Positions 1 to 64,000 are shown, counted from the first letter of the stretch. The stretch: DNA of 64,000 nucleotides from a virus (IMGVR_UViG_3300045988_099631:32001-96000), one strand, 5' to 3'. Notes: generated by a model not told the origin, from the letters alone. Translations and numbers: made by a program.

Positions 1-468
1 CGAAGACGGATTTCTGTAGCCCTTCGAGTCCTCCACGATTGTTTCTCCATCCTTCTCGTAAACGAAATCGGCGATATAAGACACCTTCCGTTCAAGAAGA
101 ATGCGCTTGTCCTTGATTCTCGCTCCATGCTTTCCGTATTGCTCGACGGTTTTATATTGCGCTGGAATCAGGAGGTATTCTTTCTGCCATTCAAGGTTCT
201 GAATAACTCCCTGTTTTTCCAAAAGCACGAGTTCATCGTACCGATCCGCCTCACGCTTGCTGTCGAAGGTCTTGCCTCCGCGAGTAACCTTCTTGTTTCG
301 CAGTTTTGGTGGCTTATCGGTTTTGCCCTTTTTCACAGCTACTTTCCGATTTTCGGCCTTGTCCGAGGACTGTATTGACGCCCTCCGCTGCATTTCTTGT
401 ATGATCTTTTGCTCCGCCTGCCGTCTGTATGGCTCCGGCAAGTCAGATAGGCTAATTCCCTTTCCCAT
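1..468 (-). CDS. DUF1064-type putative Holliday-junction resolvase/nuclease (C-terminal end runs off the window start)
   Basis: Hand translation from ATG at 468 (GAGGA about 8 nt upstream): MGKGISLSDLPEPYRRQAEQ...GKTFDSKREADRYDELVLLEKQGVIQNLEWQ...VSYIADFVYEKDGETIVEDSKG. This fits the FDSK.E..Y..L / ADF.Y / vED.KG pattern of DUF1064. The frame stays open to position 1. Confidence 0.6.
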   Translation of the reverse strand, partial: MGKGISLSDLPEPYRRQAEQKIIQEMQRRASIQSSDKAENRKVAVKKGKTDKPPKLRNKKVTRGGKTFDSKREADRYDELVLLEKQGVIQNLEWQKEYLLIPAQYKTVEQYGKHGARIKDKRILLERKVSYIADFVYEKDGETIVEDSKGYRNPSS

Positions 469-478
469 TGAAAAGTCC

Positions 479-1054
479 TCAAATTGTCAGCTCGTAGTCA
501 TCGCCATCAGCCGCTTCTCCGCCATCCGTTTCCTGTGGTTCTTCTCCCTGCATGGACTGACAAAGTTCCCAAAACGCATCTACGAAGCCGGTGTTGAATG
601 CCCGCATGAATTCTGTCCTGTCGTGCATATATCCTTTTGCCATCGCGTTTGCAAACGCAGTCCAGAGGCAGTCGATCATTTCTTCGCGGTATCCATCGCC
701 CTGAATGGCAATCTGTTCAACCCTCAGTTCAGCCCACGTTTTCTCCTCACCGGCGCTGTTTTTGTATTCTTTGCTTGACCATCTTCCGACGATTAAAACC
801 TGATCGCCCTTCCGAACGCGCTGCGCGATATTGGTTTGAGGAGATTCCCCTAATGCGAGGACGTTCATGAACTTTTTTTCCTCGTATGCTACGCCAAATG
901 TGACCTTTGGCATCGGGGGTTTGTTGTTTGAACCCTTTGTGTATTCGAGCTTTGCGTCCCGCGTAACCTTTCCCCAAATAAGCATGGTTTCGCATGACTG
1001 CCGCTTCGGGTCTTTTGGGTCCTGTGTGACCCCGCCGTTTATGATTGGCCTCAT
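479..1054 (-). CDS. SSB-like OB-fold protein with acidic C-terminal tail
   Basis: 191-aa ORF directly downstream of recT. It has an OB-like core (KGDQVLIVGRWSSKEY...AELRVEQIAI) and an acidic tail (DGDDYELTI). Confidence 0.45.
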   Translation of the reverse strand: MRPIINGGVTQDPKDPKRQSCETMLIWGKVTRDAKLEYTKGSNNKPPMPKVTFGVAYEEKKFMNVLALGESPQTNIAQRVRKGDQVLIVGRWSSKEYKNSAGEEKTWAELRVEQIAIQGDGYREEMIDCLWTAFANAMAKGYMHDRTEFMRAFNTGFVDAFWELCQSMQGEEPQETDGGEAADGDDYELTI

Positions 1055-2091
1055 TATTCACCACCGCCGAAAAAGCCATCGTCCGTGTAGGACGTTCCTA
1101 CTGCTTCCGGCTTGCTTTCGGTTGCTGCCTTTTTCCGCTTGACGGGTTCGGGAGCCTGTACCTCTTCCTGCTTGGCATCATTTCTTCGATCAAGTTCAGC
1201 GCTCACGGCAGTTTCATCGAAGAAGTCATCGTCCGATGCAGCAGTGATAGCAGGAGTTGTCGGAACCGCGCCAGTCACTTCTCCAGTTGACTTGTCAACG
1301 TTGATAATCGGCATATCGGGAATGATGCCTGATTCGGAATCATTGTCCATCGCATAACGAACTTCATTTGAGAGAGGCGCATAGCCAGAGTTCAAAAGGC
1401 TTCGTAGGACTGTTTTCTTGCACATTCTTTCCTGACCGCCGCCAACATCGTACCATGGCGTCGATTTGCGCATCTTTTCTTCCTCTTCCGCCGTCATTTC
1501 ACCAGCGATAAACTGGTCATATTTGTCACGTTTGAACGCCTGCGCGTATTTTTCTGCATGATTCAGGAGTTTTTCCATAGACCAGTATTCACTTCTGAAG
1601 AGTCCGTCCTTCAACTCGAAGTATGCGTAATAGCCGGTGATTTTTGCGCTTTCACGTTCTTCATCCGTGTCGTATACGTTGAAGTCAAACGACGGTTTCC
1701 CAGTTCTGCGGTCACGTCCCTTATATTCACCCTCGCGGATATCGATGCAATCGATATCGTTGTAGACCCCCGTAGAAAGAGCCAGTTGGAGCATGCCTTT
1801 ATAACCAAGGATAAAACTGCACGTCTGTCCATACGGCACAAGATAATATCCCATGCCAAGGGTCAGCCCCATACCTTCACCACGAAGTGCGGCTGCGACG
1901 ATTGTTCCTGGGTCACACATTTTAAGCTGTTCGGATGCGTTGACAGCGGAAATCAGCGTAGATGTGAATCTTGCAGCGACCTTATCGTCTTTCAGCGACT
2001 TCTGAATAAGTCCTTGCATCGCATTGGACGTGATGGCGTTTGAAAACGTCTGCGTCTTTGCAGGCGGCGTAAGTCTAGTTGTTGCGTTCAT
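1054..2091 (-). CDS. recT: RecT-family single-strand annealing recombinase
   Basis: 345 aa. Contains LGMGYYLVPYGQTCSFILGYKGMLQLA and other RecT core motifs. Sits next to a YqaJ-type exonuclease. Confidence 0.85.
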   Translation of the reverse strand: MNATTRLTPPAKTQTFSNAITSNAMQGLIQKSLKDDKVAARFTSTLISAVNASEQLKMCDPGTIVAAALRGEGMGLTLGMGYYLVPYGQTCSFILGYKGMLQLALSTGVYNDIDCIDIREGEYKGRDRRTGKPSFDFNVYDTDEERESAKITGYYAYFELKDGLFRSEYWSMEKLLNHAEKYAQAFKRDKYDQFIAGEMTAEEEEKMRKSTPWYDVGGGQERMCKKTVLRSLLNSGYAPLSNEVRYAMDNDSESGIIPDMPIINVDKSTGEVTGAVPTTPAITAASDDDFFDETAVSAELDRRNDAKQEEVQAPEPVKRKKAATESKPEAVGTSYTDDGFFGGGE

Positions 2092-2112
2092 ATTTCACAT
2101 TCCTTTCGTATA

Positions 2113-3069
2113 TCAGTCTCCGAATTTTGGTACACGGCAGAACCGGATGCCGTTAGCGTTCAGCCAGTCCCGAAGTTTGATTTTCTGTTCATTGGTAACG
2201 TACACTCTGAAATCGAGCACAGAAACCGGTTCCGCTTGCGCGTTTTCCATCCCCTCGACGTGGGAAAGATTTGACGAATTCAGCATTTCTTCCGCCCGGC
2301 GCGCAGTTTCTTCTTCGATTCTCCGTTGTGCGTCCCTTTCGGCCTGCTCGCGCTGTGCCTTTTCCGCAGCAGCTTCGTGCGCCGCAATCGCCTCACGTCT
2401 TGCGCGTTCGGCTGCTTCTTCGGCAGCTCTGCGTGCTTCCCGCTCCTTCTTCAGCCTATTCAGTTCTCCGCCGCGCCGCATGGCCGCTCCAAGGTCAAGC
2501 GTTTTCTGATATTCCAGAAAGATTTCACTCTCAAACTCTCCGCCAGCTTCTGTGATGGTTGCAACGTTCTCTGCAATGGTGCTCACAGTTTGCTGGATGT
2601 CCGCTTTTGCCGTTTCCATGTCATAAGTGACATTCATCCAGCGCGGGTTTTCAATCCGTTCAAATTGAAGCCACGCTTGCTGATTGAGCGATTCAAAGAA
2701 TGCTTTGAGTTCTTCCCGCTTCTCTGTTTTCCGTTTTTCATCAAAAGCCTTGACCTGTACGTCAATGTTCTTCGCAGCCTCGTCGCACATACCGGACAGT
2801 TCTTTCATTTTCGCCTCGAAGTCGTTGTACGGCTCCAGATAGCGTTTCTTGATTGCGATTCGCTGTTCTGATATGGTCTTTGACAGTTTTGAAATTTTGG
2901 CTTTATCAGCCTTTGCCGCTCCAATTTCGTCTTCGGTGACGACCATGCTCTTGTAAGATGCAAGATTCTCGGTCAGCCATGTTTTCACTTCCTCGAAGTT
3001 GAATGCGATACTCTGTGGAAGTGCTTTGTCGAGGTCGGTTATCATCCTGATTTCCGTTGTTTCCATCAA
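2113..3069 (-). CDS. DUF1351-like phage protein (coiled coil)
   Basis: 318 aa. The N-terminus (LPQSIAFNFEEVKTWL...YKSMVVTEDEIGAAKADKAKISKL) and an E/R/A-rich coiled coil are typical of DUF1351 proteins found beside RecT. Confidence 0.55.
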   Translation of the reverse strand: MMETTEIRMITDLDKALPQSIAFNFEEVKTWLTENLASYKSMVVTEDEIGAAKADKAKISKLSKTISEQRIAIKKRYLEPYNDFEAKMKELSGMCDEAAKNIDVQVKAFDEKRKTEKREELKAFFESLNQQAWLQFERIENPRWMNVTYDMETAKADIQQTVSTIAENVATITEAGGEFESEIFLEYQKTLDLGAAMRRGGELNRLKKEREARRAAEEAAERARREAIAAHEAAAEKAQREQAERDAQRRIEEETARRAEEMLNSSNLSHVEGMENAQAEPVSVLDFRVYVTNEQKIKLRDWLNANGIRFCRVPKFGD

Positions 3070-3317
3070 GCGTTCACCTCCGGCATGTCGTATTCCGTAA
3101 TGCGCTTCAATGGGAAGTAATCAGGATTGACGGCAATTCGCGGCACATTCACCGCCACGACTATTGCTCTGTTCTTTCCCTTTCCAGCCGGCACAAGCAC
3201 ACGATCTCCAACGTTCAGTGCCATGTCTGTTTCATAGCTGTACCCGCGTCCGACGTATGCTTTCGCACTTTCTCTGTAAAATTTGACTTCAACGATCAAT
3301 GTGTTCCTTCCTTTCAT
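3066..3317 (-). CDS. hypothetical protein
   Basis: Start trimmed to the ATG at 3317, which forms an ATGA overlap with the exonuclease stop. 83 aa. Confidence 0.4.
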   Translation of the reverse strand: MKGRNTLIVEVKFYRESAKAYVGRGYSYETDMALNVGDRVLVPAGKGKNRAIVVAVNVPRIAVNPDYFPLKRITEYDMPEVNA

Positions 3318-3961
3318 ATTCTCAAAGTCATCGGCGGCATCTGCCGCTTTTGGATGTACCCCCAGAACGTATCTGCTTTGTCCAGCAGCCATGCGAGGTC
3401 TTCTTCGCACTCTGCCCGTTCGATTCGGCGTGTTCGTATTGACCAGTCACCACGGATGTCCTGAAGCGCGGCAAACAGATCAACAAAATCCCATCCAGTA
3501 GCCAATAGCTGCCATTGCGTTTGGGCGAGGTAGTAAATCGGCACATTTCCGTCCGCCCACTTTTCGTAGTCAACTTTCTTCATGGTCTGACCGGTTTTGA
3601 TTTCAAGGATGCCGTGCCGACCGTTTTCGTCGGTAAGTTCTCCGTCAAGGGTCGCCGTCAGCCAGGGCCGCTCACTCTGAGCCAGAATGTCGTATGGGAA
3701 GTGCTCAACCTGCATTTGCGGATTCATGGCTACATACAACTCCCGAAGCGCTGGCTCCATCCGAACGCCGCGTTCAACCGCAGCATTCGCGGATATGTCC
3801 TTTTGCTTTTTTTGCCCCGTTTTTATTTTCCAGAGTTCCACTGGCGACATCCAAGGAGATAGCCCGCATACTGCCGCAGCATCCGAGCCGCCGATTCCGA
3901 GTTCCTGCCGGCCTTCCAGCCAGCTTTCCCGGTCTTCAAAATGTTTCCGGATTAGGCTCAT
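3314..3961 (-). CDS. YqaJ-type viral recombinase exonuclease
   Basis: 215 aa. GIGGSDAAAVCGLSPWMSPVELW plus a PD-(D/E)xK-like core (DGELTDENGRHGILEIKT). Paired with recT. Confidence 0.8.
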   Translation of the reverse strand: MSLIRKHFEDRESWLEGRQELGIGGSDAAAVCGLSPWMSPVELWKIKTGQKKQKDISANAAVERGVRMEPALRELYVAMNPQMQVEHFPYDILAQSERPWLTATLDGELTDENGRHGILEIKTGQTMKKVDYEKWADGNVPIYYLAQTQWQLLATGWDFVDLFAALQDIRGDWSIRTRRIERAECEEDLAWLLDKADTFWGYIQKRQMPPMTLRI

Positions 3962-4179
3962 GGCTTCACCGCCTGATTCATGTCTTCCCAGGGAATATGC
4001 GCCCTCATGGAAATCATCTGTAATTCTCCGAGCGTAAACTGTCGAGGGTCGTTTATCTTTTTGCGTGCAGTTGGTACAGATCTACCAATCATTTCCGCGA
4101 CCTTCGATACAGGCGCATATCCTCTTATCAAACGAGTGACCCTTATGAAGTCAGGCTCTTTCTTCTTCAAGCGTGGCAT
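3958..4179 (-). CDS. hypothetical small protein (possible HTH)
   Basis: 73-aa ORF overlapping its neighbours at start and stop. Confidence 0.4.
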   Translation of the reverse strand: MPRLKKKEPDFIRVTRLIRGYAPVSKVAEMIGRSVPTARKKINDPRQFTLGELQMISMRAHIPWEDMNQAVKP

Positions 4180-4307
4180 ATTTCCTCCTTGCGCTGCGTG
4201 TGCGCCAAAAACTCCTTATGGTGTTGAACTCCGGCGCATTCGGCGATGACTTCCGATGTCGTGAACGAGTCTTCTTTGTTTGGTGCCAAGAATACGAGAC
4301 TGTCCAT
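4170..4307 (-). CDS. hypothetical small protein (45 aa, below the ORF-track cutoff)
   Basis: Hand-found ORF MDSLVFLAPNKEDSFTTSEVIAECAGVQHHKEFL... with a GGTGGAG RBS. Its stop overlaps the next start. Confidence 0.35.
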
Positions 4308-4318
4308 ATGTCTCCACC

Positions 4319-4582
4319 TCACAGTTCGATCTTGAGAACCTTTGCAATAGCCTTCGCCACATTTTCAGACTCTCTGGCACCGGCCATAAACGCATCAATC
4401 GTTTGCCTTTTATAGCCGGTCAGTTTCCCCAAATCCTCGTTCGTCAGTTTCCGTATCCGCTTCTGCTTTACGATTTCCGCTTTGAAAAGTTCGTAAATAG
4501 TTACACCCCCTAAGAAATTCACATAAAATTCATGATTTTCTCGTAAAGTAGGCTTGACAAATGCGGGCAAAAAAATTATCAT
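4319..4582 (-). CDS. Cro-like XRE-family HTH regulator (true start probably near 4500)
   Basis: HTH segment RIRKLTNEDLGKLTGYKRQTIDAFMAG. Divergent from the cI-like gene. There is a GGGGGTG SD near 4505 but no clean ATG after it. Confidence 0.6.
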   Translation of the reverse strand: MIIFLPAFVKPTLRENHEFYVNFLGGVTIYELFKAEIVKQKRIRKLTNEDLGKLTGYKRQTIDAFMAGARESENVAKAIAKVLKIEL

Positions 4583-4660
4583 GCTAGTGTCAAATCACAT
4601 GAAACAGGTGCCGTCTTTTGGTTTCTCATCCCCAAAAGGCTTGGTTTTTTATTGCCTTTC

Positions 4661-4690
4661 TTGTCAACTTTGCTTTACAGGGCATACTAT
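4661..4690 (+). promoter_or_regulatory. sigma-A-like promoter for the cI-like gene (TTGTCA-18-TACTAT)
   Basis: Hexamers read at 4661-4666 and 4685-4690, abutting operator 1. Confidence 0.4.
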
Positions 4691-4714
4691 ATCACATGTT
4701 TTATGTGATTTCAA
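4686..4714 (-). promoter_or_regulatory. sigma-A-like promoter for the cro-like gene (TTGAAA-17-TATAGT)
   Basis: The reverse complement of 4709-4714 and 4686-4691 gives TTGAAA and TATAGT. The spacer is operator 1. Confidence 0.45.
4691..4709. promoter_or_regulatory. operator 1: perfect palindrome ATCACATgttttATGTGAT
   Basis: 7-bp inverted arms separated by 5 nt, lying in the cI/cro intergenic region. Confidence 0.7.
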
Positions 4715-4719
4715 GTAAT

Positions 4720-4738
4720 ATCACATGTTTTATGTGAT
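4720..4738. promoter_or_regulatory. operator 2: identical palindrome ATCACATgttttATGTGAT
   Basis: Exact second copy 29 bp from the first. A half-site AATCACATG also occurs near 4594. Confidence 0.7.
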
Positions 4739-4771
4739 TTTGTATGTCTGCACAAATCTGGAGGTATATTT

Positions 4772-5173
4772 ATGTCTAAAGAGCCAAATATCAAAAGCAG
4801 TTCAGAGGACGAGGTGCTTGAACGCATTCTTTTCCTAATCGGTGACAAGCACGGAGGGGCATTGGAGCTTCTGCGTGCAATCGACGTAAAAGCAAAAAAC
4901 GTGGTAACAGAGTGGAAAGCAGGAAGGTCGAAATCGTACATGAAATACCTTCCGAAGATTGCAGCTTTCTATGGCGTTTCAGCTGACTGGCTTTTGACAG
5001 GCAAGTCCTTTGTTTCTCCTGATGTGCAAAAAAATAGCCCCGGCACCACAAATGATGCCGAGGTTGACGAGCTTGTCTCTTTATTCAATCAGATGTCTGA
5101 ATCCAATCGTTCCAAATTTCTTGAGCTTGGTCGCACCTTTGTAGACGAGCAACGCAAAACCGAAGGAATCTGA
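4772..5173 (+). CDS. CI-like XRE-family repressor
   Basis: 133 aa. HTH segment (KSYMKYLPKIAAFYGVSADWLLTGK). GGAGGT RBS. Divergent from the cro-like gene. Confidence 0.7.
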   Translation: MSKEPNIKSSSEDEVLERILFLIGDKHGGALELLRAIDVKAKNVVTEWKAGRSKSYMKYLPKIAAFYGVSADWLLTGKSFVSPDVQKNSPGTTNDAEVDELVSLFNQMSESNRSKFLELGRTFVDEQRKTEGI

Positions 5174-5303
5174 AGAGTTCTTCTTTATTGTCAGTTTTCC
5201 GCAAGAGATTCTTGGATTCTTTGTCAAGATTGATTGTGTTCTGTACTTTTTTAATTCCATGGAGGTTATTTATTTGGGAAACAATATCAATGAGCGCGAT
5301 CAA
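5085..5303 (-). CDS. possible third member of a small-protein family, antisense to the 3' end of the cI-like gene (TTG start, no clear RBS)
   Basis: The C-terminal 40 aa (EELFRFLRFCVARLQRCDQAQEIWNDWI) align with the ORFs at 32500-32691 and 45053-45217. Confidence 0.3.
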   Translation of the reverse strand: MIALIDIVSQINNLHGIKKVQNTINLDKESKNLLRKTDNKEELFRFLRFCVARLQRCDQAQEIWNDWIQTSD

Positions 5304-5462
5304 GCAGTGCTGGACGCGCTTGATGAAAACATCAAGATTGCTCCAAGCATCGGAGTCTGTGCAGATACTTTTTATGCTTTAAAGCAGGAATTTCTTCGTG
5401 TCATGAAGGAACGTAATGATGCCTTGGAGAAATTGCAGGAGGCATCCCATCATGAAGTGTAA
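5259..5462 (+). CDS. hypothetical protein upstream of the integrase (excisionase role not supported)
   Basis: 67-aa ORF with a GGAGG RBS. It overlaps the integrase start. Confidence 0.35.
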   Translation: MEVIYLGNNINERDQAVLDALDENIKIAPSIGVCADTFYALKQEFLRVMKERNDALEKLQEASHHEV

Positions 5463-6582
5463 ATCCTGTGGCCGTGAAATTGAAGTCAACTCTATGTTCT
5501 GCAACTGGTGTGGAGAAAAACAGATAAAGGAACGGAAGAAAAAGGATGAAATAAAAATACCATCTCCAAGAAAGTTGGCAAGTGGGAACTACCGCATTTA
5601 CCTTGATGCAGAGAAGCAGAGTATCACCGAGCCAACAAAAGCGCTCTGCGTAGCAAGAGCAAAAGCGATTCGGGCTGGTTTCATTGAACAAAAGAAGCAC
5701 TCCACTCGACTGACAGTTGGGGACGCCATTGACAAGATGATTGCTGAACGTGGACCTTCACTTTCCCCTTCAACCCGCCGCAACTATATATCGTATAGGA
5801 AAAACCATTTTCTCAACTTTATGAGTCGAGACATCTCTGGCATTTCAAAGAGCGAGTGGCAGATAGCCATTGGTGAAGAATTGGAAGATTGCGCACCTAA
5901 AACCGTTTGTAATGTATGGGCACTTATTACTGCCACAATGAATTATCTGGATGTTGACGTGCCCACTGTGACTCTCCCGGCATTCAAAAAAGGTGGCCTT
6001 CCGACTCTCGATTTTGAGCAGATTTTGGTCTTTGTTAAGGCTATTCGTGGAAAGCCTATTGAACTTGGTGCCCTTTTAGCGTTGCATTCTTTGCGCCGTT
6101 CTGAAATTATGGCTATTACCCATGACGATTTTCATTTTGATATTAAAGGTTCCGAATATATTTCAGTTGCTGGAGCAATCGTTTATGATGAAAACGGGAA
6201 ACTCGTTCGCAAAGACACTAACAAATCTGAGAAATCTACACGCCCTGTTCCAGTCCTCATTCCAAGGCTTCTTGAAATCATTCCGGATAACGATCCAATA
6301 ATTGATTGCTACCCTAATACGCTTACTCGTAGGATCAATAGCGTTTGTGCAGAAAACACTCTGCCACAGGTTGGTGTTCATGGACTGCGTCGTTCTTTCT
6401 GTTCCCTTGCCTACCATCTCGGTTGGAGTGAGGAGCGCACCATGCGTGTCGGCGGCTGGAATGACATTAAAGTCGTTCATGAGTGTTACCTTCAAGAATC
6501 TGCAAAGGACAAGAATGCTGCGACCGACAAGATGCGACGATTTTATCTTGGTAACTTGATTGAAGACGACCCCAATAAATAG
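5452..6582 (+). CDS. int: tyrosine integrase 1 with N-terminal zinc ribbon
   Basis: AGGAGG RBS before MKCKSCGREIEVNSMFCNWCGEKQ. C-terminal catalytic region HSLRRS...HGLRRSF...GGWNDIKVVHECYL. Confidence 0.85.
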   Translation: MKCKSCGREIEVNSMFCNWCGEKQIKERKKKDEIKIPSPRKLASGNYRIYLDAEKQSITEPTKALCVARAKAIRAGFIEQKKHSTRLTVGDAIDKMIAERGPSLSPSTRRNYISYRKNHFLNFMSRDISGISKSEWQIAIGEELEDCAPKTVCNVWALITATMNYLDVDVPTVTLPAFKKGGLPTLDFEQILVFVKAIRGKPIELGALLALHSLRRSEIMAITHDDFHFDIKGSEYISVAGAIVYDENGKLVRKDTNKSEKSTRPVPVLIPRLLEIIPDNDPIIDCYPNTLTRRINSVCAENTLPQVGVHGLRRSFCSLAYHLGWSEERTMRVGGWNDIKVVHECYLQESAKDKNAATDKMRRFYLGNLIEDDPNK

Positions 6583-6601
6583 ATGCACGCAAAAAGCTGG
6601 C

Positions 6602-6852
6602 AAAATCGGCACAGATTTCTGCACGCTAATTTTTTTCTCATATATATATAACGATTTGCTATGTTGGTAGGGGGTTCGAATCCCGACACTCCGACCAAAT
6701 AAGGAAGCTCGTAATCTTCAATGATTACGGGCTTTTCTTTGTGTGCCAACGGTTTGCGGTCTTTTTCCTTGCAAGCAGTTTTTCATTTACTTGCATTGGT
6801 TTTTTAGTTCTGTAAGCGTTTTTTGCCTCAAAATCGGCACGAAAATCGGCAC
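6602..6852 (+). other. attP-like region: core flanked by three AAAATCGGCAC arm-type repeats (6602-6612, 6830-6840, 6842-6852)
   Basis: The same 11-mer lies on both sides of the tRNA-derived core, immediately 3' of int. Confidence 0.55.
6672..6697 (+). other. tRNA 3'-end fragment (T-loop, 3' T-stem, acceptor and ACCA) = att core
   Basis: The sequence is GGGTTCGAATCCCGACACTCCGACCA. The upstream sequence cannot form the rest of a tRNA. A stem-loop with a T-run follows at about 6710-6745. Confidence 0.6.
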
Positions 6853-6862
6853 GAAATTGAAC

Positions 6863-6893
6863 GCAAAAATGGGACTGCATTAGCAGTCCCATT
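6863..6893 (-). terminator. rho-independent terminator ending the long minus-strand arm
   Basis: AATGGGACTGC atta GCAGTCCCATT followed by TTTTTG on the minus strand. Confidence 0.6.
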
Positions 6894-6896
6894 CAC

Positions 6897-7112
6897 TTAT
6901 TCTGTAGGTGGAATCACCACATCGTAGTCCGTCAACGCCTCTTTCCGAACGTCTTCTTCGTCCTGAAAAACGCCCATTCCGACGAGCTGCCACATGAGGT
7001 CGTGTATTGCTTCTGTGCGAATCACCCGTTTCTTCTCTGCATAGTAGAATTTCGGGATTTCAAAATAGCTCTCGAAAAACGCTGTTACACGTTGAAGGTA
7101 ACTACATTCCAT
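6897..7112 (-). CDS. hypothetical protein
   Basis: 71-aa ORF, last gene of the minus arm. Confidence 0.4.
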   Translation of the reverse strand: MECSYLQRVTAFFESYFEIPKFYYAEKKRVIRTEAIHDLMWQLVGMGVFQDEEDVRKEALTDYDVVIPPTE

Positions 7113-7356
7113 CTATCTTCCCTCCACGAAGCGCGCAAATCAACGACCACTCGCCATCTGGGATGATCTGCATTGTTTTCCCGTATCCGCTGTGAACTTT
7201 GTTGTTGTCGATTGCATCCGGCATCAGAGGTTCGAATACAGTTTGATACTCTGCAAAATCCTCGTTCCACGTTTTCTCAAACGCTTCAAAAAAGAGTTCT
7301 CTCAGGCGTTTGAACTGTCGGCTTCGCTCAAATCCGTCCATTCCCTCCCATTTCAT
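7102..7356 (-). CDS. hypothetical protein
   Basis: 84-aa ORF whose start and stop overlap its neighbours. Confidence 0.4.
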   Translation of the reverse strand: MKWEGMDGFERSRQFKRLRELFFEAFEKTWNEDFAEYQTVFEPLMPDAIDNNKVHSGYGKTMQIIPDGEWSLICALRGGKIDGM

Positions 7357-7961
7357 TTTCCGCTGCTCCCGAAGCCATTGTCTCCGCGTTCTGTCTTTTC
7401 AAGAGATTCGACCTCAACCAGTTCAACACGCTCATATGGAATGATAATCAACTGCGCAATCTTGTCCCCTTCTGAAACGCAGTAAATCTCGTCGCTTGTG
7501 TTTACGAGCGTTACCATGATTTCGCCGGTATATCCCACGTCGATTGTTCCTGAGCATATGATTCCATGATTCCGAAGCAGGCCGCTCTTGGCTCTGATTG
7601 CGCCGAAGTACCCCTTCGGGATTTCGACATGGATGCCGGTGTGGAAAGTGCATCTTCCGCCGGCTGGAATATAATTTCCCTTCGACGCATATAAATCCAT
7701 GCCGGCATCGTCCTGATGCGCATACGTCGGGGTCTTCGCACTTGGTTCTTTCACATAGCGCACACGATTGTCCTCAAATTTTGCGGTTTCAAGAAATCTC
7801 GCCGCAAGCTGTTCTTGAATACCGTGCATGTCTTCGTGCTGCTGCATGAGCGCGCCCTGCAAGAATCCGCGCCAGTACGCGCATCCAGTTCCATTTTGGT
7901 TTGCTTCTGCATCAATTTGTTTCATTGCCGTTTCGACCACTGTTATTTTGTCTTTTTGCAT
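7353..7961 (-). CDS. dut: dUTPase with about 60-aa N-terminal extension
   Basis: DDAGMDLYA, GYTGEIMVTLVN and GDKIAQLIIIPY motifs. Start set at the TAATG overlap at 7961. Confidence 0.8.
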   Translation of the reverse strand: MQKDKITVVETAMKQIDAEANQNGTGCAYWRGFLQGALMQQHEDMHGIQEQLAARFLETAKFEDNRVRYVKEPSAKTPTYAHQDDAGMDLYASKGNYIPAGGRCTFHTGIHVEIPKGYFGAIRAKSGLLRNHGIICSGTIDVGYTGEIMVTLVNTSDEIYCVSEGDKIAQLIIIPYERVELVEVESLEKTERGDNGFGSSGK

Positions 7962-8299
7962 TAACGTTTTCCTTTCCCTGCATAGTTGAATTTCTTTATA
8001 TACGGATTCCGTTCCAAGAACGGGGTGAAATTCTTTCCGTATGCTTTTTTCAAGATACGGTCTATCTGTTCCTGCTTGTAATCTGCTTCCACGCGTCCAG
8101 TCCACGCATCCCCATATTCTTGATCGAGTTCCATAACGCGTCTGGCGATTTTTTCTTGCCGTTGTTCTCCAAACCCTTCTTCATAAAGCGCGATAGAAAA
8201 GAAGTCTGCCGCCTTTTGAAAACCGGTGTCAACACCAATGGTCAGTTCAGTTTGCCTTGCAATCGCAAGTTTCTGCGCGTATGTGAGTCCGTTTCCCAT
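7961..8299 (-). CDS. hypothetical protein
   Basis: ORF 7961-8320 trimmed to MGNGLTY. Confidence 0.4.
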   Translation of the reverse strand: MGNGLTYAQKLAIARQTELTIGVDTGFQKAADFFSIALYEEGFGEQRQEKIARRVMELDQEYGDAWTGRVEADYKQEQIDRILKKAYGKNFTPFLERNPYIKKFNYAGKGKR

Positions 8300-8505
8300 T
8301 ACAATCCCTCCGTATAGCATGAGCGGATTTTACTCCCATTCCAGAGTGAGAATTCCACGGTGTAGAATCTTCTCTTTGGATGAACAAAAATGACCTTTCC
8401 GTAGAGCGTCTTCTTTTCACTGTTGAACTGATTTATATTTCGTTCTGGGGCAAAGCTAACGACCTTTTTTACCGTTTGTCCTAACTGTACCATTTTTTCC
8501 TCCAT
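8299..8505 (-). CDS. hypothetical protein
   Basis: 68-aa ORF in the same-strand array. Confidence 0.35.
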   Translation of the reverse strand: MEEKMVQLGQTVKKVVSFAPERNINQFNSEKKTLYGKVIFVHPKRRFYTVEFSLWNGSKIRSCYTEGL

Positions 8506-8653
8506 CTTTCGGTTTATAAACCCGACCGTCTTTGTATGCCTTATAGCCGGCTTTTATCATGCTGCGGATAGTATCATCCGACGGGATGCAGAATTCATAA
8601 TCCGTCTCCATCATGCCTTTCCCGTCCAACGCTCTTACGATTTCAAACTTCAT
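8456..8653 (-). CDS. hypothetical protein
   Basis: ORF 8456-8677 trimmed to MKFEIVRAL. Confidence 0.35.
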   Translation of the reverse strand: MKFEIVRALDGKGMMETDYEFCIPSDDTIRSMIKAGYKAYKDGRVYKPKDGGKNGTVRTNGKKGR

Positions 8654-8894
8654 GATCTTCCCTCGCCCAGCGGTCATCTATGATCTTCCGCATGGTCGTT
8701 TGCCGGTAATCTTCCCGGATAAACGCAGCTATCGGCGCTTCGTCTGGCATGGCCTCGATTTTTTCAACGCACTCATTGTGAATGTACGTTGCAAAGCCGT
8801 CGTACCAGATATCGTCATCCGGATAGATTTCCGCGCCGCACCATGCACACATACCGGTTGCCGAAGTCTGTTGCTTGTCTTCAAACGCCATCAT
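8643..8894 (-). CDS. hypothetical Cys/His-containing protein
   Basis: Contains CAWCGAEIYPDD...IHNEC. Paralogous in pattern to the next ORF. Confidence 0.4.
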   Translation of the reverse strand: MMAFEDKQQTSATGMCAWCGAEIYPDDDIWYDGFATYIHNECVEKIEAMPDEAPIAAFIREDYRQTTMRKIIDDRWAREDHEV

Positions 8895-9138
8895 TTTTCA
8901 CCGAATCCTTTTCCTGCAGCGGATTTATGAGCGTCATATTTTCACGCATTTCATTCCTGAGTTTTGTATATCCCGGCATATTTGGTGTCTGTTCCTCTGC
9001 GCAAACTTGGTGTATGCAATACCCGCGTATGAAATAGCTGCCATCGTCGAAATAGAACGCTTCTTCGTCCAGTATTTCTTCTCCGCACAGTTGGCAGTGT
9101 GTGCTAAAAGCCTTGTCACGATATTCTTTTAACATCAT
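8881..9138 (-). CDS. hypothetical Cys/His-containing protein (paralogue of 8643-8894)
   Basis: Contains CQLCGEEILDEE...YCIHQVC. Confidence 0.4.
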   Translation of the reverse strand: MMLKEYRDKAFSTHCQLCGEEILDEEAFYFDDGSYFIRGYCIHQVCAEEQTPNMPGYTKLRNEMRENMTLINPLQEKDSVKNDGV

Positions 9139-9685
9139 TCTCTCCTTCCAGATTTCCGGCGCTCCCCATGCGAATCGACTGCAAGAGGGCCTGTACTTCC
9201 TGCGGTAATTTTGTCTGTTCGCGTTCTCTCTGCTGAACCATTCTAAACGACCGTTGGATATTTGATGCTACAACGCTTTGCAGAGAATCAGTATCCAGCA
9301 ATGCCCACTCACTAAGCTGTTGTGGGCTGCCAACAATACGCTGAAGCGTAGGACTCAGTTTGCTGAATTCCTCTTGCGCTCCATATATACCATTCCGGCA
9401 CGCAGCAGATATTTTGGCCCACGCCTCCATTTCGGAAAGGTCATCATCCTGCATCAGTTTTCTCATTTGTTCCTTGATTGTTCCGATATTTGGTGGAAAC
9501 TCTCGGTTGCTTGCTACGATGATAGATTTCACTGCCGCTGCAACAAGCCTTGGGTCATCATCTGTGAACATTGAAGCCCACAAGTTGAGCGTATCGGTTA
9601 CATCTGAATCCGATACATTCCGGTAGAAGTTTGGATAGGCCGTTCGTAGCACAGCAAGGATTTTTCTTGTTTCGTCTCTTGTCAT
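9116..9685 (-). CDS. G39P-like replicative helicase loader
   Basis: The N-terminus (ETRKILAVLRTAYPNFYRNV...LWASMFTDDDPRLVAAAVKSII...FPPNIGTI) fits the SPP1 G39P family pattern. It directly follows the replisome organizer. Confidence 0.55.
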   Translation of the reverse strand: MTRDETRKILAVLRTAYPNFYRNVSDSDVTDTLNLWASMFTDDDPRLVAAAVKSIIVASNREFPPNIGTIKEQMRKLMQDDDLSEMEAWAKISAACRNGIYGAQEEFSKLSPTLQRIVGSPQQLSEWALLDTDSLQSVVASNIQRSFRMVQQREREQTKLPQEVQALLQSIRMGSAGNLEGENDVKRIS

Positions 9686-10575
9686 ATGTCCTCCCGTAAA
9701 AATGGATTGCTGCTGGACGCTTCGCGTGTGGATTGCGTTGCCGGTTGTGCTTTTCGGTCAAGCCATTCCCACACTATTCCTTGATAATTCGACGCCATGG
9801 TGCGTTCAATAACATCATTGACTGCCTGTGCTCCGTACTGGGCTACCTTCTTTTTCACCACCGTCATCAAAGACTGTAAGCCACGAGGGGTGTAGAATTC
9901 TTTGCGCTCGGTTTTGTATTCAAGCCAATTCTGCATTTGTACTTGAACCAGCGAAGGCAGCTTAGACATAGCCGCGCTGATCTCATCGGAAACTGGCTGC
10001 GTTTTTCCTCCCCTTTCCCCCGTACCCCCTTTTCCTTCTTTTTCTTTATTACTAGAAGTAGAACTAGAATTAGAAATAGAATTAGAAATAGAATAAGAGG
10101 GTAGATGTGCTGTAGATGTTCCTGTAGATTCTACATCTGACTTTGCATTATCGCTTGTATCTTCTGATTTCAGTTTCTTTGACAGCCGCCATTTTGCTTG
10201 GCTAATTCTTTTTTGTTCTCGGATTTTTGCCAGTTTATCTTCATTCTGATACATCATCCAATTCGACAGGAGGTATATATCGTCAATGATTTCAACCATG
10301 CCCTCATTGATGAAGAATTTCATACAGAGATCCAATTCTTCCGGTGTTCGATCAATCATGACCGCTATATCGCTGATTGACTGAAACGGAATTTCCCTTG
10401 AATTTATGAGGAATCCGGAGTGATTGCATTTGCCGGCGAAGTCCAGCAACTCAAACCACACAGCCGTCAGTTTATCGCGGAAGCTCTCGCCACCGATTTT
10501 GGCTTTTTTGATTTTCTTGAAGCTCTCACCGTCAAACATTCCGACTTTGAGCTTAATCCATTGAACGTTATCCAT
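9682..10575 (-). CDS. phage replisome organizer (SPP1 G38P-like)
   Basis: WIKLKVGMFDGESFKKIKK...KLTAVWFELLDFAGKCNHSGFL, which is the Phage_rep_org_N pattern. It has a low-complexity S/N/T linker and a C-terminal DnaD-like region. Confidence 0.75.
   Translation of the reverse strand: MDNVQWIKLKVGMFDGESFKKIKKAKIGGESFRDKLTAVWFELLDFAGKCNHSGFLINSREIPFQSISDIAVMIDRTPEELDLCMKFFINEGMVEIIDDIYLLSNWMMYQNEDKLAKIREQKRISQAKWRLSKKLKSEDTSDNAKSDVESTGTSTAHLPSYSISNSISNSSSTSSNKEKEGKGGTGERGGKTQPVSDEISAAMSKLPSLVQVQMQNWLEYKTERKEFYTPRGLQSLMTVVKKKVAQYGAQAVNDVIERTMASNYQGIVWEWLDRKAQPATQSTREASSSNPFLREDI
10022..10140. repeat. origin-like iteron block inside the replisome-organizer gene (copy A)
   Basis: Three GTAGAT boxes at 10101, 10112 and 10124, next to AGAAATAGAATTAGAAATAGAA and a pyrimidine tract. 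The 45-nt core 10091-10135 matches 35807-35851 at 42/45 by my alignment. Confidence 0.6.
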
Positions 10576-10771
10576 AGGTTCGAACTTCCGGCGCAACAAA
10601 TGTGGGCTTTGCCAACACCCAATATCCTTTTCTAGCTGCGATGTCCATGATGCCCCCAAGTTCTTCCTCAGTTAGCATTCCCAAGTCAATCATCGGCGCT
10701 TCTGGATCAGCAAAATTCCCCAAACTTTCATCGGCAAAAATTCTTGTTTCAAACTTCAAAGTCATTTGCAA
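10568..10771 (-). CDS. hypothetical protein
   Basis: 67-aa ORF between ssb and the organizer. Confidence 0.4.
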   Translation of the reverse strand: MQMTLKFETRIFADESLGNFADPEAPMIDLGMLTEEELGGIMDIAARKGYWVLAKPTFVAPEVRTYG

Positions 10772-10777
10772 CCTCCA

Positions 10778-11203
10778 TCAAAATGGCAGATCATCTGCAT
10801 TCTCATCCAGCATCGTGAATCCTTCCGGAACATCAGATGCCGGTGCCGGTACTGTATGGATTGGTTTCGACGTTCCGTCTGCCTGCTTGCTCCCACAGAA
10901 ATAGACTCGTTCAGCTACAATTTCTGCGTTGCGGCGCTTATTACCATCTTTGTCCGTCCAGTTACGGATTTGAAGCTTACCATCAACCACAGCCATGCTT
11001 CCTTTGTCAAGATACTTTCCGACAAACTCTGCCGTCTGATTCCATGCGTTCACATCGAGGAAGTCTGTTTCACGCTCTTGTCCTTGAGTTGCATAGTCGC
11101 GTTCAACAGCAAGCGTAAAACTTGCCACAGACTTTCCGCTCTGTGTCACACGCATTTCTGGCTTCTTTACGATTCTTCCTTGTACAGTGATTCTGTTTAA
11201 CAT
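10778..11203 (-). CDS. ssb: single-stranded DNA-binding protein
   Basis: MLNRITVQGRIVKKPEMRVTQSGKSVASFTLAV...VDGKLQIRNWTDKDGNKRRNAEIV, ending in DDLPF. RBS AGGAGAG. Confidence 0.85.
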   Translation of the reverse strand: MLNRITVQGRIVKKPEMRVTQSGKSVASFTLAVERDYATQGQERETDFLDVNAWNQTAEFVGKYLDKGSMAVVDGKLQIRNWTDKDGNKRRNAEIVAERVYFCGSKQADGTSKPIHTVPAPASDVPEGFTMLDENADDLPF

Positions 11204-11312
11204 TTTCCACTCTCCTATTTCATTTAGATGCGTGCGTCGCGCCCACAGACGCCACACACGCCGTTTGTACGTTCTTTGTGTGTATTTTCACATTCTGGCG
11301 TGAAAATGTCCT

Positions 11313-11522
11313 CTAAGCCGCTCCAAGCGCTTCAAGAACGGTAAGCGCGCAAAGCACAGTTCCCACAAGAACCGCACACACGCCAATCAGGATGTTTCCA
11401 AAGCGCTCCTTTGCTGTCTGCCCAAAGCGCGAAAGCTGAATGAATAGCGTACCACCTGCGATGCTTGCGATTGCGGAAAGTGCTGCAAACAGCAAGTACG
11501 TTTTTCCGTTCATCTGACGCAT
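11313..11522 (-). CDS. small membrane protein
   Basis: 69 aa with two hydrophobic helices. Confidence 0.4.
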   Translation of the reverse strand: MRQMNGKTYLLFAALSAIASIAGGTLFIQLSRFGQTAKERFGNILIGVCAVLVGTVLCALTVLEALGAA

Positions 11523-11719
11523 TTCATCCCCTTTCGGATAAGTTCACGCTGTCTTTTTGTGAATGACTTCGTTGGGGACAGCGACTTTCTGTCGTTTGCG
11601 CTCATTGCCTTGTACATGTTGTTTTCGTCTTGATAGGCCAAATATGCTTTGCACCATCCATGACATCCAATTTCGCGTTTTTCGCACCCTTTACACGGTG
11701 CTTGAATGACTGCGGCCAT
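11510..11719 (-). CDS. hypothetical Cys-rich protein
   Basis: Internal start MAAVIQAPCKGCEKREIGCHGWC with a GGAGGA RBS. The upstream part of the track ORF overlaps the hydrolase gene. Confidence 0.4.
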   Translation of the reverse strand: MAAVIQAPCKGCEKREIGCHGWCKAYLAYQDENNMYKAMSANDRKSLSPTKSFTKRQRELIRKGMKCVR

Positions 11720-11733
11720 ATTTCTACGTCCTC

Positions 11734-12405
11734 CTATCTGCAAAAGTATATCCCGTCCTGATATGCTACAATTTCTGTTCCTTGAATGTTCTCTGACTGA
11801 AACACCACGTCTTCTGGGAGTAGCCGTTCTCCAAGCAGCACACGTTCCGCGCATTTGTACGCCCGCTCTACTGCTTCTTTTTCGCTTGGGTTTGACGCAC
11901 GCTCGTCCCAAATGACGCCAGTCCAGTAGAACGTGTTGTATTGCCTTTTCTGGGTCAGCACCGCTTCCATTGTGTCTGGATACCATTCGCATCGCATCCG
12001 ATTGAGGATAACATTTCCGACCATGATGCGGGTTTCGTCGCTGCAGTCATTCCCGCCAGCCTCGGCGTAAATTGCCCGTGCAAGCAGTTCAAGACATTGC
12101 GGGTCATCTACAATAAATCCGCCGGCTCCGCCGATGCCGTCTTTTGTGTGGGGTGGGTTGCAGAATTGTGAATAGTCAGGTTCTGTTTCGGTATCAGGTT
12201 CCTGCTGTTCCTCTTGTGTCGGCGGTGCAGTGTCCTCTGGGTTTTCCAGATCATTCAGGTTTTCTTGTGCAGTAATAGGCATTTCAGTGTTAATTTTTGA
12301 TTCTGCTTTGTTGGCAAGCGCTTGCTCGATATCGCGCTGAAAAATCATCATTGTGATTGATGTGAGGACGAGGATCACGCAGACACAGAAAAGGAATTTT
12401 CTCAT
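11734..12405 (-). CDS. SleB-like cell-wall hydrolase with N-terminal TM helix
   Basis: LLARAIYAEAGGNDCSDETRIMVGNVILNRM...VLTQKRQY, which is the Hydrolase_2 pattern. Confidence 0.7.
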   Translation of the reverse strand: MRKFLFCVCVILVLTSITMMIFQRDIEQALANKAESKINTEMPITAQENLNDLENPEDTAPPTQEEQQEPDTETEPDYSQFCNPPHTKDGIGGAGGFIVDDPQCLELLARAIYAEAGGNDCSDETRIMVGNVILNRMRCEWYPDTMEAVLTQKRQYNTFYWTGVIWDERASNPSEKEAVERAYKCAERVLLGERLLPEDVVFQSENIQGTEIVAYQDGIYFCR

Positions 12406-12812
12406 GCTACCGGTCCTCCTTCTCTAGCTTCTGCATCAAGAAGCTTTTGCTTCGCTCTGTAATATTGGCTATTTTGAACGGACAGCCCCGGATGCGCTGC
12501 GTAGTACGCTCGTTTCTTGGCTTTGATTTCTTCCGCGTGTTCAGCGTAATAACGACGATTATATTCGCGTCTGTCCCGATTTCTTTCACGTTCCGCGCGG
12601 CGTTCATCAGCTTTTCCGTCGTACCATCCAATGTGTTTGTAGCTTGCTTTGTAGCAGCTTTGGCAGCAATAGTAAGTGACTGCTTCTTTCTTGCCATCTC
12701 GTTCGATCATTCTCAGAAACGGAGAACCCGCGCTTGTAACAACCATCTGTCCGCACGTCCCGCACGGGCGAAGCAATGTCAATCTTCGGTCAGTCTGTCT
12801 TCTTACACTCAT
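12402..12812 (-). CDS. hypothetical zinc-ribbon / basic coiled-coil protein
   Basis: Trimmed to MSVRRQ. Contains CGTCGQ...CCQSC and then an R/E/K-rich tail. Confidence 0.4.
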   Translation of the reverse strand: MSVRRQTDRRLTLLRPCGTCGQMVVTSAGSPFLRMIERDGKKEAVTYYCCQSCYKASYKHIGWYDGKADERRAERERNRDRREYNRRYYAEHAEEIKAKKRAYYAAHPGLSVQNSQYYRAKQKLLDAEAREGGPVA

Positions 12813-13278
12813 ACCGCTGTACCAACCGCTCAAGGTAGAACTGTGCTTTTTTGAGGTCTTCCACCGGCTTTCCCTTGAACGGATGCCGCCAGATGTACTT
12901 GACTGTCTGCCACGCCAATACCGCAGATACCGGGTCGGACCATCCTTCAACCATCGCGTTCAGAGCGTCGATACACTCAATAGAGCCTTGATTGTAATGC
13001 TGGGGATGATCTACGGCATTTTCGGCCGGTTTTTCGTCAGCATCCTGATTCATGAATGCGTTGACCTGCGCCATTGGCTTTTTAGCTGGTGCAGGGAGGA
13101 CCATTTCCTGATTCCAGCATTTCTCACAGAGTTCTGCACTTGCTGTATTTGCATTACACAGGTCAAGCGGGACAGGAAGAATATCTATATAGGCGTGTGG
13201 GCAATAACGTATTCCACCGTAGCAGCTTTTGTTTTCCGCGCCCGGTTCCATTTTCAGCACAAATTCTCTCTGTGTCAT
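12790..13278 (-). CDS. DUF3310-family protein
   Basis: HPQHYNQGSIECIDALNAMV...WQTVKYIWRHPFKGKPVEDLKKAQFYLERL. Confidence 0.65.
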   Translation of the reverse strand: MTQREFVLKMEPGAENKSCYGGIRYCPHAYIDILPVPLDLCNANTASAELCEKCWNQEMVLPAPAKKPMAQVNAFMNQDADEKPAENAVDHPQHYNQGSIECIDALNAMVEGWSDPVSAVLAWQTVKYIWRHPFKGKPVEDLKKAQFYLERLVQRYECKKTD

Positions 13279-13457
13279 TTCTTCACGACCTCCGTCCCGT
13301 AATATCTGCACCCGCAGTCAACTGCTCCGCTGAAGAACTGGCTTGCCGCGTTGAAACAGGTGAATTTATCCCATGAGTCACATCCCATGCAGGTTTTCCG
13401 GTCGATTTCCGGTTCCTCTCGCGCGGTTAATGGCGTTGTTCCTTTTCGTTCTGACAT
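13275..13457 (-). CDS. hypothetical Cys-rich protein
   Basis: 60-aa ORF with an ATGA-type overlap to the next gene. Confidence 0.35.
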   Translation of the reverse strand: MSERKGTTPLTAREEPEIDRKTCMGCDSWDKFTCFNAASQFFSGAVDCGCRYYGTEVVKK

Positions 13458-13588
13458 TTCTTATCGTCCTCTCGTTCAAAATATTTGCATCCACAGTTGA
13501 CGAAATCCGCACAATGGGGGCTGTCTCCGTTGCAGCATACCCAGTTAAACGGCTCCCACCACTTGCATCCTTTGCATGTATCGCTCAT
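13439..13588 (-). CDS. hypothetical Cys-rich protein (49 aa, below the track cutoff)
   Basis: Hand-found MSDTCKGCKWWEPFNWVCCNGDSPHCADFVNCGCKYF. ATGA overlap with the upstream gene. Confidence 0.35.
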
Positions 13589-13806
13589 TGTGTCTTATCC
13601 TTGACGAAGTAACGCTTGTATCGTGTTGGGTCTCCAAAACGGTCTGTGGCCGTTTCCCATATATCTTCAACCTCATAGCCGAATTTGTTTTTCAAGTCCC
13701 AAATGCGTGCTCCAAGTCGCGTGTTGCCCAGTTCTCTGGTTGCTTCCATCTGCGTGATGGAGCCGTGTTCCCTACAATACGCAACGATTCTTTCGCAATC
13801 TGTCAT
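13585..13806 (-). CDS. winged-helix DNA-binding protein
   Basis: Trimmed to MTDCERIVAYCREHGSITQMEATRELGNTRLGARIWDLK. RBS AAAGGAG. Confidence 0.5.
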   Translation of the reverse strand: MTDCERIVAYCREHGSITQMEATRELGNTRLGARIWDLKNKFGYEVEDIWETATDRFGDPTRYKRYFVKDKTQ

Positions 13807-13819
13807 GCTGATCTCCTTT

Positions 13820-14008
13820 CTAAGCGTCCGCCCAATTTCGGCAGAGCATTGCAAGCGAAACGTAGCTAATAGCTTCACTCCCAACCTCTACCCAAAACTT
13901 TCCGTACATGCTGACAATGCTGATTTCATAGACTTTCAAATGCTTTAGCCCATGGTATCCGGTCTTCCCCGTGTACCGCATCCGGACTTTGCTCGTTTTA
14001 TCGTTCAT
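13820..14008 (-). CDS. hypothetical protein, first gene after a 29-mer promoter element
   Basis: 62-aa ORF with a GGAGGGTG RBS. Confidence 0.4.
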   Translation of the reverse strand: MNDKTSKVRMRYTGKTGYHGLKHLKVYEISIVSMYGKFWVEVGSEAISYVSLAMLCRNWADA

Positions 14009-14029
14009 CGCTTCACCCTCCTATTCCTA

Positions 14030-14074
14030 ATTTTAGTCGTGGCTGCAAATGTTTTTTCCCATTCTTATGTCAAC
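14030..14074 (-). promoter_or_regulatory. class-A promoter: conserved 29-mer (14046-14074) plus TAAAAT 32 nt downstream of its TTGACA
   Basis: The minus strand reads GTTGACATAAGAATGGGAAAAAACATTTG. It is identical to the copies at 29941-29969 and 50305-50333. Confidence 0.55.
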
Positions 14075-14087
14075 CGTCAGGGGGGTA

Positions 14088-14116
14088 CAAAAAAAGAGGG
14101 TGTTTATCGCACCCTC
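14088..14116 (-). terminator. rho-independent terminator after the helicase-methylase gene
   Basis: GAGGGTG cgataaa CACCCTC followed by T7 on the minus strand. Confidence 0.65.
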
Positions 14117-14178
14117 AAACAACACTATGCTGTTATGAATTGAAATCAACCAGCGTGATTTGCAGCCTTATACTCAGT

Positions 14179-17100
14179 TCAGATTACATCGAACAGGCAC
14201 AGATTGTCGTTCTGCTGAGACTCGTCAAACTCCTTCAGGTAGCCGACCGCATCGCGGAAGTAGTCATTATTGAGTTCAATGGTGTAGCCATGTCTGCCGG
14301 CCTTGATGGCTTCCAGCGCAACCGTTCCAAGTCCACCAAACGGGTCAAGCACCAAATCCCCCGGATTACTGTACCGGTTGATAAGCCTGTCAACGATGTC
14401 CAGCTGGAGGGGACAATTTTTCACAACGCACCCTTCTGCTGTATAGCTGGCATCGTCAGCAACACGAATGCTCCACGTTTCAGCGGTTCCTGCATCATCC
14501 ACAGATTTCACGCGCTTCCATGCGCCATCGTCAAGAATGCTGCCGAAATGATGTGTGCCGTTCCTCCAGCTTAAAACCCATAGCTGTTTCTGATTGACTT
14601 CGCGGCCAGCAATGGTATGCTTCCCCGCACGTTTCCCTGCAAATACCGAGGGGATAACGCCCAACGCACGCTGCGCAACCATGGCCATTCCAAGCATCAA
14701 GGCTCTCGAAACGGAGCACGCCATCGTTGCATTTCCAGCCTTGCTGCCGTCTCCGGACAGGTATCCATCAAGAAGCGATTTTGCCAACTCTGGATTCAGG
14801 CAAATTCCCTCAATAGGAACTTGCTTGTTTTCTGCTCTACGTCCGCATTTACGCAGGATTCCTTTCATGTTTTCTGACATTGCGCTGGAACGCAATCTGT
14901 ATTGGATGGCATCTCGTACCGCGCAGGAGCCAAAATATCCTTGTGCCATTTCCTCAAACATAGCCGATTTGGCTTTTCCGACGCTGATAAACCAGTCTCC
15001 ATATGTCCCAACATGTCCATCTGCAAGGTAACGGCCAACAATCCACCATTCTTGAGCGGTTAGATTGCTATCCTCGCAGGCAGGAAGTTTCAGGTTGACC
15101 CATCCGCCAGCTGTATCTTTTGCCTCGGTCCATTCTGGTTCTGTCTTAGGCATATAGTCCTTGCTGCGGATGTAATTATTCTTTCTCGTCCAGAGTTTGT
15201 GATTGGGTGTGGTAATCAGATTTGCCACGCCTTGAGCCTTGGTCTGAACAACAGGGTTCACACCGGTGCAGCGCTTTGCGATAACCGGTTTCCAGTTTCC
15301 CGTATGGGTCAGTACCATATCTCCAATTGAAATATCTTCAATTGGCTTATATCCATCCCTGGTCAATACGAGGCTCCCCTTTGCCAAACAAACATGGTTC
15401 TCTTTTCTGCGCTGGCTCTGCGTTGTATTGAGCGTCCGCATTCGGTTGATATCGTCCCATACCTGATCTGTCCAGCTTCCGGGCGCAACTACCATGAACG
15501 TGGCTGGCAGATGCCCGTCCTTGTCAAGCTCTTTCGCCAGTTTTACATGCTCGTCATAGCTGTAAACGGAATCACGGCTGTATTTCCTATAAATTGCTTG
15601 CAACTTTCCCGTGTCGGTATGCAGCAGTTCGTCTTTCGTAATCAGCCGATTTCCGGAACTGCGCCAGAACCCGTGTGCGTCGATCTGCCATTGAGCGCGT
15701 GTGTATTCGTCCTTCGTCTTGGATACGCGCTCATCCGCATATGCTTTGGAGCGGTCGGTTGGAAGCTTCCGGAATAGCAAGATGTACTCCGGGCAGCCGA
15801 CGCCCATTTTTGTCCCGTCCTTGCACTGCTCAGACCATCCGAGCCGGTACGTCTGGTTGTTCTCTCGAACGACGTCCGTAACGACCGTAATCATGCCGAA
15901 ATATGCAAATCCATGCTCCATATAGTGCTTAATGCACATAGCATGAAATGGTTCCATCGTCGGCATACCAGTCCCTGTCGCATTGCCGAAAAGAACACGG
16001 TCTTTCACATGGCAGCAGAATACACGTCCTGGTTTCAGAATTCTTAGAAGGTTCGGCGTCAGATAGTCCATCTGCTCAAAGAACTTTTCCGTATCCTCGT
16101 TGTGTCCGAAATCGTTATAGCTCGGCGTATATTCGTAATGATTGGAAAACGGGATGGACGTAACGATCAGATCTGTGCTGTTGTCTGCCATTTTCGCCGT
16201 TTCCTCGCAGCAGTCGTTGTTGACCGCGATCCAGTTCTTTCCTCTGATCTCCATTCTCTCAACTCCTATGCTTCTGGCCATTTCCTGCTTCATGCGGTCG
16301 CCGGAAAGGCCGTATTTTTTTACGATTTCCCGCATCTGCTCCTGCATATAGTCATGCTGCTTCCATTTTTTCTGCAAAACGTCCCAAATCGGGATCTCTG
16401 CCTCCGTATAGATGATGTCCACAATGACCTTCTCCGTCTGCAAGAAGCGGTAGCAGCGGTGGATCGCCTGAATGAAGTCGTTGAATTCATAGTCAATCCC
16501 GACGAAGATCATTCTGTGGCAATGCCTCTGGAAATTGCAGCCCTGACCAGAAAGCTCTTTCTTCGTAGCGAAGATTCGGATTTTTCCGTCGGAGAAATCA
16601 ATGACGCGCCGTTCGCGCTCGTCATAGTCCATTGTTCCGTAGATCTCTACGGCCTCTGGTATCGCGCGGTGTATCTCATGTCGTTCCGCTTCGAGGTCAT
16701 GCCAGAGGATAAAGCTTGCCTCCGGATCGCTGTCAACGATCTCCTTCGCCATCTGTACGCGTGCAGTAATTGTCTCGCGCTTTTCCCGCGATGCCTCCTG
16801 AAGGTTCGTGGCAGAATCGTTCATCATCTTCACTTGACCATCCCGGTCCGTGATCTTTCCGAATTCGTCGTGAACAACATGCGTTCTAACTTCGAGTCCA
16901 GGAAGTTCATATCCCTCGTCAGAATATCCGAGGTCTGACGGTTTTCCAAGGAACAGCGCCCACGAGCTGACCCACAGCCAGAATTCTTCTTCACGGTGGG
17001 GATAAAGGGTCAGGTTGTTGGCCTTTGTGCTGTCCCGCTTGAAGAACCGTGTAAGGGCCTGTCCGGTGTCCATGACTTCGAGATATCCTGCATAGTGAAT

Positions 17101-17655
17101 GATCTCCTTATACCTGTTCGGAGCCGGTGTGGCCGTTGCGACCATCTTATATTTGACACCCTTGAACTTCTGAAGGAACGTCTGATAGGTCTTGCTTCCG
17201 AATGAGCGAAGTACCGATGCTTCGTCAAGGCTCGTCGCCGCGAAGTACGCCGGGTCGATATCCCCGTCCCGGACACGCTCATAGTTGGTAAGCATGATCT
17301 CCGCTCCGGCGTTCTCGCGTACCTCCTGCATCGTCCGTACATAAACCGGTTCTTCGTATCCCAGAATATTCACGGCGTCCCGTTTGAACTCCTGCCGCAC
17401 GCCGAGTGGCAGCACAATCAACGCTGGCCTTCCTTCATGTTTCGCGGCATGATGGCAGAACTCCAGTTCCTGTACAGTTTTACCTAATCCGAAACTCTCG
17501 AAGAGAGCTCTTCTGCCGCCGCGCAGCGCCCAACGTACCGCATCCCTCTGATGCGGCTTCAGCGCCAGATTGATATCTTCCTCTGGAACGGAAAAGCCGC
17601 TCACCGGAGCCGTCTCGATTTTTGATTTCAGAAATTCCAAGTATTTGCTGTTCAT
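14179..17655 (-). CDS. SNF2-type helicase / N6- or N4-DNA methyltransferase fusion, interrupted by an intein
   Basis: Helicase motifs GLGKT and SLDEAS. Methylase motif IV-like DLIVTSIPFS and motif I DPFGGLGT. 1158 aa including a 325-aa insertion. Confidence 0.8.
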   Translation of the reverse strand: MNSKYLEFLKSKIETAPVSGFSVPEEDINLALKPHQRDAVRWALRGGRRALFESFGLGKTVQELEFCHHAAKHEGRPALIVLPLGVRQEFKRDAVNILGYEEPVYVRTMQEVRENAGAEIMLTNYERVRDGDIDPAYFAATSLDEASVLRSFGSKTYQTFLQKFKGVKYKMVATATPAPNRYKEIIHYAGYLEVMDTGQALTRFFKRDSTKANNLTLYPHREEEFWLWVSSWALFLGKPSDLGYSDEGYELPGLEVRTHVVHDEFGKITDRDGQVKMMNDSATNLQEASREKRETITARVQMAKEIVDSDPEASFILWHDLEAERHEIHRAIPEAVEIYGTMDYDERERRVIDFSDGKIRIFATKKELSGQGCNFQRHCHRMIFVGIDYEFNDFIQAIHRCYRFLQTEKVIVDIIYTEAEIPIWDVLQKKWKQHDYMQEQMREIVKKYGLSGDRMKQEMARSIGVERMEIRGKNWIAVNNDCCEETAKMADNSTDLIVTSIPFSNHYEYTPSYNDFGHNEDTEKFFEQMDYLTPNLLRILKPGRVFCCHVKDRVLFGNATGTGMPTMEPFHAMCIKHYMEHGFAYFGMITVVTDVVRENNQTYRLGWSEQCKDGTKMGVGCPEYILLFRKLPTDRSKAYADERVSKTKDEYTRAQWQIDAHGFWRSSGNRLITKDELLHTDTGKLQAIYRKYSRDSVYSYDEHVKLAKELDKDGHLPATFMVVAPGSWTDQVWDDINRMRTLNTTQSQRRKENHVCLAKGSLVLTRDGYKPIEDISIGDMVLTHTGNWKPVIAKRCTGVNPVVQTKAQGVANLITTPNHKLWTRKNNYIRSKDYMPKTEPEWTEAKDTAGGWVNLKLPACEDSNLTAQEWWIVGRYLADGHVGTYGDWFISVGKAKSAMFEEMAQGYFGSCAVRDAIQYRLRSSAMSENMKGILRKCGRRAENKQVPIEGICLNPELAKSLLDGYLSGDGSKAGNATMACSVSRALMLGMAMVAQRALGVIPSVFAGKRAGKHTIAGREVNQKQLWVLSWRNGTHHFGSILDDGAWKRVKSVDDAGTAETWSIRVADDASYTAEGCVVKNCPLQLDIVDRLINRYSNPGDLVLDPFGGLGTVALEAIKAGRHGYTIELNNDYFRDAVGYLKEFDESQQNDNLCLFDVI
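14416..15390 (-). other. intein (325 aa) with LAGLIDADG homing-endonuclease domain
   Basis: Starts with CLAKGSLVLTRDG (block A). Also has TPNHKLWT (block B), WWIVGRYLADGHV and LLDGYLSGDGS (two LAGLIDADG motifs). Ends in GCVVKN followed by Cys+1. Removing it joins ENHV to CPLQLDIVDRLI just upstream of DPFGGLGT. Confidence 0.8.
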
Positions 17656-17663
17656 CTTATCTC

Positions 17664-18479
17664 CTATACAAACACAGTATCATTCAAGACCTGCGCATTG
17701 TCCGTGATTTTAACTTTCATATCGTCCGTAAGCGTGATAATGACTTCTGCCTTGGACGCTCCAAACGGAAGGAATCCCGATCTATACTCTTTACAGACCA
17801 TCCGTTTTCCGTCTTCCATTGTGAACTTATCCCCGCTTGAATCCTTGTACACGCAGTCTGGATTGCACGTTGCGAGTTTTGCGTATCTTCCGATAAATGT
17901 CGGGGACATCTCTGCATACTTCGGGTACTCTCTCACGAAGCGTTCATATTCCAATGGAAACAGTCTTTTGAATTGGTGCAGGAAATTCGGTACGGTTTCA
18001 TCCGCATATCTCGTGATAATATCTCCGCACATATTTCGTGGGTTATAGCCAAGTACGTTGTCCAAATTGTCCGGTGTCAGCATTGGTCTGTCCACTAGTA
18101 AATGTTGATTTGTGAATATCGCCGTTGCTGCGTTCAGTCGTCTTCCGTCCAATTTGAGGTCAACGTAAGGAAGATTCAGATACGCCATATCTCCAATGCG
18201 AATTACATACCAATAGGATGGGTATCTGAGTTTACGATATTCTGGCGAATGCTGCACTGCGTCTGTCACAGTGTCATAGCGTTTGCTCTGTTTTGTGCCT
18301 CCATCCACTTTTTCAACTCTGCCAAGTTCGCACCTGCGGTTAAACGGTATTGTAACGTTCAGGCATTTCCCCTCGTGGTATGCGGAGCATTCCTGCGCGT
18401 GATCGCAGCAAATGTATTCTGCCCGAAGCCGGTTATTTCGTTTTCCTTCTCCGTATAAAGCAACGTTTATGAGCGGCAT
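17664..18479 (-). CDS. hypothetical protein
   Basis: 271-aa ORF with a Cys-rich N-terminus. Confidence 0.5.
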   Translation of the reverse strand: MPLINVALYGEGKRNNRLRAEYICCDHAQECSAYHEGKCLNVTIPFNRRCELGRVEKVDGGTKQSKRYDTVTDAVQHSPEYRKLRYPSYWYVIRIGDMAYLNLPYVDLKLDGRRLNAATAIFTNQHLLVDRPMLTPDNLDNVLGYNPRNMCGDIITRYADETVPNFLHQFKRLFPLEYERFVREYPKYAEMSPTFIGRYAKLATCNPDCVYKDSSGDKFTMEDGKRMVCKEYRSGFLPFGASKAEVIITLTDDMKVKITDNAQVLNDTVFV

Positions 18480-18737
18480 TTATTGTCCTCCTTTCCCAAA
18501 AGAGCAGAACCCATCTTCCGGCATATTAAGGCCGGTCGCGTCACGAAAGCCGCACCTAACATATGTCCCACACCACGAAATTTCTGCCCAGCGGCCATCA
18601 CAGTCCCTGCAGCGTGTAACCTGTACTGCGTCCACTGCCGGCAGTCGGCTGATCTCAGCAAATGCCGCAGCATAGTCTCCGGATGTCCGGCGCACGATTT
18701 CGAGCGCGTCTTCCTTGTAAATCAGCTGCTTGTCCAT
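18480..18737 (-). CDS. small protein of the P-x-VDA / Cys-cluster paralogue family
   Basis: LPAVDAVQVTRCRDCDGRW... Confidence 0.5.
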   Translation of the reverse strand: MDKQLIYKEDALEIVRRTSGDYAAAFAEISRLPAVDAVQVTRCRDCDGRWAEISWCGTYVRCGFRDATGLNMPEDGFCSFGKGGQ

Positions 18738-19177
18738 CAGGTCTCACCATCCTTGATTTCAGCCAGCCAGAATTCACGTTTGCATTCTTCACAGCTAATT
18801 GACGGATATCTACAGCCGCCCGTTTTCGTTTTTCTTTTTGCGGAAACGATAAGAGCTGGGCAAATATCAATAAACCCATCTGGGTCAGAGATTACTTCTG
18901 GGAACAGCTTGAGCAATTCACTCTGTCTCGTTCTGGCCGGGTGCTCTTTTGCCCACTTCTCGACCGCAGCAACACATTCCTCTGCGTTGTTGGTGAGATC
19001 GTTCATATGGCATCCGCGTCCAATATCGTCAAGTGGACAGCCTACACACGGTCTTCCCGTAATGTTGTGCTTAGAGTCAAAAGAATCGCACATTCTCGCA
19101 TATGCTTTGAAATACGCAACAGCATCCATTTTCCATCCTCCTACATCCAGACCATATCGCATTTGTTGTCCACGCAA
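18737..19177 (-). CDS. hypothetical Cys-rich protein (start possibly 19129)
   Basis: 146-aa ORF. Confidence 0.4.
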   Translation of the reverse strand: MRGQQMRYGLDVGGWKMDAVAYFKAYARMCDSFDSKHNITGRPCVGCPLDDIGRGCHMNDLTNNAEECVAAVEKWAKEHPARTRQSELLKLFPEVISDPDGFIDICPALIVSAKRKTKTGGCRYPSISCEECKREFWLAEIKDGET

Positions 19178-19575
19178 TCCTGCAGGATTGCCTTGAAGTC
19201 TCGGAACATTGCGCAGTCGCTCCGGCCGGCATAGCCGTAGCAGATGTTGTCATCGTAGTCCCCGATGACCTTCAGAATTTCCTTGCAGGCTCCGTACCGG
19301 ATTTTCCCATCACAGGCTCTTTCAAGCAGGAAATTCACAACTTTCACCGGAAGGTCTTTTTCACGGACCATCCTGATTGCTTCCGTGTCCCAATCTTTCC
19401 AAAACTTCTCTTCCACTTCCGGTTGCATGATGATCGGCGCGTTACAAAGCTTCTCGTAGTGACTGTAAAACGGCTCTCCCATGAGTTGAGCCACCTTCCG
19501 CCGCAGATTCATGAATCCGCCGCATCCAAGGTCGATTTCCCGACCGGTTTTCTTGCATTTAATCGTTACGCCCAT
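19141..19575 (-). CDS. hypothetical protein
   Basis: ORF 19141-19620 trimmed to MGVTIKCKK. Confidence 0.4.
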   Translation of the reverse strand: MGVTIKCKKTGREIDLGCGGFMNLRRKVAQLMGEPFYSHYEKLCNAPIIMQPEVEEKFWKDWDTEAIRMVREKDLPVKVVNFLLERACDGKIRYGACKEILKVIGDYDDNICYGYAGRSDCAMFRDFKAILQDCVDNKCDMVWM

Positions 19576-19840
19576 TTTCTTCCCATCCTTCTCCATTTCC
19601 GCTGATTTCAACTGTTCCATCCGCGTTTACAAAAGTGTTGCTGGCGTTCCATGTCACATGGCATGAACCGCAGTATGCTGTTATAATCCCAATTCCTTCT
19701 TCTTCCGCCCGCCTTCCACGCTTCGCCATTTTCCCATTTTTCAAAATCGGGTATTCGCGCGCATATGTATAAAAGCTGGAAAGAGTCATCCGTCCGCCGC
19801 AGTGCGGGCATTTATTTGCCAAGACCCATTCACCGTTCAT
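19559..19840 (-). CDS. hypothetical zinc-ribbon protein
   Basis: CPHCGGRM...CGSCH. Confidence 0.4.
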   Translation of the reverse strand: MNGEWVLANKCPHCGGRMTLSSFYTYAREYPILKNGKMAKRGRRAEEEGIGIITAYCGSCHVTWNASNTFVNADGTVEISGNGEGWEENGRND

Positions 19841-20189
19841 CGCTTACCTCCTTTGGCTTCCCGTAGTTGCAGAACCCGTCTGGCACTGGATCATCTAGGC
19901 CGTGCCTGTTCGTGCAGTACGGGTCATTCTCGTTGTTCTGACGGAAATCTTTACAGTTTTTGCAACGCGTTACCACGACAGCATCCACCGTTGGAGCATT
20001 CTCCAAGATACCCCGTAACCCGTGATAAAACTGCTTTGCACGGGAGAACAGTTCCATGCAGTGGATATAGACGGACAAATCATCATCTATGCTCATGTGT
20101 TTCTTCAATTCTGGGATTGTCGAGCGGTACATTTTCTCCATGATTTCTCGCTGTTCTTTGATAATCGCATCAGCGTCGGTCAATCGCAT
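19830..20189 (-). CDS. P-x-VDA / Cys-cluster family protein
   Basis: MRLTDADAIIKE...APTVDAVVVTRCKNCKDF. RBS AAAGGAGG. Confidence 0.5.
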   Translation of the reverse strand: MRLTDADAIIKEQREIMEKMYRSTIPELKKHMSIDDDLSVYIHCMELFSRAKQFYHGLRGILENAPTVDAVVVTRCKNCKDFRQNNENDPYCTNRHGLDDPVPDGFCNYGKPKEVSDER

Positions 20190-20233
20190 TTGTTGTCCTC
20201 CTTTCATGCTTCCGCGTGCGAAACGCAAGCCTT

Positions 20234-20530
20234 TCATACTATCCGTTTCGCGCAATACGGGCAAAACTTATATTCTGCCGCTTCGATGCAATCCATAAAT
20301 GCACCGCAGGCTGTGCAGCATCCTTCAATGATCTGCGTGGTTTCCGCTTCCAATGCAAGATGGTCAACCCTCCGTTCTCCGTACTTGCAGTTCTTGCGCC
20401 GCGTCACGACCACGGCATCAACGGTGGGTGCGTAATCAAGCACGTCGTTGACACGCTCGAAATCTTCTTCCGTATCAAACATATCTCGGGTGTATGTCCG
20501 CTTCGCATCGTCCGCATCAATCAGGCGCAT
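20234..20530 (-). CDS. P-x-VDA / Cys-cluster family protein
   Basis: MRLIDADDAKR...APTVDAVVVTRRKNCKYG...CCTACG...CPYCAKR. Confidence 0.5.
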   Translation of the reverse strand: MRLIDADDAKRTYTRDMFDTEEDFERVNDVLDYAPTVDAVVVTRRKNCKYGERRVDHLALEAETTQIIEGCCTACGAFMDCIEAAEYKFCPYCAKRIV

Positions 20531-20681
20531 TTCCGTCACCTCCACCATCTGACTTCTTGGTGCTGCTGGAATGGATCATCGTGAATATCGAAAAAAGCGC
20601 GATCCACCAATGACCAAATCGTTCAGCCAGCCAGCACCAGGCCATAATATTGATGATGTTGTAAGTGATGCAAGCTATCAT
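20523..20681 (-). CDS. small membrane protein (52 aa, below the track cutoff)
   Basis: Hand-found MIACITYNIINIMAWCWLAERFGHWWIALFSIFTMI... RBS GGAGGATGGAGGG. ATGA overlap with the upstream reading frame. Confidence 0.4.
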
Positions 20682-20992
20682 TCGTTCCCTCCATCCTCCA
20701 TTTTCGCACCGCAGCTGGGGCAGTATTTCGGCAGCAAATCCGGGTTATCCGTGCCGTCGTCGATGCAGTATCCGCATTGAGAGCAATACCACACATCAAG
20801 CACAATCTCGCCGTCTGCGTATCCGTCTCCCTCACCTTCCTACTGCCCCTGTACCACCTCCGCAACGTTGGCGGCGGGCTGACGCAGCAGGAGCGTTTTC
20901 ACCCGCTGAGGTGTCCAGTTCGGATTTTCCGCGTTGCAGGATTCAAAGTCTTCCAGCGCCTCGGTTCTGCTGATAAATTCTTCAGTCATCAT
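20678..20992 (-). pseudogene. P-x-V / zinc-ribbon family gene interrupted by one in-frame TAG (codon 51, at 20840-20842): pseudogene or read-through
   Basis: MMTEEFISRTEALEDFES...QPAANVAEVVQGQ, then TAG, then EGEGDGYADGEIVLDVWYCSQCGYC...YCPSCGAKMEDGGNE. The final TGA overlaps the next ATG. Confidence 0.55.
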
Positions 20993-21284
20993 GCAATCTC
21001 CTCATTTTTGCTCCGCAATCCTCACAGTAAGATGCACGGTAGTCATCCCATTCGTGTTCTTCACCGCAATTTGAGCAGATCTGCATGCCGTCTTCTTCCA
21101 TCCATGTGCCGTACACAACCGGTGCTGCATCAACAGCAGGGATGGCTTCTATTGCCTCCATTGCGAGGTCGATTGCGCCACTGTGATAGCCAAGCACAGA
21201 TCCTTTTTCGGTTGAAAACCGACGAATCGCGTCCAGTGCTTCTGAGCGACGGATATATTCTTCAGTCACAGCGTTTCCCATCAT
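20982..21284 (-). CDS. P-x-VDA / zinc-ribbon family protein
   Basis: EEYIRRSEALDAIRR...IPAVDAAPVVYGTW...CSNCGEE...CEDCGAKM. Confidence 0.5.
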   Translation of the reverse strand: MMGNAVTEEYIRRSEALDAIRRFSTEKGSVLGYHSGAIDLAMEAIEAIPAVDAAPVVYGTWMEEDGMQICSNCGEEHEWDDYRASYCEDCGAKMRRLHDD

Positions 21285-21528
21285 CGAACTCCTTCCAAGC
21301 GTGATACAGTGCCCATGCCAGTGGGTCACGGATGAACGGCAGCTTTTTCGCTTCCGCGTATTTCTTATCGAGAATGCTCATGGCCTTCTTCCACGCGCGA
21401 TCTCCAACGTGCAGCTCTGTTGGAAAGTAGACTCCCTCAAGTCTGTTGATTTTTGCGGCAGTCAGTATCAATATTCCGTTCTCGTCAAGAAGGTCTAGCA
21501 GATCCTGATTTTTGATGTAATACACCAT
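21262..21528 (-). CDS. hypothetical protein
   Basis: Trimmed to MVYYIKNQDLL with an AGGGGGA RBS. Confidence 0.4.
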   Translation of the reverse strand: MVYYIKNQDLLDLLDENGILILTAAKINRLEGVYFPTELHVGDRAWKKAMSILDKKYAEAKKLPFIRDPLAWALYHAWKEFDDGKRCD

Positions 21529-21629
21529 TTCAAAGTTTCCCCCTCTGGCACGCCGAACATCTCTATGATTTTTTTCATGACCTTCCATCCATTTCCTGCA
21601 GCGCTCGCGCCGCTTCGCGGCTGATATAA

Positions 21630-21830
21630 TCAGTCATAATCCATATACTCCCTTCCGATTCTGTTTTGCATTTCATACGGCAATGCAAGAAGCGGTGTGC
21701 ATCTACTCAGGATTTCCGCTCTCAAGAGCTGCTCCGCCTGCCTCTTGGTCAGCTGCGGCTCTCGCTTCTTCGGCGGCAGCTCACCTTTTGCCGCCGCAAT
21801 AGCGGTCGGGTTGTGCTTATGTTGCCCCAT
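21630..21830 (-). CDS. hypothetical protein
   Basis: Trimmed to MGQHKHNPTAI. Confidence 0.35.
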   Translation of the reverse strand: MGQHKHNPTAIAAAKGELPPKKREPQLTKRQAEQLLRAEILSRCTPLLALPYEMQNRIGREYMDYD

Positions 21831-22050
21831 CGTCCCGCACCTCCACGCCAGCCTCGTCCAGCAGGTCAGAAAGATCGGTGTCCACGCTGCTGCCAATAAA
21901 CTCGCCATTTTCGTCGTAGTGGTTGTACTCCGTGGTCGGCCGGGATTCTATCCCTGCAAACTCTTTTAAAAGCCTCAGATATTCGTCGTTATCGAAGAGC
22001 TGAGCCTGATAGAGTTGTCTCAACTGCGCTTCGGTTATGTGCTTAGCCAT
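21817..22050 (-). CDS. hypothetical protein
   Basis: 77-aa ORF. Confidence 0.4.
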   Translation of the reverse strand: MAKHITEAQLRQLYQAQLFDNDEYLRLLKEFAGIESRPTTEYNHYDENGEFIGSSVDTDLSDLLDEAGVEVRDDGAT

Positions 22051-22195
22051 CCTTCTTGCCCTCCTTTATCCACGTTGGCTTGTTCTCCGTCGATGTTGCC
22101 AGTGTATACGTTTTCTGGGCTGGGCACTCACTGCAAGCCCCAGCGCAGCACTTCCAGTCTCCACCGCAAGGGCGAATCTCCATAGTTCCCGTCAT
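22046..22195 (-). CDS. hypothetical Cys-rich protein (49 aa, below the track cutoff)
   Basis: Hand-found MTGTMEIRPCGGDWKCCAGACSECPAQ. ATGA overlap with the HNH stop. Confidence 0.35.
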
Positions 22196-22545
22196 GCCTT
22201 GTCCTCCATCTCAAAGTAAAACGTGATCGGTTTCTCTTGCTCAATGACATTCCCATAAACGACCCCTACTTTGTAGATGTAGTTTTCTCGGAGCTTTCTG
22301 GGAATTTCCGCGATATAGCGCCGGAACGTTTCCAGAGAATTTGCCCGCTTGTAGTTGTTGCACATTCGGCATGACGGCATAAGGTTGGAAATATCGTCCG
22401 TCCCTGCGTCTTCGGCGTTCCATGCACGTTGCGGCTTGAAATGATCGACTTGCATATCCTTGATGTCGATAGCCCGTCCACAATAGGCACAGTGGCCGTC
22501 ATACTTCGCATAGACCGCTTCCCGTTTTTTCTTACTGAAACTCAT
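22192..22545 (-). CDS. HNH endonuclease
   Basis: CAYCGRAIDIKDMQVDHFKPQ...MPSCRMCNNYK. Confidence 0.8.
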   Translation of the reverse strand: MSFSKKKREAVYAKYDGHCAYCGRAIDIKDMQVDHFKPQRAWNAEDAGTDDISNLMPSCRMCNNYKRANSLETFRRYIAEIPRKLRENYIYKVGVVYGNVIEQEKPITFYFEMEDKA

Positions 22546-22847
22546 ACTCCGTCCACTCCTTCAAAATACCGTGTCCGTTCTTCCTGCGTAGGCCAGTCTG
22601 GGTCGAAGCCACGCTTGCGGCGGTTCCGTTTCCATCCACTGTAAATCTTCGCATCGCGCCCGTCGATGCTGTACCCAACGCCGCGTTCTGCCCGGTTGTG
22701 AACCAGAAGTGGTCGCGGATAATTCGGATTTCGTGCCCTCAGAACCTCGTACTCGCCGACAGGTTCTTCGAGTTTCCAGCCACTTTGCTTCAAGTATGCT
22801 CTGAGGTCGGACAGCATCCCGTGTTTGACCGTCAATCTGTTCTTCAT
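22542..22847 (-). CDS. hypothetical protein
   Basis: 101-aa ORF. Confidence 0.45.
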   Translation of the reverse strand: MKNRLTVKHGMLSDLRAYLKQSGWKLEEPVGEYEVLRARNPNYPRPLLVHNRAERGVGYSIDGRDAKIYSGWKRNRRKRGFDPDWPTQEERTRYFEGVDGV

Positions 22848-22850
22848 CTG

Positions 22851-23333
22851 CTACTCCATTTCCTGCAAAGCCTTCTCGGCTTCGGCGCGGGTCAGAAACA
22901 CCGTCTTACCGATATTACTGATTCGCTCATAATCTCCGCCGTCTTCGCCTTCCAATGCCAAATAAATTGCAACCTCCATAACGTGCAGAGGAATTACAGG
23001 GGCTGATTCTGCAGCATAAAGAACATCACCCACTTTGCACGGCAGCACGACCACGCGCCCGTCCTTGTCGGCCTCGGCAAGCTCGCGGAGGCGGTCAAAC
23101 CCGCCGCACAACTCGGCAATGTCCTCGTAGGCTTTCAGCCGTCCGTACAGATCGCGGGCCATCTTGCGGAAAATATCCTTGCCAAAGCCGTTGCTCGTTG
23201 GGCCGTTGATCAGAACGTTGAGCGTGCTGTCCCGGCTCTGCTTCCAGTCGATTTCCTTGCCGCCGATCGCGGCGTGCAGAAATCGGTCAGTGTCCTGGTC
23301 AATGTTGAGATTGGGTCTTGTCAGTCGTTCCAT
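22851..23333 (-). CDS. hypothetical protein
   Basis: 160-aa ORF. Confidence 0.45.
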   Translation of the reverse strand: MERLTRPNLNIDQDTDRFLHAAIGGKEIDWKQSRDSTLNVLINGPTSNGFGKDIFRKMARDLYGRLKAYEDIAELCGGFDRLRELAEADKDGRVVVLPCKVGDVLYAAESAPVIPLHVMEVAIYLALEGEDGGDYERISNIGKTVFLTRAEAEKALQEME

Positions 23334-23878
23334 AGTTCTTCCTCCACATACCGCCAGCTCTGCGGCGGGCGGGTGATTGGCTTGGGTTTTGCCTTGAGCG
23401 CTACCTCTACCTCATTTGGCACAGCGTAAAATTCCCGCAGTTCGCGCGGGGTGTCGTAAATCTTGAGATTGGAGATGTGCCAGCCGAAGCCGGTGGCAGC
23501 TCCGAGATACTGGTGCAGCTCCGCAGGCTCTAGGCAGGTTGGCCGCGCAGCATCCGACGGTATCCTTCCCGCGCCGTTAATGTTGATGATCTGATCGCAC
23601 AGAAATTCCCCGATAACCTTTTGCCGCTTATCCCATAAGCCAGTGGTCGGCGCTTTTTCCGTCTTTATGAAAACCGGCTTGCCGTGATACGTTTCTCCAT
23701 AATTCTCATCGCCGTCTTTCATAATGGTGAGTAGCTTTTCCTCCGGTTTTGTGCAGTAGATATAGCACTTAAACGGCGTATCCATCTTCGGGCGCGTCTT
23801 GCGCACCTCGATCGTTTTCTCTCCGCTTATGATCTTCTCGCACCACCTTGGTCTGATGCTGATTAAAACAGCTATCAT
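23321..23878 (-). CDS. ASCH-domain protein
   Basis: MIAVLISIRPRWCEKIISGEKTIEVRKTRPK. Confidence 0.65.
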   Translation of the reverse strand: MIAVLISIRPRWCEKIISGEKTIEVRKTRPKMDTPFKCYIYCTKPEEKLLTIMKDGDENYGETYHGKPVFIKTEKAPTTGLWDKRQKVIGEFLCDQIININGAGRIPSDAARPTCLEPAELHQYLGAATGFGWHISNLKIYDTPRELREFYAVPNEVEVALKAKPKPITRPPQSWRYVEEELWND

Positions 23879-24258
23879 GCCTTGTCTCCTTTCTCCGGTG
23901 CTCCCGGCAGCGGCATCCAGTGAGTAATCAAGTTCTGCGGTGCCTCCCAGTTATTGCACGTTCATCCGTCGCTTGGAAAGTATCTGGCCATATCTACAAT
24001 CGAGCCGCCCGCGTCCCGAAAAGCAACGAGATATTTGCTGAGACGGTCTATTGGCAGCCTGTCCTCCACGCTGATCCACTGCGGCACCTTCTCCCGCAGC
24101 GCCGCGTTCTCGGCGGTCAGGCGCTCGATCATGGTGATAGCTTCATCCGCCAGCCGCTCCGTGCAACGCACATACTTCATTTGTGGGCAAAGCCCGCAAC
24201 CCTTCTCTATATGCGTCGCGCAGATACGCAGTACCTGTATAATTTCCTCGTCTGTCAT
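23875..24258 (-). pseudogene. DUF551-like gene interrupted by one in-frame TGA (23962-23964): pseudogene or read-through
   Basis: MTDEEIIQVLRIC...QWISVEDRLP...ARYFPSDG, then TGA, then TCNNWEAPQNLITHWMPLPGAPEKGDKA. The THWMPLP motif lies after the stop. The final TGA overlaps the ASCH ATG. Confidence 0.55.
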
Positions 24259-24605
24259 AGCGCGTTCTCCAATCCTTTCCACTCAAATTTCGGGTGCGAT
24301 AAGCAGTTTGAGCAAGGGCAAACTCTGTATTGATAACAGTCATCGCAGGTGTTCTCGGTACACCGAGCATCGAAACAATACGAATCATTTTTGCAGATCT
24401 CACACAGTTTTCTGGAATTTGCAGCTTCGAGCAAAGCATTCCTTTCCTTTTCCAGCCGCTCAATCAGATCTGCGGCACCAACCATCATGTCGCCCATACA
24501 ATCCTCGCTATCCTCGCTGTCAAACAATGGGCATTCCGCACAAGTTTGTGCGTCTGTTCTGCGGGAGCATATCCGCAGAGCCCGTATAATTTCCCTGTCT
24601 GTCAT
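24255..24605 (-). CDS. hypothetical Cys-rich protein (N-terminus paralogous to 23875-24258)
   Basis: MTDREIIRALRICS... Confidence 0.45.
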   Translation of the reverse strand: MTDREIIRALRICSRRTDAQTCAECPLFDSEDSEDCMGDMMVGAADLIERLEKERNALLEAANSRKLCEICKNDSYCFDARCTENTCDDCYQYRVCPCSNCLSHPKFEWKGLENAL

Positions 24606-25471
24606 ATATCCTCCATTCCTTCAAAAACCATTTGCCCCGGCAAAACGCCGTCCTCCATCCACCAGTGCATCACTTCCTTACCTGTTTGCCAGTCGCAAGG
24701 CAAGCCTCTCTTTTGCCGTTCCGCAAGCATCCTGTCAAACGCCCGGACATACGCCGCTTTGATCTTTGGGTAACGCGCAAACTGCACCTTCCGGTGCTTG
24801 CCTGCCATCGGGCAGCCGATACAACCCACGCGTTCAAAACCGCAGGCGTAAAGTGGATTCATCGAGATCTTTTCTGCCGTGCAGTAATCCCAGATGTCAG
24901 CATCCTGCCAGTCAATGATTGGGTTTACCGTCCGCGTCCCCTTGAGCTGGCAGTTTTCCATCATCATTCGGTTCTCGTCGTTGTCATTCATAAGCGTCAG
25001 CCGCTTGTCCTTGCTCTTATGCAGCGCTTCCATAACGCCGCGAGATTTCCGCTTTTGCGATTCGGCCCAGCGAACGCCGGTCGCAATCCACCTCCCGCGG
25101 CCGCTGGTCTCTTTGAGCGCCGCGCAGCAGTAGCGCGCCAGGCGTGTCGGCGGCATGAGTTTGCGCGGGATTAGGTTCCACATCGTCACGTTTCCGCCGT
25201 CCGGCGTCCGGTGCGTATCGATTGTGCATTTTACGCCAGCCAGCTCCAAGCGGCGGAAGGTGTCCCGCACATGCCAGACAGTCTCCGGCGCGTCCGCCGT
25301 GGTCAGCGAGTGCAAAACCTCATACTGGATACCGGCTTTTCCCGCCAGATGCAAAAGCACGTCCGAGTCCTTGCCGCCCGAGTAGGTAATCACAAGCGGC
25401 TGCTTGTACAGGCGCAAGCTCATCTCCGAGGCCATTTTCAGCCGCTCAATCGCGGTTTGTTCTAAGTCCAT
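24602..25471 (-). CDS. PAPS-reductase-family (PP-loop) protein
   Basis: VITYSGGKDSDVLLHL PP-loop and a C-terminal Cys cluster CGFERVGCIGCP. Confidence 0.8.
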   Translation of the reverse strand: MDLEQTAIERLKMASEMSLRLYKQPLVITYSGGKDSDVLLHLAGKAGIQYEVLHSLTTADAPETVWHVRDTFRRLELAGVKCTIDTHRTPDGGNVTMWNLIPRKLMPPTRLARYCCAALKETSGRGRWIATGVRWAESQKRKSRGVMEALHKSKDKRLTLMNDNDENRMMMENCQLKGTRTVNPIIDWQDADIWDYCTAEKISMNPLYACGFERVGCIGCPMAGKHRKVQFARYPKIKAAYVRAFDRMLAERQKRGLPCDWQTGKEVMHWWMEDGVLPGQMVFEGMEDI

Positions 25472-25486
25472 CAGTATCCCTCCAAT

Positions 25487-25741
25487 TCAATCCGTATCAT
25501 TGCGCTTCCGGAAACAGATCTGCTTCCCAAACGCGAAAATGTCGGCTTCGGCCACTTCATCCGACCGGCAGAATGGCAGTCCGAGTTCGTATGCTTTTAT
25601 CGTTACGAAGAAAGCGCACTCCCGGCAATCTGCCCCAGGTACTTGCTTCAGCAATTCTGGAACCCTGTAGATCTCGACATCCCGGAGTTTTCCATCGATC
25701 ATTAGTTTCTGCGTTTCATAGCGCTTTTTTATTCCATTCAT
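25487..25741 (-). CDS. hypothetical protein
   Basis: Trimmed to MNGIKKRY (ATGA overlap). Confidence 0.4.
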   Translation of the reverse strand: MNGIKKRYETQKLMIDGKLRDVEIYRVPELLKQVPGADCRECAFFVTIKAYELGLPFCRSDEVAEADIFAFGKQICFRKRNDTD

Positions 25742-26157
25742 GTTCCCTCTCCGATTGAAAGCTGGTTCTGCCGGTAGCATTGGAATAGTGTCTCCCCTTT
25801 GTCGTTGAGCATGTACGGCAGGAAGATTTCATCCATCTGCACCATCTCGGATTCCAGAATCGCCATCTGCGCAGCTACCCAGTCCTTCACGATGCGCCAA
25901 GCGACACGCTCGGCCTGATCGCGGTCGCATTTGACCTTCTGTTTCGTGAGCACAGCCCACACCGCATCAACGTTTGCCGGGAGACGGATTCCGCGCGGGC
26001 CATTCGGTGTATCAATCAGGAAGGACAGTGCTGTGATATGCCCGTCATTGTCGTAATCCTGCATGATTTTCTTCGCACCGTGCTTGACGAGCTGCCCCTG
26101 AATCTCACCAAGCGTCGCAAACACATCGACCTTCGTCGTGTAATTCATGATGGGCAT
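25738..26157 (-). CDS. hypothetical protein
   Basis: 139-aa ORF. Confidence 0.45.
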   Translation of the reverse strand: MPIMNYTTKVDVFATLGEIQGQLVKHGAKKIMQDYDNDGHITALSFLIDTPNGPRGIRLPANVDAVWAVLTKQKVKCDRDQAERVAWRIVKDWVAAQMAILESEMVQMDEIFLPYMLNDKGETLFQCYRQNQLSIGEGT

Positions 26158-26160
26158 GGT

Positions 26161-26613
26161 TTAATCCTCCCCGGCCGCAATCGGAAGTGGCATCCAGTGG
26201 GTGACATAATATCCGTTGAGTGGAGCATCTTCGATGCTCAGAAGAGCATTGGCAAGGACTTCACTTGCTTCGTCTCTTCCGATGTGCCATATCTTTTGTT
26301 CGGTGTCAAAAACTGCGGGCGAAACGAACTTCCTGTCATACGGTTCATCTGTGAATGGATTACTTACTGACTCCATGACAGTAACAGTGCAGCTCACCCA
26401 CCCATATGCAGCTTTAGCCTTCGGAAGGTTGTCTTTGACACTGATCCACGCCTGCATGTGGTCCAGCAGATTGTTATATGCCGTTGTCAAGGCACCTAAC
26501 GATTTTTCTAGTTCCGCATTATTAGCCGCAAGCGTCTCAATTTCATTGGCTGCAGCTACTGCCAGCGAGCCGCCATGCCGCCTAAGTTCCTGCAAAATCT
26601 CTTGTTGCTTCAT
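26161..26613 (-). CDS. DUF551-domain protein
   Basis: WISVKDNLPKA...YYVTHWMPLP. Confidence 0.6.
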   Translation of the reverse strand: MKQQEILQELRRHGGSLAVAAANEIETLAANNAELEKSLGALTTAYNNLLDHMQAWISVKDNLPKAKAAYGWVSCTVTVMESVSNPFTDEPYDRKFVSPAVFDTEQKIWHIGRDEASEVLANALLSIEDAPLNGYYVTHWMPLPIAAGED

Positions 26614-26616
26614 ATT

Positions 26617-27129
26617 TCAGTTCCCCTCCGAATAGTACTTCGGCATTTCCGCCCACGCGATTACGCCGTCCCAATCTCCGCGTCCCTCCAATCCAAACGA
26701 ATGGTTTCCCCAATCGTCGGTATCGGCGCAGCACACGTCTTTGTCCACTCCCCACGCGGTTGCGACTAGGATTTCCTGTCCATCATCAGGCATAGGGCAG
26801 TCGAACATATACTCCGGGATTTCAAAATCCGAATAGCCATGCTCGGAAAATTCAGCTTTTTCCGCATCCGTCAGTGGGCGTTCGTTGAGTTTATGCCACA
26901 ATACCGGCTCGACAAGCTCTCCCATTGTTCTGCCTTCCAGCCTCACAGCGTACTGTAGTGCCTTGTGCTTGATTTGAGACAGAAGCAGTTGAATCTGAAG
27001 GTTCATGAACCACTTTCGATTCCAAATTCTCCCGTTCCAATAGATGTTTTCTTGCAGCACCAAATCGTCCAGTGATCGAATGCAATCGCCTTTCATATAT
27101 TTGGGTTTACTCATTTCCTTTTCTCCCAT
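26617..27129 (-). CDS. hypothetical protein
   Basis: 170-aa ORF. Confidence 0.45.
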   Translation of the reverse strand: MGEKEMSKPKYMKGDCIRSLDDLVLQENIYWNGRIWNRKWFMNLQIQLLLSQIKHKALQYAVRLEGRTMGELVEPVLWHKLNERPLTDAEKAEFSEHGYSDFEIPEYMFDCPMPDDGQEILVATAWGVDKDVCCADTDDWGNHSFGLEGRGDWDGVIAWAEMPKYYSEGN

Positions 27130-27374
27130 TCCAATCCGCCGAACATAGTCGTTTGCTCCATGTCCGGTTCCTTTTTCTGCGCCGCCCTCCGTTTTTCAAC
27201 CGGCCTGTACTCCCGTTCTGGGTCAAGAACGTCTATCGAGCAAAATTCGAAGTGTGGGCAGCGGTTCAGCCGCGTTATCTGACGGTCAGTTCGAATTTCG
27301 TCTTTTGGCTCGCACCAAATCATGTCATCACCTTGAAGATAAGCATTTACGCAGTAGCGGCAGTATTGCTTCAT
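27111..27374 (-). CDS. hypothetical Cys-containing protein
   Basis: Trimmed to MKQYCRYCVNAY. Confidence 0.4.
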   Translation of the reverse strand: MKQYCRYCVNAYLQGDDMIWCEPKDEIRTDRQITRLNRCPHFEFCSIDVLDPEREYRPVEKRRAAQKKEPDMEQTTMFGGLEWEKRK

Positions 27375-27379
27375 GATGA

Positions 27380-27556
27380 ATCCCCTCACTTGAAAATGAC
27401 CATTGCGGAGAAGAATTGTGACCATCCGTATCCAGTTTTTGTAGCGCAGTGCTGATATTTGATTTCGACTTCCTCATTGTTGTAGCCCTCAAGCACTGCA
27501 TTTAACTCCCTTGTAAGTTCCCTCTCATCGCTTGCAGTAAAAATTTCAACTTTCAT
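27380..27556 (-). CDS. small protein (58 aa, below the track cutoff), Cse60-like pattern
   Basis: Hand-found MKVEIFTASDERELTRELNAVLEGYNNEEVEIKYQHC. ATGA overlap with the upstream gene. Confidence 0.4.
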
Positions 27557-28032
27557 TTCTTCTCCTTTTTGTTCAGCAGGTAGTCGGCGCGAAGCGCCCG
27601 CGCAAATCCGTTGTCCGGTGCCTTCCCGTTATGGCTTGGTGTTTTGTCAAGTGCCTTTCTACACAATGCCAAACATCGCTCACAGACTGCATAACCTGTG
27701 ACTGGTGGGTTCTTCCCGCACTTTTTGCATAGCGTCACGCCGTCCATAAGAACTTTGGGGGTAGTGCCGTTCCGCCACTTATGTTCGTTCGACGCCCGCC
27801 GTGATTTCATGGCGCATTCGCCGCACGTCCGGTATTCAGGTCGTGGAGGACGCTTCCCGCATTTTGTGCATAGACCTTCAGCAGCTCGACGTTTCGCGCG
27901 CTTCGAAACATACTCAGTTTGGTGTGCTATCCACTGTTTTTTCCTTGGGTATGTTTTCTTCACATAGTCATTGATGCAATCTGGATACGGGCAGTTAAAG
28001 CAGTCATTCTTCTTGCATTCCATGTTGTTCAA
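27553..28032 (-). CDS. hypothetical multi-CxxC zinc-ribbon protein
   Basis: 159 aa with at least 5 CxxC pairs. Confidence 0.45.
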   Translation of the reverse strand: MNNMECKKNDCFNCPYPDCINDYVKKTYPRKKQWIAHQTEYVSKRAKRRAAEGLCTKCGKRPPRPEYRTCGECAMKSRRASNEHKWRNGTTPKVLMDGVTLCKKCGKNPPVTGYAVCERCLALCRKALDKTPSHNGKAPDNGFARALRADYLLNKKEKK

Positions 28033-28432
28033 CCCTTGGTATCACAGTTTGGCCCTTCCATAATGGGATGCCAATCGGTTCTTTACTCCATACAGGGAAT
28101 CGCATGACGGTAAGGCCTCTGCTAAGTTGTTCTGGAACCACACACAAATGTGCCTGAATTTCGAGCCGTACTGTACCGTCTTCATTTTTGGACGTAGATA
28201 CCCAGTCATTTGGAATGTCCCTATTCAGTTCAAATTCACACGTCGCTCCGGTCATGCGTCCGTTGAACGAAGTCGCATCGGTGTTGAACTTTGAAAAGAC
28301 AAGCGCCATGAATCGGGAAGCAGCATAGCGCTGCGGAAGAATATCGCGGCAGTTTTGAACATCTGACCATGCGAAGATTCCAGTTTTGTCTGCAAATGCT
28401 ATCCTGTTCATTTCGTCGTTCCTCCATCCCAC
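28004..28432 (-). CDS. hypothetical protein
   Basis: 142-aa ORF. Confidence 0.4.
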   Translation of the reverse strand: MGWRNDEMNRIAFADKTGIFAWSDVQNCRDILPQRYAASRFMALVFSKFNTDATSFNGRMTGATCEFELNRDIPNDWVSTSKNEDGTVRLEIQAHLCVVPEQLSRGLTVMRFPVWSKEPIGIPLWKGQTVIPRVEQHGMQEE

Positions 28433-28722
28433 AGGAGTGGTTTCCCTTCAGCGTCTACCATTACGCAAGCGCCACCGTAAATGCTCCGAATCAGATACAT
28501 CACGTTTGTTTCAGTATCGACATACACGATAAGAGCGGAATTATCGTCTTTGATGACCCGTTGAAATCGTTGCTGACTGTGCTCCGCTACGGTTTCTGTT
28601 TTGGTGGCATTCTTATCACATTCACCTGCCACCGCAAACGCAACCGAGACCACTAGCATTGCTATAATCAATATCACAAGCAGAGCGACTGTCCTTGTGT
28701 AAATCTTCTCACTGATTTTCAT
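28408..28722 (-). CDS. membrane-anchored protein
   Basis: N-terminal TM helix VALLVILIIAMLVVSVAFAVA. Confidence 0.4.
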   Translation of the reverse strand: MKISEKIYTRTVALLVILIIAMLVVSVAFAVAGECDKNATKTETVAEHSQQRFQRVIKDDNSALIVYVDTETNVMYLIRSIYGGACVMVDAEGKPLLWDGGTTK

Positions 28723-29150
28723 GCGGATTCCTCATGATCGTAGATCGTGCCGCACCGATGAAGTTCATTCTGGTCGTCCACCGTAAGATTCGTGGCGTAC
28801 CGTCTGTCTTTGCAGTTCCGGACTGCAAATGAGGCATCTGCTGTGGTAAACTCAACGGAGTACAGCTGTGGAACGCCTTCGACGCTCAAGATGTCACCCT
28901 CGAAGATTTTCTCGCCATTTCTGTCAACAAGCCCGATGTACTGTCCGACCGTTTCCGGAATGACCTCCACAGCTTTATTGAACGGCTCCCCATTGTCGAT
29001 GAAGAATTTCCCTTCACACGCGCGCCCTGTGTCATTCGCGCGGCCAATCAGATAGCCATATACCCACTCACCATTGTTTACTGACTTGCCTCTGAACGTA
29101 ATTTCTCGCAACTGTTTTTCCTCCCATTGTCGTTTCAAACTTCTACGCAT
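28719..29150 (-). CDS. YopX-family protein
   Basis: FRGKSVNNGEWVYGYL...ETVGQYIGLVDRNGEKIFEGDIL. Confidence 0.7.
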   Translation of the reverse strand: MRRSLKRQWEEKQLREITFRGKSVNNGEWVYGYLIGRANDTGRACEGKFFIDNGEPFNKAVEVIPETVGQYIGLVDRNGEKIFEGDILSVEGVPQLYSVEFTTADASFAVRNCKDRRYATNLTVDDQNELHRCGTIYDHEESA

Positions 29151-29506
29151 TCGTTCTCACGAATGTTGACCCGATGCCCGTTGACCTGAATCACATATCC
29201 GATTTGCTTGATGCCCGCATACCCGGCATACCGTTCCGCACGATACAGCGCCCCAACTTCCGGCCGAAACTCCGGGAACAGGTCAATCTTCTTTGTGATT
29301 TGAATGTCGCAATCCGTGTGCGGCAGCGCCCCTGGCCTTTTGATTTCATTGCTTGACGGCAGCTGGCCGTGACATCCATGCGCTACTCGCCACTTCGCTG
29401 CACACTCGCAGGAACAGAACTTATGTTGGTATCCTTTCGGCCTGTATCTTTGCTTCCGCCGCACTTTCTTCCCGCACCAGTCGCAGTTAAAAAATTCCCA
29501 TGCCAT
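29135..29506 (-). CDS. hypothetical zinc-binding protein
   Basis: CDWCGKK...CSCEC. Confidence 0.4.
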   Translation of the reverse strand: MAWEFFNCDWCGKKVRRKQRYRPKGYQHKFCSCECAAKWRVAHGCHGQLPSSNEIKRPGALPHTDCDIQITKKIDLFPEFRPEVGALYRAERYAGYAGIKQIGYVIQVNGHRVNIRENECVEV

Positions 29507-29509
29507 ATC

Positions 29510-29899
29510 TCACCGCCGCCTTTCCTTTGAGAAAATCTCAAATGATGTCAGCGAATCCCCTGCCTTGATCTGCCCTTTGCAGAATATCCGCAGATACCCG
29601 CACGGCAGACAGTCTATCGACCACGCCGGCAGCGCCATCTTCCGATAATCACACGGTCCCATCCACTCTCCATGTCCGCCATGTCCTTCCAAGTCCAACG
29701 TCTCCGATACTCCAGACAGCCTCACGACCGGCTCAGGTCCCACACATCCTACAAAGTCCATCCGCCCCCATGTTTCACGGCTCAAACTGTCCTCCATTGG
29801 AATGATGACCAGACTATCAAACGCAGGTTCTTTACTGTCAAAACGTTCCCGTTCCGGAACTTTCTCGAAATCTTCCTTGCGCATTTTTCGAATGTCCAT
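29510..29899 (-). CDS. hypothetical protein, first gene after a 29-mer promoter element
   Basis: Start moved to MDIRKMRK (RBS GAGGGGG), because the predicted -10 lies downstream of the track start at 29935. Confidence 0.4.
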   Translation of the reverse strand: MDIRKMRKEDFEKVPERERFDSKEPAFDSLVIIPMEDSLSRETWGRMDFVGCVGPEPVVRLSGVSETLDLEGHGGHGEWMGPCDYRKMALPAWSIDCLPCGYLRIFCKGQIKAGDSLTSFEIFSKERRR

Positions 29900-29924
29900 T
29901 GCTTTATCGCCCCCTCTATTTTTC

Positions 29925-29969
29925 ATCATACTCATGCCAACAAATGTTTTTTCCCATTCTTATGTCAAC
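29925..29969 (-). promoter_or_regulatory. class-A promoter: conserved 29-mer (29941-29969) plus TATGAT 32 nt downstream of its TTGACA
   Basis: The 29-mer is identical to the copies at 14046-14074 and 50305-50333. Confidence 0.55.
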
Positions 29970-31013
29970 TCACCCATGTACGCACACCATCCCGGCGCAC
30001 GCCTCCCATCAGCCGATGCACACTTGATTCATACCTATGCAATATGTGCCCCATGTCCGTAGGACACCCGATATGTTGCCGTAAGGCAACCGCGCAAATT
30101 TTATTTTTGGGGTATGCCCCATATCCGTTCCAAAATTTTAACTCAGGTTTGGGAAATACCCCCTCCCCCATGTCTATTCAGTCAAAAAGAAAGCGCCGAC
30201 CATAGCCGACGTCGCAAAAGCATATTCAGGCGTATATGGAATCCAGTTTATCCAACCGGTCGCACCATTCCACACTTGCATCATGAATGCGGCGATCATC
30301 CATTCAACCACTACGTCCGTTTTTGGTGTCGTTTCGCGGAACATGGTCAGAGGGGGAAGTGCTTAGTGCGTTCTCCGATTTTGGGTGCGTCCTGGTCTTG
30401 TAAAATGGGGGGTGTTCTTTCATTCTGACGTGATTCTTTCATTTTTGGGCGTATGTCGTTTACATTATGCCCTATAAAGTAAACGACATACCATCATTTT
30501 TGCAAGATTTCCGTCAGAATCATGCAGAAGTCCGAACTTTTTCCGGATTTTTGCATGACACGCCCAGTTTGCTGCGGCTTGCCGTTGGTGTGCAATGGGG
30601 CGCGGTTGGAAATTTTGCCGCTTGTTTCCGCCTGAACAGAGCGGAGCCGGGAACACTTTCCCCGCGCGGCTGTTGTGGTGTGCTGTAAGTAGCTGTTGGC
30701 TGGTGTTCGCTTGGGTTGCGGCGCGTTGCCTTCTAGTTGGCAGGGCTGGGCGGCAGGGGCTGGCGGTGAGTTGAACGTTGGTGCGCGGGTATAAAGAATA
30801 TAGTGTAATACTCGCCCGCGCAATCAACACACGCGCACGCACGCGACGCGCACGCATACGCGCATACGCGCGCGATATAATATGGAGTGACTGCGGGAGT
30901 GTGTGCGGGGCGTGTAGGGGCTGCGCTGGGCTGTTGGGTCGGTGTTGGGGCGGTGTTGGGGCTTGTGGTGGCGCTGGTGGTCGGCTAGGGGCTGCGGGGG
31001 CCTTGGCGGGCGG

Positions 31014-31736
31014 TTAAGCCTGCGCAAGGTAGCGGGCGCGTATCTTATCGATTCGGCGTTGAACGGCGCTTTTGCTCATGCCAAGGGCGGCGGCAATGGT
31101 GCGGACGGTGTGCCCGTCGGCAAGTGCTCGGATGATTGCGCGGTCGGTGCTGTCAGTGGCTGCGGCCTCGATGGCGGCGCGGATAATGGCGGCATCTTCG
31201 GGGCTGCTGCTGACGGGGGCGGCTGTGACGCTTGGCAGGTAGTCGAGCGGTGTTTGTGTGCAGTCGTCGCCGTCCGCGTCGGCGGCGCTGGTGAGTTGGC
31301 AGCAGTTGGACGCGTGCCGGTACTCGGCGCGGCTGATGACGTGCGTTGCCTGGGTGCAGGCTGCAAAGAGTATGTGCGTAAGGGTGTGCGGCTCGTCGCT
31401 TTGCTCGTTGCGCGTGAGGGCAGGCGCGACGCGGGGCCATGCCTCGGCTGCGACGGTCTGCGCGTCGTCCGGGGTGCGTATCCATTCTGTATCGATTCCG
31501 CGTCCGGTGGCCTCGGCGCGGTGCTTGACGGTCCACGCCATGCGGATCAGCGCGGTATACTGTTCCTCGCCGCTCATGTTGTCCCACACGCGGCGGGCTG
31601 CTGTGGCGGCTTTGGCGGTTCTGTGCGCCTCTTTCAGGCAGATGGCAAACTGGGCGCGGCTGCGGGTCTCGGGGTACTCTGCGACGGTGGCGCGGTACAG
31701 GCTCCATGCCTGCCGCATGATCTGGGCTTTACTCAT
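31014..31736 (-). CDS. sigma-70 region-4-like HTH protein (candidate phage sigma or transcription factor)
   Basis: The C-terminus (DRAIIRALADGHTVRTIAAALGMSKSAVQRRIDKIRARYL) resembles sigma region 4.2. RBS AAAGGAG. Lies in the GC-rich island. Confidence 0.45.
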   Translation of the reverse strand: MSKAQIMRQAWSLYRATVAEYPETRSRAQFAICLKEAHRTAKAATAARRVWDNMSGEEQYTALIRMAWTVKHRAEATGRGIDTEWIRTPDDAQTVAAEAWPRVAPALTRNEQSDEPHTLTHILFAACTQATHVISRAEYRHASNCCQLTSAADADGDDCTQTPLDYLPSVTAAPVSSSPEDAAIIRAAIEAAATDSTDRAIIRALADGHTVRTIAAALGMSKSAVQRRIDKIRARYLAQA

Positions 31737-31833
31737 GTTGAAGATCTCCTTTATTCGTTTTACTTGATGGGGCGGGGCCGCTTTGGTGCCGGGTGCGGCT
31801 CTGCTAGGGTGTCCGGGGCGGGGGGCTGTGCCC

Positions 31834-32013
31834 TCAGAAGCTCGGCTGTAGCTTGATCTCCCAACGGCCGCAAATGTCGCCTGCGGCGTTTTTCTCGGCC
31901 TTTTTCAGGGCCTTTTCGATTGCTGCCGCTTTGTTGGGTGCGCTCACGGTAAATGCTTGGTGCTTGCCGCCATTATCCACGCAGCGGAAAGCGAACTTGT
32001 AGTTGCTGCTCAT
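31834..32013 (-). CDS. hypothetical protein (59 aa)
   Basis: Trimmed to MSSNYKFAFRCVDNGG with a GGAGGTGAG RBS. Confidence 0.4.
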   Translation of the reverse strand: MSSNYKFAFRCVDNGGKHQAFTVSAPNKAAAIEKALKKAEKNAAGDICGRWEIKLQPSF

Positions 32014-32240
32014 GCTCTCACCTCCCCGGCAACGGTGAACTCTCCGGCCCATGCGCGGATGATTGATCCGGCCTCGGTCACGGCGGTGATCCAGCCGCTG
32101 ACGTTCGCGGCCTTGCGGCAGCGGATGACCTGCCCGCGTCCGGCGTTGTAGTCGATTCGCAGGCCCTCGGCGGCTGCGGCGCGGATCTCGGCGGGCGTGT
32201 GCCACTGCGGGCGATCCGTGGGACTAATGTTGATCTTCAT
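32010..32240 (-). CDS. hypothetical protein (76 aa)
   Basis: Trimmed to MKINISPTDRPQW with an AAAGGAGCC RBS. Confidence 0.4.
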   Translation of the reverse strand: MKINISPTDRPQWHTPAEIRAAAAEGLRIDYNAGRGQVIRCRKAANVSGWITAVTEAGSIIRAWAGEFTVAGEVRA

Positions 32241-32254
32241 GTTGTAGGCTCCTT

Positions 32255-32485
32255 TCAGTTCTCGGTGAAGTACCGGCGCAAGGTGGAATCTTCCGGGCTT
32301 TCTGAATCCAGCCACGCATTAAACGCGCTGGGGTTGCGCTTTTCGAGTTCGTCCATGATCCAGCCGCGCGTGATCGCGGTTTCCGGTGATGTGCTGAGAA
32401 ATTCCGTTGTTTCCCACGCTTTTAAAAGTTGTTCATTCGTCAGTTTGGCGATGATTGCCGGAGCTGGTGCGGTTTCGTGTTTCAC
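32255..32485 (-). CDS. hypothetical protein (GTG start)
   Basis: Has the same AAAGGAGCCTACA leader as the previous gene. Confidence 0.35.
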   Translation of the reverse strand: MKHETAPAPAIIAKLTNEQLLKAWETTEFLSTSPETAITRGWIMDELEKRNPSAFNAWLDSESPEDSTLRRYFTEN

Positions 32486-32499
32486 GGTGTAGGCTCCTT

Positions 32500-32691
32500 T
32501 CAGGTTGTCCCGGCGGCGTGTGCCGCCATGTAAGCCGCTTCCGCGCGTCTTGCGTCCAGCCATGCGGCCCAGATGGTCGCGGTGTCCTGCCCGATCTTCA
32601 AGCGCACGGCGCAGAATTCCAAGAAGCGATTAAACAGCTCCTTGTCTTTCACCTGCTGGTACAGTTTCAAAAATTCCGTTGTCTGGTTCAT
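32500..32691 (-). CDS. small protein, F-x-RF-x-x-FC...IW-x-x-W family member 1
   Basis: ELFNRFLEFCAVRLKIGQDTATIWAAWL. Confidence 0.5.
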   Translation of the reverse strand: MNQTTEFLKLYQQVKDKELFNRFLEFCAVRLKIGQDTATIWAAWLDARRAEAAYMAAHAAGTT

Positions 32692-32727
32692 GCTCTTTTA
32701 TCTCCCTTCGGTTTGTTCTTGCTTCCC

Positions 32728-33093
32728 TTAGATGATATACATTTTTTGATCAATCGTGATCGTTACGGCTTCCTGCTGCATTTCGGCTTTGATCTGCTGG
32801 GCCAGCGTCAGCACGTCCGGCAGGCGATCCCGGAGCTGTTCGGCGGTGCAGGCGGCGTAAACGATCGTCACGGCCTCGCGGACCAGTCCGGCGTTATCGC
32901 TCACCCAATAGCCAGTGCTTTGCTGGGCGGTTGCGCCGCCGAACCAGCCGCAAAACTCGCGGGCGACGCGTTCAACCTGCGCGGCGTTGTCGGTGGCGTG
33001 GTTGATGTCCTGCGTGCCGGGGACGTAGAGCGCGACGCGCTGCGGGAGCGTGATCTGGGCGGCGTTGCTGATGATGTTGTTGATCTCTTCCAT
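32728..33093 (-). CDS. hypothetical protein, first gene of the minus arm
   Basis: 121-aa ORF. Confidence 0.45.
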   Translation of the reverse strand: MEEINNIISNAAQITLPQRVALYVPGTQDINHATDNAAQVERVAREFCGWFGGATAQQSTGYWVSDNAGLVREAVTIVYAACTAEQLRDRLPDVLTLAQQIKAEMQQEAVTITIDQKMYII

Positions 33094-33160
33094 TGTTGTA
33101 TCCTTTCCGGCCTTCGGCCTATGCCCTGCGGGGCGTTCGTTGTTTCATTTGATGGCTTTA

Positions 33161-33246
33161 TTATATATAGTTATTACATATATTTCAATAGGCATATTGT
33201 CTAAATATTAACTAGATTTTTGTGTAAATTATATAGTTATTACATA
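33161..33246. repeat. two direct copies of TTATATAGTTATTACATA in the AT-rich divergent control region
   Basis: Copies at about 33162-33180 and 33229-33246. TAGATTT recurs three times nearby. Confidence 0.5.
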
Positions 33247-33324
33247 GATTTATGCTGGATAGATATTACCTATATAATGTATAGTTGCGCTATAGATTTT
33301 TTTATGCTATATTACATATAGCGC

Positions 33325-33352
33325 GGGACAAAACGCCGCGCGGCGGTAGATT
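33325..33352 (+). promoter_or_regulatory. class-B promoter 1 (GGGACA-16-TAGATT)
   Basis: GCGGGACAAA...CGGTAGATT, 31 nt before the ATG at 33383. Confidence 0.5.
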
Positions 33353-33382
33353 AAAAAATAGAACGGCATGGAGGGTTTGAAA

Positions 33383-34000
33383 ATGGCGAAAACATCAGCC
33401 GCGCAAATTAAAGCGGCGCAAAAATGGCAAGCGGCAAATGTGGATAGATTATCTTTAGTAGTTCCCAAGGGGCAGCGGGACGAGATCAAAACGGCAGCGG
33501 CGGTGGCTGGTGAATCCGTCAACGCCTATATCATCGCGGCCATTCGGGCGCGGATGGGAAACGCGGACGGCGGCGCGGCTCCTGCGGCCGAGATCGTCCA
33601 GGCGGCGCAGCCGGTAGCAGAGGCGCAGCCGGGGCAGGTGCTCGACGGGGCCGCGCTGGAGTCGGCCAAGGTGGCAGCGGCGGCAGCCGGGGAGGATTTG
33701 CCCGCATTTGTGGCGCGGGCCGTCCGGCAGGCGGCGGACGCGGACGCGCGGGAGCGCCTGCTTGCGGTAGCGTGTAAAAATGCAAGTTTGCCGTCGTCAG
33801 CAGACGCAAGCGCGGCGGCTGAATCTTGCGAGACTTCCGCGTGTGATGTCGTGGACTGGGCCGCACGCACGGACCACCTGCGCGCGCTGCGAGAATCCGC
33901 CCGCGCGTCCGCTGGAATTCCAAGCCCTGAACAGACGGCTCCCGGAAATTCTGGGGACTTACCGCCTGAACAGGCAGGGTCGAAAACTCCGGGAGACTGA
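33383..34000 (+). CDS. ribbon-helix-helix (Arc/CopG-like) DNA-binding protein
   Basis: DRLSLVVPKGQRDEIKTAAAVAGESVNAYIIAAIRARM. Start set at MAKTS, after a GGAGGG RBS. Confidence 0.55.
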   Translation: MAKTSAAQIKAAQKWQAANVDRLSLVVPKGQRDEIKTAAAVAGESVNAYIIAAIRARMGNADGGAAPAAEIVQAAQPVAEAQPGQVLDGAALESAKVAAAAAGEDLPAFVARAVRQAADADARERLLAVACKNASLPSSADASAAAESCETSACDVVDWAARTDHLRALRESARASAGIPSPEQTAPGNSGDLPPEQAGSKTPGD

Positions 34001-34090
34001 CGGCCTGAACAGGGACGCCGGAAAACTCTGGGGCTGATGGACGGACACCGAAAAAACTGAACAGAGTGCCCGGAAAACTTCGGGGTATAG
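33925..34090. repeat. four degenerate direct repeats CTGAACAG-N-CCGGAAA-N-GGGG (three at a 39-nt period)
   Basis: Units start at 33927, 33966, 34005 and 34057. They straddle the stop codon at 34000. Confidence 0.5.
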
Positions 34091-34157
34091 CAGCGCTTAG
34101 CGAAAGCCGGGCGCTGCTTTTTCTTTTGCGTTCTCCGAAAATTTTTTGCCGATGGCC

Positions 34158-34184
34158 GGGACAAATTGAAAAATCGCGTAGATA
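34158..34184 (+). promoter_or_regulatory. class-B promoter 2 (GGGACA-15-TAGATA)
   Basis: Motif read upstream of the ATG at 34239. Confidence 0.5.
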
Positions 34185-34238
34185 TAAAGACAGAAAAAGC
34201 CGCGCACGAAGCGCGGCCAATGAAAAGGAGCGAACGAA

Positions 34239-34583
34239 ATGATTATTGATTTGATTCTCGACCGAGTAAACGGCAAGCCCTACGTCCCCGCCGACTTCTA
34301 CCGTAGCGTTGCGGAGTATGGGACGGTCTTCCCGGAGATCGTCTTCCCCATCACGGCGGTGCTCGACGGCGGCGCAGAAGCCGACGTGCGGCGCGTCCTC
34401 TGCGAGTATATCAAGAAAAACGACTACAACCCGGAACTGTGCGGTTACGTCCGCAGCGTGAAGTGGCTGGAGCCTGACGCGCTGCCGTTGAATCCGATCT
34501 GCGTTGACTGCAAACGACGCGGCGCGACCTGCGACGGTACGACTTGCCAATCGTGGACGGGCTGTGTTTACCGCAAAATATGA
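34239..34583 (+). CDS. hypothetical protein
   Basis: 114-aa ORF with an AAAGGAG RBS. Confidence 0.5.
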   Translation: MIIDLILDRVNGKPYVPADFYRSVAEYGTVFPEIVFPITAVLDGGAEADVRRVLCEYIKKNDYNPELCGYVRSVKWLEPDALPLNPICVDCKRRGATCDGTTCQSWTGCVYRKI

Positions 34584-34845
34584 TACGCCCGGCGGCGCGG
34601 TTGTGATTCACTTCCGCGCCTTTTTTATGCGCATAATTATTCACTGCTTTCGATGAACCAAGCAAACCAGAAGAACCGAGAAAACCAGAAAAACCAAAAC
34701 CAAGGGAACAAACAAACGGAGCGAAACCGAGAAAACCAAAAAAATCAGGAATCGGGAGAAAACCAACAAAACCAGCAGATCACCGAAACCAGCTAAACCG
34801 AGAAAACTAGAGATTTCAGAAATTGAAAAATTTTCGCAAAAAGCT

Positions 34846-34873
34846 GGGACAAATCCGAAATACATGGTAGAAT
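34846..34873 (+). promoter_or_regulatory. class-B promoter 3 (GGGACA-16-TAGAAT)
   Basis: Motif read upstream of the ATG at 34928. Confidence 0.5.
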
Positions 34874-34927
34874 ATAAAATAGAACATCAGATGAAGCAAA
34901 ACAAACAGATTATGGAGGTATAACAAA

Positions 34928-35167
34928 ATGAAACTAGCTGGAGAGTGGACAGTTCGCGGAGCTTTGCGCCATGATGGCCTGTTTACACTCAATGGTCCAG
35001 ATGATAGTCAGCTCTATCTGCCCGTTGGGGCGGAGGGCTGGAAGGATGGATGCAACGCCTTCAATCTTTCCACGCAGGAATTTGAGTTGATTCCTGCACA
35101 CGCGGATGTTTTTGAGGTTGACATCCTGCGTAGCCGCGCAAATTGGGAGACCGCCGATGCCGACTGA
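34928..35167 (+). CDS. hypothetical protein
   Basis: 79-aa ORF with a GGAGG RBS. Confidence 0.45.
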   Translation: MKLAGEWTVRGALRHDGLFTLNGPDDSQLYLPVGAEGWKDGCNAFNLSTQEFELIPAHADVFEVDILRSRANWETADAD

Positions 35168-35261
35168 CGTCCGGCGCCGCGCCAACAATAAGTGGGACGC
35201 CGCCATCGCTTGGGCAGTTGAAACAGCCGAAAGTTTTTTGAAATAAGCGCACACAATTACA

Positions 35262-35289
35262 GCGCCGGAAGAAATTCCGGCGTTTTTTC
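35262..35289 (+). terminator. rho-independent terminator
   Basis: GCGCCGGAA gaaa TTCCGGCG followed by TTTTTTC. Confidence 0.6.
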
Positions 35290-35301
35290 TTTATCCAGTG
35301 C

Positions 35302-35328
35302 GGGACAAACGCCGATTTCCGGTAGAAG
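35302..35328 (+). promoter_or_regulatory. class-B promoter 4 (GGGACA-15-TAGAAG)
   Basis: Motif read upstream of the ATG at 35367. Confidence 0.5.
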
Positions 35329-35366
35329 TAAAGATAGAAAGATAAAACAAACGGAGGTACTTACTC

Positions 35367-35705
35367 ATGACAAACGCAGCAATCATTCTGGATGAATCCG
35401 TTCGGTTAATGAACGATGGCATTCTTAAAGGCACGGGCCGATTCCTCGACGTGGTAAACGAGGACGGAAGCACCAAAAAACTCGAAATCCCCGAAGAAAT
35501 CCACACGTTCAACGCTTGGAAGCAGCGTGGCTTCATCGTCCGCAAGGGTGAACACGCCGTCGCGTCTTTCCCGATTTGGAAGTATGTCACCCGTAAGAAT
35601 ACCACTGACGAGCCGCTGGAGGCCGCAGAAGCGGCGAACGGGTTCTGCCGGATGAAACTATCCCATTTCTTCACTGCGCGGCAAGTGGAGTCTCTGAGGG
35701 CGTGA
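35367..35705 (+). CDS. ArdC-N / DUF1738-like small protein (possible ssDNA-binding anti-restriction fold)
   Basis: IHTFNAWKQRGFIVRKGEHAVASFPIW and SHFFTARQVESL resemble the ArdC N-domain motifs (F.QW...G..VRKGEKG and vFN..Qve.L). Confidence 0.4.
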   Translation: MTNAAIILDESVRLMNDGILKGTGRFLDVVNEDGSTKKLEIPEEIHTFNAWKQRGFIVRKGEHAVASFPIWKYVTRKNTTDEPLEAAEAANGFCRMKLSHFFTARQVESLRA

Positions 35706-35724
35706 GAACACAAAAGGGGATTCT

Positions 35725-35860
35725 TCCCCTTTTCCTTTCCCCCATACCCCCTTTCTATTACCCTTTCTTTCCTTAAATATTCTTAGATACAGAAATAAGA
35801 TAATAAGAATAAGAGGGTAGATGTGTTGTAGACGTTCGTGTAGATTCTACAGTGGAGTCT
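35725..35860. repeat. origin-like iteron block, copy B (intergenic)
   Basis: The core 35807-35851 matches 10091-10135 at 42/45. The flanks share a pyrimidine tract and AGAAATAAGA-type AT-rich repeats. Confidence 0.6.
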
Positions 35861-35960
35861 ACAGCAAACAGTGAATATACATCCGCGCATATACAAAAAG
35901 CCGCCCCATTTGGGACGGCTTGCTTTTTACCTTTGTGGCACATATTTTATGTGATTTTCT

Positions 35961-35987
35961 GGGACAAATCCGTTTTTCCGGTAGAAG
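35961..35987 (+). promoter_or_regulatory. class-B promoter 5 (GGGACA-15-TAGAAG)
   Basis: Motif read upstream of the ATG at 36027. Confidence 0.5.
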
Positions 35988-36026
35988 TATAAGTGTAAAG
36001 AAAAAGCAAAAAACGGAGGCGCAAAA

Positions 36027-36140
36027 ATGAAACACTATTACAAATCCAGCGGCTTTCAGATGTTCCTCACGGGCGCAGCCATCGCAGTCATGTTCATCAT
36101 TATCCTGTGCGCGGACTCGCTCATCGAGTTCATTCTGTGA
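36027..36140 (+). CDS. small membrane protein (37 aa, below the track cutoff)
   Basis: Hand-found MKHYYKSSGFQMFLTGAAIAVMFIIILCADSLIEFIL with a GGAGG RBS. Confidence 0.4.
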   Translation: MKHYYKSSGFQMFLTGAAIAVMFIIILCADSLIEFIL

Positions 36141-36153
36141 GGGGGGCGGCATC

Positions 36154-36507
36154 ATGCAATTCATTGCAAACAACGACGCAAAAAACGTCTTCGGCTGTTT
36201 TGAAAACGTCGAGCAGCACGCCCTTGCATTTTCCGAAGAAGCCGCTGCGAAACTGTTTGATTCAGGCATGAAGATCTTCCGGGGCGATGCAAGCACATTG
36301 AACGCCCTAAAGATCTGTTTCACTGGTAGCTTGACGATCTGCATATACCGTGAAATTGCGGACATTGACAACGGCGTTTTTCGCGTCCGTATCTGGGGCC
36401 GACCGAACGGCTACGACGAAAAAACCATGAGCAGGCAAGCGCTCAAAAAAATGGTGCTTTTCAAAATTTCGCAGGAATTTGCAGAGCCTGCCGAGCAGAT
36501 CGCATAG
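36154..36507 (+). CDS. hypothetical protein
   Basis: 117-aa ORF. Confidence 0.45.
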   Translation: MQFIANNDAKNVFGCFENVEQHALAFSEEAAAKLFDSGMKIFRGDASTLNALKICFTGSLTICIYREIADIDNGVFRVRIWGRPNGYDEKTMSRQALKKMVLFKISQEFAEPAEQIA

Positions 36508-36519
36508 GGAGGAATCACC

Positions 36520-36678
36520 ATGAACCAGTACCGCAAAACCTTTGAATTTTTCAGCACAGAACAGCAAGCCGCCGCATTTGTGGCGGCTCGCAAAAAGCAA
36601 CGCCGCAAGGCGCACATGACGCCGTGGCAGTCCGCCGACGGCAGAGAAAACAAGTTCATCGTCTGGTATTACATTTGA
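36520..36678 (+). CDS. hypothetical protein (52 aa, below the track cutoff)
   Basis: Hand-found MNQYRKTFEFFSTEQQAAAFVAARKKQRRKAH... with a GGGAGG RBS. Confidence 0.35.
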   Translation: MNQYRKTFEFFSTEQQAAAFVAARKKQRRKAHMTPWQSADGRENKFIVWYYI

Positions 36679-36692
36679 GGGAGGAAAAAACC

Positions 36693-36959
36693 ATGACCGT
36701 TTTCGTAGCCGTTCACCATTGGGATACGCCAGACAATGAGGGCGTGGAGATTCTGGGCGTTTTTGAAAAGATCGAGAAAGCCCGCGCGCAGATTGTGGCC
36801 GGAGCCGGAGCCATCCGCGCGGAGTACGACGAAGATTTCTGGGACGAGGATATGTCGTGGGACGAACCCATGAGCATTCACCTCGGGCGGTGTGGACGCG
36901 ACTATCTGGAACAGGCCACGGTCTACAGTTGGGAAATCTCCGAGCAGGAAGTTGAATAA
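36693..36959 (+). CDS. hypothetical protein
   Basis: Trimmed to MTVFVAVHHWDTPDNEG with a GAGGGAGG RBS. Confidence 0.45.
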   Translation: MTVFVAVHHWDTPDNEGVEILGVFEKIEKARAQIVAGAGAIRAEYDEDFWDEDMSWDEPMSIHLGRCGRDYLEQATVYSWEISEQEVE

Positions 36960-36975
36960 AAAATACCGGCGCAGC

Positions 36976-37003
36976 GGGACAAATGCCACTGCGCCGGTAG
37001 ATA
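36976..37003 (+). promoter_or_regulatory. class-B promoter 6 (GGGACA-16-TAGATA)
   Basis: Followed by the conserved leader GTAGAGAAAACCAAGAAAAACAGGAGGTTCCCAA. Confidence 0.5.
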
Positions 37004-37045
37004 TATAGGTGTAGAGAAAACCAAGAAAAACAGGAGGTTCCCAAA

Positions 37046-37411
37046 ATGAAAACCGCTGGATACTGGCCTTGCAGAAACGAGATCATCGCCGCGCACCTGT
37101 CCACCCCGCACAAATACGAGCCGTTCACGGAGCTTTTCGACATGGACCAGCTCGACGCCATCCGCGACAAATACGGCGTGGACCTTTACCGCGAGTGCTA
37201 CGCCGACGCGCTGCACGAAGTCATGGAAGCCGCCAACATCACAACATATCTCCGCGCCCTGGGCGTTGAGTGCAAGCCGATCTTCACCCCGGACGACTGC
37301 CACGCGAATTTTATCGCCGTATTTTCCCTCGGCAACACGACCGCCCAACGTATCAACGAGATTGCCAGCAGAGCCGATCTTTGCGTTCTGTTCCAATGTC
37401 CAGTCCACTAA
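37046..37411 (+). CDS. hypothetical protein
   Basis: 121-aa ORF. Confidence 0.5.
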   Translation: MKTAGYWPCRNEIIAAHLSTPHKYEPFTELFDMDQLDAIRDKYGVDLYRECYADALHEVMEAANITTYLRALGVECKPIFTPDDCHANFIAVFSLGNTTAQRINEIASRADLCVLFQCPVH

Positions 37412-37437
37412 CAAAAAACACAAAAATGAATGCAAGT

Positions 37438-37465
37438 GGGACAAAACGCACTTTCCCTGTAGCAA
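37438..37465 (+). promoter_or_regulatory. class-B promoter 7 (GGGACA-16-TAGCAA)
   Basis: Followed by a leader nearly identical to that of promoter 6. Confidence 0.5.
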
Positions 37466-37507
37466 TAAAGGTGTAAAGAAAACCAAGAAAACAGGAGGTT
37501 CCCAATC

Positions 37508-38170
37508 ATGACGCAGTTTGAAATCTATCAGAAAATCGCCGACGCCGTGAACGCAGCATCCGGTTCCAAGAATCCCAAAATGACTATCGTAACCGAAAGT
37601 GAGTTCGGCGGTGTGTACTTTTTGCACATCAACGCACATTCCGCAGATATCAAGCCTTATGCGCAGTACAAAGACGCGCTGACGATCTACTTCAAAAAGC
37701 GCGGCGGCCGCTCAGTCTATGGAATGCGCGTCTATGGTACAAAGCCCGTGGCAATCTTCTCCGGGTGGCAAGAGACAACATGGGAGCAGCCCAGAAGCTT
37801 CCTTTGCTTTGACAAGAATATGTTCTACGGTCTGGTTGATGGATTCCCGCAGGAGCAGAAGATTGCCGAGGAATCCGAGCGCGTTCACCTGTCCGAGATT
37901 CAGCAGAAGGGTAAGGTCTACAAGGTCGTCAGCATGAACCCGGATGACCCGCAGCATCGTATGATTGTCGAAACGTTTGAAACTGCCGAACACTTAAAAA
38001 AAGCATTTGAGACTTCCGGCGAGTTCCGCAGCGTATCGTGCCGGGCAGAATTGCAGGGTGCGCCGAATCTCAAGAACTTCTGCGGGCCGATGTACGATGG
38101 GGAGGACGATCAGGGCCGCGCCGTCATCCGCTACGAAACGCAGGAGGTCTACGACATTCTCAGCGCCTGA
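37508..38170 (+). CDS. hypothetical protein
   Basis: 220-aa ORF. Confidence 0.5.
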   Translation: MTQFEIYQKIADAVNAASGSKNPKMTIVTESEFGGVYFLHINAHSADIKPYAQYKDALTIYFKKRGGRSVYGMRVYGTKPVAIFSGWQETTWEQPRSFLCFDKNMFYGLVDGFPQEQKIAEESERVHLSEIQQKGKVYKVVSMNPDDPQHRMIVETFETAEHLKKAFETSGEFRSVSCRAELQGAPNLKNFCGPMYDGEDDQGRAVIRYETQEVYDILSA

Positions 38171-38183
38171 TTTTAAAAATGGC

Positions 38184-38211
38184 GGGACAATCCCGCCTTT
38201 TCCCGTAGATA
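38184..38211 (+). promoter_or_regulatory. class-B promoter 8 (GGGACA-16-TAGATA)
   Basis: Motif read upstream of the ATG at 38243. Confidence 0.5.
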
Positions 38212-38242
38212 TAAAACCAGAACAGAAACCGGAGGTGCAACC

Positions 38243-38449
38243 ATGAAATACAGCAAAAAAACGGAACGTAAGCTTCTGGAAATTGCCATGCAGCATATGC
38301 CGCCCGTTGCAGATCGTGGAGACTTGAAAACGCGCAACTCAGACAGCGAGGACTTTCTCAATGTTGCTGTTTGGGGACTTCGGGACGCCCTGATGGAAGC
38401 ATACGAACTCGGCAAGGATGAGAAGGGAGAAAACCGCCATGAAAGATGA
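38243..38449 (+). CDS. hypothetical protein
   Basis: 68-aa ORF. Confidence 0.45.
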   Translation: MKYSKKTERKLLEIAMQHMPPVADRGDLKTRNSDSEDFLNVAVWGLRDALMEAYELGKDEKGENRHER

Positions 38450-38648
38450 CTACAGACTCGGCTTTGGGTATCTCGGAAATGGGCTGACGGTATGGAACAG
38501 GGCGAAAGAGGTAAATCACGACTATCAGACGGTCGCCCACATATCCTCTAGCGGAGAAATCACCTACTACAAACAGGATCTTCCGCAGTGTGTCCGGGCG
38601 CACATAGAACAAGTTGCACAAGAAGAACGTGACCATAGAAGACTTTGA
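38439..38648 (+). CDS. hypothetical protein
   Basis: Trimmed to MKDDYRLGFGYLGNG. Confidence 0.4.
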   Translation: MKDDYRLGFGYLGNGLTVWNRAKEVNHDYQTVAHISSSGEITYYKQDLPQCVRAHIEQVAQEERDHRRL

Positions 38649-38682
38649 ATCGCACGATTTTAGATAGGAAGGGAGAAAAACC

Positions 38683-39879
38683 ATGTATTACATCATCAAC
38701 CGAGAAACCGAGAAGCTGGAGCTTCATTTTGATAAATCCGAATACCAGGCGCTTTCTGACGATCAAAAATCCACCATCAAAAGCAACTTCCTCTTTTCAA
38801 GATACGGCGGCTGTTGGGTCAGCCGCGCAAAAATCCCGAACCTCTGGCGCGCAGAACAGGTTGCAAAGAGCCTTGGTGCGGAGAATCAGGGAAAGACGGG
38901 TGAGCTTCTTTCCTTCGAGGAAAAAATGGAGCGCAAAGCAGCCCGCGCGGAAGAACGAGCCGAGCGCATGGACGCGCGCGCCGATGCAGCAGAGCAGCGC
39001 GGCGAACAGCTGCAAAAGCCCATCAACGCCAGGCGCGGCGATATTGCGTTCTTCACCCAGCCCAACATCAACACATCCTCCGGGCGTACCTTCACGCGCC
39101 AGCGTGAAAGAATGTTTGCCGCCTTTGAGCGCGGCATGGACGAGTTCAAGAAATCGGAATACTACGCCGAACGTGCCGAAGCCGCCCGCAGAACAGCAGA
39201 TGCTGCGAAAAAACCGAGCAAGGATTTCTGTTATCGCAGAGTGCAGGACGCAGAAAAGAACATCCGCGCCCAGAATAAAAACATGGACAACTATCGCAAA
39301 TATCTTTCCAAACTCGACGCAGGCGATACGCTCAAACGCTACGACGGAACAGAAATCACACGCGACGAAGTTCTGCAATGGATGGAAAACAGCGCCGAGC
39401 GCATCGAATCCGAAATCTCAAGGGCTTGCTATTATCAGTCCTGCATCGACGAGCATGGCGGCGTGCAGTTCAGCAAAGAGAACATCAAGCCGGGCTATGT
39501 CGTGAAGATCAAGCATTACAACGACTGCACCGTGCTGCGAACTGGCCCGAAGAACTTCACCTATCGAACGCCGAACGGATTCGACTTGACTGCCGCATAC
39601 GCCGAAATTCTGGAAATCGTCAAAGCAGAGGAAACGACAAAGCCGACTCACCCATTCAAGGTTGGAGAAACATTTGAAATCGGCGCATATGTTGATGGAC
39701 ATCGCGTCAAACAGGTATGGGAAATTGTCAAATCGACCGCAACGACCGTCACGCTGAAAAACCAAACGACAGGCGAGAACATCCGAAGAACACCGAAAAT
39801 CCGCTGGACGTGTGAGGGAGACAAGTGGGCGCTCTGCATCGGTGACTACATCGATAGCATGTTCTATCGTTCCATTTGA
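38683..39879 (+). CDS. DUF3560-like protein
   Basis: 398 aa. The central ERKAARAEERAERMDARADAAEQRGEQL...FFTQPNINTSSGR...ERGMDEFKKSEYYAERAEAARRTA resembles DUF3560 proteins of plasmids and ICEs (recalled from memory). Confidence 0.4.
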   Translation: MYYIINRETEKLELHFDKSEYQALSDDQKSTIKSNFLFSRYGGCWVSRAKIPNLWRAEQVAKSLGAENQGKTGELLSFEEKMERKAARAEERAERMDARADAAEQRGEQLQKPINARRGDIAFFTQPNINTSSGRTFTRQRERMFAAFERGMDEFKKSEYYAERAEAARRTADAAKKPSKDFCYRRVQDAEKNIRAQNKNMDNYRKYLSKLDAGDTLKRYDGTEITRDEVLQWMENSAERIESEISRACYYQSCIDEHGGVQFSKENIKPGYVVKIKHYNDCTVLRTGPKNFTYRTPNGFDLTAAYAEILEIVKAEETTKPTHPFKVGETFEIGAYVDGHRVKQVWEIVKSTATTVTLKNQTTGENIRRTPKIRWTCEGDKWALCIGDYIDSMFYRSI

Positions 39880-39898
39880 CAAAAAGTTTGCCGGAGGC

Positions 39899-39926
39899 GG
39901 GACAAAGTTCCCGCTTCCGGTAGATA
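39899..39926 (+). promoter_or_regulatory. class-B promoter 9 (GGGACA-16-TAGATA)
   Basis: Motif read upstream of the ATG at 39971. Confidence 0.5.
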
Positions 39927-39970
39927 CAAAAGCAGAACAGAAAAACCAAGAAAACTGGGAGGTACATAAA

Positions 39971-40558
39971 ATGGGCTGGACTTGGCAGTGTGCGAAATTC
40001 TACGATAGAAAGGGCAACATTGACCGCAAAGCAGAGTGCGACGATCTGTACACATGGATTGAAGAAAACGGAGACAAATGCCGCGTTTTGAAGTCCGCAA
40101 TGGTGGGCGCGACGTGGTATGGCGCTTGTGAGAGAACCAGACCTGGCCAGAATCCATACGTTTTCGCTGGCGTGTGCCTGACGAGCGTAGACAGCCGCGA
40201 ATACTGCAACTTTGGTTACAAGGACATGGATGAATCCATGGGGCCTTGCGAACGGAAATGCCCGATTTCCATTCTGAATCTGCTTTCTCCGCGCGATGAC
40301 GAATGGGCGTTGGAATGGCGAGAGGATTGCCGGAACAATGCGGTGCAAAAGGCTGCTGATAGGAAAAAACCGAACAGTCTGCAAAATCTCCCGCTTGGTG
40401 CGAAAATCACAGTTCAGAAGCGTGGTCAAAACATCGTGCTTGAAAAAGGAAGAATCAGCAACCGCAAGAATCCGGTATGGATTTCGCGGGCTGAGAATCT
40501 GTACTATCCGCTTTCCCACATCAAGCGGTACGGTTATGAACTCTGCAATCCCGCCTAA
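39971..40558 (+). CDS. hypothetical protein
   Basis: Trimmed to MGWTWQCAKFYDRKG with a GGGAGG RBS. Confidence 0.5.
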   Translation: MGWTWQCAKFYDRKGNIDRKAECDDLYTWIEENGDKCRVLKSAMVGATWYGACERTRPGQNPYVFAGVCLTSVDSREYCNFGYKDMDESMGPCERKCPISILNLLSPRDDEWALEWREDCRNNAVQKAADRKKPNSLQNLPLGAKITVQKRGQNIVLEKGRISNRKNPVWISRAENLYYPLSHIKRYGYELCNPA

Positions 40559-40624
40559 ATTTCCGAGTCATGTAGAAATTTCAGAATCCACATGTTAGAA
40601 TGGGATGAGATTGGAGGGATGCCG

Positions 40625-40855
40625 ATGTTCTACAAACCCGGCGAGTACCGGATAAACCAAGAAAACGAATTTATTTCCGCCTCGACTGGATTGCCGCTGA
40701 AACCAGGCAATCTGGCGGCGCTGGAAGCTTTCTGTGACGCGAATGATATTTCCCCTATCGAAACCTACGGGAAGGAAATCGTTTCACAGAACCGCGAAGT
40801 AGTCGTTGTGAACGGTGTGAAGAAACTGTACAAGTCTGCCGTCGTGCGGATTTGA
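40625..40855 (+). CDS. hypothetical protein
   Basis: Trimmed to MFYKPGEYRI with a GGAGGG RBS. Confidence 0.4.
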   Translation: MFYKPGEYRINQENEFISASTGLPLKPGNLAALEAFCDANDISPIETYGKEIVSQNREVVVVNGVKKLYKSAVVRI

Positions 40856-40879
40856 ATCAACTTCGTGAGGTCACGAAAT

Positions 40880-41015
40880 AGATTGCAAGCAGGTCGCAAG
40901 TTGGTCGCAACACTCCATTCAACTATGGGAAAATAGCACGCGAAACGCACGAAAACCGCACGCAAGTTGTAAGCAAGTTATACGCAAGTTGTAAGCAAGT
41001 TATACGCAAGTTACC
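40880..41015. repeat. GCAAGTT iteron array (five contiguous 11-nt units at 40961-41015, plus looser copies at 40880-40915)
   Basis: CGCAAGTTGTA AGCAAGTTATA CGCAAGTTGTA AGCAAGTTATA CGCAAGTTACC. The 22-nt unit is repeated exactly. Confidence 0.7.
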
Positions 41016-41091
41016 ATTTCCGCGAGGCCACGAAAATGGTTGAAAACCAAGAAAACCAGAGCCATCCACGTTCGGACGGTTCTGGTTTTCA

Positions 41092-41119
41092 TTGACACAT
41101 TCAGTTTTTGCGGTATAAT
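41092..41119 (+). promoter_or_regulatory. consensus sigma-A promoter (TTGACA-16-TATAAT) for an antisense RNA
   Basis: Hexamers at 41092-41097 and 41114-41119. There is no ORF downstream on the plus strand. Confidence 0.55.
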
Positions 41120-41125
41120 GAAGGA

Positions 41126-41370
41126 AAAGGGGCGCTGCCACAAGCGGTCAGCCAAGGATGCCTATGGGATTTGACCTAACCTTTATGCTGATGGCGGTCA
41201 TTTCTTTTTGCAGATCTGAACAATCAAACCCGCAAATGCGATGAGTACGGTGGAGAACGAGAAGATCTCAGTCCATGTAGCCATGCGCAACACCTCCTTT
41301 ATAGGAAGTGCCGACCGTCTGCCACCTCCATGCAGCGCCCCGCCCACCGGAAGGTGGGCTTTTTTATTTT
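41126..41370 (+). ncRNA. candidate type I antitoxin RNA (antisense to the toxin ORF)
   Basis: Runs from the consensus promoter to the terminator GCCCACC ggaa GGTGGGC plus T-run (41342-41370). It fully overlaps the minus-strand toxin ORF. Confidence 0.45.
41198..41284 (-). CDS. candidate type I toxin, 28-aa hydrophobic peptide (holin-like-toxin / Fst-like class)
   Basis: MATWTEIFSFSTVLIAFAGLIVQICKKK. RBS AAAGGAGGTG. Own promoter TTGACA-17-TAAAAT on the minus strand at 41366-41394. Confidence 0.5.
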   Translation of the reverse strand: MATWTEIFSFSTVLIAFAGLIVQICKKK

Positions 41371-41420
41371 AACGGTACAATAACATAATGTCAACAAACC
41401 AAGAAAATTTAAGGGCAGGC

Positions 41421-41447
41421 GGGACAAATGCAGATTTTGCGTAGAAG
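41421..41447 (+). promoter_or_regulatory. class-B promoter 10 (GGGACA-15-TAGAAG)
   Basis: Motif read upstream of the ATG at 41490. Confidence 0.5.
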
Positions 41448-41489
41448 AAAAGGTAGAAGCAAACACACAAAATTTAAGGAGGAATTTCT

Positions 41490-42257
41490 ATGAAAAAGAT
41501 TGTTTGCGTACTCGTTTCTTTTGTTCTCGCATTGTCTATGGCTGCTTGTACAGTCAAATCCAAGCCATCTGCCACGCCGCAAGAAGAAAAAGCGCCCCTT
41601 CCAGCACAGGCCGAATCAGACAACAGTCAAAAAGTGAGCGATGAATTGGCCAGTAAGATTGAAATAACGGATTCCTTGTTGGATGAAGCATTGGAAAGTG
41701 TAGACCACAATCACTATTATAACGAAAGAACCGGTGAATACGAATTCAGCGTTCATATTTTTGGTTCCACAGAAATGGCATCTTTAGGAACCCTTCAAAA
41801 TGTGTGCGACGCTCTTGACGGTTCCTCTGCTTCTACGCACGAGTTTCTGGGAATCGACGTTGTAGGGCGCATTTACGATTCTGACGTAGTGGTGTATGAG
41901 TCCAGAAATGGAATTGGAAAATTCATGGTCGATGGAGCTGCTTCAAGTGCGCTATCATCTTCCGGTGCTACGATGGGAGAGCGTAACGCTCTGGAAAGTG
42001 CAAAGTCATACTTGAAGTATTCCGCGTTCTCCTATTCAGGGCTGATCGACCAACTCGAATACGAGGGGTATTCAACGTCAGAAGCAACTTACGCGGTCGA
42101 TCATTGCGGAGCCGACTGGAATGAACAAGCTGTGCTTTCTGCCGCTTCGTATCTCAAATATTCTTCTTTCTCAAAACAAGGGTTAATTGAACAACTGGAA
42201 TACGAAGGATTCACGCATGATCAGGCCGTGTACGGCGTTGAACATAATGGTTACTAA
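41490..42257 (+). CDS. Ltp-family surface lipoprotein (superinfection exclusion)
   Basis: Signal peptide with lipobox (LALSMAAC). Two C-terminal Ltp repeats (AKSYLKYSAFSYSGLIDQLEYEGYSTSEATYAV and ASYLKYSSFSKQGLIEQLEYEGFTHDQAVYGV). Confidence 0.75.
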   Translation: MKKIVCVLVSFVLALSMAACTVKSKPSATPQEEKAPLPAQAESDNSQKVSDELASKIEITDSLLDEALESVDHNHYYNERTGEYEFSVHIFGSTEMASLGTLQNVCDALDGSSASTHEFLGIDVVGRIYDSDVVVYESRNGIGKFMVDGAASSALSSSGATMGERNALESAKSYLKYSAFSYSGLIDQLEYEGYSTSEATYAVDHCGADWNEQAVLSAASYLKYSSFSKQGLIEQLEYEGFTHDQAVYGVEHNGY

Positions 42258-42269
42258 ACATGAAAGAGA

Positions 42270-42297
42270 GCCGCCCATACGGGCGGCTTTTTCTTTT
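42270..42297 (+). terminator. rho-independent terminator
   Basis: GCCGCCC atac GGGCGGC followed by TTTTTCTTTT. Confidence 0.65.
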
Positions 42298-42386
42298 GTA
42301 CGCTATATGTAATTTTCGACGTTTTGCGACACGTTTCGACCGCACATGTGTGCTATTGTGGAAATAGAGTAAATATTAAGCATTCC

Positions 42387-42413
42387 AGGACAAATTCGGT
42401 AGGCGCGTAGGGG
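42387..42413 (+). promoter_or_regulatory. degenerate class-B-like motif (AGGACA-15-TAGGGG) with no plus-strand gene downstream
   Basis: Faces the 3' end of the minus-strand HIRAN gene. Confidence 0.2.
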
Positions 42414-42427
42414 AAAATGTAGGGGCA

Positions 42428-43768
42428 TTATTTTAAAAAAGCGTATAGGATTTCAGCGTGGATATTCTCCCGCCTAACCTTTGCGTGAATTGAACTAGGC
42501 TGTATTTCCACTATTTCAGCATGATATGTCATGCCTGCGTCCATCTTCGGTGCGTAGACAGCCGCCCAATCTCCAGAAATATGACCAACTGGGAATCCAC
42601 AGGAGTTTTTCACTAATATTGCATTTTTGTCGTATTTGTTTTCGGGTTCTCGTTCAAGAATAAGCGAGTCACCGACAGTGAGATTTTTCAAGGTGTCTTT
42701 ACTGGCGCAGAATTTCATTCCTACAATACTCACAGTTTCCACAACCAGTTTCGCCTTTTCATTTCCTTCCCATCCGGCTATTTGTCCAGAGTATTTAGAT
42801 TGGATTGTATAGTACATATCGCTGTCCAGAGGTAGCACCGTTAGCTCCGGGTGATTTTTTTGCAATAACATAACCTTTTTGCGGCTTTCGTTTCCCCAAT
42901 AGCCTTTTACTTCTACAATAACGCTATTCGGCAAGAAAAAATCCGGTGTATAGCATAGTCCTTCCCCAAGATCAAACATTTCTCGTTCATATTCGTATGG
43001 AATATGTTTTGACCTCAAGAGCCTAGCAATATTAGCTTCCCACGAACTGCGCAGCGCTTGATCGAGGTCTATCCGAAAGCCTATGTTATATTTCTGAGAT
43101 TTATAGTCATCATAGCTTGTAGTTACAATCCGGATTTTACCGCGTTCATCTATGACCTCGATGCACGGAACCCCATTCCTGTGTAGAATTTCTTCTACAG
43201 GCTTGTTGTGATTACTATGCTGCACAAACCATCGTGCGAAGCAATCATCCTCTTTTCGGAGAGTATATGACCAATCAGGTGTATTTGGAACCTGAGCAAT
43301 TTCTACATTTTCTCCGCAGTATTTCTTACAAATAGCAGTCACCGTCTGTACATAGTTGCTTGGAAAACATATGTAGTTATATGTTTTCGTCAAATCACAG
43401 ATATAAGGTATTGAATCTATACTTTCCCAAGTGCGGTCCCCCCATAATTTTCTTTTTACGGATACAGAAAATTCATCATGTTCGTGCAGGTAGTTACGGA
43501 AAATGTCTCTATACTCGGCAAAAAACCAATCATCGTTTTCGTTGCGACGACGTATATCGACATACCGAATAATCGATATTCCGTCTTCGCTTCGTATGAC
43601 ATTTAGAAACCTAGCGTTATTTCTATGGAGCAAATCAAGATATCTTGCAAGCAATTCGTTTGGAACTTGGTCTGTATGTTCCCATATAAAATACTGCTCA
43701 GTTTTTACACCATATTCAGATTCAATGCACTGCGCCAGCATTTCTCCAACGTGCGTTTCCTTTTCCAT
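42428..43768 (-). CDS. PD-(D/E)xK nuclease plus C-terminal HIRAN-domain protein (candidate defence moron)
   Basis: SWEANIARLL...IPYEYE...YTPDFFLPNSVIVEVKGYW, which is a D...E-x-K nuclease core. The C-terminus (IVGMKF...LTVGDSLILEREPENKYDKNAILVKN...PVGHISGDWAAVYAPKMDAG) is a HIRAN pattern. Opposite strand and visibly AT-richer than its neighbours. Confidence 0.6.
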   Translation of the reverse strand: MEKETHVGEMLAQCIESEYGVKTEQYFIWEHTDQVPNELLARYLDLLHRNNARFLNVIRSEDGISIIRYVDIRRRNENDDWFFAEYRDIFRNYLHEHDEFSVSVKRKLWGDRTWESIDSIPYICDLTKTYNYICFPSNYVQTVTAICKKYCGENVEIAQVPNTPDWSYTLRKEDDCFARWFVQHSNHNKPVEEILHRNGVPCIEVIDERGKIRIVTTSYDDYKSQKYNIGFRIDLDQALRSSWEANIARLLRSKHIPYEYEREMFDLGEGLCYTPDFFLPNSVIVEVKGYWGNESRKKVMLLQKNHPELTVLPLDSDMYYTIQSKYSGQIAGWEGNEKAKLVVETVSIVGMKFCASKDTLKNLTVGDSLILEREPENKYDKNAILVKNSCGFPVGHISGDWAAVYAPKMDAGMTYHAEIVEIQPSSIHAKVRRENIHAEILYAFLK

Positions 43769-43835
43769 AAAATTTCCTCCGTTCAATGTTCAAACAATTT
43801 TTATCAGCGATAGAATTCGTTCGTATTCTTCGAGC

Positions 43836-43863
43836 GGGACAAATCACATATTTCGTGTAGATA
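43836..43863 (+). promoter_or_regulatory. class-B promoter 12 (GGGACA-16-TAGATA)
   Basis: Followed by a second, sigma-A-like promoter TTGACA-17-TATCAT at 43895-43923. Confidence 0.5.
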
Positions 43864-43946
43864 GAAAAATAGAGAGATTTTCTTGAATCGTGTATTGACA
43901 TTATCGTGCAATCGTGTTATCATGTTTGCGTAAGGAGGTGTGATAA

Positions 43947-44090
43947 GTGGCAGAAAAAAATATCGGCATCAAGGTTGACGCAGAACTGTACAAGAAGATC
44001 AAAATCAAGATTGCGCAAGAGGGAATCACTCTAAAAGAATACATTCTGAAATTGATTCAAAAAGACCTTGAACTCGAATCCGATAAATAA
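43947..44090 (+). CDS. small ribbon-helix-helix protein (47 aa, GTG start, below the track cutoff)
   Basis: Hand-found VAEKNIGIKVDAELYKKIKIKIAQEGITLKEYILKLIQKDL. RBS AAGGAGGTG. Confidence 0.5.
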   Translation: MAEKNIGIKVDAELYKKIKIKIAQEGITLKEYILKLIQKDLELESDK

Positions 44091-44264
44091 AAACACCCCC
44101 TTCTCTGCGGCTAGTTTGCCGACCGGCGCAAAGAAGGGAGCTGCCCGAAAATACCCGCATGACATGGGGATACTTTACGGTTTTTTCATTATACCGTGAT
44201 TACATTCCCCTGTCAATCCAAATTTGATAGGGGGATTTTTATATTTCCCGGAAAGGATTACACG

Positions 44265-45038
44265 ATGAAGCTGCAAGTTACCACGAACAACGGCATTGAG
44301 GTTTTAGACAGCCGAGAAGTCGCACAGGCTATCGAAATCCGGCACGCGGATTTGCTTGAAAAAATCAACACCTACAGCGATTTTTTAGCCAACGGAAAAT
44401 TCCGTTCGCTGGATTTCTTTGTTCCGAGCGACTATGTTGACGCTCAAGGGAAAACTCGCCCGCGATACCTTCTCACGCGCAAGGGCTGCGACATGGTAGC
44501 GAACAAGATGACCGGTGAAAAAGGTGTTCTGTTCACTGCGGCATACGTCACAGCGTTTGAGGAAATGCAGAAGCGCTTGAAAACGTCACCCTCCCCTGCC
44601 GAGCAGTTACTTGCGCAAGCACAGCTTATGGTAGATCAGGAGCGCCGCATCGCCGCTCTTGAAACCGGCCAGACGCAGATGCGCGACACAATGAGCACGG
44701 CGTTCTCCGCACTCGCTTCCCCTACTGTCAGCCGCGACCATTGGCAGGATGAAACGCGACAGAAAATCCGCCGGGTCTGTTTTGAAAACGGCCTGAATTA
44801 TCAGCAGTTTACCGCACAGACCTATGACGAGCTGGAAGCGGATGCGCGTGTAAAGCTCGAAACCCGCGTGAATAATCAGCGGGAGCGGATGAAAGCAGGC
44901 GGTGCGAAGTCCGCCGAAATTCAGGCGGTAAACAAGCTGACCGTTATTGCAGCAGACCCGAAACTTCGTGCAATCTACTCTGCAATCATTCAGCGCCATT
45001 CGGCGCAGTTCTTAACCGAAAGATTTTCTAACATGTGA
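44265..45038 (+). CDS. Rha-family phage regulatory protein / antirepressor
   Basis: IEVLDSREVAQAIEIRHADLLEKI...RPRYLLTRKGCDMVANKMTGEKG...AYVTAFEEM. Confidence 0.7.
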   Translation: MKLQVTTNNGIEVLDSREVAQAIEIRHADLLEKINTYSDFLANGKFRSLDFFVPSDYVDAQGKTRPRYLLTRKGCDMVANKMTGEKGVLFTAAYVTAFEEMQKRLKTSPSPAEQLLAQAQLMVDQERRIAALETGQTQMRDTMSTAFSALASPTVSRDHWQDETRQKIRRVCFENGLNYQQFTAQTYDELEADARVKLETRVNNQRERMKAGGAKSAEIQAVNKLTVIAADPKLRAIYSAIIQRHSAQFLTERFSNM

Positions 45039-45052
45039 GAGGAGAAAATACC

Positions 45053-45217
45053 ATGGAAAACGAATTCAGAAAACTTCTTAGTGAAGTCGATGACATGGAC
45101 GAATTTGTCCGGTTTATGATGTTCTGTTTCAAACGGCTGAATCTCGGCGAAGATGTGCCGGAGATTTGGGCAGCGTGGTGCAGCGAGAAGAATCAAGCAG
45201 TCTTTCCGAGAAGCTGA
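45053..45217 (+). CDS. small protein, F-x-RF-x-x-FC...IW-x-x-W family member 2
   Basis: DEFVRFMMFCFKRLNLGEDVPEIWAAWC. Confidence 0.5.
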   Translation: MENEFRKLLSEVDDMDEFVRFMMFCFKRLNLGEDVPEIWAAWCSEKNQAVFPRS

Positions 45218-45367
45218 ACGAAGAAGTAGATTCTCGGTGGATTCACAAACATCAATCATCAGAAAAATTCAGGGGGAAAATCGAAATGACAAAGAAACAG
45301 CCCACAAGCCCCTGCCTTTAGGCATGGGGTAAAGGGCTGCAAGTCTACTTATTGTTGGAGATGAAAC

Positions 45368-46471
45368 ATGGAATATTCCTACAAATTTAGGCTGTGCCCA
45401 AATGCGGCTCAGAGAAACTTAATACAGCGCACTTTCGGCTGTGCTCGATTTGTGTATAACCACTTTCTTTCTGAACGCATTGCGCAGTATCGAGAAACTG
45501 GGAAATCTCCTACACGATTTCAGCAGGATAAGGAACTCACTGTACTCAAGCAGAAACTCGGATGGCTGCAAGAGCCAGATAAATGCGCCTTGCAAAATGC
45601 TGTGAGGAATTTAGACGCCGCATATAAGAACTTTTTTCGCCGAGTAAAGAACGGTGAGAAGCCCGGTTTTCCAAAGTTCAAAAGCAAGCGCAACCACAGA
45701 CAGAGCTATAAGTCAAATGGTAGCATCAGAGTTTTTGACAATGCAGTTCAACTGCCGAAACTGGGAAAAGTCAAATGCCGTATCAGTCGAAAGGTTGAGG
45801 GTAGAATCCTCTCTGCCACAGTATCACAGAATCCAAGCGGCAAATATTTCGTATCACTCTGCTGCACTGACGTTGAAATCGAGCCATTGCCGAAGACCGG
45901 TGCTGTGATCGGCGTTGATATGGGACTGAAAGCGTTCGCAATCACGTCCGAAGGGATGGAATACCAGAACCAGCGCTATTTAGCCAAGAACCAGAAGAAA
46001 CTTGCCAGATTGCAACGGCAACTCTCCCGAAAATCAAAGGGGAGTAACCGGCGCGAAAAAGCGAGGATTCAGGTGGCACGGCTGCATGAGCATATCACAA
46101 ACCAGCGCAGCGACATGATGCACAAGCTGTCAACACAGCTCATTCGTGAGAATGATGTGATCTGCATCGAAGACTTAGAACCGAAGAACATGGTCAAGAA
46201 CCATAATCTAGCGAAGTCTATCAACGACGCAGCGTGGGGCGAGTTCAGGCGGCAGCTGGAGTACAAGGCCGCGTGGTACGGGAAGAAAGTCATACAGATT
46301 GACCGGTTCTTCCCTTCTAGCCAGTTATGTTCCTGCTGCGGGTATCGGAATACCGATACGAAGAATCTGGCCGTGCGTGAATGGACGTGCCCTGAATGTG
46401 GGATACACCATGACCGGGATGTAAATGCCGCAAAGAACATTTTGAGTGAGGGCTTGCGCCTGTTGGCCTAG
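45368..46471 (+). CDS. tnpB: TnpB RNA-guided endonuclease (OrfB_IS605 plus zinc ribbon)
   Basis: N-terminus [13 protein letters not shown]. RuvC residues in [14 protein letters not shown] and [11 protein letters not shown]. Zinc finger CSCCGY...CPECG. Confidence 0.85.
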
Positions 46472-46596
46472 TCTAAACATACGGTAGGGCGGGACACGCC
46501 CGAACCTATACGCTCGTGGAGACTATGTAAGACGCAACTACGGCGCGGCAGTCGGCGAAACGAGAATCCCCCGGATTTAGCCGTGGGGAGTGTCAC
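46330..46596 (+). ncRNA. expected omega/reRNA of TnpB (3' end of tnpB to the right end); the extent is a guess
   Basis: By analogy with known TnpB systems. The structured GC-rich tail 46472-46596 ends at the inferred right end. Confidence 0.35.
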
Positions 46597-46618
46597 AAAC
46601 ACAGATATTCGGTAGATA
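46592..46618 (+). promoter_or_regulatory. class-B promoter 13 with its -35 replaced by the IS right end (GTCACA-15-TAGATA)
   Basis: Joining the left flank ...ATGAC to AAACACAG... would restore GACAAA-N-CGGTAGATA. Confidence 0.35.
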
Positions 46619-46668
46619 GCAAACTGTAGAAATACGCATAAATAGAAAGAGAAAGGACGTAAAATTCA

Positions 46669-46905
46669 ATGAAAAGCAAAAAATCAACCGATCTGGTCTA
46701 TGTGCCGGAACTCACCCCAGAAGATGTTTTCAGCCACTTGGTATGTCACCACGCAGACGTTGTGCGCGCCAGAAACGCGCAGCGGGCGTACAAACGGTAT
46801 TTGGAGCGCAAGCGTCGCTGTGTTGCTTCCATCGTGATTATCGTATCCTCGCTTGCCGCAGCCGCTACGCTACTCATCACAAGCGGTGTGCTTGCGATGG
46901 TTTGA
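46669..46905 (+). CDS. membrane-anchored hypothetical protein
   Basis: 78 aa with a C-terminal TM helix. Confidence 0.45.
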   Translation: MKSKKSTDLVYVPELTPEDVFSHLVCHHADVVRARNAQRAYKRYLERKRRCVASIVIIVSSLAAAATLLITSGVLAMV

Positions 46906-46919
46906 ATGGAGGTGCGCGC

Positions 46920-47087
46920 GTGTACAAGTTGTATGACAGCTATCCGGACTCCCCTGCCCTTGTCGGTACGTTTGACAGCGTTGACGAGGCGCGGGAGGCC
47001 GCGAAGAAAATGGATGAGGCAACTGGCGGAAAATTCTTTCCGAGGCTCGTCAAAGATGGAAAGGTCATTCAAGATTGGGGGTACTAA
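46920..47087 (+). CDS. hypothetical protein (GTG start)
   Basis: VYKLYDSYPDSPALVGTFDSVDEAREAAKKMD with a GGAGGTG RBS. Confidence 0.35.
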   Translation: MYKLYDSYPDSPALVGTFDSVDEAREAAKKMDEATGGKFFPRLVKDGKVIQDWGY

Positions 47088-47090
47088 AAC

Positions 47091-47336
47091 ATGACATACG
47101 CAACGCTTTTGACCATCGCTTCTCTGCTTGAGAAGGAGAAAAACATCCGGGAAAAGGAATGCGAGCTCCTGCGTGAGAAATTGAATTCTGCGCGTGACAC
47201 AGCGGACTTTTCTCCGGAAGATAGCGAACTTTCTCGTGAAGTAGAGTTTACCAGAGCCTTATACGAAAAGTCCAGAGAAGGGCTTCTCAAACATGAACGC
47301 GCTTGTGAAGACTTCTTTGAGCATGATTTCCGGTAA
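47091..47336 (+). CDS. hypothetical coiled-coil protein
   Basis: 81-aa ORF. Confidence 0.45.
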   Translation: MTYATLLTIASLLEKEKNIREKECELLREKLNSARDTADFSPEDSELSREVEFTRALYEKSREGLLKHERACEDFFEHDFR

Positions 47337-47353
47337 GAAATTCATTTGGAAGT

Positions 47354-47380
47354 GGGACAAATCCATTTTTTCGGTAGAAA
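47354..47380 (+). promoter_or_regulatory. class-B promoter 14 (GGGACA-15-TAGAAA)
   Basis: Motif read upstream of the ATG at 47422. Confidence 0.5.
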
Positions 47381-47421
47381 CATAGGTGTAAGACAAAACA
47401 CCATACAGGAGGCCAAAAACA

Positions 47422-47601
47422 ATGAAGAAAGTCAAGGAATTATGGAACGAGTTCGGCGATGTGCCGATGAACCCAGAAACACAGTGCATCGAGGAAGCAT
47501 GGCACGGGTTCCCGGCCGGAACAAATCGGGAGGAAATTTGGCACTGGTTCGAGGAAACGTTCGACGTTCGCGTCGCTGATCTGATGTACGGAGGTATCTG
47601 A
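47422..47601 (+). CDS. hypothetical protein (59 aa, below the track cutoff)
   Basis: Hand-found MKKVKELWNEFGDVPMNPETQCIEEAWHGF with an AGGAGG RBS. Confidence 0.4.
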   Translation: MKKVKELWNEFGDVPMNPETQCIEEAWHGFPAGTNREEIWHWFEETFDVRVADLMYGGI

Positions 47602-47602
47602 A

Positions 47603-48193
47603 ATGGGACAGCGTTCACAGATCTATGTCCGCGCGTCCGGGCAGCTCATCGTCGCAAACTACTATCAATGGAACTATGCCGAGCGAATGATTTCGCGTGC
47701 TAGATACGGTATTGAGTACATCGATTCGGTCAAGGACTACAGCAACTGGATTTTTCTCCGCGACGTGAACGTCGAACATTTGCGCCGCATCCTGGACGTA
47801 AACTTCGACCTCAAGGACTACCAGATTTCGATCAAGATCATCGAAGAATGGAAGGACGTTTTTCCAGACAAGCCTTTCAATGATGTTGTGTTTGACTGGC
47901 AGGACAACAACGACGGCCAGCTGTTCATCGACTTCACGAAAGACGGAAAGATTTCTTATGCGTTCCGGAAAACGGAAGACATGACGTGCGAAAGCCCGAT
48001 GTCTGCTGCCGAATACATGGAATGGGATCGTCGGAACTGGCTGGATTGCGAGTCCATGACGAAGGCTGAGAAAGCCACCTGCCGCCGCAACATTGCAGCT
48101 ATCGATAAGATGGCAAGACTTATGACCGCAGAGGAATTGAAAGAGTTCGTCCATCATGACTACGGGTACAAATCCGTTCAGGAGGCAGACTGA
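47603..48193 (+). CDS. hypothetical protein
   Basis: 196-aa ORF. Confidence 0.5.
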   Translation: MGQRSQIYVRASGQLIVANYYQWNYAERMISRARYGIEYIDSVKDYSNWIFLRDVNVEHLRRILDVNFDLKDYQISIKIIEEWKDVFPDKPFNDVVFDWQDNNDGQLFIDFTKDGKISYAFRKTEDMTCESPMSAAEYMEWDRRNWLDCESMTKAEKATCRRNIAAIDKMARLMTAEELKEFVHHDYGYKSVQEAD

Positions 48194-48194
48194 C

Positions 48195-48467
48195 ATGACC
48201 TTTAGAGATTTCTGTACAGGCTTCCGCGATTACTGGCCGAACTTCGTTGCAAAGCACTGGAACTTCTCACAGTGCAGAAACGGATACAGTGCCGGGTACA
48301 CGCCGAAATATCCAGAAAAGACAGCAGCGGATTTCGACGTATTTTATAACACTTGCGACGGCTCATGGACACTCTACGCCGAAACAGCGTGCGTCCCGAT
48401 TATAAGAAGGTTTGAATCCTTCGACAAACTTGCGAAGCAGGCTTGTGAACCCGCAAAATGCCCGTAA
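48195..48467 (+). CDS. hypothetical protein
   Basis: Trimmed to MTFRDFCTGF. Confidence 0.4.
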   Translation: MTFRDFCTGFRDYWPNFVAKHWNFSQCRNGYSAGYTPKYPEKTAADFDVFYNTCDGSWTLYAETACVPIIRRFESFDKLAKQACEPAKCP

Positions 48468-48504
48468 GTTCCCGCAAGATACCCGCAAAAAGCGTAGATT
48501 TTCC

Positions 48505-48531
48505 GGGACAAAACCAGAATCCCGGTAGAAC
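48505..48531 (+). promoter_or_regulatory. class-B promoter 15 (GGGACA-15-TAGAAC)
   Basis: Motif read upstream of the ATG at 48584. Confidence 0.5.
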
Positions 48532-48583
48532 AGTAAATGTAAGCAATCACACAAACAACAATTATTTTATGGAGGTAAAAACA

Positions 48584-49297
48584 ATGGCAAAGGCAACTAA
48601 GGAAGCACAGGAGACCAAGGCGATCAGACGGTACATCAAGCTCACGTTCATTGAGCCGGTGCTGGGCACCTGGCCGAGTAACGAGAATGTGGCGCGTGAC
48701 TTCATCGCGTCCAAGTCTCCGGACGCAAACACAATCGAAGATGAGGTCGCAGCGATTGGTGCGGAAGCTGTGGCTGATAAGGCAATGACGGTATTCCCCC
48801 GTGTCGATGGCAAGCCCGTATTCTGGGATTACCAGATTAAAGGATTTTTCAAAGACACTTGCAGCGCCCTCGCCCGTGCCAAGTACACAAAGTCCAGCGG
48901 CCTGAAAGCATTCAAGAAGGTCATCGACGGTATGATCTTCCCCTTCCCCCGCGCAATTTCCATCAACGTCAACGGAGAAATCGGCGAATGCCAGCGGCCG
49001 CTCCGTGCGCAGACTGCGCAGGGTGAGCGTGTGAGCCTCGCAAACTCCGAGGAAATCCCGGCTGGAAGCACGATTCAGTTCGGCGTAACACTCGCAGACC
49101 CGGCGCACGAAGCACTGCTGATGGAGTGGCTGGACAATGGGTTCTTCCGTGGTCTCGGTCAGTGGCGTAACTCTGGCAAGGGCCGATTCGTCTACAAGAT
49201 GCTCGACGAGGAAGGCAACAACCTCGGCGGCACAGCAGAGAAATTCGGTTACATGATGCAGGAGGCGAACTTCTTCCCGGAGGAAAAGGCGGGCTGA
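48584..49297 (+). CDS. hypothetical protein with a RAMP-like glycine-rich loop
   Basis: 237 aa. Has an N-terminal beta-like YIKLTFIEPVLGT and a C-terminal FFRGLGQWRNSGKGRF. Family not recognised. Confidence 0.5.
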   Translation: MAKATKEAQETKAIRRYIKLTFIEPVLGTWPSNENVARDFIASKSPDANTIEDEVAAIGAEAVADKAMTVFPRVDGKPVFWDYQIKGFFKDTCSALARAKYTKSSGLKAFKKVIDGMIFPFPRAISINVNGEIGECQRPLRAQTAQGERVSLANSEEIPAGSTIQFGVTLADPAHEALLMEWLDNGFFRGLGQWRNSGKGRFVYKMLDEEGNNLGGTAEKFGYMMQEANFFPEEKAG

Positions 49298-49339
49298 TAG
49301 GCCCGCCGAACGGGGCGATGGAAACGCGTCGAGCGGCAT

Positions 49340-50300
49340 GGCCTAGATTGGCATCGCAAAGGAGCAGCAATGCTCAGCAATGCTCAGCACAGCAAAGGAA
49401 AAGCGGAGTGAGGCAGCGCCGGGCGGAGTGGGGCCAGGCATAGCAGCGGAGAGGTGGAGCGCCGCACAGTCAAGAACTGCATAGGGCAGGCTGAGTTCTG
49501 TTTTGGAACCAGAAGAACAGCAGAGGCTTTGCGGGGCGATGCGTATCTCGGCAACGCAATGGCTTAGTGGGGTGTCGCAATGCGCAGCGGAGGCGAGGCA
49601 AAGTACGGTCTAGCAAGGTATAGCAAAGGAATGGCAAAGTAAAGAGTCGCCGCGCACAGAAACGCAAGGGCGATGTGGGGGTTAGCGACGGGAAGCAAAG
49701 GACTTGCTCAGCCTCGCACTGCCCGGCAATGGAACAGCAAAGAAATGCGCTGGTTAGCAACGGAAACGCGAAGCGCTGTCTTGCGTTGAAATGGCGTTGA
49801 AATGGCGATGGAATTGCACGGATTCGCATGGCACAGCAATGGAAGTGTACCGACCAGATAATCATAGCGACGGTGAGGATAAGAACGGCTTAGAAACGCA
49901 TCGGAAGTGTATCGCGCAGTCAAGCAGAGCGGCGGATTAGTTGAGCAACGGGTAGCCATGGAACAGCGGATCGGAGTTTAGTAGAGCTATGGAAAGGCAA
50001 GGTGAGGTCTGGCCAGGGAATGCAATGGCAAAGCGCGGTGACGGCATAGCGTGGTTTTGATTAGCAACGGCTGGGCGGCGATACGGATTGAGTCGTTACG
50101 CGGTGAAACGGCATGGCAAGGAATGGAAGTGTTTGGAGTTGTGCAGCATTGGAGTGGTGCAGGTTGGCTACGTCTAGCAGTGAAATGCAAAGGAAAAGCA
50201 ATGTTCTGAGGGGCCGTGAAAAGGATATGCGTTGCGAATCAAAGCGGAGCAAAGCAAAGGATATGCGCAGCGCGGAAATGCGTGGCAAAGCAAAGGAGAG
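49340..50300 (+). repeat. ORF-free purine-rich tract with 14 same-strand copies of GCAA[A/T/C]GG
   Basis: Copies counted by eye at 49356, 49392, 49556, 49623, 49695, 49726, 49757, 49836, 49945, 50022, 50064, 50187, 50254 and 50290. AGCGG occurs 6 times. Confidence 0.7.
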
Positions 50301-50304
50301 GCAG

Positions 50305-50349
50305 GTTGACATAAGAATGGGAAAAAACATTTGCCCCTTGGAGTATAAT
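50305..50349 (+). promoter_or_regulatory. class-A promoter: conserved 29-mer (50305-50333) plus TATAAT 32 nt downstream of its TTGACA
   Basis: GTTGACATAAGAATGGGAAAAAACATTTG, then TATAAT at 50344-50349, an AAGGAGG RBS and the ATG at 50373. Confidence 0.55.
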
Positions 50350-50372
50350 GAAAAATGTAAGGAGGATTTCAT

Positions 50373-51461
50373 ATGGGATTTCCAAGCGCCTATGAAAAAT
50401 TCCGGTCAGCAATGATTGCATACGAAGAAAACCTTCGAGCGATAGGCCGTTCTGAAACAACAATTCAAAACGAAGAGTTTGTGTTCAAAATGTTTTCCGA
50501 TTTCATGCTGGAAAACAAATTGTGGGACAGACGCGAAGAAAGCTTCACGGACATTCAAGCATGGCGAGATCAGCTGCGTAGGGATGGCAAGAAACCAACT
50601 ACAATCAGGCAATACCTGACGGTTCTTTCCGCACTCTACAATTTCGCTTCATCTGACGAATTGGGGGAAAACCGATGGTATGACAGAAATCCAGTTTCAA
50701 AACTCCTGATGCCAGACACAAGGAAATTGGAGAAACGCCCGTATGATCAGCTTCTGACCGACGAACAGGTTTTGCTGCTATGGAGGAATAATCCACCGAA
50801 AGGACTCAAGCGTCCATATCTCTGGCCGAGAAACTACGCCATTGTTATTTTGCTTCTGACAACAGAAATCAGAAACAGTGAACTTCTGGTGCTCACGCCG
50901 AACGACTTGGATTGGGAAAACTCGGAGCTGACCGTTGAGCACGGAAAGGGAGACAAGTTCCGCCCAGTTGACTTCCCTATTCTTGCGCAGACAGCCGTTC
51001 GTATGTACTTAAATAGCGGAATCCGGCCTGAGACCGCTGGAAATAGCGGCCCACTTTTCGGGACAGAAGCAACCTTCGAGTTTAAGGGTGACAATAAGGG
51101 TGAGGAATGGCACGCAGGGACTCGGCAATGGCTGTCAGACGTCGTTCGGAGGCATGTAAAGGCTGTCACTGGTGTAGACATGATTCGTTCCCACGATCTG
51201 CGGCATGTCGGAGCAAGGCTCGATCTGAACAGTGGAATGACTTTTGAGGAACTGCAAGCAAAGCTTGGACATGAGTCAGTTTCAACTACGCAGATCTATT
51301 CAGGCAAGCTGACAAGCCGCAAGAACAGACGCATGACCAAGGCGGTACAAGAAGAAAAAGAACGTCAGGCGCAGAGAAATATAGACCGTTTGGAGGCAGC
51401 GGGAGATAATTTTTTCGGAAATCTCCGGTTGAAACAGATTCCCCAGCCGGAGATAGCCTAA
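50373..51461 (+). CDS. tyrosine recombinase / integrase 2 (XerC/D-like)
   Basis: SAM-like N-domain. Catalytic RNSEL...HGKGDKFR...HDLRHVGA...LGHESVSTTQIYSG. Confidence 0.8.
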   Translation: MGFPSAYEKFRSAMIAYEENLRAIGRSETTIQNEEFVFKMFSDFMLENKLWDRREESFTDIQAWRDQLRRDGKKPTTIRQYLTVLSALYNFASSDELGENRWYDRNPVSKLLMPDTRKLEKRPYDQLLTDEQVLLLWRNNPPKGLKRPYLWPRNYAIVILLLTTEIRNSELLVLTPNDLDWENSELTVEHGKGDKFRPVDFPILAQTAVRMYLNSGIRPETAGNSGPLFGTEATFEFKGDNKGEEWHAGTRQWLSDVVRRHVKAVTGVDMIRSHDLRHVGARLDLNSGMTFEELQAKLGHESVSTTQIYSGKLTSRKNRRMTKAVQEEKERQAQRNIDRLEAAGDNFFGNLRLKQIPQPEIA

Positions 51462-51558
51462 ACAAGACCAAGAAAACTACAGATTCCAGCAGTGGGAAGG
51501 TCAGCAAGAAAAACCAAGAAAATTAAAACCATCCGGGTTTCTTTCAAGCCCGGTGCAT

Positions 51559-51625
51559 GGTGGAACAATGGCGCACTGATTGGTTCATAGTCCACTCGGT
51601 ATCGGTTCAAATCCGATTTCCACCA
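51559..51625 (+). pseudogene. aberrant 67-nt tRNA-like element (perfect acceptor and T-arm, CAT in a loop-like context, D-arm region about 6 nt short)
   Basis: GGTGGAA...ATCGG TTCAAAT CCGAT TTCCACC A. I could not fold a canonical D-arm or anticodon stem. Confidence 0.35.
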
Positions 51626-51775
51626 CAATGCCGCAGTTTTTTCGATTTTTCTGCGGCACGGCATATGGCCTCCTTTCTAATGAAGAAAAGCGTCACCCAT
51701 GTAAGCGCAGGCGCTCGCCGGAACATATTAGAGATTCCGGTGCTCCAAGCTGGGAAGCTTGGCTGTGGGAAACAT

Positions 51776-51849
51776 GTGCGTGTAGTTTAATGGCAGAACC
51801 TCAGACTTCCAATCTGATGGTGGGAGTTCGATTCTCCTCACGCACTCCA
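51776..51849 (+). tRNA. tRNA-Gly (anticodon TCC), CCA encoded
   Basis: Hand fold: acceptor GTGCGTG/CACGCAC, anticodon arm TCAGA-CTTCCAA-TCTGA, T-arm GGGAG-TTCGATT-CTCCT. Confidence 0.8.
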
Positions 51850-52215
51850 CATGGGTGTTGCGGCGGGCTCAGGGAAAGTTTTGAATTTCCAAAGGCTTTG
51901 GTGAAACGATATATCCGGCCATCCGCTCAATCTGTAGGTAGTGCAAGTACGACAGATTGCGAATTTAATTAGCTGGCTCCGGCTTAATGTTTGAAAAAAC
52001 GGATGCGACCGATGCACCGGCGCAGGGTTGAAAAGTTCCGTGGTCAATCCCCTCTTGGCTTCCAGACGGTTCGCTGTGAGGCGTGAAAGATGGAAGAAAA
52101 ACTGGTGTGGCGACGCAGACCAACGGCGCAATGCCGCGTCTAGGCGTTGAGTAATGGCGGCTCTGGGACCAAGAGTGGATGACTGTGAAAAATGGGTGGG
52201 AAGTGAGTAAAAACG

Positions 52216-52473
52216 ATGGACGAAAACAATACTGCGTACTGCATCAGGTGCGGTAAGACGACAGATTATTCGATAAAACTTCAGCGCGTGAGAGTGAATG
52301 TTTGTGGGGTGCGTTTCAGCTATATTGAGAATAGACCATGTTGTATAAGTTGCGGAGAAGAAGTCTACGTTCCAAAACTTGAAGACCGAAATTCTGCTGC
52401 TAGGAAGTTTGCGTTCAACCAATCGCTGGAAAAGATCAGAAACAAATTTGATTCAAACGGAGGTAAAACATGA
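52216..52473 (+). CDS. YgiT/MqsA-type zinc-ribbon protein
   Basis: CIRCGKT...VRFSYIENRPCCISCGEEVY. Confidence 0.45.
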   Translation: MDENNTAYCIRCGKTTDYSIKLQRVRVNVCGVRFSYIENRPCCISCGEEVYVPKLEDRNSAARKFAFNQSLEKIRNKFDSNGGKT

Positions 52474-52793
52474 GTCTTGAGATTCGTTACTTAACCAACG
52501 GCACAAAAAACGTCTACGTTGTTGTAGACAGTGCATCGCGCCCGGTTTCTGTCAACTACTACGAAACGCGGGATGAGATTCCGGTTCAGATTCGGCACTA
52601 TGCTCCCGAAGGAAAACCGATGTTCGTCGGTCCTGACGGAGCGCGGCTCTTTTTCGCAATGAAGGTGCTGTATCCAGAGCTGATGTGCGAATACTGCGGA
52701 AAGCCCGGATATTCAGGTGCTGTTTGCATATTTGAATCGTGCGTCGAGCCGTGGAAAACGTGCAAGTACAGGTACACGGGGGCAGGAGCATGA
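52470..52793 (+). CDS. hypothetical protein
   Basis: 107-aa ORF with an ATGA overlap. Confidence 0.45.
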   Translation: MSLEIRYLTNGTKNVYVVVDSASRPVSVNYYETRDEIPVQIRHYAPEGKPMFVGPDGARLFFAMKVLYPELMCEYCGKPGYSGAVCIFESCVEPWKTCKYRYTGAGA

Positions 52794-53113
52794 ACGATAT
52801 CAGGTCGGTTGATTTCAGCGACGCGCAGCTTAAATCGCTCCTGTTTGAGGTGTACAGTGCAGGCTTTGAAGCCGGATATTCCCGATGTACAGACATACGC
52901 ACTGGTTTCAACACATGGTATCATGATGTAATTCAGAAAGACAATCTGCCGATCTACGCGGTACTTGACAGTACCGACAAGGACGTGCGGGATGCAATCG
53001 ATAGCGTCTGCTGTATCAAAACGATCTTGTATTCAGGCCACTATGAACACATCCGGCCGCAGTTTGAATATGCGGTCAAAGTATTAAAAGATTTCATCGC
53101 TGAAAGGTGTTGA
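52790..53113 (+). CDS. hypothetical protein
   Basis: Trimmed to MNDIRSVDFSD (ATGA overlap). Confidence 0.45.
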   Translation: MNDIRSVDFSDAQLKSLLFEVYSAGFEAGYSRCTDIRTGFNTWYHDVIQKDNLPIYAVLDSTDKDVRDAIDSVCCIKTILYSGHYEHIRPQFEYAVKVLKDFIAERC

Positions 53114-53729
53114 GATACCATCTGAGTTTGGCTAGTTCGCACAAGCGTTCCGCTGTGTAGAAAATCGGAACCCATGAAAGTCCTCGTTGCGCTGATACGC
53201 CAAACACAACAGCGCGGGCAAAAATCGTTGGTGAATATCGCGCGTAACACGCAACGTTGACTGCTGTTCAATAATTCGGGAAACAGACAAAGAGCAGGCT
53301 TGGTTAAAGGCTCATGGTGCGGTGACGAAACCAATTCCGCGCAATATAGGGTGGCGGTCATCCTTGGAGGTGCAGCGGGGTCCGAGTCCCCAAACGGTCA
53401 GGTTCGACTCCTGATCGTGCAAGGTGCAAAACCTCCAGCCTATGTGGCAGATGAATTCGAGCGGCCTCGGAGCCTGTCTTGAAAACAGTGCGCGGTGAAA
53501 GCCGTGGGGTTCGGCACCTCCATCTGCCGCCAGTTGCTGGGTCGCTCCCAGCTGATGTGGGCGGTTCCCGTCTCACCCCACAAAGAATGAAAATGCTCGC
53601 TGAAAACTGCACGGTAGGTGGATCGAGGTTCAAAAGAACGTAGAGCCCACAACGTAATGGTTCTGTTGAGGATGCCCGTGATGTGACAATCTAAGCGAGA
53701 AGACGGCCAAAAAGGAAAGGAGAACGCTG
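53114..53729 (+). ncRNA. ORF-free segment of about 615 nt with many local helices and a T-loop hairpin: candidate large structured RNA
   Basis: TGGAGGT...ACCTCCA closes a junction that contains GGGGtccgagtCCCC and TCAGG-TTCGACT-CCTGA. No ORF of 60 aa or more has an RBS here. Confidence 0.3.
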
Positions 53730-53987
53730 GTGTTTGACTACAATCCAAGTAAAAAGAAAGCCGCAGAAGAACTGGACAAATACGACTTCACAAAGCTCCT
53801 GAAACAGTGCTGCAAAATCGGATGGCGCGACCCGCTTTCGATTGGACTAAAGGGAATTGTCGGGAGGTTTCCAGAACTTGAAGACTCGGTGAGGCAGATA
53901 GGCCCAGACGACCTCGTTCACTATCTTATGGCAAAATACCCTGTCTTTTTCAGGCCAAAGGTATCGGTGGAGATGTATTTTCTTTAG
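53730..53987 (+). CDS. hypothetical protein (GTG start)
   Basis: 85-aa ORF with an AAAGGAGAA RBS. Confidence 0.4.
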   Translation: MFDYNPSKKKAAEELDKYDFTKLLKQCCKIGWRDPLSIGLKGIVGRFPELEDSVRQIGPDDLVHYLMAKYPVFFRPKVSVEMYFL

Positions 53988-53997
53988 AATTGTATAC

Positions 53998-54155
53998 GGA
54001 TGCGTGGCCGAGTGGAAAGGCAGCAAGGGTATGCGGTGCAGGAAAGCGCGACACACTCAAACCTATTGGGGTTGAAGAAGCCACCTCGGACGGGAACAAA
54101 GCTCGTCGCATACTGCCTGCACCATGCTGGGTTCAAATCCCAGCCGCATCCACCA
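53998..54155 (+). ncRNA. 158-nt tRNA-like gene: class-II-type D-arm, canonical T-arm, acceptor and CCA, but about 85 extra nt in the middle
   Basis: GGATGCG TG GCCGAGTGGAAAGGC ... GCTGGG TTCAAAT CCCAGC CGCATCC A CCA. The internal helix GGTGCAGG/CCTGCACC encloses the insertion. No standard anticodon arm was found. Confidence 0.4.
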
Positions 54156-54407
54156 TGCCCGCCAACATACGAGGTGGTTACTCGTTAAATCGTAGTTGGA
54201 ATGAAACCTCCGCATCTGGCAGCGGTGTCGTCGGGTTGATATAGCCGATAGCGAAGTTTGGGAGTAAACAAGCGAAATGGGAACTCCCCACTCAGAAGGA
54301 ATCATCAAATCATGCTTTAAGCGGAAATGCCGCTTACTTGACCGGAGCCTGCTCTGGTCAAGGTTTCAGGTTGGTTCGGCGGGACGCCGCTGCATGAGCC
54401 TGCATAC

Positions 54408-54484
54408 AGGGGTATCGCCAAGCGGTCTAAGGCATGGGACTTTGACTCCCATATTCGCAGGTTCAAATCCTGCTACCCCTGCCA
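54408..54484 (+). tRNA. tRNA-Gln (anticodon TTG), CCA encoded
   Basis: Hand fold: acceptor AGGGGTA/TACCCCT, anticodon arm TGGGA-CTTTGAC-TCCCA, T-arm GCAGG-TTCAAAT-CCTGC. Confidence 0.8.
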
Positions 54485-54754
54485 TAGCCGCCCGTTGGGG
54501 TTCTCCGCGCGACTACATTTAACATGGGGAAAAATACGGCTATCCATTCATGCACGCAATAGCGTGATCGTGAAGTGTAGCGGCCCCGGCTAAAGGCGCT
54601 GACCCACAGCGTCCAAGGAGAACGAGGCAAAAATGCAGCTATAGGGGCCAGAAAGCGGGATAGTCGCCACGCTGCAATATATGATGGTGCTATAATAAAT
54701 ATTCTTATCATGTAATTTTAACAATGTATTTGTAGCTTATAATAGGAGGACGGC

Positions 54755-54976
54755 ATGGAGGAACTTACTTTTAAGGTGTGCGATCACTGCCACGGGAAGA
54801 TGTTGCCGCAGACGACGAGCCAAACATTTCGATTTAACGGAAAAGAAATAGAAATTAAAGGTATCCAAGGTTACAGATGTGAAAGCTGCGGAAATGAAGT
54901 CTATGAAGCAAAAGAAATCCGAATGATTGATAAAATCATTCGGGCCATGAATGATAAACCGGCTGTGACATCTTAA
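54755..54976 (+). CDS. YgiT/MqsA-type zinc-ribbon protein
   Basis: CDHCHGKM...FRFNGKEIEIKGIQGYRCESCGNEVY. Confidence 0.5.
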   Translation: MEELTFKVCDHCHGKMLPQTTSQTFRFNGKEIEIKGIQGYRCESCGNEVYEAKEIRMIDKIIRAMNDKPAVTS

Positions 54977-55465
54977 ATCTGGATGAAACAGCAGACTATC
55001 TGCGTGTTAGTAATACGAAGCTGTAGACGATGAACGCCTGGTAATACAGGACGGCTCAGCCGATAATGAATGAGTAAGATAGCGTCTACGGAAATAGGAG
55101 CTGTAGTAAACGGAGTGAAATTAGCAGCCATCATATCCCCCGCGCTTGATGCGTGGGGTGCCGAAACCAATGTGTGCTTCGGCCTAAAAGGTAAAGGTCA
55201 AGCGGATATAGACCTTCGTAGAGACGGCACAAGTCTATTTTGGAACGTCCCGTTCAGCTTGCCGGGAAAGACTCACTAGTGGTCGAACCGGATGAATCCG
55301 CACTTGTTCGTAATGCTTGGGGCGAACCGAAATCCGCCAAGCTAGGCAGCACCTTTGAGGACGCTTTCAGGACTGCTGATAAACAAGCGCCGGTGTGCAA
55401 TCACCTGATTTGCCGTTGGTTTGCGCGCAAAACCTCACGTCCGGTACGTTAAGCCGGTCATAGAT

Positions 55466-55540
55466 GGGCCGTTAGCTCAACGGTAGAGCAAGCCGCTCAT
55501 AACGGCTCGGTCGTAGGTTCGACACCTACACGGCCCACCA
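55466..55540 (+). tRNA. tRNA-Met/Ile2-type (anticodon CAT), CCA encoded
   Basis: Hand fold: acceptor GGGCCGT/ACGGCCC, D-arm GCTC-AACGGTA-GAGC, anticodon arm AGCCG-CTCATAA-CGGCT, T-arm GTAGG-TTCGACA-CCTAC. Confidence 0.85.
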
Positions 55541-55567
55541 TTCATTCTTGAGAAAGGAGGATTACAC

Positions 55568-55843
55568 ATGAACAAGGAAGAACTCGTTCAGGCAGTTTCC
55601 AGCATTACCAATATGCCGAAGAACGCCAGCCTTGAAGCTGTCGATGCTGTTTTTGAAGCGATTGAAGAATCTCTTATTTCGCACGAAGATGTCACTATCG
55701 CAGGCTTCGGTAAGTTTGTTGCGAAGTACCAGAAGGCCAGAGATGCGCGGAATCCGAAGACCGGTGAAAACATCAAGGTTCCAGCCCGTTTTTCGGTCAA
55801 ATTCTCGCCGAGCAGCATTCTGAAAAACGCAGTTGCAAAGTAA
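55568..55843 (+). CDS. HU/IHF-family DNA-binding protein
   Basis: MNKEELVQAV...FGKFVAKYQKARDARNPKTGENIKVPARFSVKFSPS. Confidence 0.85.
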   Translation: MNKEELVQAVSSITNMPKNASLEAVDAVFEAIEESLISHEDVTIAGFGKFVAKYQKARDARNPKTGENIKVPARFSVKFSPSSILKNAVAK

Positions 55844-55899
55844 TTCATGGGGCTTCACAGCCCCTATACATATAAAAAATACAGAAAGGATATACTTCT

Positions 55900-56445
55900 A
55901 TGCAGGATATAAGAATCCATCGGGGCGACATTTTCTGGGTTCGTCAGGACTATGCTGCTGTCGGTTCAGAAACGAGAAAGAATCGCCCAGCAATCATTGT
56001 CAGCAACGATAAGAACAATACATATTCCGAAACTGTAGAAATAGTTTATCTTACAACTGCCGAGAAAAAGCCGATGCCTACACACGTTTCCATTGAAACG
56101 ATGGGCAAGCAATCTACTGCGCTTTGTGAGGCTGTCTACACAGTTGACAAGGAACGTTTGGAAAACTATTTTTGCACGCTGACAGCTGACGAAATGAAAC
56201 TTGTTGACCAGGCTGTTCTTGTCTCCCTAGGGCTTACCGCCACTCCGACCTGCATCGTAGGTGTATCCCAATCGTTGGAATCAGAAAAGGTACGCGTTCC
56301 GCTCAACGAGCCATTCGGATTAGAAGACGCATATCGTGTGATTCAGAAGGAACGCGATACGTTGCTTGCACAGAAAGAAATCTATGAGAAGATCTGCGCC
56401 GCTACGCTGCCGTGTTGGCCGAAGGAGGGTGAGTTGGGCGTATGA
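55900..56445 (+). CDS. MazF/PemK-family toxin domain with about 65-aa C-terminal extension
   Basis: RGDIFWV...GSETRKNRPAIIVSND...PTHVSI...ALCEAVYTVDKERL. No upstream antitoxin-like ORF. Confidence 0.7.
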   Translation: MQDIRIHRGDIFWVRQDYAAVGSETRKNRPAIIVSNDKNNTYSETVEIVYLTTAEKKPMPTHVSIETMGKQSTALCEAVYTVDKERLENYFCTLTADEMKLVDQAVLVSLGLTATPTCIVGVSQSLESEKVRVPLNEPFGLEDAYRVIQKERDTLLAQKEIYEKICAATLPCWPKEGELGV

Positions 56446-57542
56446 TTTATCTCGATCATGCTGCTACTTCGCCCCCACTTCAATGCGCAAAGATCGCCTT
56501 CAATGCAGCATCAACGGCAGCGTGGGGGAATCCAAACTCTTTACATTCTTTTGGGCAAAGTGCCAGAAATGCGTTGGAAGCTTCCCGTGAAGCTGTAGCG
56601 CAGTGCTTAAAGTGCGACTCAGATCAAGTGTTCTTCGTTTCCTCTGCAACAGAAGCTTGCAGGATTGCAATCACGAGAATGACGGAAGCATGTAAAAAAA
56701 TCTATGTAACGAAAATAGAACATGCAGCCGTAACCAGCATAACAGACCGCAAGGTATATAGTGACCGCCGGGATGGTAATCGTGGTTTCGTGCATATTCA
56801 CACCAACAACGAAACCGGTGAAATCTATGATTTGAGAAGTGCCTTTTCAGGGTATGATTTGACGTTCTCCGACTGTACCGCAGCCATGGGGAAGCAAAAA
56901 ATCAACTTCCGTGAAAGCGGAATAGACTTCATTTGCGGAGGTGGTCACAAGTTTGGTGCTCCGATTGGAATCGGCGTGTTGATCGCGCGAAATCCGGAAG
57001 CAATCACAACGAATTTTCATTTTGGAACGCCTTCTGCTCCACTCGCAGCCGCATTTGCAGAAGCGTTAGTGTTCAGGACAGACCATATAGAAGAGTTCAA
57101 AAATGCAGCAGCCACCTTGCATGACCGCCTGATTGATGGTATCATGAACGAAGTACCGGACGCACAGCTTAATGGGCTGCTTTACAAGGGAAATGAAATC
57201 ATGCAATCTCCGTACATTGCAAACGTTTCCTTCCCGAACATCGAGAACCACGCACTTGTCCTGCGTCTTGCGGCTGACGGATTGATGGTTTCATCCGGTG
57301 CGGCGTGTTCTAGCGGAGATAACGCCCCGTCCCGTGTGCTTCTCGCTTCCGGATATTCTGAGGAACGCGCACGTTCGGCCATCCGGTTCAGTTTCGATTA
57401 CAAACTCGACCCGAATGCAAATGATATGGGCTATAACTGCGGGCTGAACCTCGAACGATATATCAAAATCGTTGATGACGCAGTAAAAATCGTGGCACGG
57501 AATGTGCGGGAAATGCGGGAAATCGTATCATGCAGAGGCTAA
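56442..57542 (+). CDS. class-V aminotransferase / cysteine desulfurase (NifS/IscS/DndA-like)
   Basis: IYLDHAATSPP, GGHKFGAPIGIGVL (PLP lysine) and SSGAACSSG (catalytic Cys). ATGA overlap with the MazF-like gene. Confidence 0.8.
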   Translation: MIYLDHAATSPPLQCAKIAFNAASTAAWGNPNSLHSFGQSARNALEASREAVAQCLKCDSDQVFFVSSATEACRIAITRMTEACKKIYVTKIEHAAVTSITDRKVYSDRRDGNRGFVHIHTNNETGEIYDLRSAFSGYDLTFSDCTAAMGKQKINFRESGIDFICGGGHKFGAPIGIGVLIARNPEAITTNFHFGTPSAPLAAAFAEALVFRTDHIEEFKNAAATLHDRLIDGIMNEVPDAQLNGLLYKGNEIMQSPYIANVSFPNIENHALVLRLAADGLMVSSGAACSSGDNAPSRVLLASGYSEERARSAIRFSFDYKLDPNANDMGYNCGLNLERYIKIVDDAVKIVARNVREMREIVSCRG

Positions 57543-57555
57543 AATAGGAGGAGCT

Positions 57556-57837
57556 ATGAGAACAGAAGCAGAATACGCAGAGATTGAAAAACTTGCCGGC
57601 AAAGAAACCGTAGAAGCATTAAAAGAGAGTGATGCGGAACGTGACGAAAAACTCAAAGAGATTCGCAGTTTGAAAGAAACTCTTCTCCAAATGAACGCAG
57701 CAGATGTTGGCAACGCTTTTAAGCAGGTTCTTGCAGATGACTTGAACATTAGTCGTGATATAAGGCCACAATCTGATGCCGAACTGGACGCGCTCTGTGC
57801 AATTACAAAAATTCAGCTTCTTGAGCTTGAAACGTAA
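57556..57837 (+). CDS. hypothetical coiled-coil protein
   Basis: Trimmed to MRTEAEYAEIEK with a GGAGGAG RBS. Confidence 0.4.
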   Translation: MRTEAEYAEIEKLAGKETVEALKESDAERDEKLKEIRSLKETLLQMNAADVGNAFKQVLADDLNISRDIRPQSDAELDALCAITKIQLLELET

Positions 57838-57856
57838 AAATATTTTTCATCTGCGC

Positions 57857-57883
57857 GGGACAAAACTGATTTCCCGGTAGAAT
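57857..57883 (+). promoter_or_regulatory. class-B promoter 16 (GGGACA-15-TAGAAT)
   Basis: Motif read upstream of the ATG at 57935. Confidence 0.5.
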
Positions 57884-57934
57884 CATAACTGTAAGCCCTC
57901 ACGGGCACATCAAAAATTATAGGAGGCAAACACA

Positions 57935-58279
57935 ATGGCAATGGATATTCAGGATATGGTGGCTGCAATGGCAGCGAAGAATGAGGCATTCCGTGGGACC
58001 GAGATGGTTCCTGAGAAGGTCGAGGTATACAGCAAACTCAAGGAACACGCGGCAGCGATTTCCAAGGCAATGCGTACCCCGTGGCACGCGGATAATTTGG
58101 GACTGCGTGAGCAGAACACGTTCGTCTACGTTGACTTCCCGCTTCCAGTCAGTATTCTCAATGACAGCATCCGCAATCGCATTTCAGAAATGTACAAGCT
58201 GGCAGATATGGTGACGCTCGCCGATGTCAACTGTCGGCTGCGCATGACATTCACTGTCGCAAATGTTTGGAAGGAATGA
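57935..58279 (+). CDS. hypothetical protein
   Basis: 114-aa ORF with an AGGAGG RBS. Confidence 0.45.
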   Translation: MAMDIQDMVAAMAAKNEAFRGTEMVPEKVEVYSKLKEHAAAISKAMRTPWHADNLGLREQNTFVYVDFPLPVSILNDSIRNRISEMYKLADMVTLADVNCRLRMTFTVANVWKE

Positions 58280-58285
58280 GTGCGC

Positions 58286-58465
58286 ATGGAAGGTAAACTC
58301 CGCACGAACGTAATCAACAAGCGCTATACATTCCATGTGATGTACCGGGAAAAAGATGCTGAGTTCATTACTGTCGAGGCAGAAAGCGTAGATGCAGCAG
58401 CGTTAAAGCTTCCAGAAGACAGATTCTGTTCCGTACTGATGTCAGAGGAAGACTGCGCAGGCTGA
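58286..58465 (+). CDS. hypothetical protein
   Basis: Trimmed to MEGKLRTNV. Confidence 0.4.
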   Translation: MEGKLRTNVINKRYTFHVMYREKDAEFITVEAESVDAAALKLPEDRFCSVLMSEEDCAG

Positions 58466-58486
58466 GTTTTTTTGGGAGGGATTGCG

Positions 58487-58786
58487 ATGAGGAAAATTTT
58501 CGTTGGGAAGCCAAACGGACAGATTCTGGCAAGAGGAAGAGGAACCCCAATGACACCAACGTATGCTGTCGCTAGGGAGCTTTGTCAGCTATGCGGAGGA
58601 AACAGCATCGGCCCAATTCACACAACGCCAAACACACTCCGGTGGCTTGAAGAAAATCATGGTTTGTTTGGTATATTATGCGGCCCAGACTGGGATCACC
58701 AAAAAGAAATCGTCTACATGGGATACAGAATAATCTTCGATTCCGTTGAAGATGGTGTCATGTATTTTGATGACGAACACGACTAA
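58487..58786 (+). CDS. hypothetical protein
   Basis: Trimmed to MRKIFVGKPNG with a GGGAGGG RBS. Confidence 0.4.
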   Translation: MRKIFVGKPNGQILARGRGTPMTPTYAVARELCQLCGGNSIGPIHTTPNTLRWLEENHGLFGILCGPDWDHQKEIVYMGYRIIFDSVEDGVMYFDDEHD

Positions 58787-58794
58787 TATGCAAA

Positions 58795-58831
58795 GAACCG
58801 AGGGAGTCAATTATCCCTCGGTTCTCTTTTG
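58795..58831. terminator. bidirectional terminator at the convergence of the plus and minus arms
   Basis: GAACCGAGGGA gtcaattat CCCTCGGTTC with T-rich flanks on both strands. Confidence 0.6.
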
Positions 58832-58832
58832 C

Positions 58833-59762
58833 TCAGAAACAGAACGCAAAGCTCACGCCGTACAGTCCTGTGATTTCACCGCCGTTTGCAGATCCGGAAG
58901 ACCCTACAAAGCCAAAGCCACCCGCACCTGCAAAGTTTAGTGACCGCTCCCACCATATTGTTGCGGTTCCGTTCTTTGTCTTCACTCTATTTGCGGTGGT
59001 GTAATAGCTGTACTTTGTCCCCTCGCCTGCAGCGGAAACGACTCGGCTGCCAAAAATCTCAATTTCCGAGAGCAGAAACAGTTTATCCGCCGAAGTTGCA
59101 ATAGAATATGATGTTGCCGCGCTCTTTTTGCTGACCTCCCGGACACCGTTTTTAACGCTCTGGGGCATAAGTGCCAGAATGGACGGCAGATATTCTGTTC
59201 GCATTTTACTGCTCTGCCAGCCGCCAACAACTGTTTCTGTATCATTCATGCCGTAACCCGTATCATAGCAGTCATGTAACTGGAACGTCAGCGGAGCTTT
59301 TCCAGAACCATCAGCGTAATCATCATGGCTCTTACCGATGATGTCCACCTGATAATTTGTGCCCCCGATAAGCATTGGCAAACTGTCCCCAACAGACCAT
59401 GTACTTGGAACCTGCCCAGATTGGCAAGCCGAAATGACTTGTCCCCATGTATTGTTGGAAAAAACCGCGTCTGGTGCGAAAGAAATTTGGAGAGATTGTG
59501 TTCCAACTTCGATTTCTTTTGATATGCTAGAATCACCTTTTACAACTGTGATTGTCCATTGGCCCGGTTCATAGACTGTCAGTGTGCAATTCCCACCAGT
59601 GTCTGCTGTTCCAGAAACCGTTGTTGTTCCCTTTGTTGCCGTGACGGTCGCACCTGCGCTCGTTTCCACTGCAATTTGATATACTCCGCCAGATGAGTCT
59701 GGTATTTCGATGGCCTTTCCGCCGACCGAAACTACCTTCCCTCCAACTGTCAATAATCTCAT
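58833..59762 (-). CDS. tail-associated / receptor-binding candidate (Ig-like N-terminus, DUF6273-like C-terminus)
   Basis: 309 aa. The FLLSEIEIFG...WWERS pattern. Follows the tail fibre gene. Confidence 0.45.
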   Translation of the reverse strand: MRLLTVGGKVVSVGGKAIEIPDSSGGVYQIAVETSAGATVTATKGTTTVSGTADTGGNCTLTVYEPGQWTITVVKGDSSISKEIEVGTQSLQISFAPDAVFSNNTWGQVISACQSGQVPSTWSVGDSLPMLIGGTNYQVDIIGKSHDDYADGSGKAPLTFQLHDCYDTGYGMNDTETVVGGWQSSKMRTEYLPSILALMPQSVKNGVREVSKKSAATSYSIATSADKLFLLSEIEIFGSRVVSAAGEGTKYSYYTTANRVKTKNGTATIWWERSLNFAGAGGFGFVGSSGSANGGEITGLYGVSFAFCF

Positions 59763-59779
59763 GGTTATTCATTCCTCCA

Positions 59780-61564
59780 TCAATTTGATGCCGCCCATAC
59801 ACCATTGACGACTTTCAACGTTTTTCCATTGTCTGATGCGGTAACTGGGACAGCCGGCATATAGTCCGTCCCTGGAATCGCCGCAGCAAGTGCGGTCGGT
59901 TTTCCATCTGCGTCAATAGCTGTCACTTTCAGCAAAGACCCAGCTGTCATTGCTGACTGAATGTTGATATAACTACCTGCTACTGTGTCATTTACGCTCA
60001 AGAAGTTTTCGTTGCCTGACAACGTATATCGTGTACCCCAGTAGCCCTCTGCGCTGCCTTCCGAGTCAATATGGACGTAATAAATCATTAATTCTTCCGG
60101 TGTGTTACCCTGTGTCATCTTTGTTAGAGCGAAATCGACATACCCAAACGCTTCATCAAAATCTGCAAGTGGAAGAAGCACGATTTCTGTATTGGATGCC
60201 CCAAAGAGTTTCACTCTCGCGTAACACGAGTGCCCAGCCTTGTAAGCGGCAAGGATTTCGTCATACGTCTTTGTGTGTGTGACACTCTCATCATAGGTAT
60301 TCTCAGAATGAATGCCACAGCCGACAAAGAATGGTGTAGGAAGTTCTGTATCCGATGGCAATGCGCCAACATCGGACGCAGTGAGTTCGACATCTCCGGT
60401 TTTACCATTAACACTTGTAACAGCACCGGAAGTTCCGCCACCGCCACTTCCCGGTGATGTATAGAGTTTTCCGTTCTCATCAACACCGACGCTTTGTGTC
60501 ATGCTGTCTGTCTTAGAAACAGGTTTAACGCCTCCTAAAGTGGTGCTATTTGCAACAGGCAGTGTATATGGGTCAGGTGTATTGCTCAAATCATTATACG
60601 AACCGCTAAAGTTCGACGTGCCAGCCCCGATATTCGTCCGGGCTTGTTCCTTCTGATTAGCAGTAAGATTCTGGATTGTTATCTTGACCGCATTTGTAAC
60701 CACTGCACCGGTTGCTCCGTCAACGGATTTTACTGGGTATGGCGGCGCATTTTCCGTACCATACAAGCTCAACTCAGATGATGTCTTGTTCCCTTCAAGT
60801 GTAACACCATTTATCTGCGGTCTGTTTTCTAGTCCGTTATAATCCGTCGTGCCACCTCCGCCACCAGAATACTCAACCAGAGTTCCTTCTAGGGTCGTAG
60901 CAGCTTGAACATTTCCACTCCCGTCACCTTCCAGAATACCATCGACCATGATTTTCTGCTGCTTCTCTGCAAGCTGAGTCGGGGTTGCATAGGACTTAGA
61001 CAGGTCAACAGCACCCGTCTCCCCATCAACAGAGGTAACAGGCGCGCTTTGAAGATAATCTGCTCCGGGAACAGCGGCTGTTACACCGCCGTTCCCGTCC
61101 CCTTTCAGAAGCCCAGCTACTTCAATCGCGTCTTGTTTTCCAGAAAGTTCATCAGCAGAAATTGCGCCGATGTTGTTTCTTGCCTGCGATTGTTGTGCCG
61201 CACTCAGTATTTGTGCGACATAGAGAACGGCGTTTTCGGCACTGCCGCCTCCGCCGCCAGACGATGGGCTACCGCCAAGAATGCTCAATGAACCATTTCC
61301 ACAAATGACAGCGTTTGTCATGCTGGAACCAAACACAAACACAGTGACCTGGCTTCCAACAGCGGCATTTGCCATGCTTGATACATACGGGAGCGCAATT
61401 TCCCCATCGAACGGACGTTGCACCGTGATTTTTCCATCCAGCGCCGGTTTCGTAACTTGAGCGCGGAAGTACCACACATTGGAACGTGTCAGTTCTTCAA
61501 TTTTAGGTTTGAAATATTCCCATAGTCTGTCCGCAAACCGTTTCATTTCCTGATTTTCGTCCAT
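59780..61564 (-). CDS. tail fibre protein
   Basis: 594 aa. Repeated Q(A/S)RxNIGA and VTSV(D/N)G.TGAV motifs and Gly-rich linkers. Confidence 0.65.
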   Translation of the reverse strand: MDENQEMKRFADRLWEYFKPKIEELTRSNVWYFRAQVTKPALDGKITVQRPFDGEIALPYVSSMANAAVGSQVTVFVFGSSMTNAVICGNGSLSILGGSPSSGGGGGSAENAVLYVAQILSAAQQSQARNNIGAISADELSGKQDAIEVAGLLKGDGNGGVTAAVPGADYLQSAPVTSVDGETGAVDLSKSYATPTQLAEKQQKIMVDGILEGDGSGNVQAATTLEGTLVEYSGGGGGTTDYNGLENRPQINGVTLEGNKTSSELSLYGTENAPPYPVKSVDGATGAVVTNAVKITIQNLTANQKEQARTNIGAGTSNFSGSYNDLSNTPDPYTLPVANSTTLGGVKPVSKTDSMTQSVGVDENGKLYTSPGSGGGGTSGAVTSVNGKTGDVELTASDVGALPSDTELPTPFFVGCGIHSENTYDESVTHTKTYDEILAAYKAGHSCYARVKLFGASNTEIVLLPLADFDEAFGYVDFALTKMTQGNTPEELMIYYVHIDSEGSAEGYWGTRYTLSGNENFLSVNDTVAGSYINIQSAMTAGSLLKVTAIDADGKPTALAAAIPGTDYMPAVPVTASDNGKTLKVVNGVWAASN

Positions 61565-61582
61565 TGTGTGTTCCCTCCGCTA

Positions 61583-63100
61583 TCACAGTTTCCTGACGTA
61601 TTTTTTGCTGACGTATCCTTCTTTTCCACTGGCTGTTCGCACATAGTACCAGTTCTTCGTCTGATACCCATACCATGTGACCAGTTCACCAAAATTGAGT
61701 ACGAATCGGATTTCGCTGCTAGTAGTAGCGGCAGCGCGAAGGTTCAGTCCATTCGCCATGACTTTCAGTTTGACACCTTTCGATGCTGTTTTGTCCGTTT
61801 CTATCCAGGCTTCCGACTTTATCGGCTTCGTCTGCGCGTAATAGTTTCCGTATTGCCGCTTGCTCAAGTAGTTTCCGCTTCCGCCCTTCAACCAGATTGC
61901 AACGAATCCACGCAGTTTGTTCGGACGCGCCCACACCTTTGTAGGTGTTACATAACTGCTGGAAGCACCACCATCAAGATTGATTGCGAAATCGTACTTC
62001 TCATTGACGAACTTATTTGCAACAACGTCCATGGGGACTTGCTTTTCAGTGACAATAATCCCAAGGGTCTTCCCGCGCAGTCCCATCGCCGTCCGGTACT
62101 TGTTGCCCTCCAGCCCTCTGGGGACGCTAAAATCCTTCGTGCCGTTTTGAACCATAGCAGGATAGCCACCAACTGCATCTGGTGATGTGACGGCTCCACG
62201 CGGTTCCTGAATGGGTGTTTTGTAATCCTTGAAGCCAATGAACGGTTGCCACCCCTGATATTCCATGGTTCCCTTGTGCTTGACGCCAGAGGCCGGCGTG
62301 TATTTTCCGTAATTGAACAGCTCGGCGTTGATAACGATGTCTGGATACCGGCCATTCCATTGTGCGCGAATTGCTACGCTGCCAGTCGTCTCGCCTCTTG
62401 CGTCGCTCATTTTGACGTGTTCGATGCAGTCAATGCAGGAGAATGGGATTTCTGCAAAAATGCCGCCTTGGAACTCTGCGTAGGTCACAGACGTAGATTT
62501 CGGTTTTGACGATGGTGTCACGCTCTGTGGAGTGTTTGTGACGAGTTCCCATTTGGGCCTTCCAACGCCGCCGATAGCCGAAGAATTGCGGAAATACCAC
62601 TTCTTGAATACTCCACCGCCATTCGCAATCACAACATTGCTTCCAGCTCCTGTGTTTCCTTCAATGGTATAGATTTTCGCGCTATCCACCTTGTACACAA
62701 GTCCGGTATGTGTCATGTTTCCGGGCTTCCCGAAGAAGAGCTGGTCGCATTCCTGGACATCTGCAATGGATACGGTCTGTCCGGCAGTTTTGTAATAGTT
62801 GTACGATTCCGTACAACCAGCACCATAGCCGCCCTTTGGCTGACACGTCAGCTTCATGCCAAGGTCGAATCCAAATGCCGTGATGAAGCACCAGTCAACG
62901 AACATATCGCACCATGGAAGCCCCTGCTTGGGGGACTGATAAGTCCCCCATTTCGCATGATCGCGGGCGTACTTTGTGTAGTTGTTTCGGCCGACGTTTG
63001 CAGTTTTGCTGTCGAGCTGTGCATTCGTTGCTTTTTCCAAATACCCTTCTTCAGCCTCTGCTACGGAGATAAGTTTCTTTTGTGCATCCTGAATCGTCAT
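61583..63100 (-). CDS. multidomain endolysin: CHAP/NlpC-like, phosphodiester-glycosidase (NAGPA)-like and SH3b domains
   Basis: LPWCDMFVDWCF...HTGLVY (CHAP), AINLDGGASSS (NAGPA), LNLRAAATTSSE...WYYVRTASGKEGYVSKKYV (SH3b). RBS GGAAGGAGG. Confidence 0.75.
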   Translation of the reverse strand: MTIQDAQKKLISVAEAEEGYLEKATNAQLDSKTANVGRNNYTKYARDHAKWGTYQSPKQGLPWCDMFVDWCFITAFGFDLGMKLTCQPKGGYGAGCTESYNYYKTAGQTVSIADVQECDQLFFGKPGNMTHTGLVYKVDSAKIYTIEGNTGAGSNVVIANGGGVFKKWYFRNSSAIGGVGRPKWELVTNTPQSVTPSSKPKSTSVTYAEFQGGIFAEIPFSCIDCIEHVKMSDARGETTGSVAIRAQWNGRYPDIVINAELFNYGKYTPASGVKHKGTMEYQGWQPFIGFKDYKTPIQEPRGAVTSPDAVGGYPAMVQNGTKDFSVPRGLEGNKYRTAMGLRGKTLGIIVTEKQVPMDVVANKFVNEKYDFAINLDGGASSSYVTPTKVWARPNKLRGFVAIWLKGGSGNYLSKRQYGNYYAQTKPIKSEAWIETDKTASKGVKLKVMANGLNLRAAATTSSEIRFVLNFGELVTWYGYQTKNWYYVRTASGKEGYVSKKYVRKL

Positions 63101-63133
63101 TTTAACGTTCCTCCTTCCATACGGATGCAATGA

Positions 63134-63355
63134 TTATTCTTGGTCATCGTGTGTTGGCTTGTTCTTGTCTTCGCCCTTTGCGCTTTGGTATCCAAAGTAG
63201 AACGTGAGTACCATAACGATGATAGAATAGAAATCTTTCGGTTCCACTCCGCCCTTGAGCGCCATCACGACGAATGCTGTGGTAAGCAAGATTGTAACGA
63301 GAGATTTGACCTTGAATAAGTTTTCGACGACAGTTTGCCACCAGTTGTTGTTCAT
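63134..63355 (-). CDS. holin-like membrane protein
   Basis: 73 aa, two TM helices and a charged C-terminus. Immediately upstream of the endolysin. Confidence 0.55.
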   Translation of the reverse strand: MNNNWWQTVVENLFKVKSLVTILLTTAFVVMALKGGVEPKDFYSIIVMVLTFYFGYQSAKGEDKNKPTHDDQE

Positions 63356-63369
63356 AATAGTTTCCTTTC

Positions 63370-63636
63370 TCAGTCTTTAAGAACTGACTCAATAATTCGT
63401 GCCGTTGCGTCGAGGCCGTACTTGTCGGCCAGTTCCCGGACGAATTTTAATGCGTACTTGCTCCGGTTTTCGTTCTTTGCTTTCCAGAAGTAGAACGCAG
63501 TAGCACCACCGCATTCTACAATCCAACCACAAAGAACAGTTGCAGCAGCTGTTTTGTCTTCAACAGCCAAAAAGATGATTATGAAGACACCCAGCATCAG
63601 GTATGAGAAAATTAAGATTTTTTTGCTCCACTCCAT
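63370..63636 (-). CDS. membrane protein (possible holin/antiholin)
   Basis: 88 aa with 2-3 TM helices. Confidence 0.45.
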   Translation of the reverse strand: MEWSKKILIFSYLMLGVFIIIFLAVEDKTAAATVLCGWIVECGGATAFYFWKAKNENRSKYALKFVRELADKYGLDATARIIESVLKD

Positions 63637-63637
63637 G

Positions 63638-63943
63638 TCACGTCACCACTTCCCACTCGTCCACTTCCTTCTTGATCTTGTCGATGAATGAATTTCCCTT
63701 CAAGGCTTTATAGGCTTTGTACGAATACTCGAAGTTTTCGGCTTCATACTGCCGGATTTTCTGTGCATCCTTGTTCTTATAATAGGTGTGCAGCATATCC
63801 GCACGAAGCTGACACTTCATCCCGGCTTTGACTGCGCTATCTCCCATGACCCACTCTCGGATTGGCCGGACAAGAATCACCAGTACAGTGCCAATCGTAG
63901 TAATACCACCGAAGACGGTCACGATGTCTTTGAAAATATCCAT
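63638..63943 (-). CDS. membrane-anchored protein
   Basis: 101 aa with an N-terminal TM helix. Confidence 0.4.
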   Translation of the reverse strand: MDIFKDIVTVFGGITTIGTVLVILVRPIREWVMGDSAVKAGMKCQLRADMLHTYYKNKDAQKIRQYEAENFEYSYKAYKALKGNSFIDKIKKEVDEWEVVT

Positions 63944-64000
63944 TGTTTTTCTCCAATCGTTTTGTCTGTATAGGCAAAGAGAAAGAGGACAGTGAACGTA

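Follow-up and report, generated by a model that had tools for sequence, protein, structure and literature searches.

What occupies the sequence between the tRNA genes of this viral genome? The window, by which we mean the whole 64,000-nt stretch that was analyzed (IMGVR_UViG_3300045988_099631:32001-96000), holds five spacers, S1 to S5 (positions 51850-52215, 53114-53729, 54156-54407, 54485-54754, and 54977-55465), that sum to 1993 nt. Among them lie three canonical tRNA genes recognized by both ARAGORN and the Rfam tRNA model: tRNA-Gly(UCC) (51776-51849, 68.1 bits with the Rfam model), tRNA-Gln(UUG) (54408-54484), and tRNA-Met(CAU) (55466-55540), with an HU gene (55568-55843) next downstream. 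The tRNA genes and all of the RNA features described below are on the plus strand. An integrase gene is also present in the window, and homologues of the spacer modules occur in IMG/VR viral contigs; we read the interval as the mosaic tRNA island carried by a temperate gut phage whose hosts are of the Oscillospiraceae type. We consider it likely, though well short of certain, that the spacers are a mosaic of new, conserved noncoding RNA modules, encoded on the tRNA strand, punctuated by tRNAs, and presumably released by tRNA processing.

Layout, coding potential, and folding of the spacers

Sequence comparisons show a mosaic in which modules of ~100 to 350 nt, separable from one another, are punctuated by tRNAs and tRNA-like elements. 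The compact layout found in relatives runs from a tRNA or tRNA-like element through module A, tRNA-Gly, module B, and tRNA-Met to HU; the part from A to B spans ~840 nt, and each module stops a few nucleotides short of the next tRNA. Among relatives, the A-to-B distance lies anywhere between 293 and 3857 nt. B comes after A in 24 of 57 cases and A comes before B in 28 of 43, and the two are also found in either order. Conservation of the spacers equals or exceeds that of the flanking genes, and module cores are up to 98% identical across otherwise divergent phages.

We asked whether the spacers could encode proteins. Mechanical open reading frames (ORFs) of 60 to 194 amino acids can be drawn on both strands, the longest of which, on the minus strand across S1, is broken in many relatives, where indels that are not multiples of three shift its frame. 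No Pfam match was found for the 10 ORFs inside the spacers. Relatives gain or lose a tRNA-Pro and a 1.3-kb cassette within S2, the tRNA insertion splitting the ORFs there, and Shine-Dalgarno sequences are clear at the real small genes of the island and not at the spacer ORFs. The first-pass annotation, which had described these segments as lacking credible ORFs and rich in helices, was thus borne out as to the spacers and their lack of ORFs; helix richness beyond chance was not. In single sequences, minimum free energy (MFE) z-scores against dinucleotide shuffles were −0.75 for S1, −0.99 for S2, −0.77 for S4, and −0.81 for S5, while that of tRNA-like element TL2 together with S3 was −2.65, compared with −2.17 for a coding control (52470-53113). 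Of the individual helices quoted in that annotation, TGGAGGT (53364-53370) paired with ACCTCCA (53430-53436) around a T-loop hairpin (53397-53413) is real, with compensatory changes in relatives, and TTGACCGG...TGGTCAA (54338-54361) is a 10-bp hairpin with a paired change, CUCGACC/GGUCGAG, in one relative subtype. The supposed tetraloop hairpin GCTTCGGC was misread; it forms the 3′ side of a different hairpin, GCCGAAAC...GCUUCGGC (55160-55183).

Modules A and B

Module A (51850-52192) is a predicted structured RNA of ~340 nt, in which an invariant core separates a variable 5′ domain from a 3′ domain with a long, covarying closing helix; its 5′ boundary is the CCA end of tRNA-Gly(UCC). The segment is more conserved than the neighboring integrase gene (median, 91.5% versus 83.3%). 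Among 26 relatives, the 93 predicted pairs of the fold were 98.3% paired, and both sides were changed in 22 of them, compared with 8.2 ± 1.5 in shuffles (0/500) and 3 to 11 in slid controls, in a test that favors the structure examined (A3), which was predicted and scored on the same alignment. Since G-U makes up 16% of paired cells, the fold is specific to the plus strand; pairing drops from 98% to 82% on the opposite strand. In the hairpin AAUCUGU...ACAGAUU (51929-51958), pairs 89/118 and 91/116 of alignment A3 switch between GC and AU and between CG and UA in 9 of the 26 sequences, and its equivalent in distant A types is CCUG...CAGG. Seven of the pairs changed on both sides lie in helices 8 and 9, which bear on the long helix described next.

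The 46-nt core of module A, AACGGAUGCGACCGAUGCACCGGCGCAGGGUUGAAAAGUUCCGUGG (51998-52043), comprises a 7-bp hairpin and a YU-GNRA-AG hairpin and is nearly invariant: CTGAAAAGTTCCGTGG is present in 216 of 252 instances, the GNRA loop is kept in the variants CUGUAAAG and AUGCAAAG, and variation is confined to the hairpin-loop positions AYRYA. Beside it, the start of the long helix takes the form of 48 different 16-mers in the same 252 instances. The 5′ strand of this helix (52044-52066) has its partner at 52162-52182, and a conserved tail, CUGUGAAAAA, follows at 52183-52192. The helix exists in at least 11 sequence versions that are unrelated to one another, always flanked by GUUCCGUGG and YUGUGWAA, and in nearly all of 102 unique A sequences the best pairing partner of the 30 nt that follow the core is the segment ending directly before YUGUGWAA. 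Among the matches listed, the exact core was found in more than 119 IMG/VR contigs and in more than 120 metagenome contigs, of human gut origin wherever the record name is descriptive, and it is also present in three metagenome-assembled genomes (Oscillospiraceae/Oscillibacter/Eubacteriales). Upstream, a T-loop-like motif lies at the expected distance from the core in 132 of 180 contexts. That module A is a folded RNA outside any catalogued family is, on these comparisons, well supported.

Module B (54156-54407) has a core (54156-54291) consisting, in order, of UGCCCGCC, hairpin Pa (54162-54199, in seven sequence versions), GGAAUGAAACC, hairpin Px (54208-54227, loop AUCUGGCA), UCG, hairpin Pb (54231-54248, loop GUUGAUAUAG), and hairpin Pc (about 54258-54291). 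Core length is ~95 to 135 nt, with three or four covarying hairpins and invariant loops and linkers. Across 35 distinct sequences, 94.5% of cells were paired, and the covariation score was 0.400, versus 0.103 in shuffles (0/500) and at most 0.043 in slid controls, with helix Pa aligned by hand from its ends inward, which favors the tested structure. For both modules the sampled diversity falls mostly in a few subtypes, and independent compensatory events are fewer than cell counts suggest. A covariance model, R1, scores module B at 81.4 bits (E = 7e-20) as the sole copy in the window, and the module is spread over ~85 viral contigs. In all 58 distinct upstream contexts, its first base directly follows the CCA that ends a tRNA or tRNA-like helix, and in 48 of the 58 the 7 nt preceding it form a perfect acceptor-like stem. 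The tail (54292-54407), which extends up to the 5′ end of tRNA-Gln, has hairpins at 54318-54336 and 54338-54361 as well as a GYGG-GACG-CCRC hairpin; CUCGACC/GGUCGAG and GUGG/CCAC variants appear in its alignment, and it is subtype specific, the same tail being carried by ~25 relatives. We find it well supported that module B, too, is a folded RNA without a catalogued family. Because the cores are invariant, covariation is uninformative for ACGG/CCGU versus a long-range partner and for a UGCC/GGCA pseudoknot, which are candidate pairings only.

Other spacers and tRNA-like elements

The structural case for S2, S4, and S5 falls well short of that for A and B. BLAST piece boundaries and ARAGORN maps of relatives identify S2 (53114-53729) as a mosaic spacer; relatives carry the 1.3-kb insert at 53326/53327 and tRNA-Pro(UGG) at 53527-53532, and the window has neither. 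Strong conservation beside mosaic insertion points also fits recombination scaffolds. In the S4 module (54485-54700), GUUCUCC (54500-54506) pairs with GGAGAAC (54617-54623), both invariant, around a replaceable middle, and a further hairpin lies at 54595-54613. The middle 80 columns hold unrelated sequence in half of the relatives while the flanks are invariant, and 7 of 45 predicted pairs had both sides changed among 16 relatives. The S5 module (55099-55465), upstream of tRNA-Met, is highly conserved in 17 relatives, with both sides changed in 4 of 101 predicted pairs. Its hairpins are at 55137-55158, 55160-55183, 55418-55434, and 55441-55457, the second being of variable length (longer by ~68 nt in 10 relatives), and GGUUUGCGCGCAAAACC alternates with GGUCUGUGCACAAGACC in the alignment.

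Three further elements combine a 7-bp acceptor stem with a T arm that has a T-loop. TL1 (51559-51625), which resembles a degenerate tRNA(CAU) and lies just outside the flagged interval, 98 nt downstream of the integrase gene, has a CCA end and scores 25.1 bits with the Rfam tRNA model, under the gathering score of 29; ARAGORN finds it at lowered stringency only. TL2 (53998-54155; 158 nt) has a D arm and a CCA end that is the 5′ boundary of module B, with a branched arm of ~95 nt in place of the normal anticodon arm. Its identity among relatives is 93 to 99%, with compensatory swaps in the T stem (CUGGG/CCCAG to CGGGG/CCCCG) and the D stem (GCC/GGC to GAC/GUC). ARAGORN sees TL2 at lowered stringency only, as a "tRNA with a 75-nt intron," and its T arm and acceptor give a weak, subthreshold mascRNA match (19.4 bits versus a gathering score of 42.5). 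TL3 (53364-53436), an acceptor-like stem around two T-arm-like hairpins without a D arm, is kept in 25 loci; in two of these (L047 and L201) the acceptor reads GGAUGU/ACAUCC in place of GGAGGU/ACCUCC, and a replaced T stem keeps its pairing through compensatory changes. TL2 and TL3 had no Rfam tRNA match, and none of the three was called by ARAGORN at default settings. They were rejected as standard tRNAs on these grounds (RF00005 below 29 bits or no match; no default ARAGORN call). The comparisons support TL1 to TL3 as conserved noncanonical tRNA-like elements, covariation backing TL2 and TL3.

Known RNA families, alternative explanations, and a model of release

The first-pass annotation had proposed large structured RNAs of the ROOL/GOLLD class and suggested a search with the Rfam models for ROOL, GOLLD, raiA, group I/II introns, and tmRNA. 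We searched Rfam 15 at gathering thresholds over the whole window, at E ≤ 10 with lax filters on slices of 5.2 kb (51000-56200), 0.9 kb (L001 5800-6700), and 0.39 kb (51840-52230), and at E ≤ 1 on five related loci. ROOL (RF03087) and GOLLD (RF01998, including its universally conserved 3′ domain) gave no match in the window, the slices, or the five loci. The same searches found no match to raiA, group I/II intron, tmRNA, or HDV-type families, and neither OLE nor HEARO was matched; ARAGORN made no default tmRNA call and, at lowered stringency, only spurious permuted-tmRNA calls. The idea of structured RNAs interleaved with phage tRNAs stands, given the covariation in A, B, TL2, and TL3, but the proposed family is unsupported, and in place of one or two giant RNAs we find separable modules of ~100 to 350 nt.

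Module B, and possibly the start of module A and that of S4, might be a cis-acting tRNA 3′ trailer instead of an RNA acting in trans, either a putative new self-cleaving ribozyme or a guide of a host nuclease to the CCA end; the ribozyme would cleave at its own 5′ terminus in the manner of theta/HDV-like and hatchet ribozymes. Theta ribozymes, minimal HDV-like self-cleaving RNAs of mammalian-gut Caudoviricetes, begin directly at the 3′ terminus of phage tRNAs (PMC10879173), the position occupied here by module B, whichever tRNA or tRNA-like element precedes it, and by module A, as its upstream T-loop-like motif indicates. Between the covarying stems of B lie invariant single strands (UGCCC, GGAAUGAAACC, UGGCA, UCG, and a G-U-N-G-A...AG loop) of a sort typical of catalytic cores, and the 5′-terminal UGCC could pair with GGCA in the Px loop, drawing the junction into the fold. 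However, theta is a minimal nested double pseudoknot, built of P1, P1.1, P2, P3, and P4 with the catalytic C in J4/2. We found none here, and the helices that covary in B form a row of three or four hairpins. Known ribozyme families gave no match: HDV-type ribozymes had no Rfam match at E ≤ 10 (51000-56200), our own approximate HDV-like descriptor had no match on the plus strand of 51400-55700 (versus 0 to 2 per shuffled sequence), and an HDV-style P1 (GCCCG/CGGGU) clashes with the covarying Pb and is broken in L009, L042, L137, and L180. Hammerhead, whose hallmarks are CUGANGA and GAAA cores on either side of stem II and an NUH cleavage site, was considered for module B, in which GAAAC-stem-GUC is present, and rejected, as most variants are without the CUGAUGA core and Rfam returned no hammerhead match. 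We regard a trailer role as unlikely.

Could the conserved blocks act at the DNA level, as recombination scaffolds or mosaic boundaries that, with decayed tRNA genes, serve to exchange tRNA and small-ORF cassettes, with no RNA function? The tRNA-Pro, the 1.3-kb cassette, and the 68-nt block have been gained or lost at sharp junctions within conserved sequence, and both the variable distance between A and B and the near-identical cores common to divergent phages would be expected of such scaffolds. However, helices persist by compensatory substitutions despite complete sequence change, the frequency of G-U pairs restricts the fold to one strand, and hairpins extended to variable lengths and GNRA loops that persist are signatures of selection on RNA. 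DNA-level scaffold and RNA roles are not mutually exclusive, but we consider an account without RNA function very unlikely.

There is only a slim chance that the spacers are ROOL or GOLLD members too diverged for the Rfam models. The niche is the same: GOLLD, a structured RNA carried by phages and prophages, lies within or next to tRNA islands, sometimes with a tRNA in its linker (PMC12286853), and ROOL is an ornate RNA of phages and prophages near tRNA genes in rumen and gut Firmicutes, with few invariant nucleotides and no known partner (PMC5737381). A candidate arrangement of A and B as GOLLD-like domains joined by a tRNA linker was rejected: the compact A–tRNA-Gly–B layout exists, but so do separate and reversed-order occurrences. 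Since A and B are found without each other and in either order, they are not two halves of one RNA. GOLLD, in contrast, is a single RNA of ~800 nt, with known hosts in Lactobacillales and Mycobacterium and occurrences in marine samples, whereas the modules here, of ~340 nt and 100 to 250 nt, belong to gut Oscillospiraceae. The universally conserved 3′ domain of GOLLD should have been detectable, and neither the GOLLD nor the ROOL model matched, down to slices of 391 nt. Compared with ROOL, module A (~340 nt) and module B (~100 to 250 nt) are smaller, their predicted folds have fewer junctions, and A, unlike ROOL, has a long, nearly invariant core. Least credible, to the point of being almost negligible, is that the spacers encode missed small proteins, for although mechanical ORFs exist on both strands, the longest is interrupted in many relatives, those in S2 are split by a tRNA insertion, none of the 10 tested has a Pfam match, and clear Shine-Dalgarno sequences are lacking.

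Precedents for noncoding RNAs set free by tRNA processing exist. In the tRNA cluster of T4, a phage of Proteobacteria, "species 1" and "species 2" (rnaC and rnaD) are stable non-tRNA RNAs of ~120 to 140 nt, cotranscribed with tRNAs and released by their processing; the likeness to the present island would lie in cotranscription and release, with no sequence relationship. In mascRNA/MALAT1, MEN-beta, and mitochondrial tRNA punctuation, a tRNA-like acceptor/T-arm recruits RNase P or RNase Z and sets the ends of noncoding RNAs. These handles are eukaryotic or organellar, and the analogy to the island would be one of mechanism only.

We return to tRNA-punctuated noncoding RNAs as the reading that we prefer. 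Modules A and B each start directly downstream of a tRNA or tRNA-like acceptor/T-arm, with no base between. The island may be transcribed as a polycistronic precursor, in which every tRNA and tRNA-like element would be cut at its 5′ end by RNase P, while host 3′-end machinery would cut at the CCA ends; together, both cuts would free the modules as discrete, stable RNAs, and TL1 to TL3 would serve mainly as processing handles. A and B are good candidates for new phage noncoding RNAs belonging to no catalogued family. The least certain step of this model is what the RNAs do once released: they probably work in trans in the course of infection, where their invariant single-stranded cores may bind a host or phage factor or allow the RNAs to assemble together, as has been proposed for GOLLD and ROOL.

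Non-coding spacers of the tRNA island

The five segments flagged by the first-pass annotation (S1 to S5; 51850-52215, 53114-53729, 54156-54407, 54485-54754, and 54977-55465) sum to 1993 nt and are set between three canonical plus-strand tRNA genes, tRNA-Gly(UCC) (51776-51849), tRNA-Gln(UUG) (54408-54484), and tRNA-Met(CAU) (55466-55540). Genuine small genes with good ribosome-binding sites occupy 52216-53113, 53730-53987, and 54755-54976. The island is preceded by an integrase gene (50373-51461) and followed by genes for HU, a MazF-like toxin, and a class-V aminotransferase. The proposal that these spacers lack credible ORFs was upheld. The longest mechanical ORF (194 amino acids, minus strand across S1) is disrupted in many relatives by indels of lengths not divisible by three, a Pfam search of ten spacer ORFs gave no match, and S2 is interrupted in relatives by a tRNA-Pro and a 1.3-kb cassette. 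The spacers are thus non-coding.

A BLAST search against GenBank phages returned only two short, highly conserved patches, both in MT835520, an unannotated human-faecal phage: 51961-52044 (82% identity) and 54198-54251 (98% identity). Exact-pattern scans derived from these patches recovered the first, belonging to module A, from at least 119 IMG/VR contigs and the second, belonging to module B, from about 85. The scans also returned at least 120 metagenome contigs, which among the matches listed came from the human gut where record names were descriptive, and three MAGs (Oscillospiraceae, Oscillibacter, and Eubacteriales). The whole island is covered by about 15 to 35 close relatives, in which the spacers are conserved at least as much as the flanking genes (median identity of 91.5% for S1 versus 83.3% for the integrase gene). 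Many relatives share a compact order of tRNA or tRNA-like element, A, tRNA-Gly, B, tRNA-Met, and HU, with the next tRNA within ~20 to 30 nt of the module. In the window's lineage, ORFs and extra tRNAs have been inserted between the modules, which are 2189 nt apart, compared with 293 to 3857 nt elsewhere.

Several features of the surroundings were recorded as well. The gene for an HU-family DNA-binding protein (55568-55843) lies directly 3′ of tRNA-Met, and since the same adjacency is found in the distantly related MT835520 (6723-6998 of that locus, L001), HU is a conserved neighbor of the island. At 55900-57542, an ORF for a 181-aa MazF/PemK-like toxin overlaps a cysteine-desulfurase-like class-V aminotransferase ORF by 4 nt, an unusual pairing beside a tRNA island. 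The small gene at 54755-54976 encodes a 73-aa zinc-ribbon protein with weak similarity to the N-terminal domain of the MqsA antitoxin (E 1.6e-5, under the Pfam cut-off); because it had no DNA homologue among 174 related loci, it looks like lineage-specific cargo. GC content is 0.56 to 0.64 at 30000-34000 versus ~0.49 elsewhere, and GC skew flips sign near 30 kb.

Folds and invariant cores of modules A and B

Modules A and B, which lie in two of the spacers, have plus-strand-specific folds and invariant cores, and their 5′ ends fall exactly at the 3′ ends of tRNAs or tRNA-like elements. The first base of module A (51850-52192) directly follows the CCA of tRNA-Gly. Its shared parts, defined across 18 sequence clusters, are a covarying hairpin in the 5′ domain (51929-51958), the conserved block UUAGCUGGCUCCGGCUUAAUG (51969-51989), a 46-nt core (51998-52043), and a long helix, all on the plus strand. 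The 5′ strand of this helix (52044-52066) is immediately 3′ of GUUCCGUGG, and its 3′ strand (52162-52182) is immediately 5′ of CUGUGAAAAA. The helix is well supported, with at least 11 unrelated sequence versions; in nearly all of 102 unique sequences, the segment that pairs best with the 30 post-core nucleotides stops just before YUGUGWAA. The core reads CUGAAAAGUUCCGUGG in 216 of 252 instances, and its variants CUGUAAAG and AUGCAAAG retain a GNRA tetraloop, with Y-G and U-A as its closing pairs.

RNAalifold predicted 93 pairs in module A from 26 alignable relatives, with 98.3% of cells paired. Both-sided changes were found in 22 of these 93 pairs, against 8.2±1.5 in column shuffles (0 of 500 reached 22) and 3 to 11 in slid controls, the structure having been predicted on the same alignment that was later scored. 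G-U pairs make up 16% of paired cells and the opposite strand would pair only 82%, so the fold is one of RNA and of the plus strand. The invariant core could be closed in either of two ways: by a local ACGG/CCGU helix, giving a three-way junction, or by long-range pairing of CCGUGG with an element of the 5′ domain. The 5′-domain partner of CCGUGG varies by type (CAUGG, CACGG, CCACGG, CCGUGG, and CCGCGG), and every version is pairing-compatible.

Module B has a core at 54156-54291 and a tail extending to 54407, on the plus strand. From its 5′ end it consists of UGCCCRCC, hairpin Pa, GGAAUGAAACC, hairpin Px, UCG, hairpin Pb, and hairpin Pc, the last present in most subtypes. Seven versions of Pa were found (CCUGAUGG/CCGUCAGG, CCAGAUGG/CCAUCUGG, CCAUCGG/CCGAUGG, CCAUUGG/CCAAUGG, CCAAC/GUUGG, CCCAC/GUGGG, and CCGGGG/CCCCGG). 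Px was found as CUCCGC/GCGGUG, CUCCAC/GUGGUG, CUCCAU/GUGGAG, and CGCG/CGCG, Pb as UCGG/CCGA, CCGG/CCGG, GCGG/CCGC, and (A)UGG/CCA(G), and Pc as GGGAGU/ACUCCC and GGGCGU/ACGCCC. The Px loop is invariant (N-U-Y-U-G-G-C-A), and the Pb loop reads G-U-N-G-A, 3 to 4 variable nucleotides, and A-G. In a register-preserving alignment of 35 distinct sequences, with Pa aligned from its ends (which favors structure) and Px and Pb aligned by sequence, 94.5% of cells pair, and the covariation score is 0.400 versus 0.103 in shuffles (0 of 500) and no more than 0.043 in slid controls. R1, a 54-position covariance model of the module, gives the window copy a score of 81.4 bits (E 7e-20), and a search with it found no second copy in the window.

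The first base of module B directly follows CCA in all 58 distinct upstream contexts. In 48 of these 58, the 7 nt 5′ of the discriminator base are perfectly complementary to a segment 60 to 210 nt upstream, which gives an acceptor-like stem. The compact layout has tRNA-Gly at this upstream position, the window has a 158-nt tRNA-like element (TL2), and other loci have different minihelix-like RNAs. The 5′-terminal UGCC of the module (54156-54159) is complementary to GGCA in the Px loop (54218-54221), and both strands are invariant; a pseudoknot between them is possible and would draw the CCA junction into the module B fold. A second candidate pairing, between the 5′ UGCCCRCC and GGCGGG(A/C) further downstream, was rejected, as the latter segment folds into a covarying hairpin of its own. 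The long arm of TL2 (54069-54082), the core of A (52024-52039), and the Pb loop (54233-54246) all contain a motif resembling GGG(G)YUGAWRWAGYY, which may be a tertiary-contact or T-loop-like motif shared by the three.

tRNA-like elements and the remaining spacers

Non-canonical tRNA-like elements on the plus strand of the island are maintained by compensatory change. TL2 (53998-54155) has a 7-bp acceptor stem, a D arm, a T arm, and CCA, with a branched ~95-nt arm at the position of the anticodon arm. It is 93 to 99% identical in relatives, with compensatory changes in the T stem (CUGGG/CCCAG versus CGGGG/CCCCG) and the D stem (GCC/GGC versus GAC/GUC). TL3 (53364-53436), an acceptor-like stem around two T-arm-like hairpins, had been singled out in the first-pass annotation for its T-loop hairpin and proved to be real: distant copies preserve the structure, with GGAGGU/ACCUCC changed to GGAUGU/ACAUCC and the T stem replaced. 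TL1 (51559-51625) is a degenerate tRNA(CAU) that scores 25.1 bits, under the Rfam threshold. It lies 98 nt downstream of the integrase gene and may represent either a tRNA gene in decay or the phage's own copy of a tRNA attachment site. ARAGORN, run with introns and lowered thresholds, made many spurious calls, among which only TL1 and TL2 are real conserved elements.

The spacers S2, S4, and S5 are candidate structures rather than established ones. In S4, an invariant long-range GUUCUCC/GGAGAAC pairing encloses a middle part that is swapped for unrelated sequence in half of the relatives, and both-sided changes affect 7 of 45 predicted pairs. S5, a weaker candidate, is highly conserved, with both-sided changes in only 4 of the 101 pairs predicted by RNAalifold; it has one hairpin of variable length and one that covaries. 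S2 has a mosaic make-up, centered on a tRNA-Pro that has been deleted. In many relatives a tRNA-Pro(UGG) is present at 53527-53532, where BLAST pieces overlap by 6 nt, and three loci (L032, L070, and L129) carry an insert of ~1.3 kb at 53326/53327; the window has neither. Such sharp junctions within conserved non-coding sequence are places where tRNAs and ORF cassettes have been gained and lost.

The unusual helix richness suggested for the flagged region found no support in single-sequence folding. Minimum free energy z-scores were -0.75 (S1), -0.99 (S2), -0.77 (S4), and -0.81 (S5); TL2 plus S3 alone reached a value as low as -2.65, and since a coding control did equally well (-2.17), such z-scores are uninformative. 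Promoter and terminator scans gave the same counts as in shuffles, so no transcription-unit boundaries can be assigned.

Proposed processing, possible roles, and meaning of the island RNAs

We infer that the island is transcribed as one precursor, from which RNase P and the 3′-end machinery would excise the modules together with the tRNAs, with TL1 to TL3 serving as additional processing handles. The same logic underlies tRNA punctuation, mascRNA/MALAT1, and the stable RNAs of the T4 tRNA cluster. We can only speculate that the released RNAs act in trans via their invariant cores. A serious alternative is that module B acts in cis to define the CCA end, possibly with self-cleavage. Its invariant single-stranded nucleotides are consistent with such a role, as is the possible UGCC/GGCA pseudoknot that would make the junction part of the fold, and a precedent exists in the theta ribozymes of gut phages, which abut tRNA 3′ ends (PMC10879173).

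Given this likeness in position, we scanned 51400-55700 with an approximate HDV-like descriptor, which gave no match; an HDV-like fold of B was rejected, because its P1 (GCCCG/CGGGU) is incompatible with the covarying Pb and disrupted in four subtypes. A single GOLLD-like RNA with A and B as its two domains is likewise rejected by co-occurrence and order: among copies with at least 4.5 kb of flanking sequence, B lay downstream of A in only 24 of 57 A copies and A upstream of B in only 28 of 43 B copies, and the order is reversed, with B upstream of A, in L086, L096, L113, L116, and L128. A hammerhead reading of GAAAC-stem-GUC in B fails, as the CUGAUGA core is absent from most variants.

The initial proposal that the spacers hold ROOL- or GOLLD-class RNAs was not borne out. 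Searches of all 4227 families of Rfam 15, at gathering thresholds and with lax filters at E<=10 (the latter covering slices of 5.2, 0.9, and 0.39 kb and five related loci), matched only tRNAs. ROOL, GOLLD, raiA, group I and II introns, and tmRNA, all named as models to search, are therefore excluded as family assignments, as are HDV-like, hammerhead, hatchet, twister, and pistol ribozymes. Structured RNAs in phage tRNA islands are already known as a kind; modules A and B are unrelated to the known classes, whether in sequence or in architecture. A full-text literature search for the core strings returned no description of the modules, only unrelated primer sequences. Candidate viral RNA structures have been compiled in large automated catalogues, and the motifs of A and B may already be listed, unanalysed, in one built on IMG/VR (PMC10690425), which comprises 8495 candidate motifs.

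We consider it rather unlikely that the most far-reaching joint reading holds in full. It would make A and B two new RNA classes abundant in the human gut, with B a new type of ribozyme in the tRNA 3′ trailer, or else a guide for a nuclease, by which phage tRNAs and tRNA-like RNAs would have their CCA ends set. Module A, at ~340 nt, would represent a novel ornate RNA whose invariant, GNRA-bearing 46-nt core mediates host-factor binding or RNA-RNA assembly like that lately observed for GOLLD and ROOL, and the island would be a processing-coupled factory of non-coding RNAs, beyond tRNA supply.

The usual view of phage tRNA islands as codon-supply devices pays no attention to their spacers. In this island the spacers carry folded RNAs that have invariant cores and are found again in hundreds of viral and metagenomic contigs from the gut. 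With no sequence kinship to GOLLD or ROOL, A and B are the third and fourth structured RNAs tied to phage tRNA islands, and by adding to these examples they suggest that the association is a general design principle in which tRNA-processing enzymes cut out other RNAs. Three features of these RNAs stand out, namely how common they are in the human gut, the invariance of the A core, and the exact junction of B with CCA, and the last leads to a simple hypothesis on the maturation of phage tRNA 3′ ends in Firmicutes.
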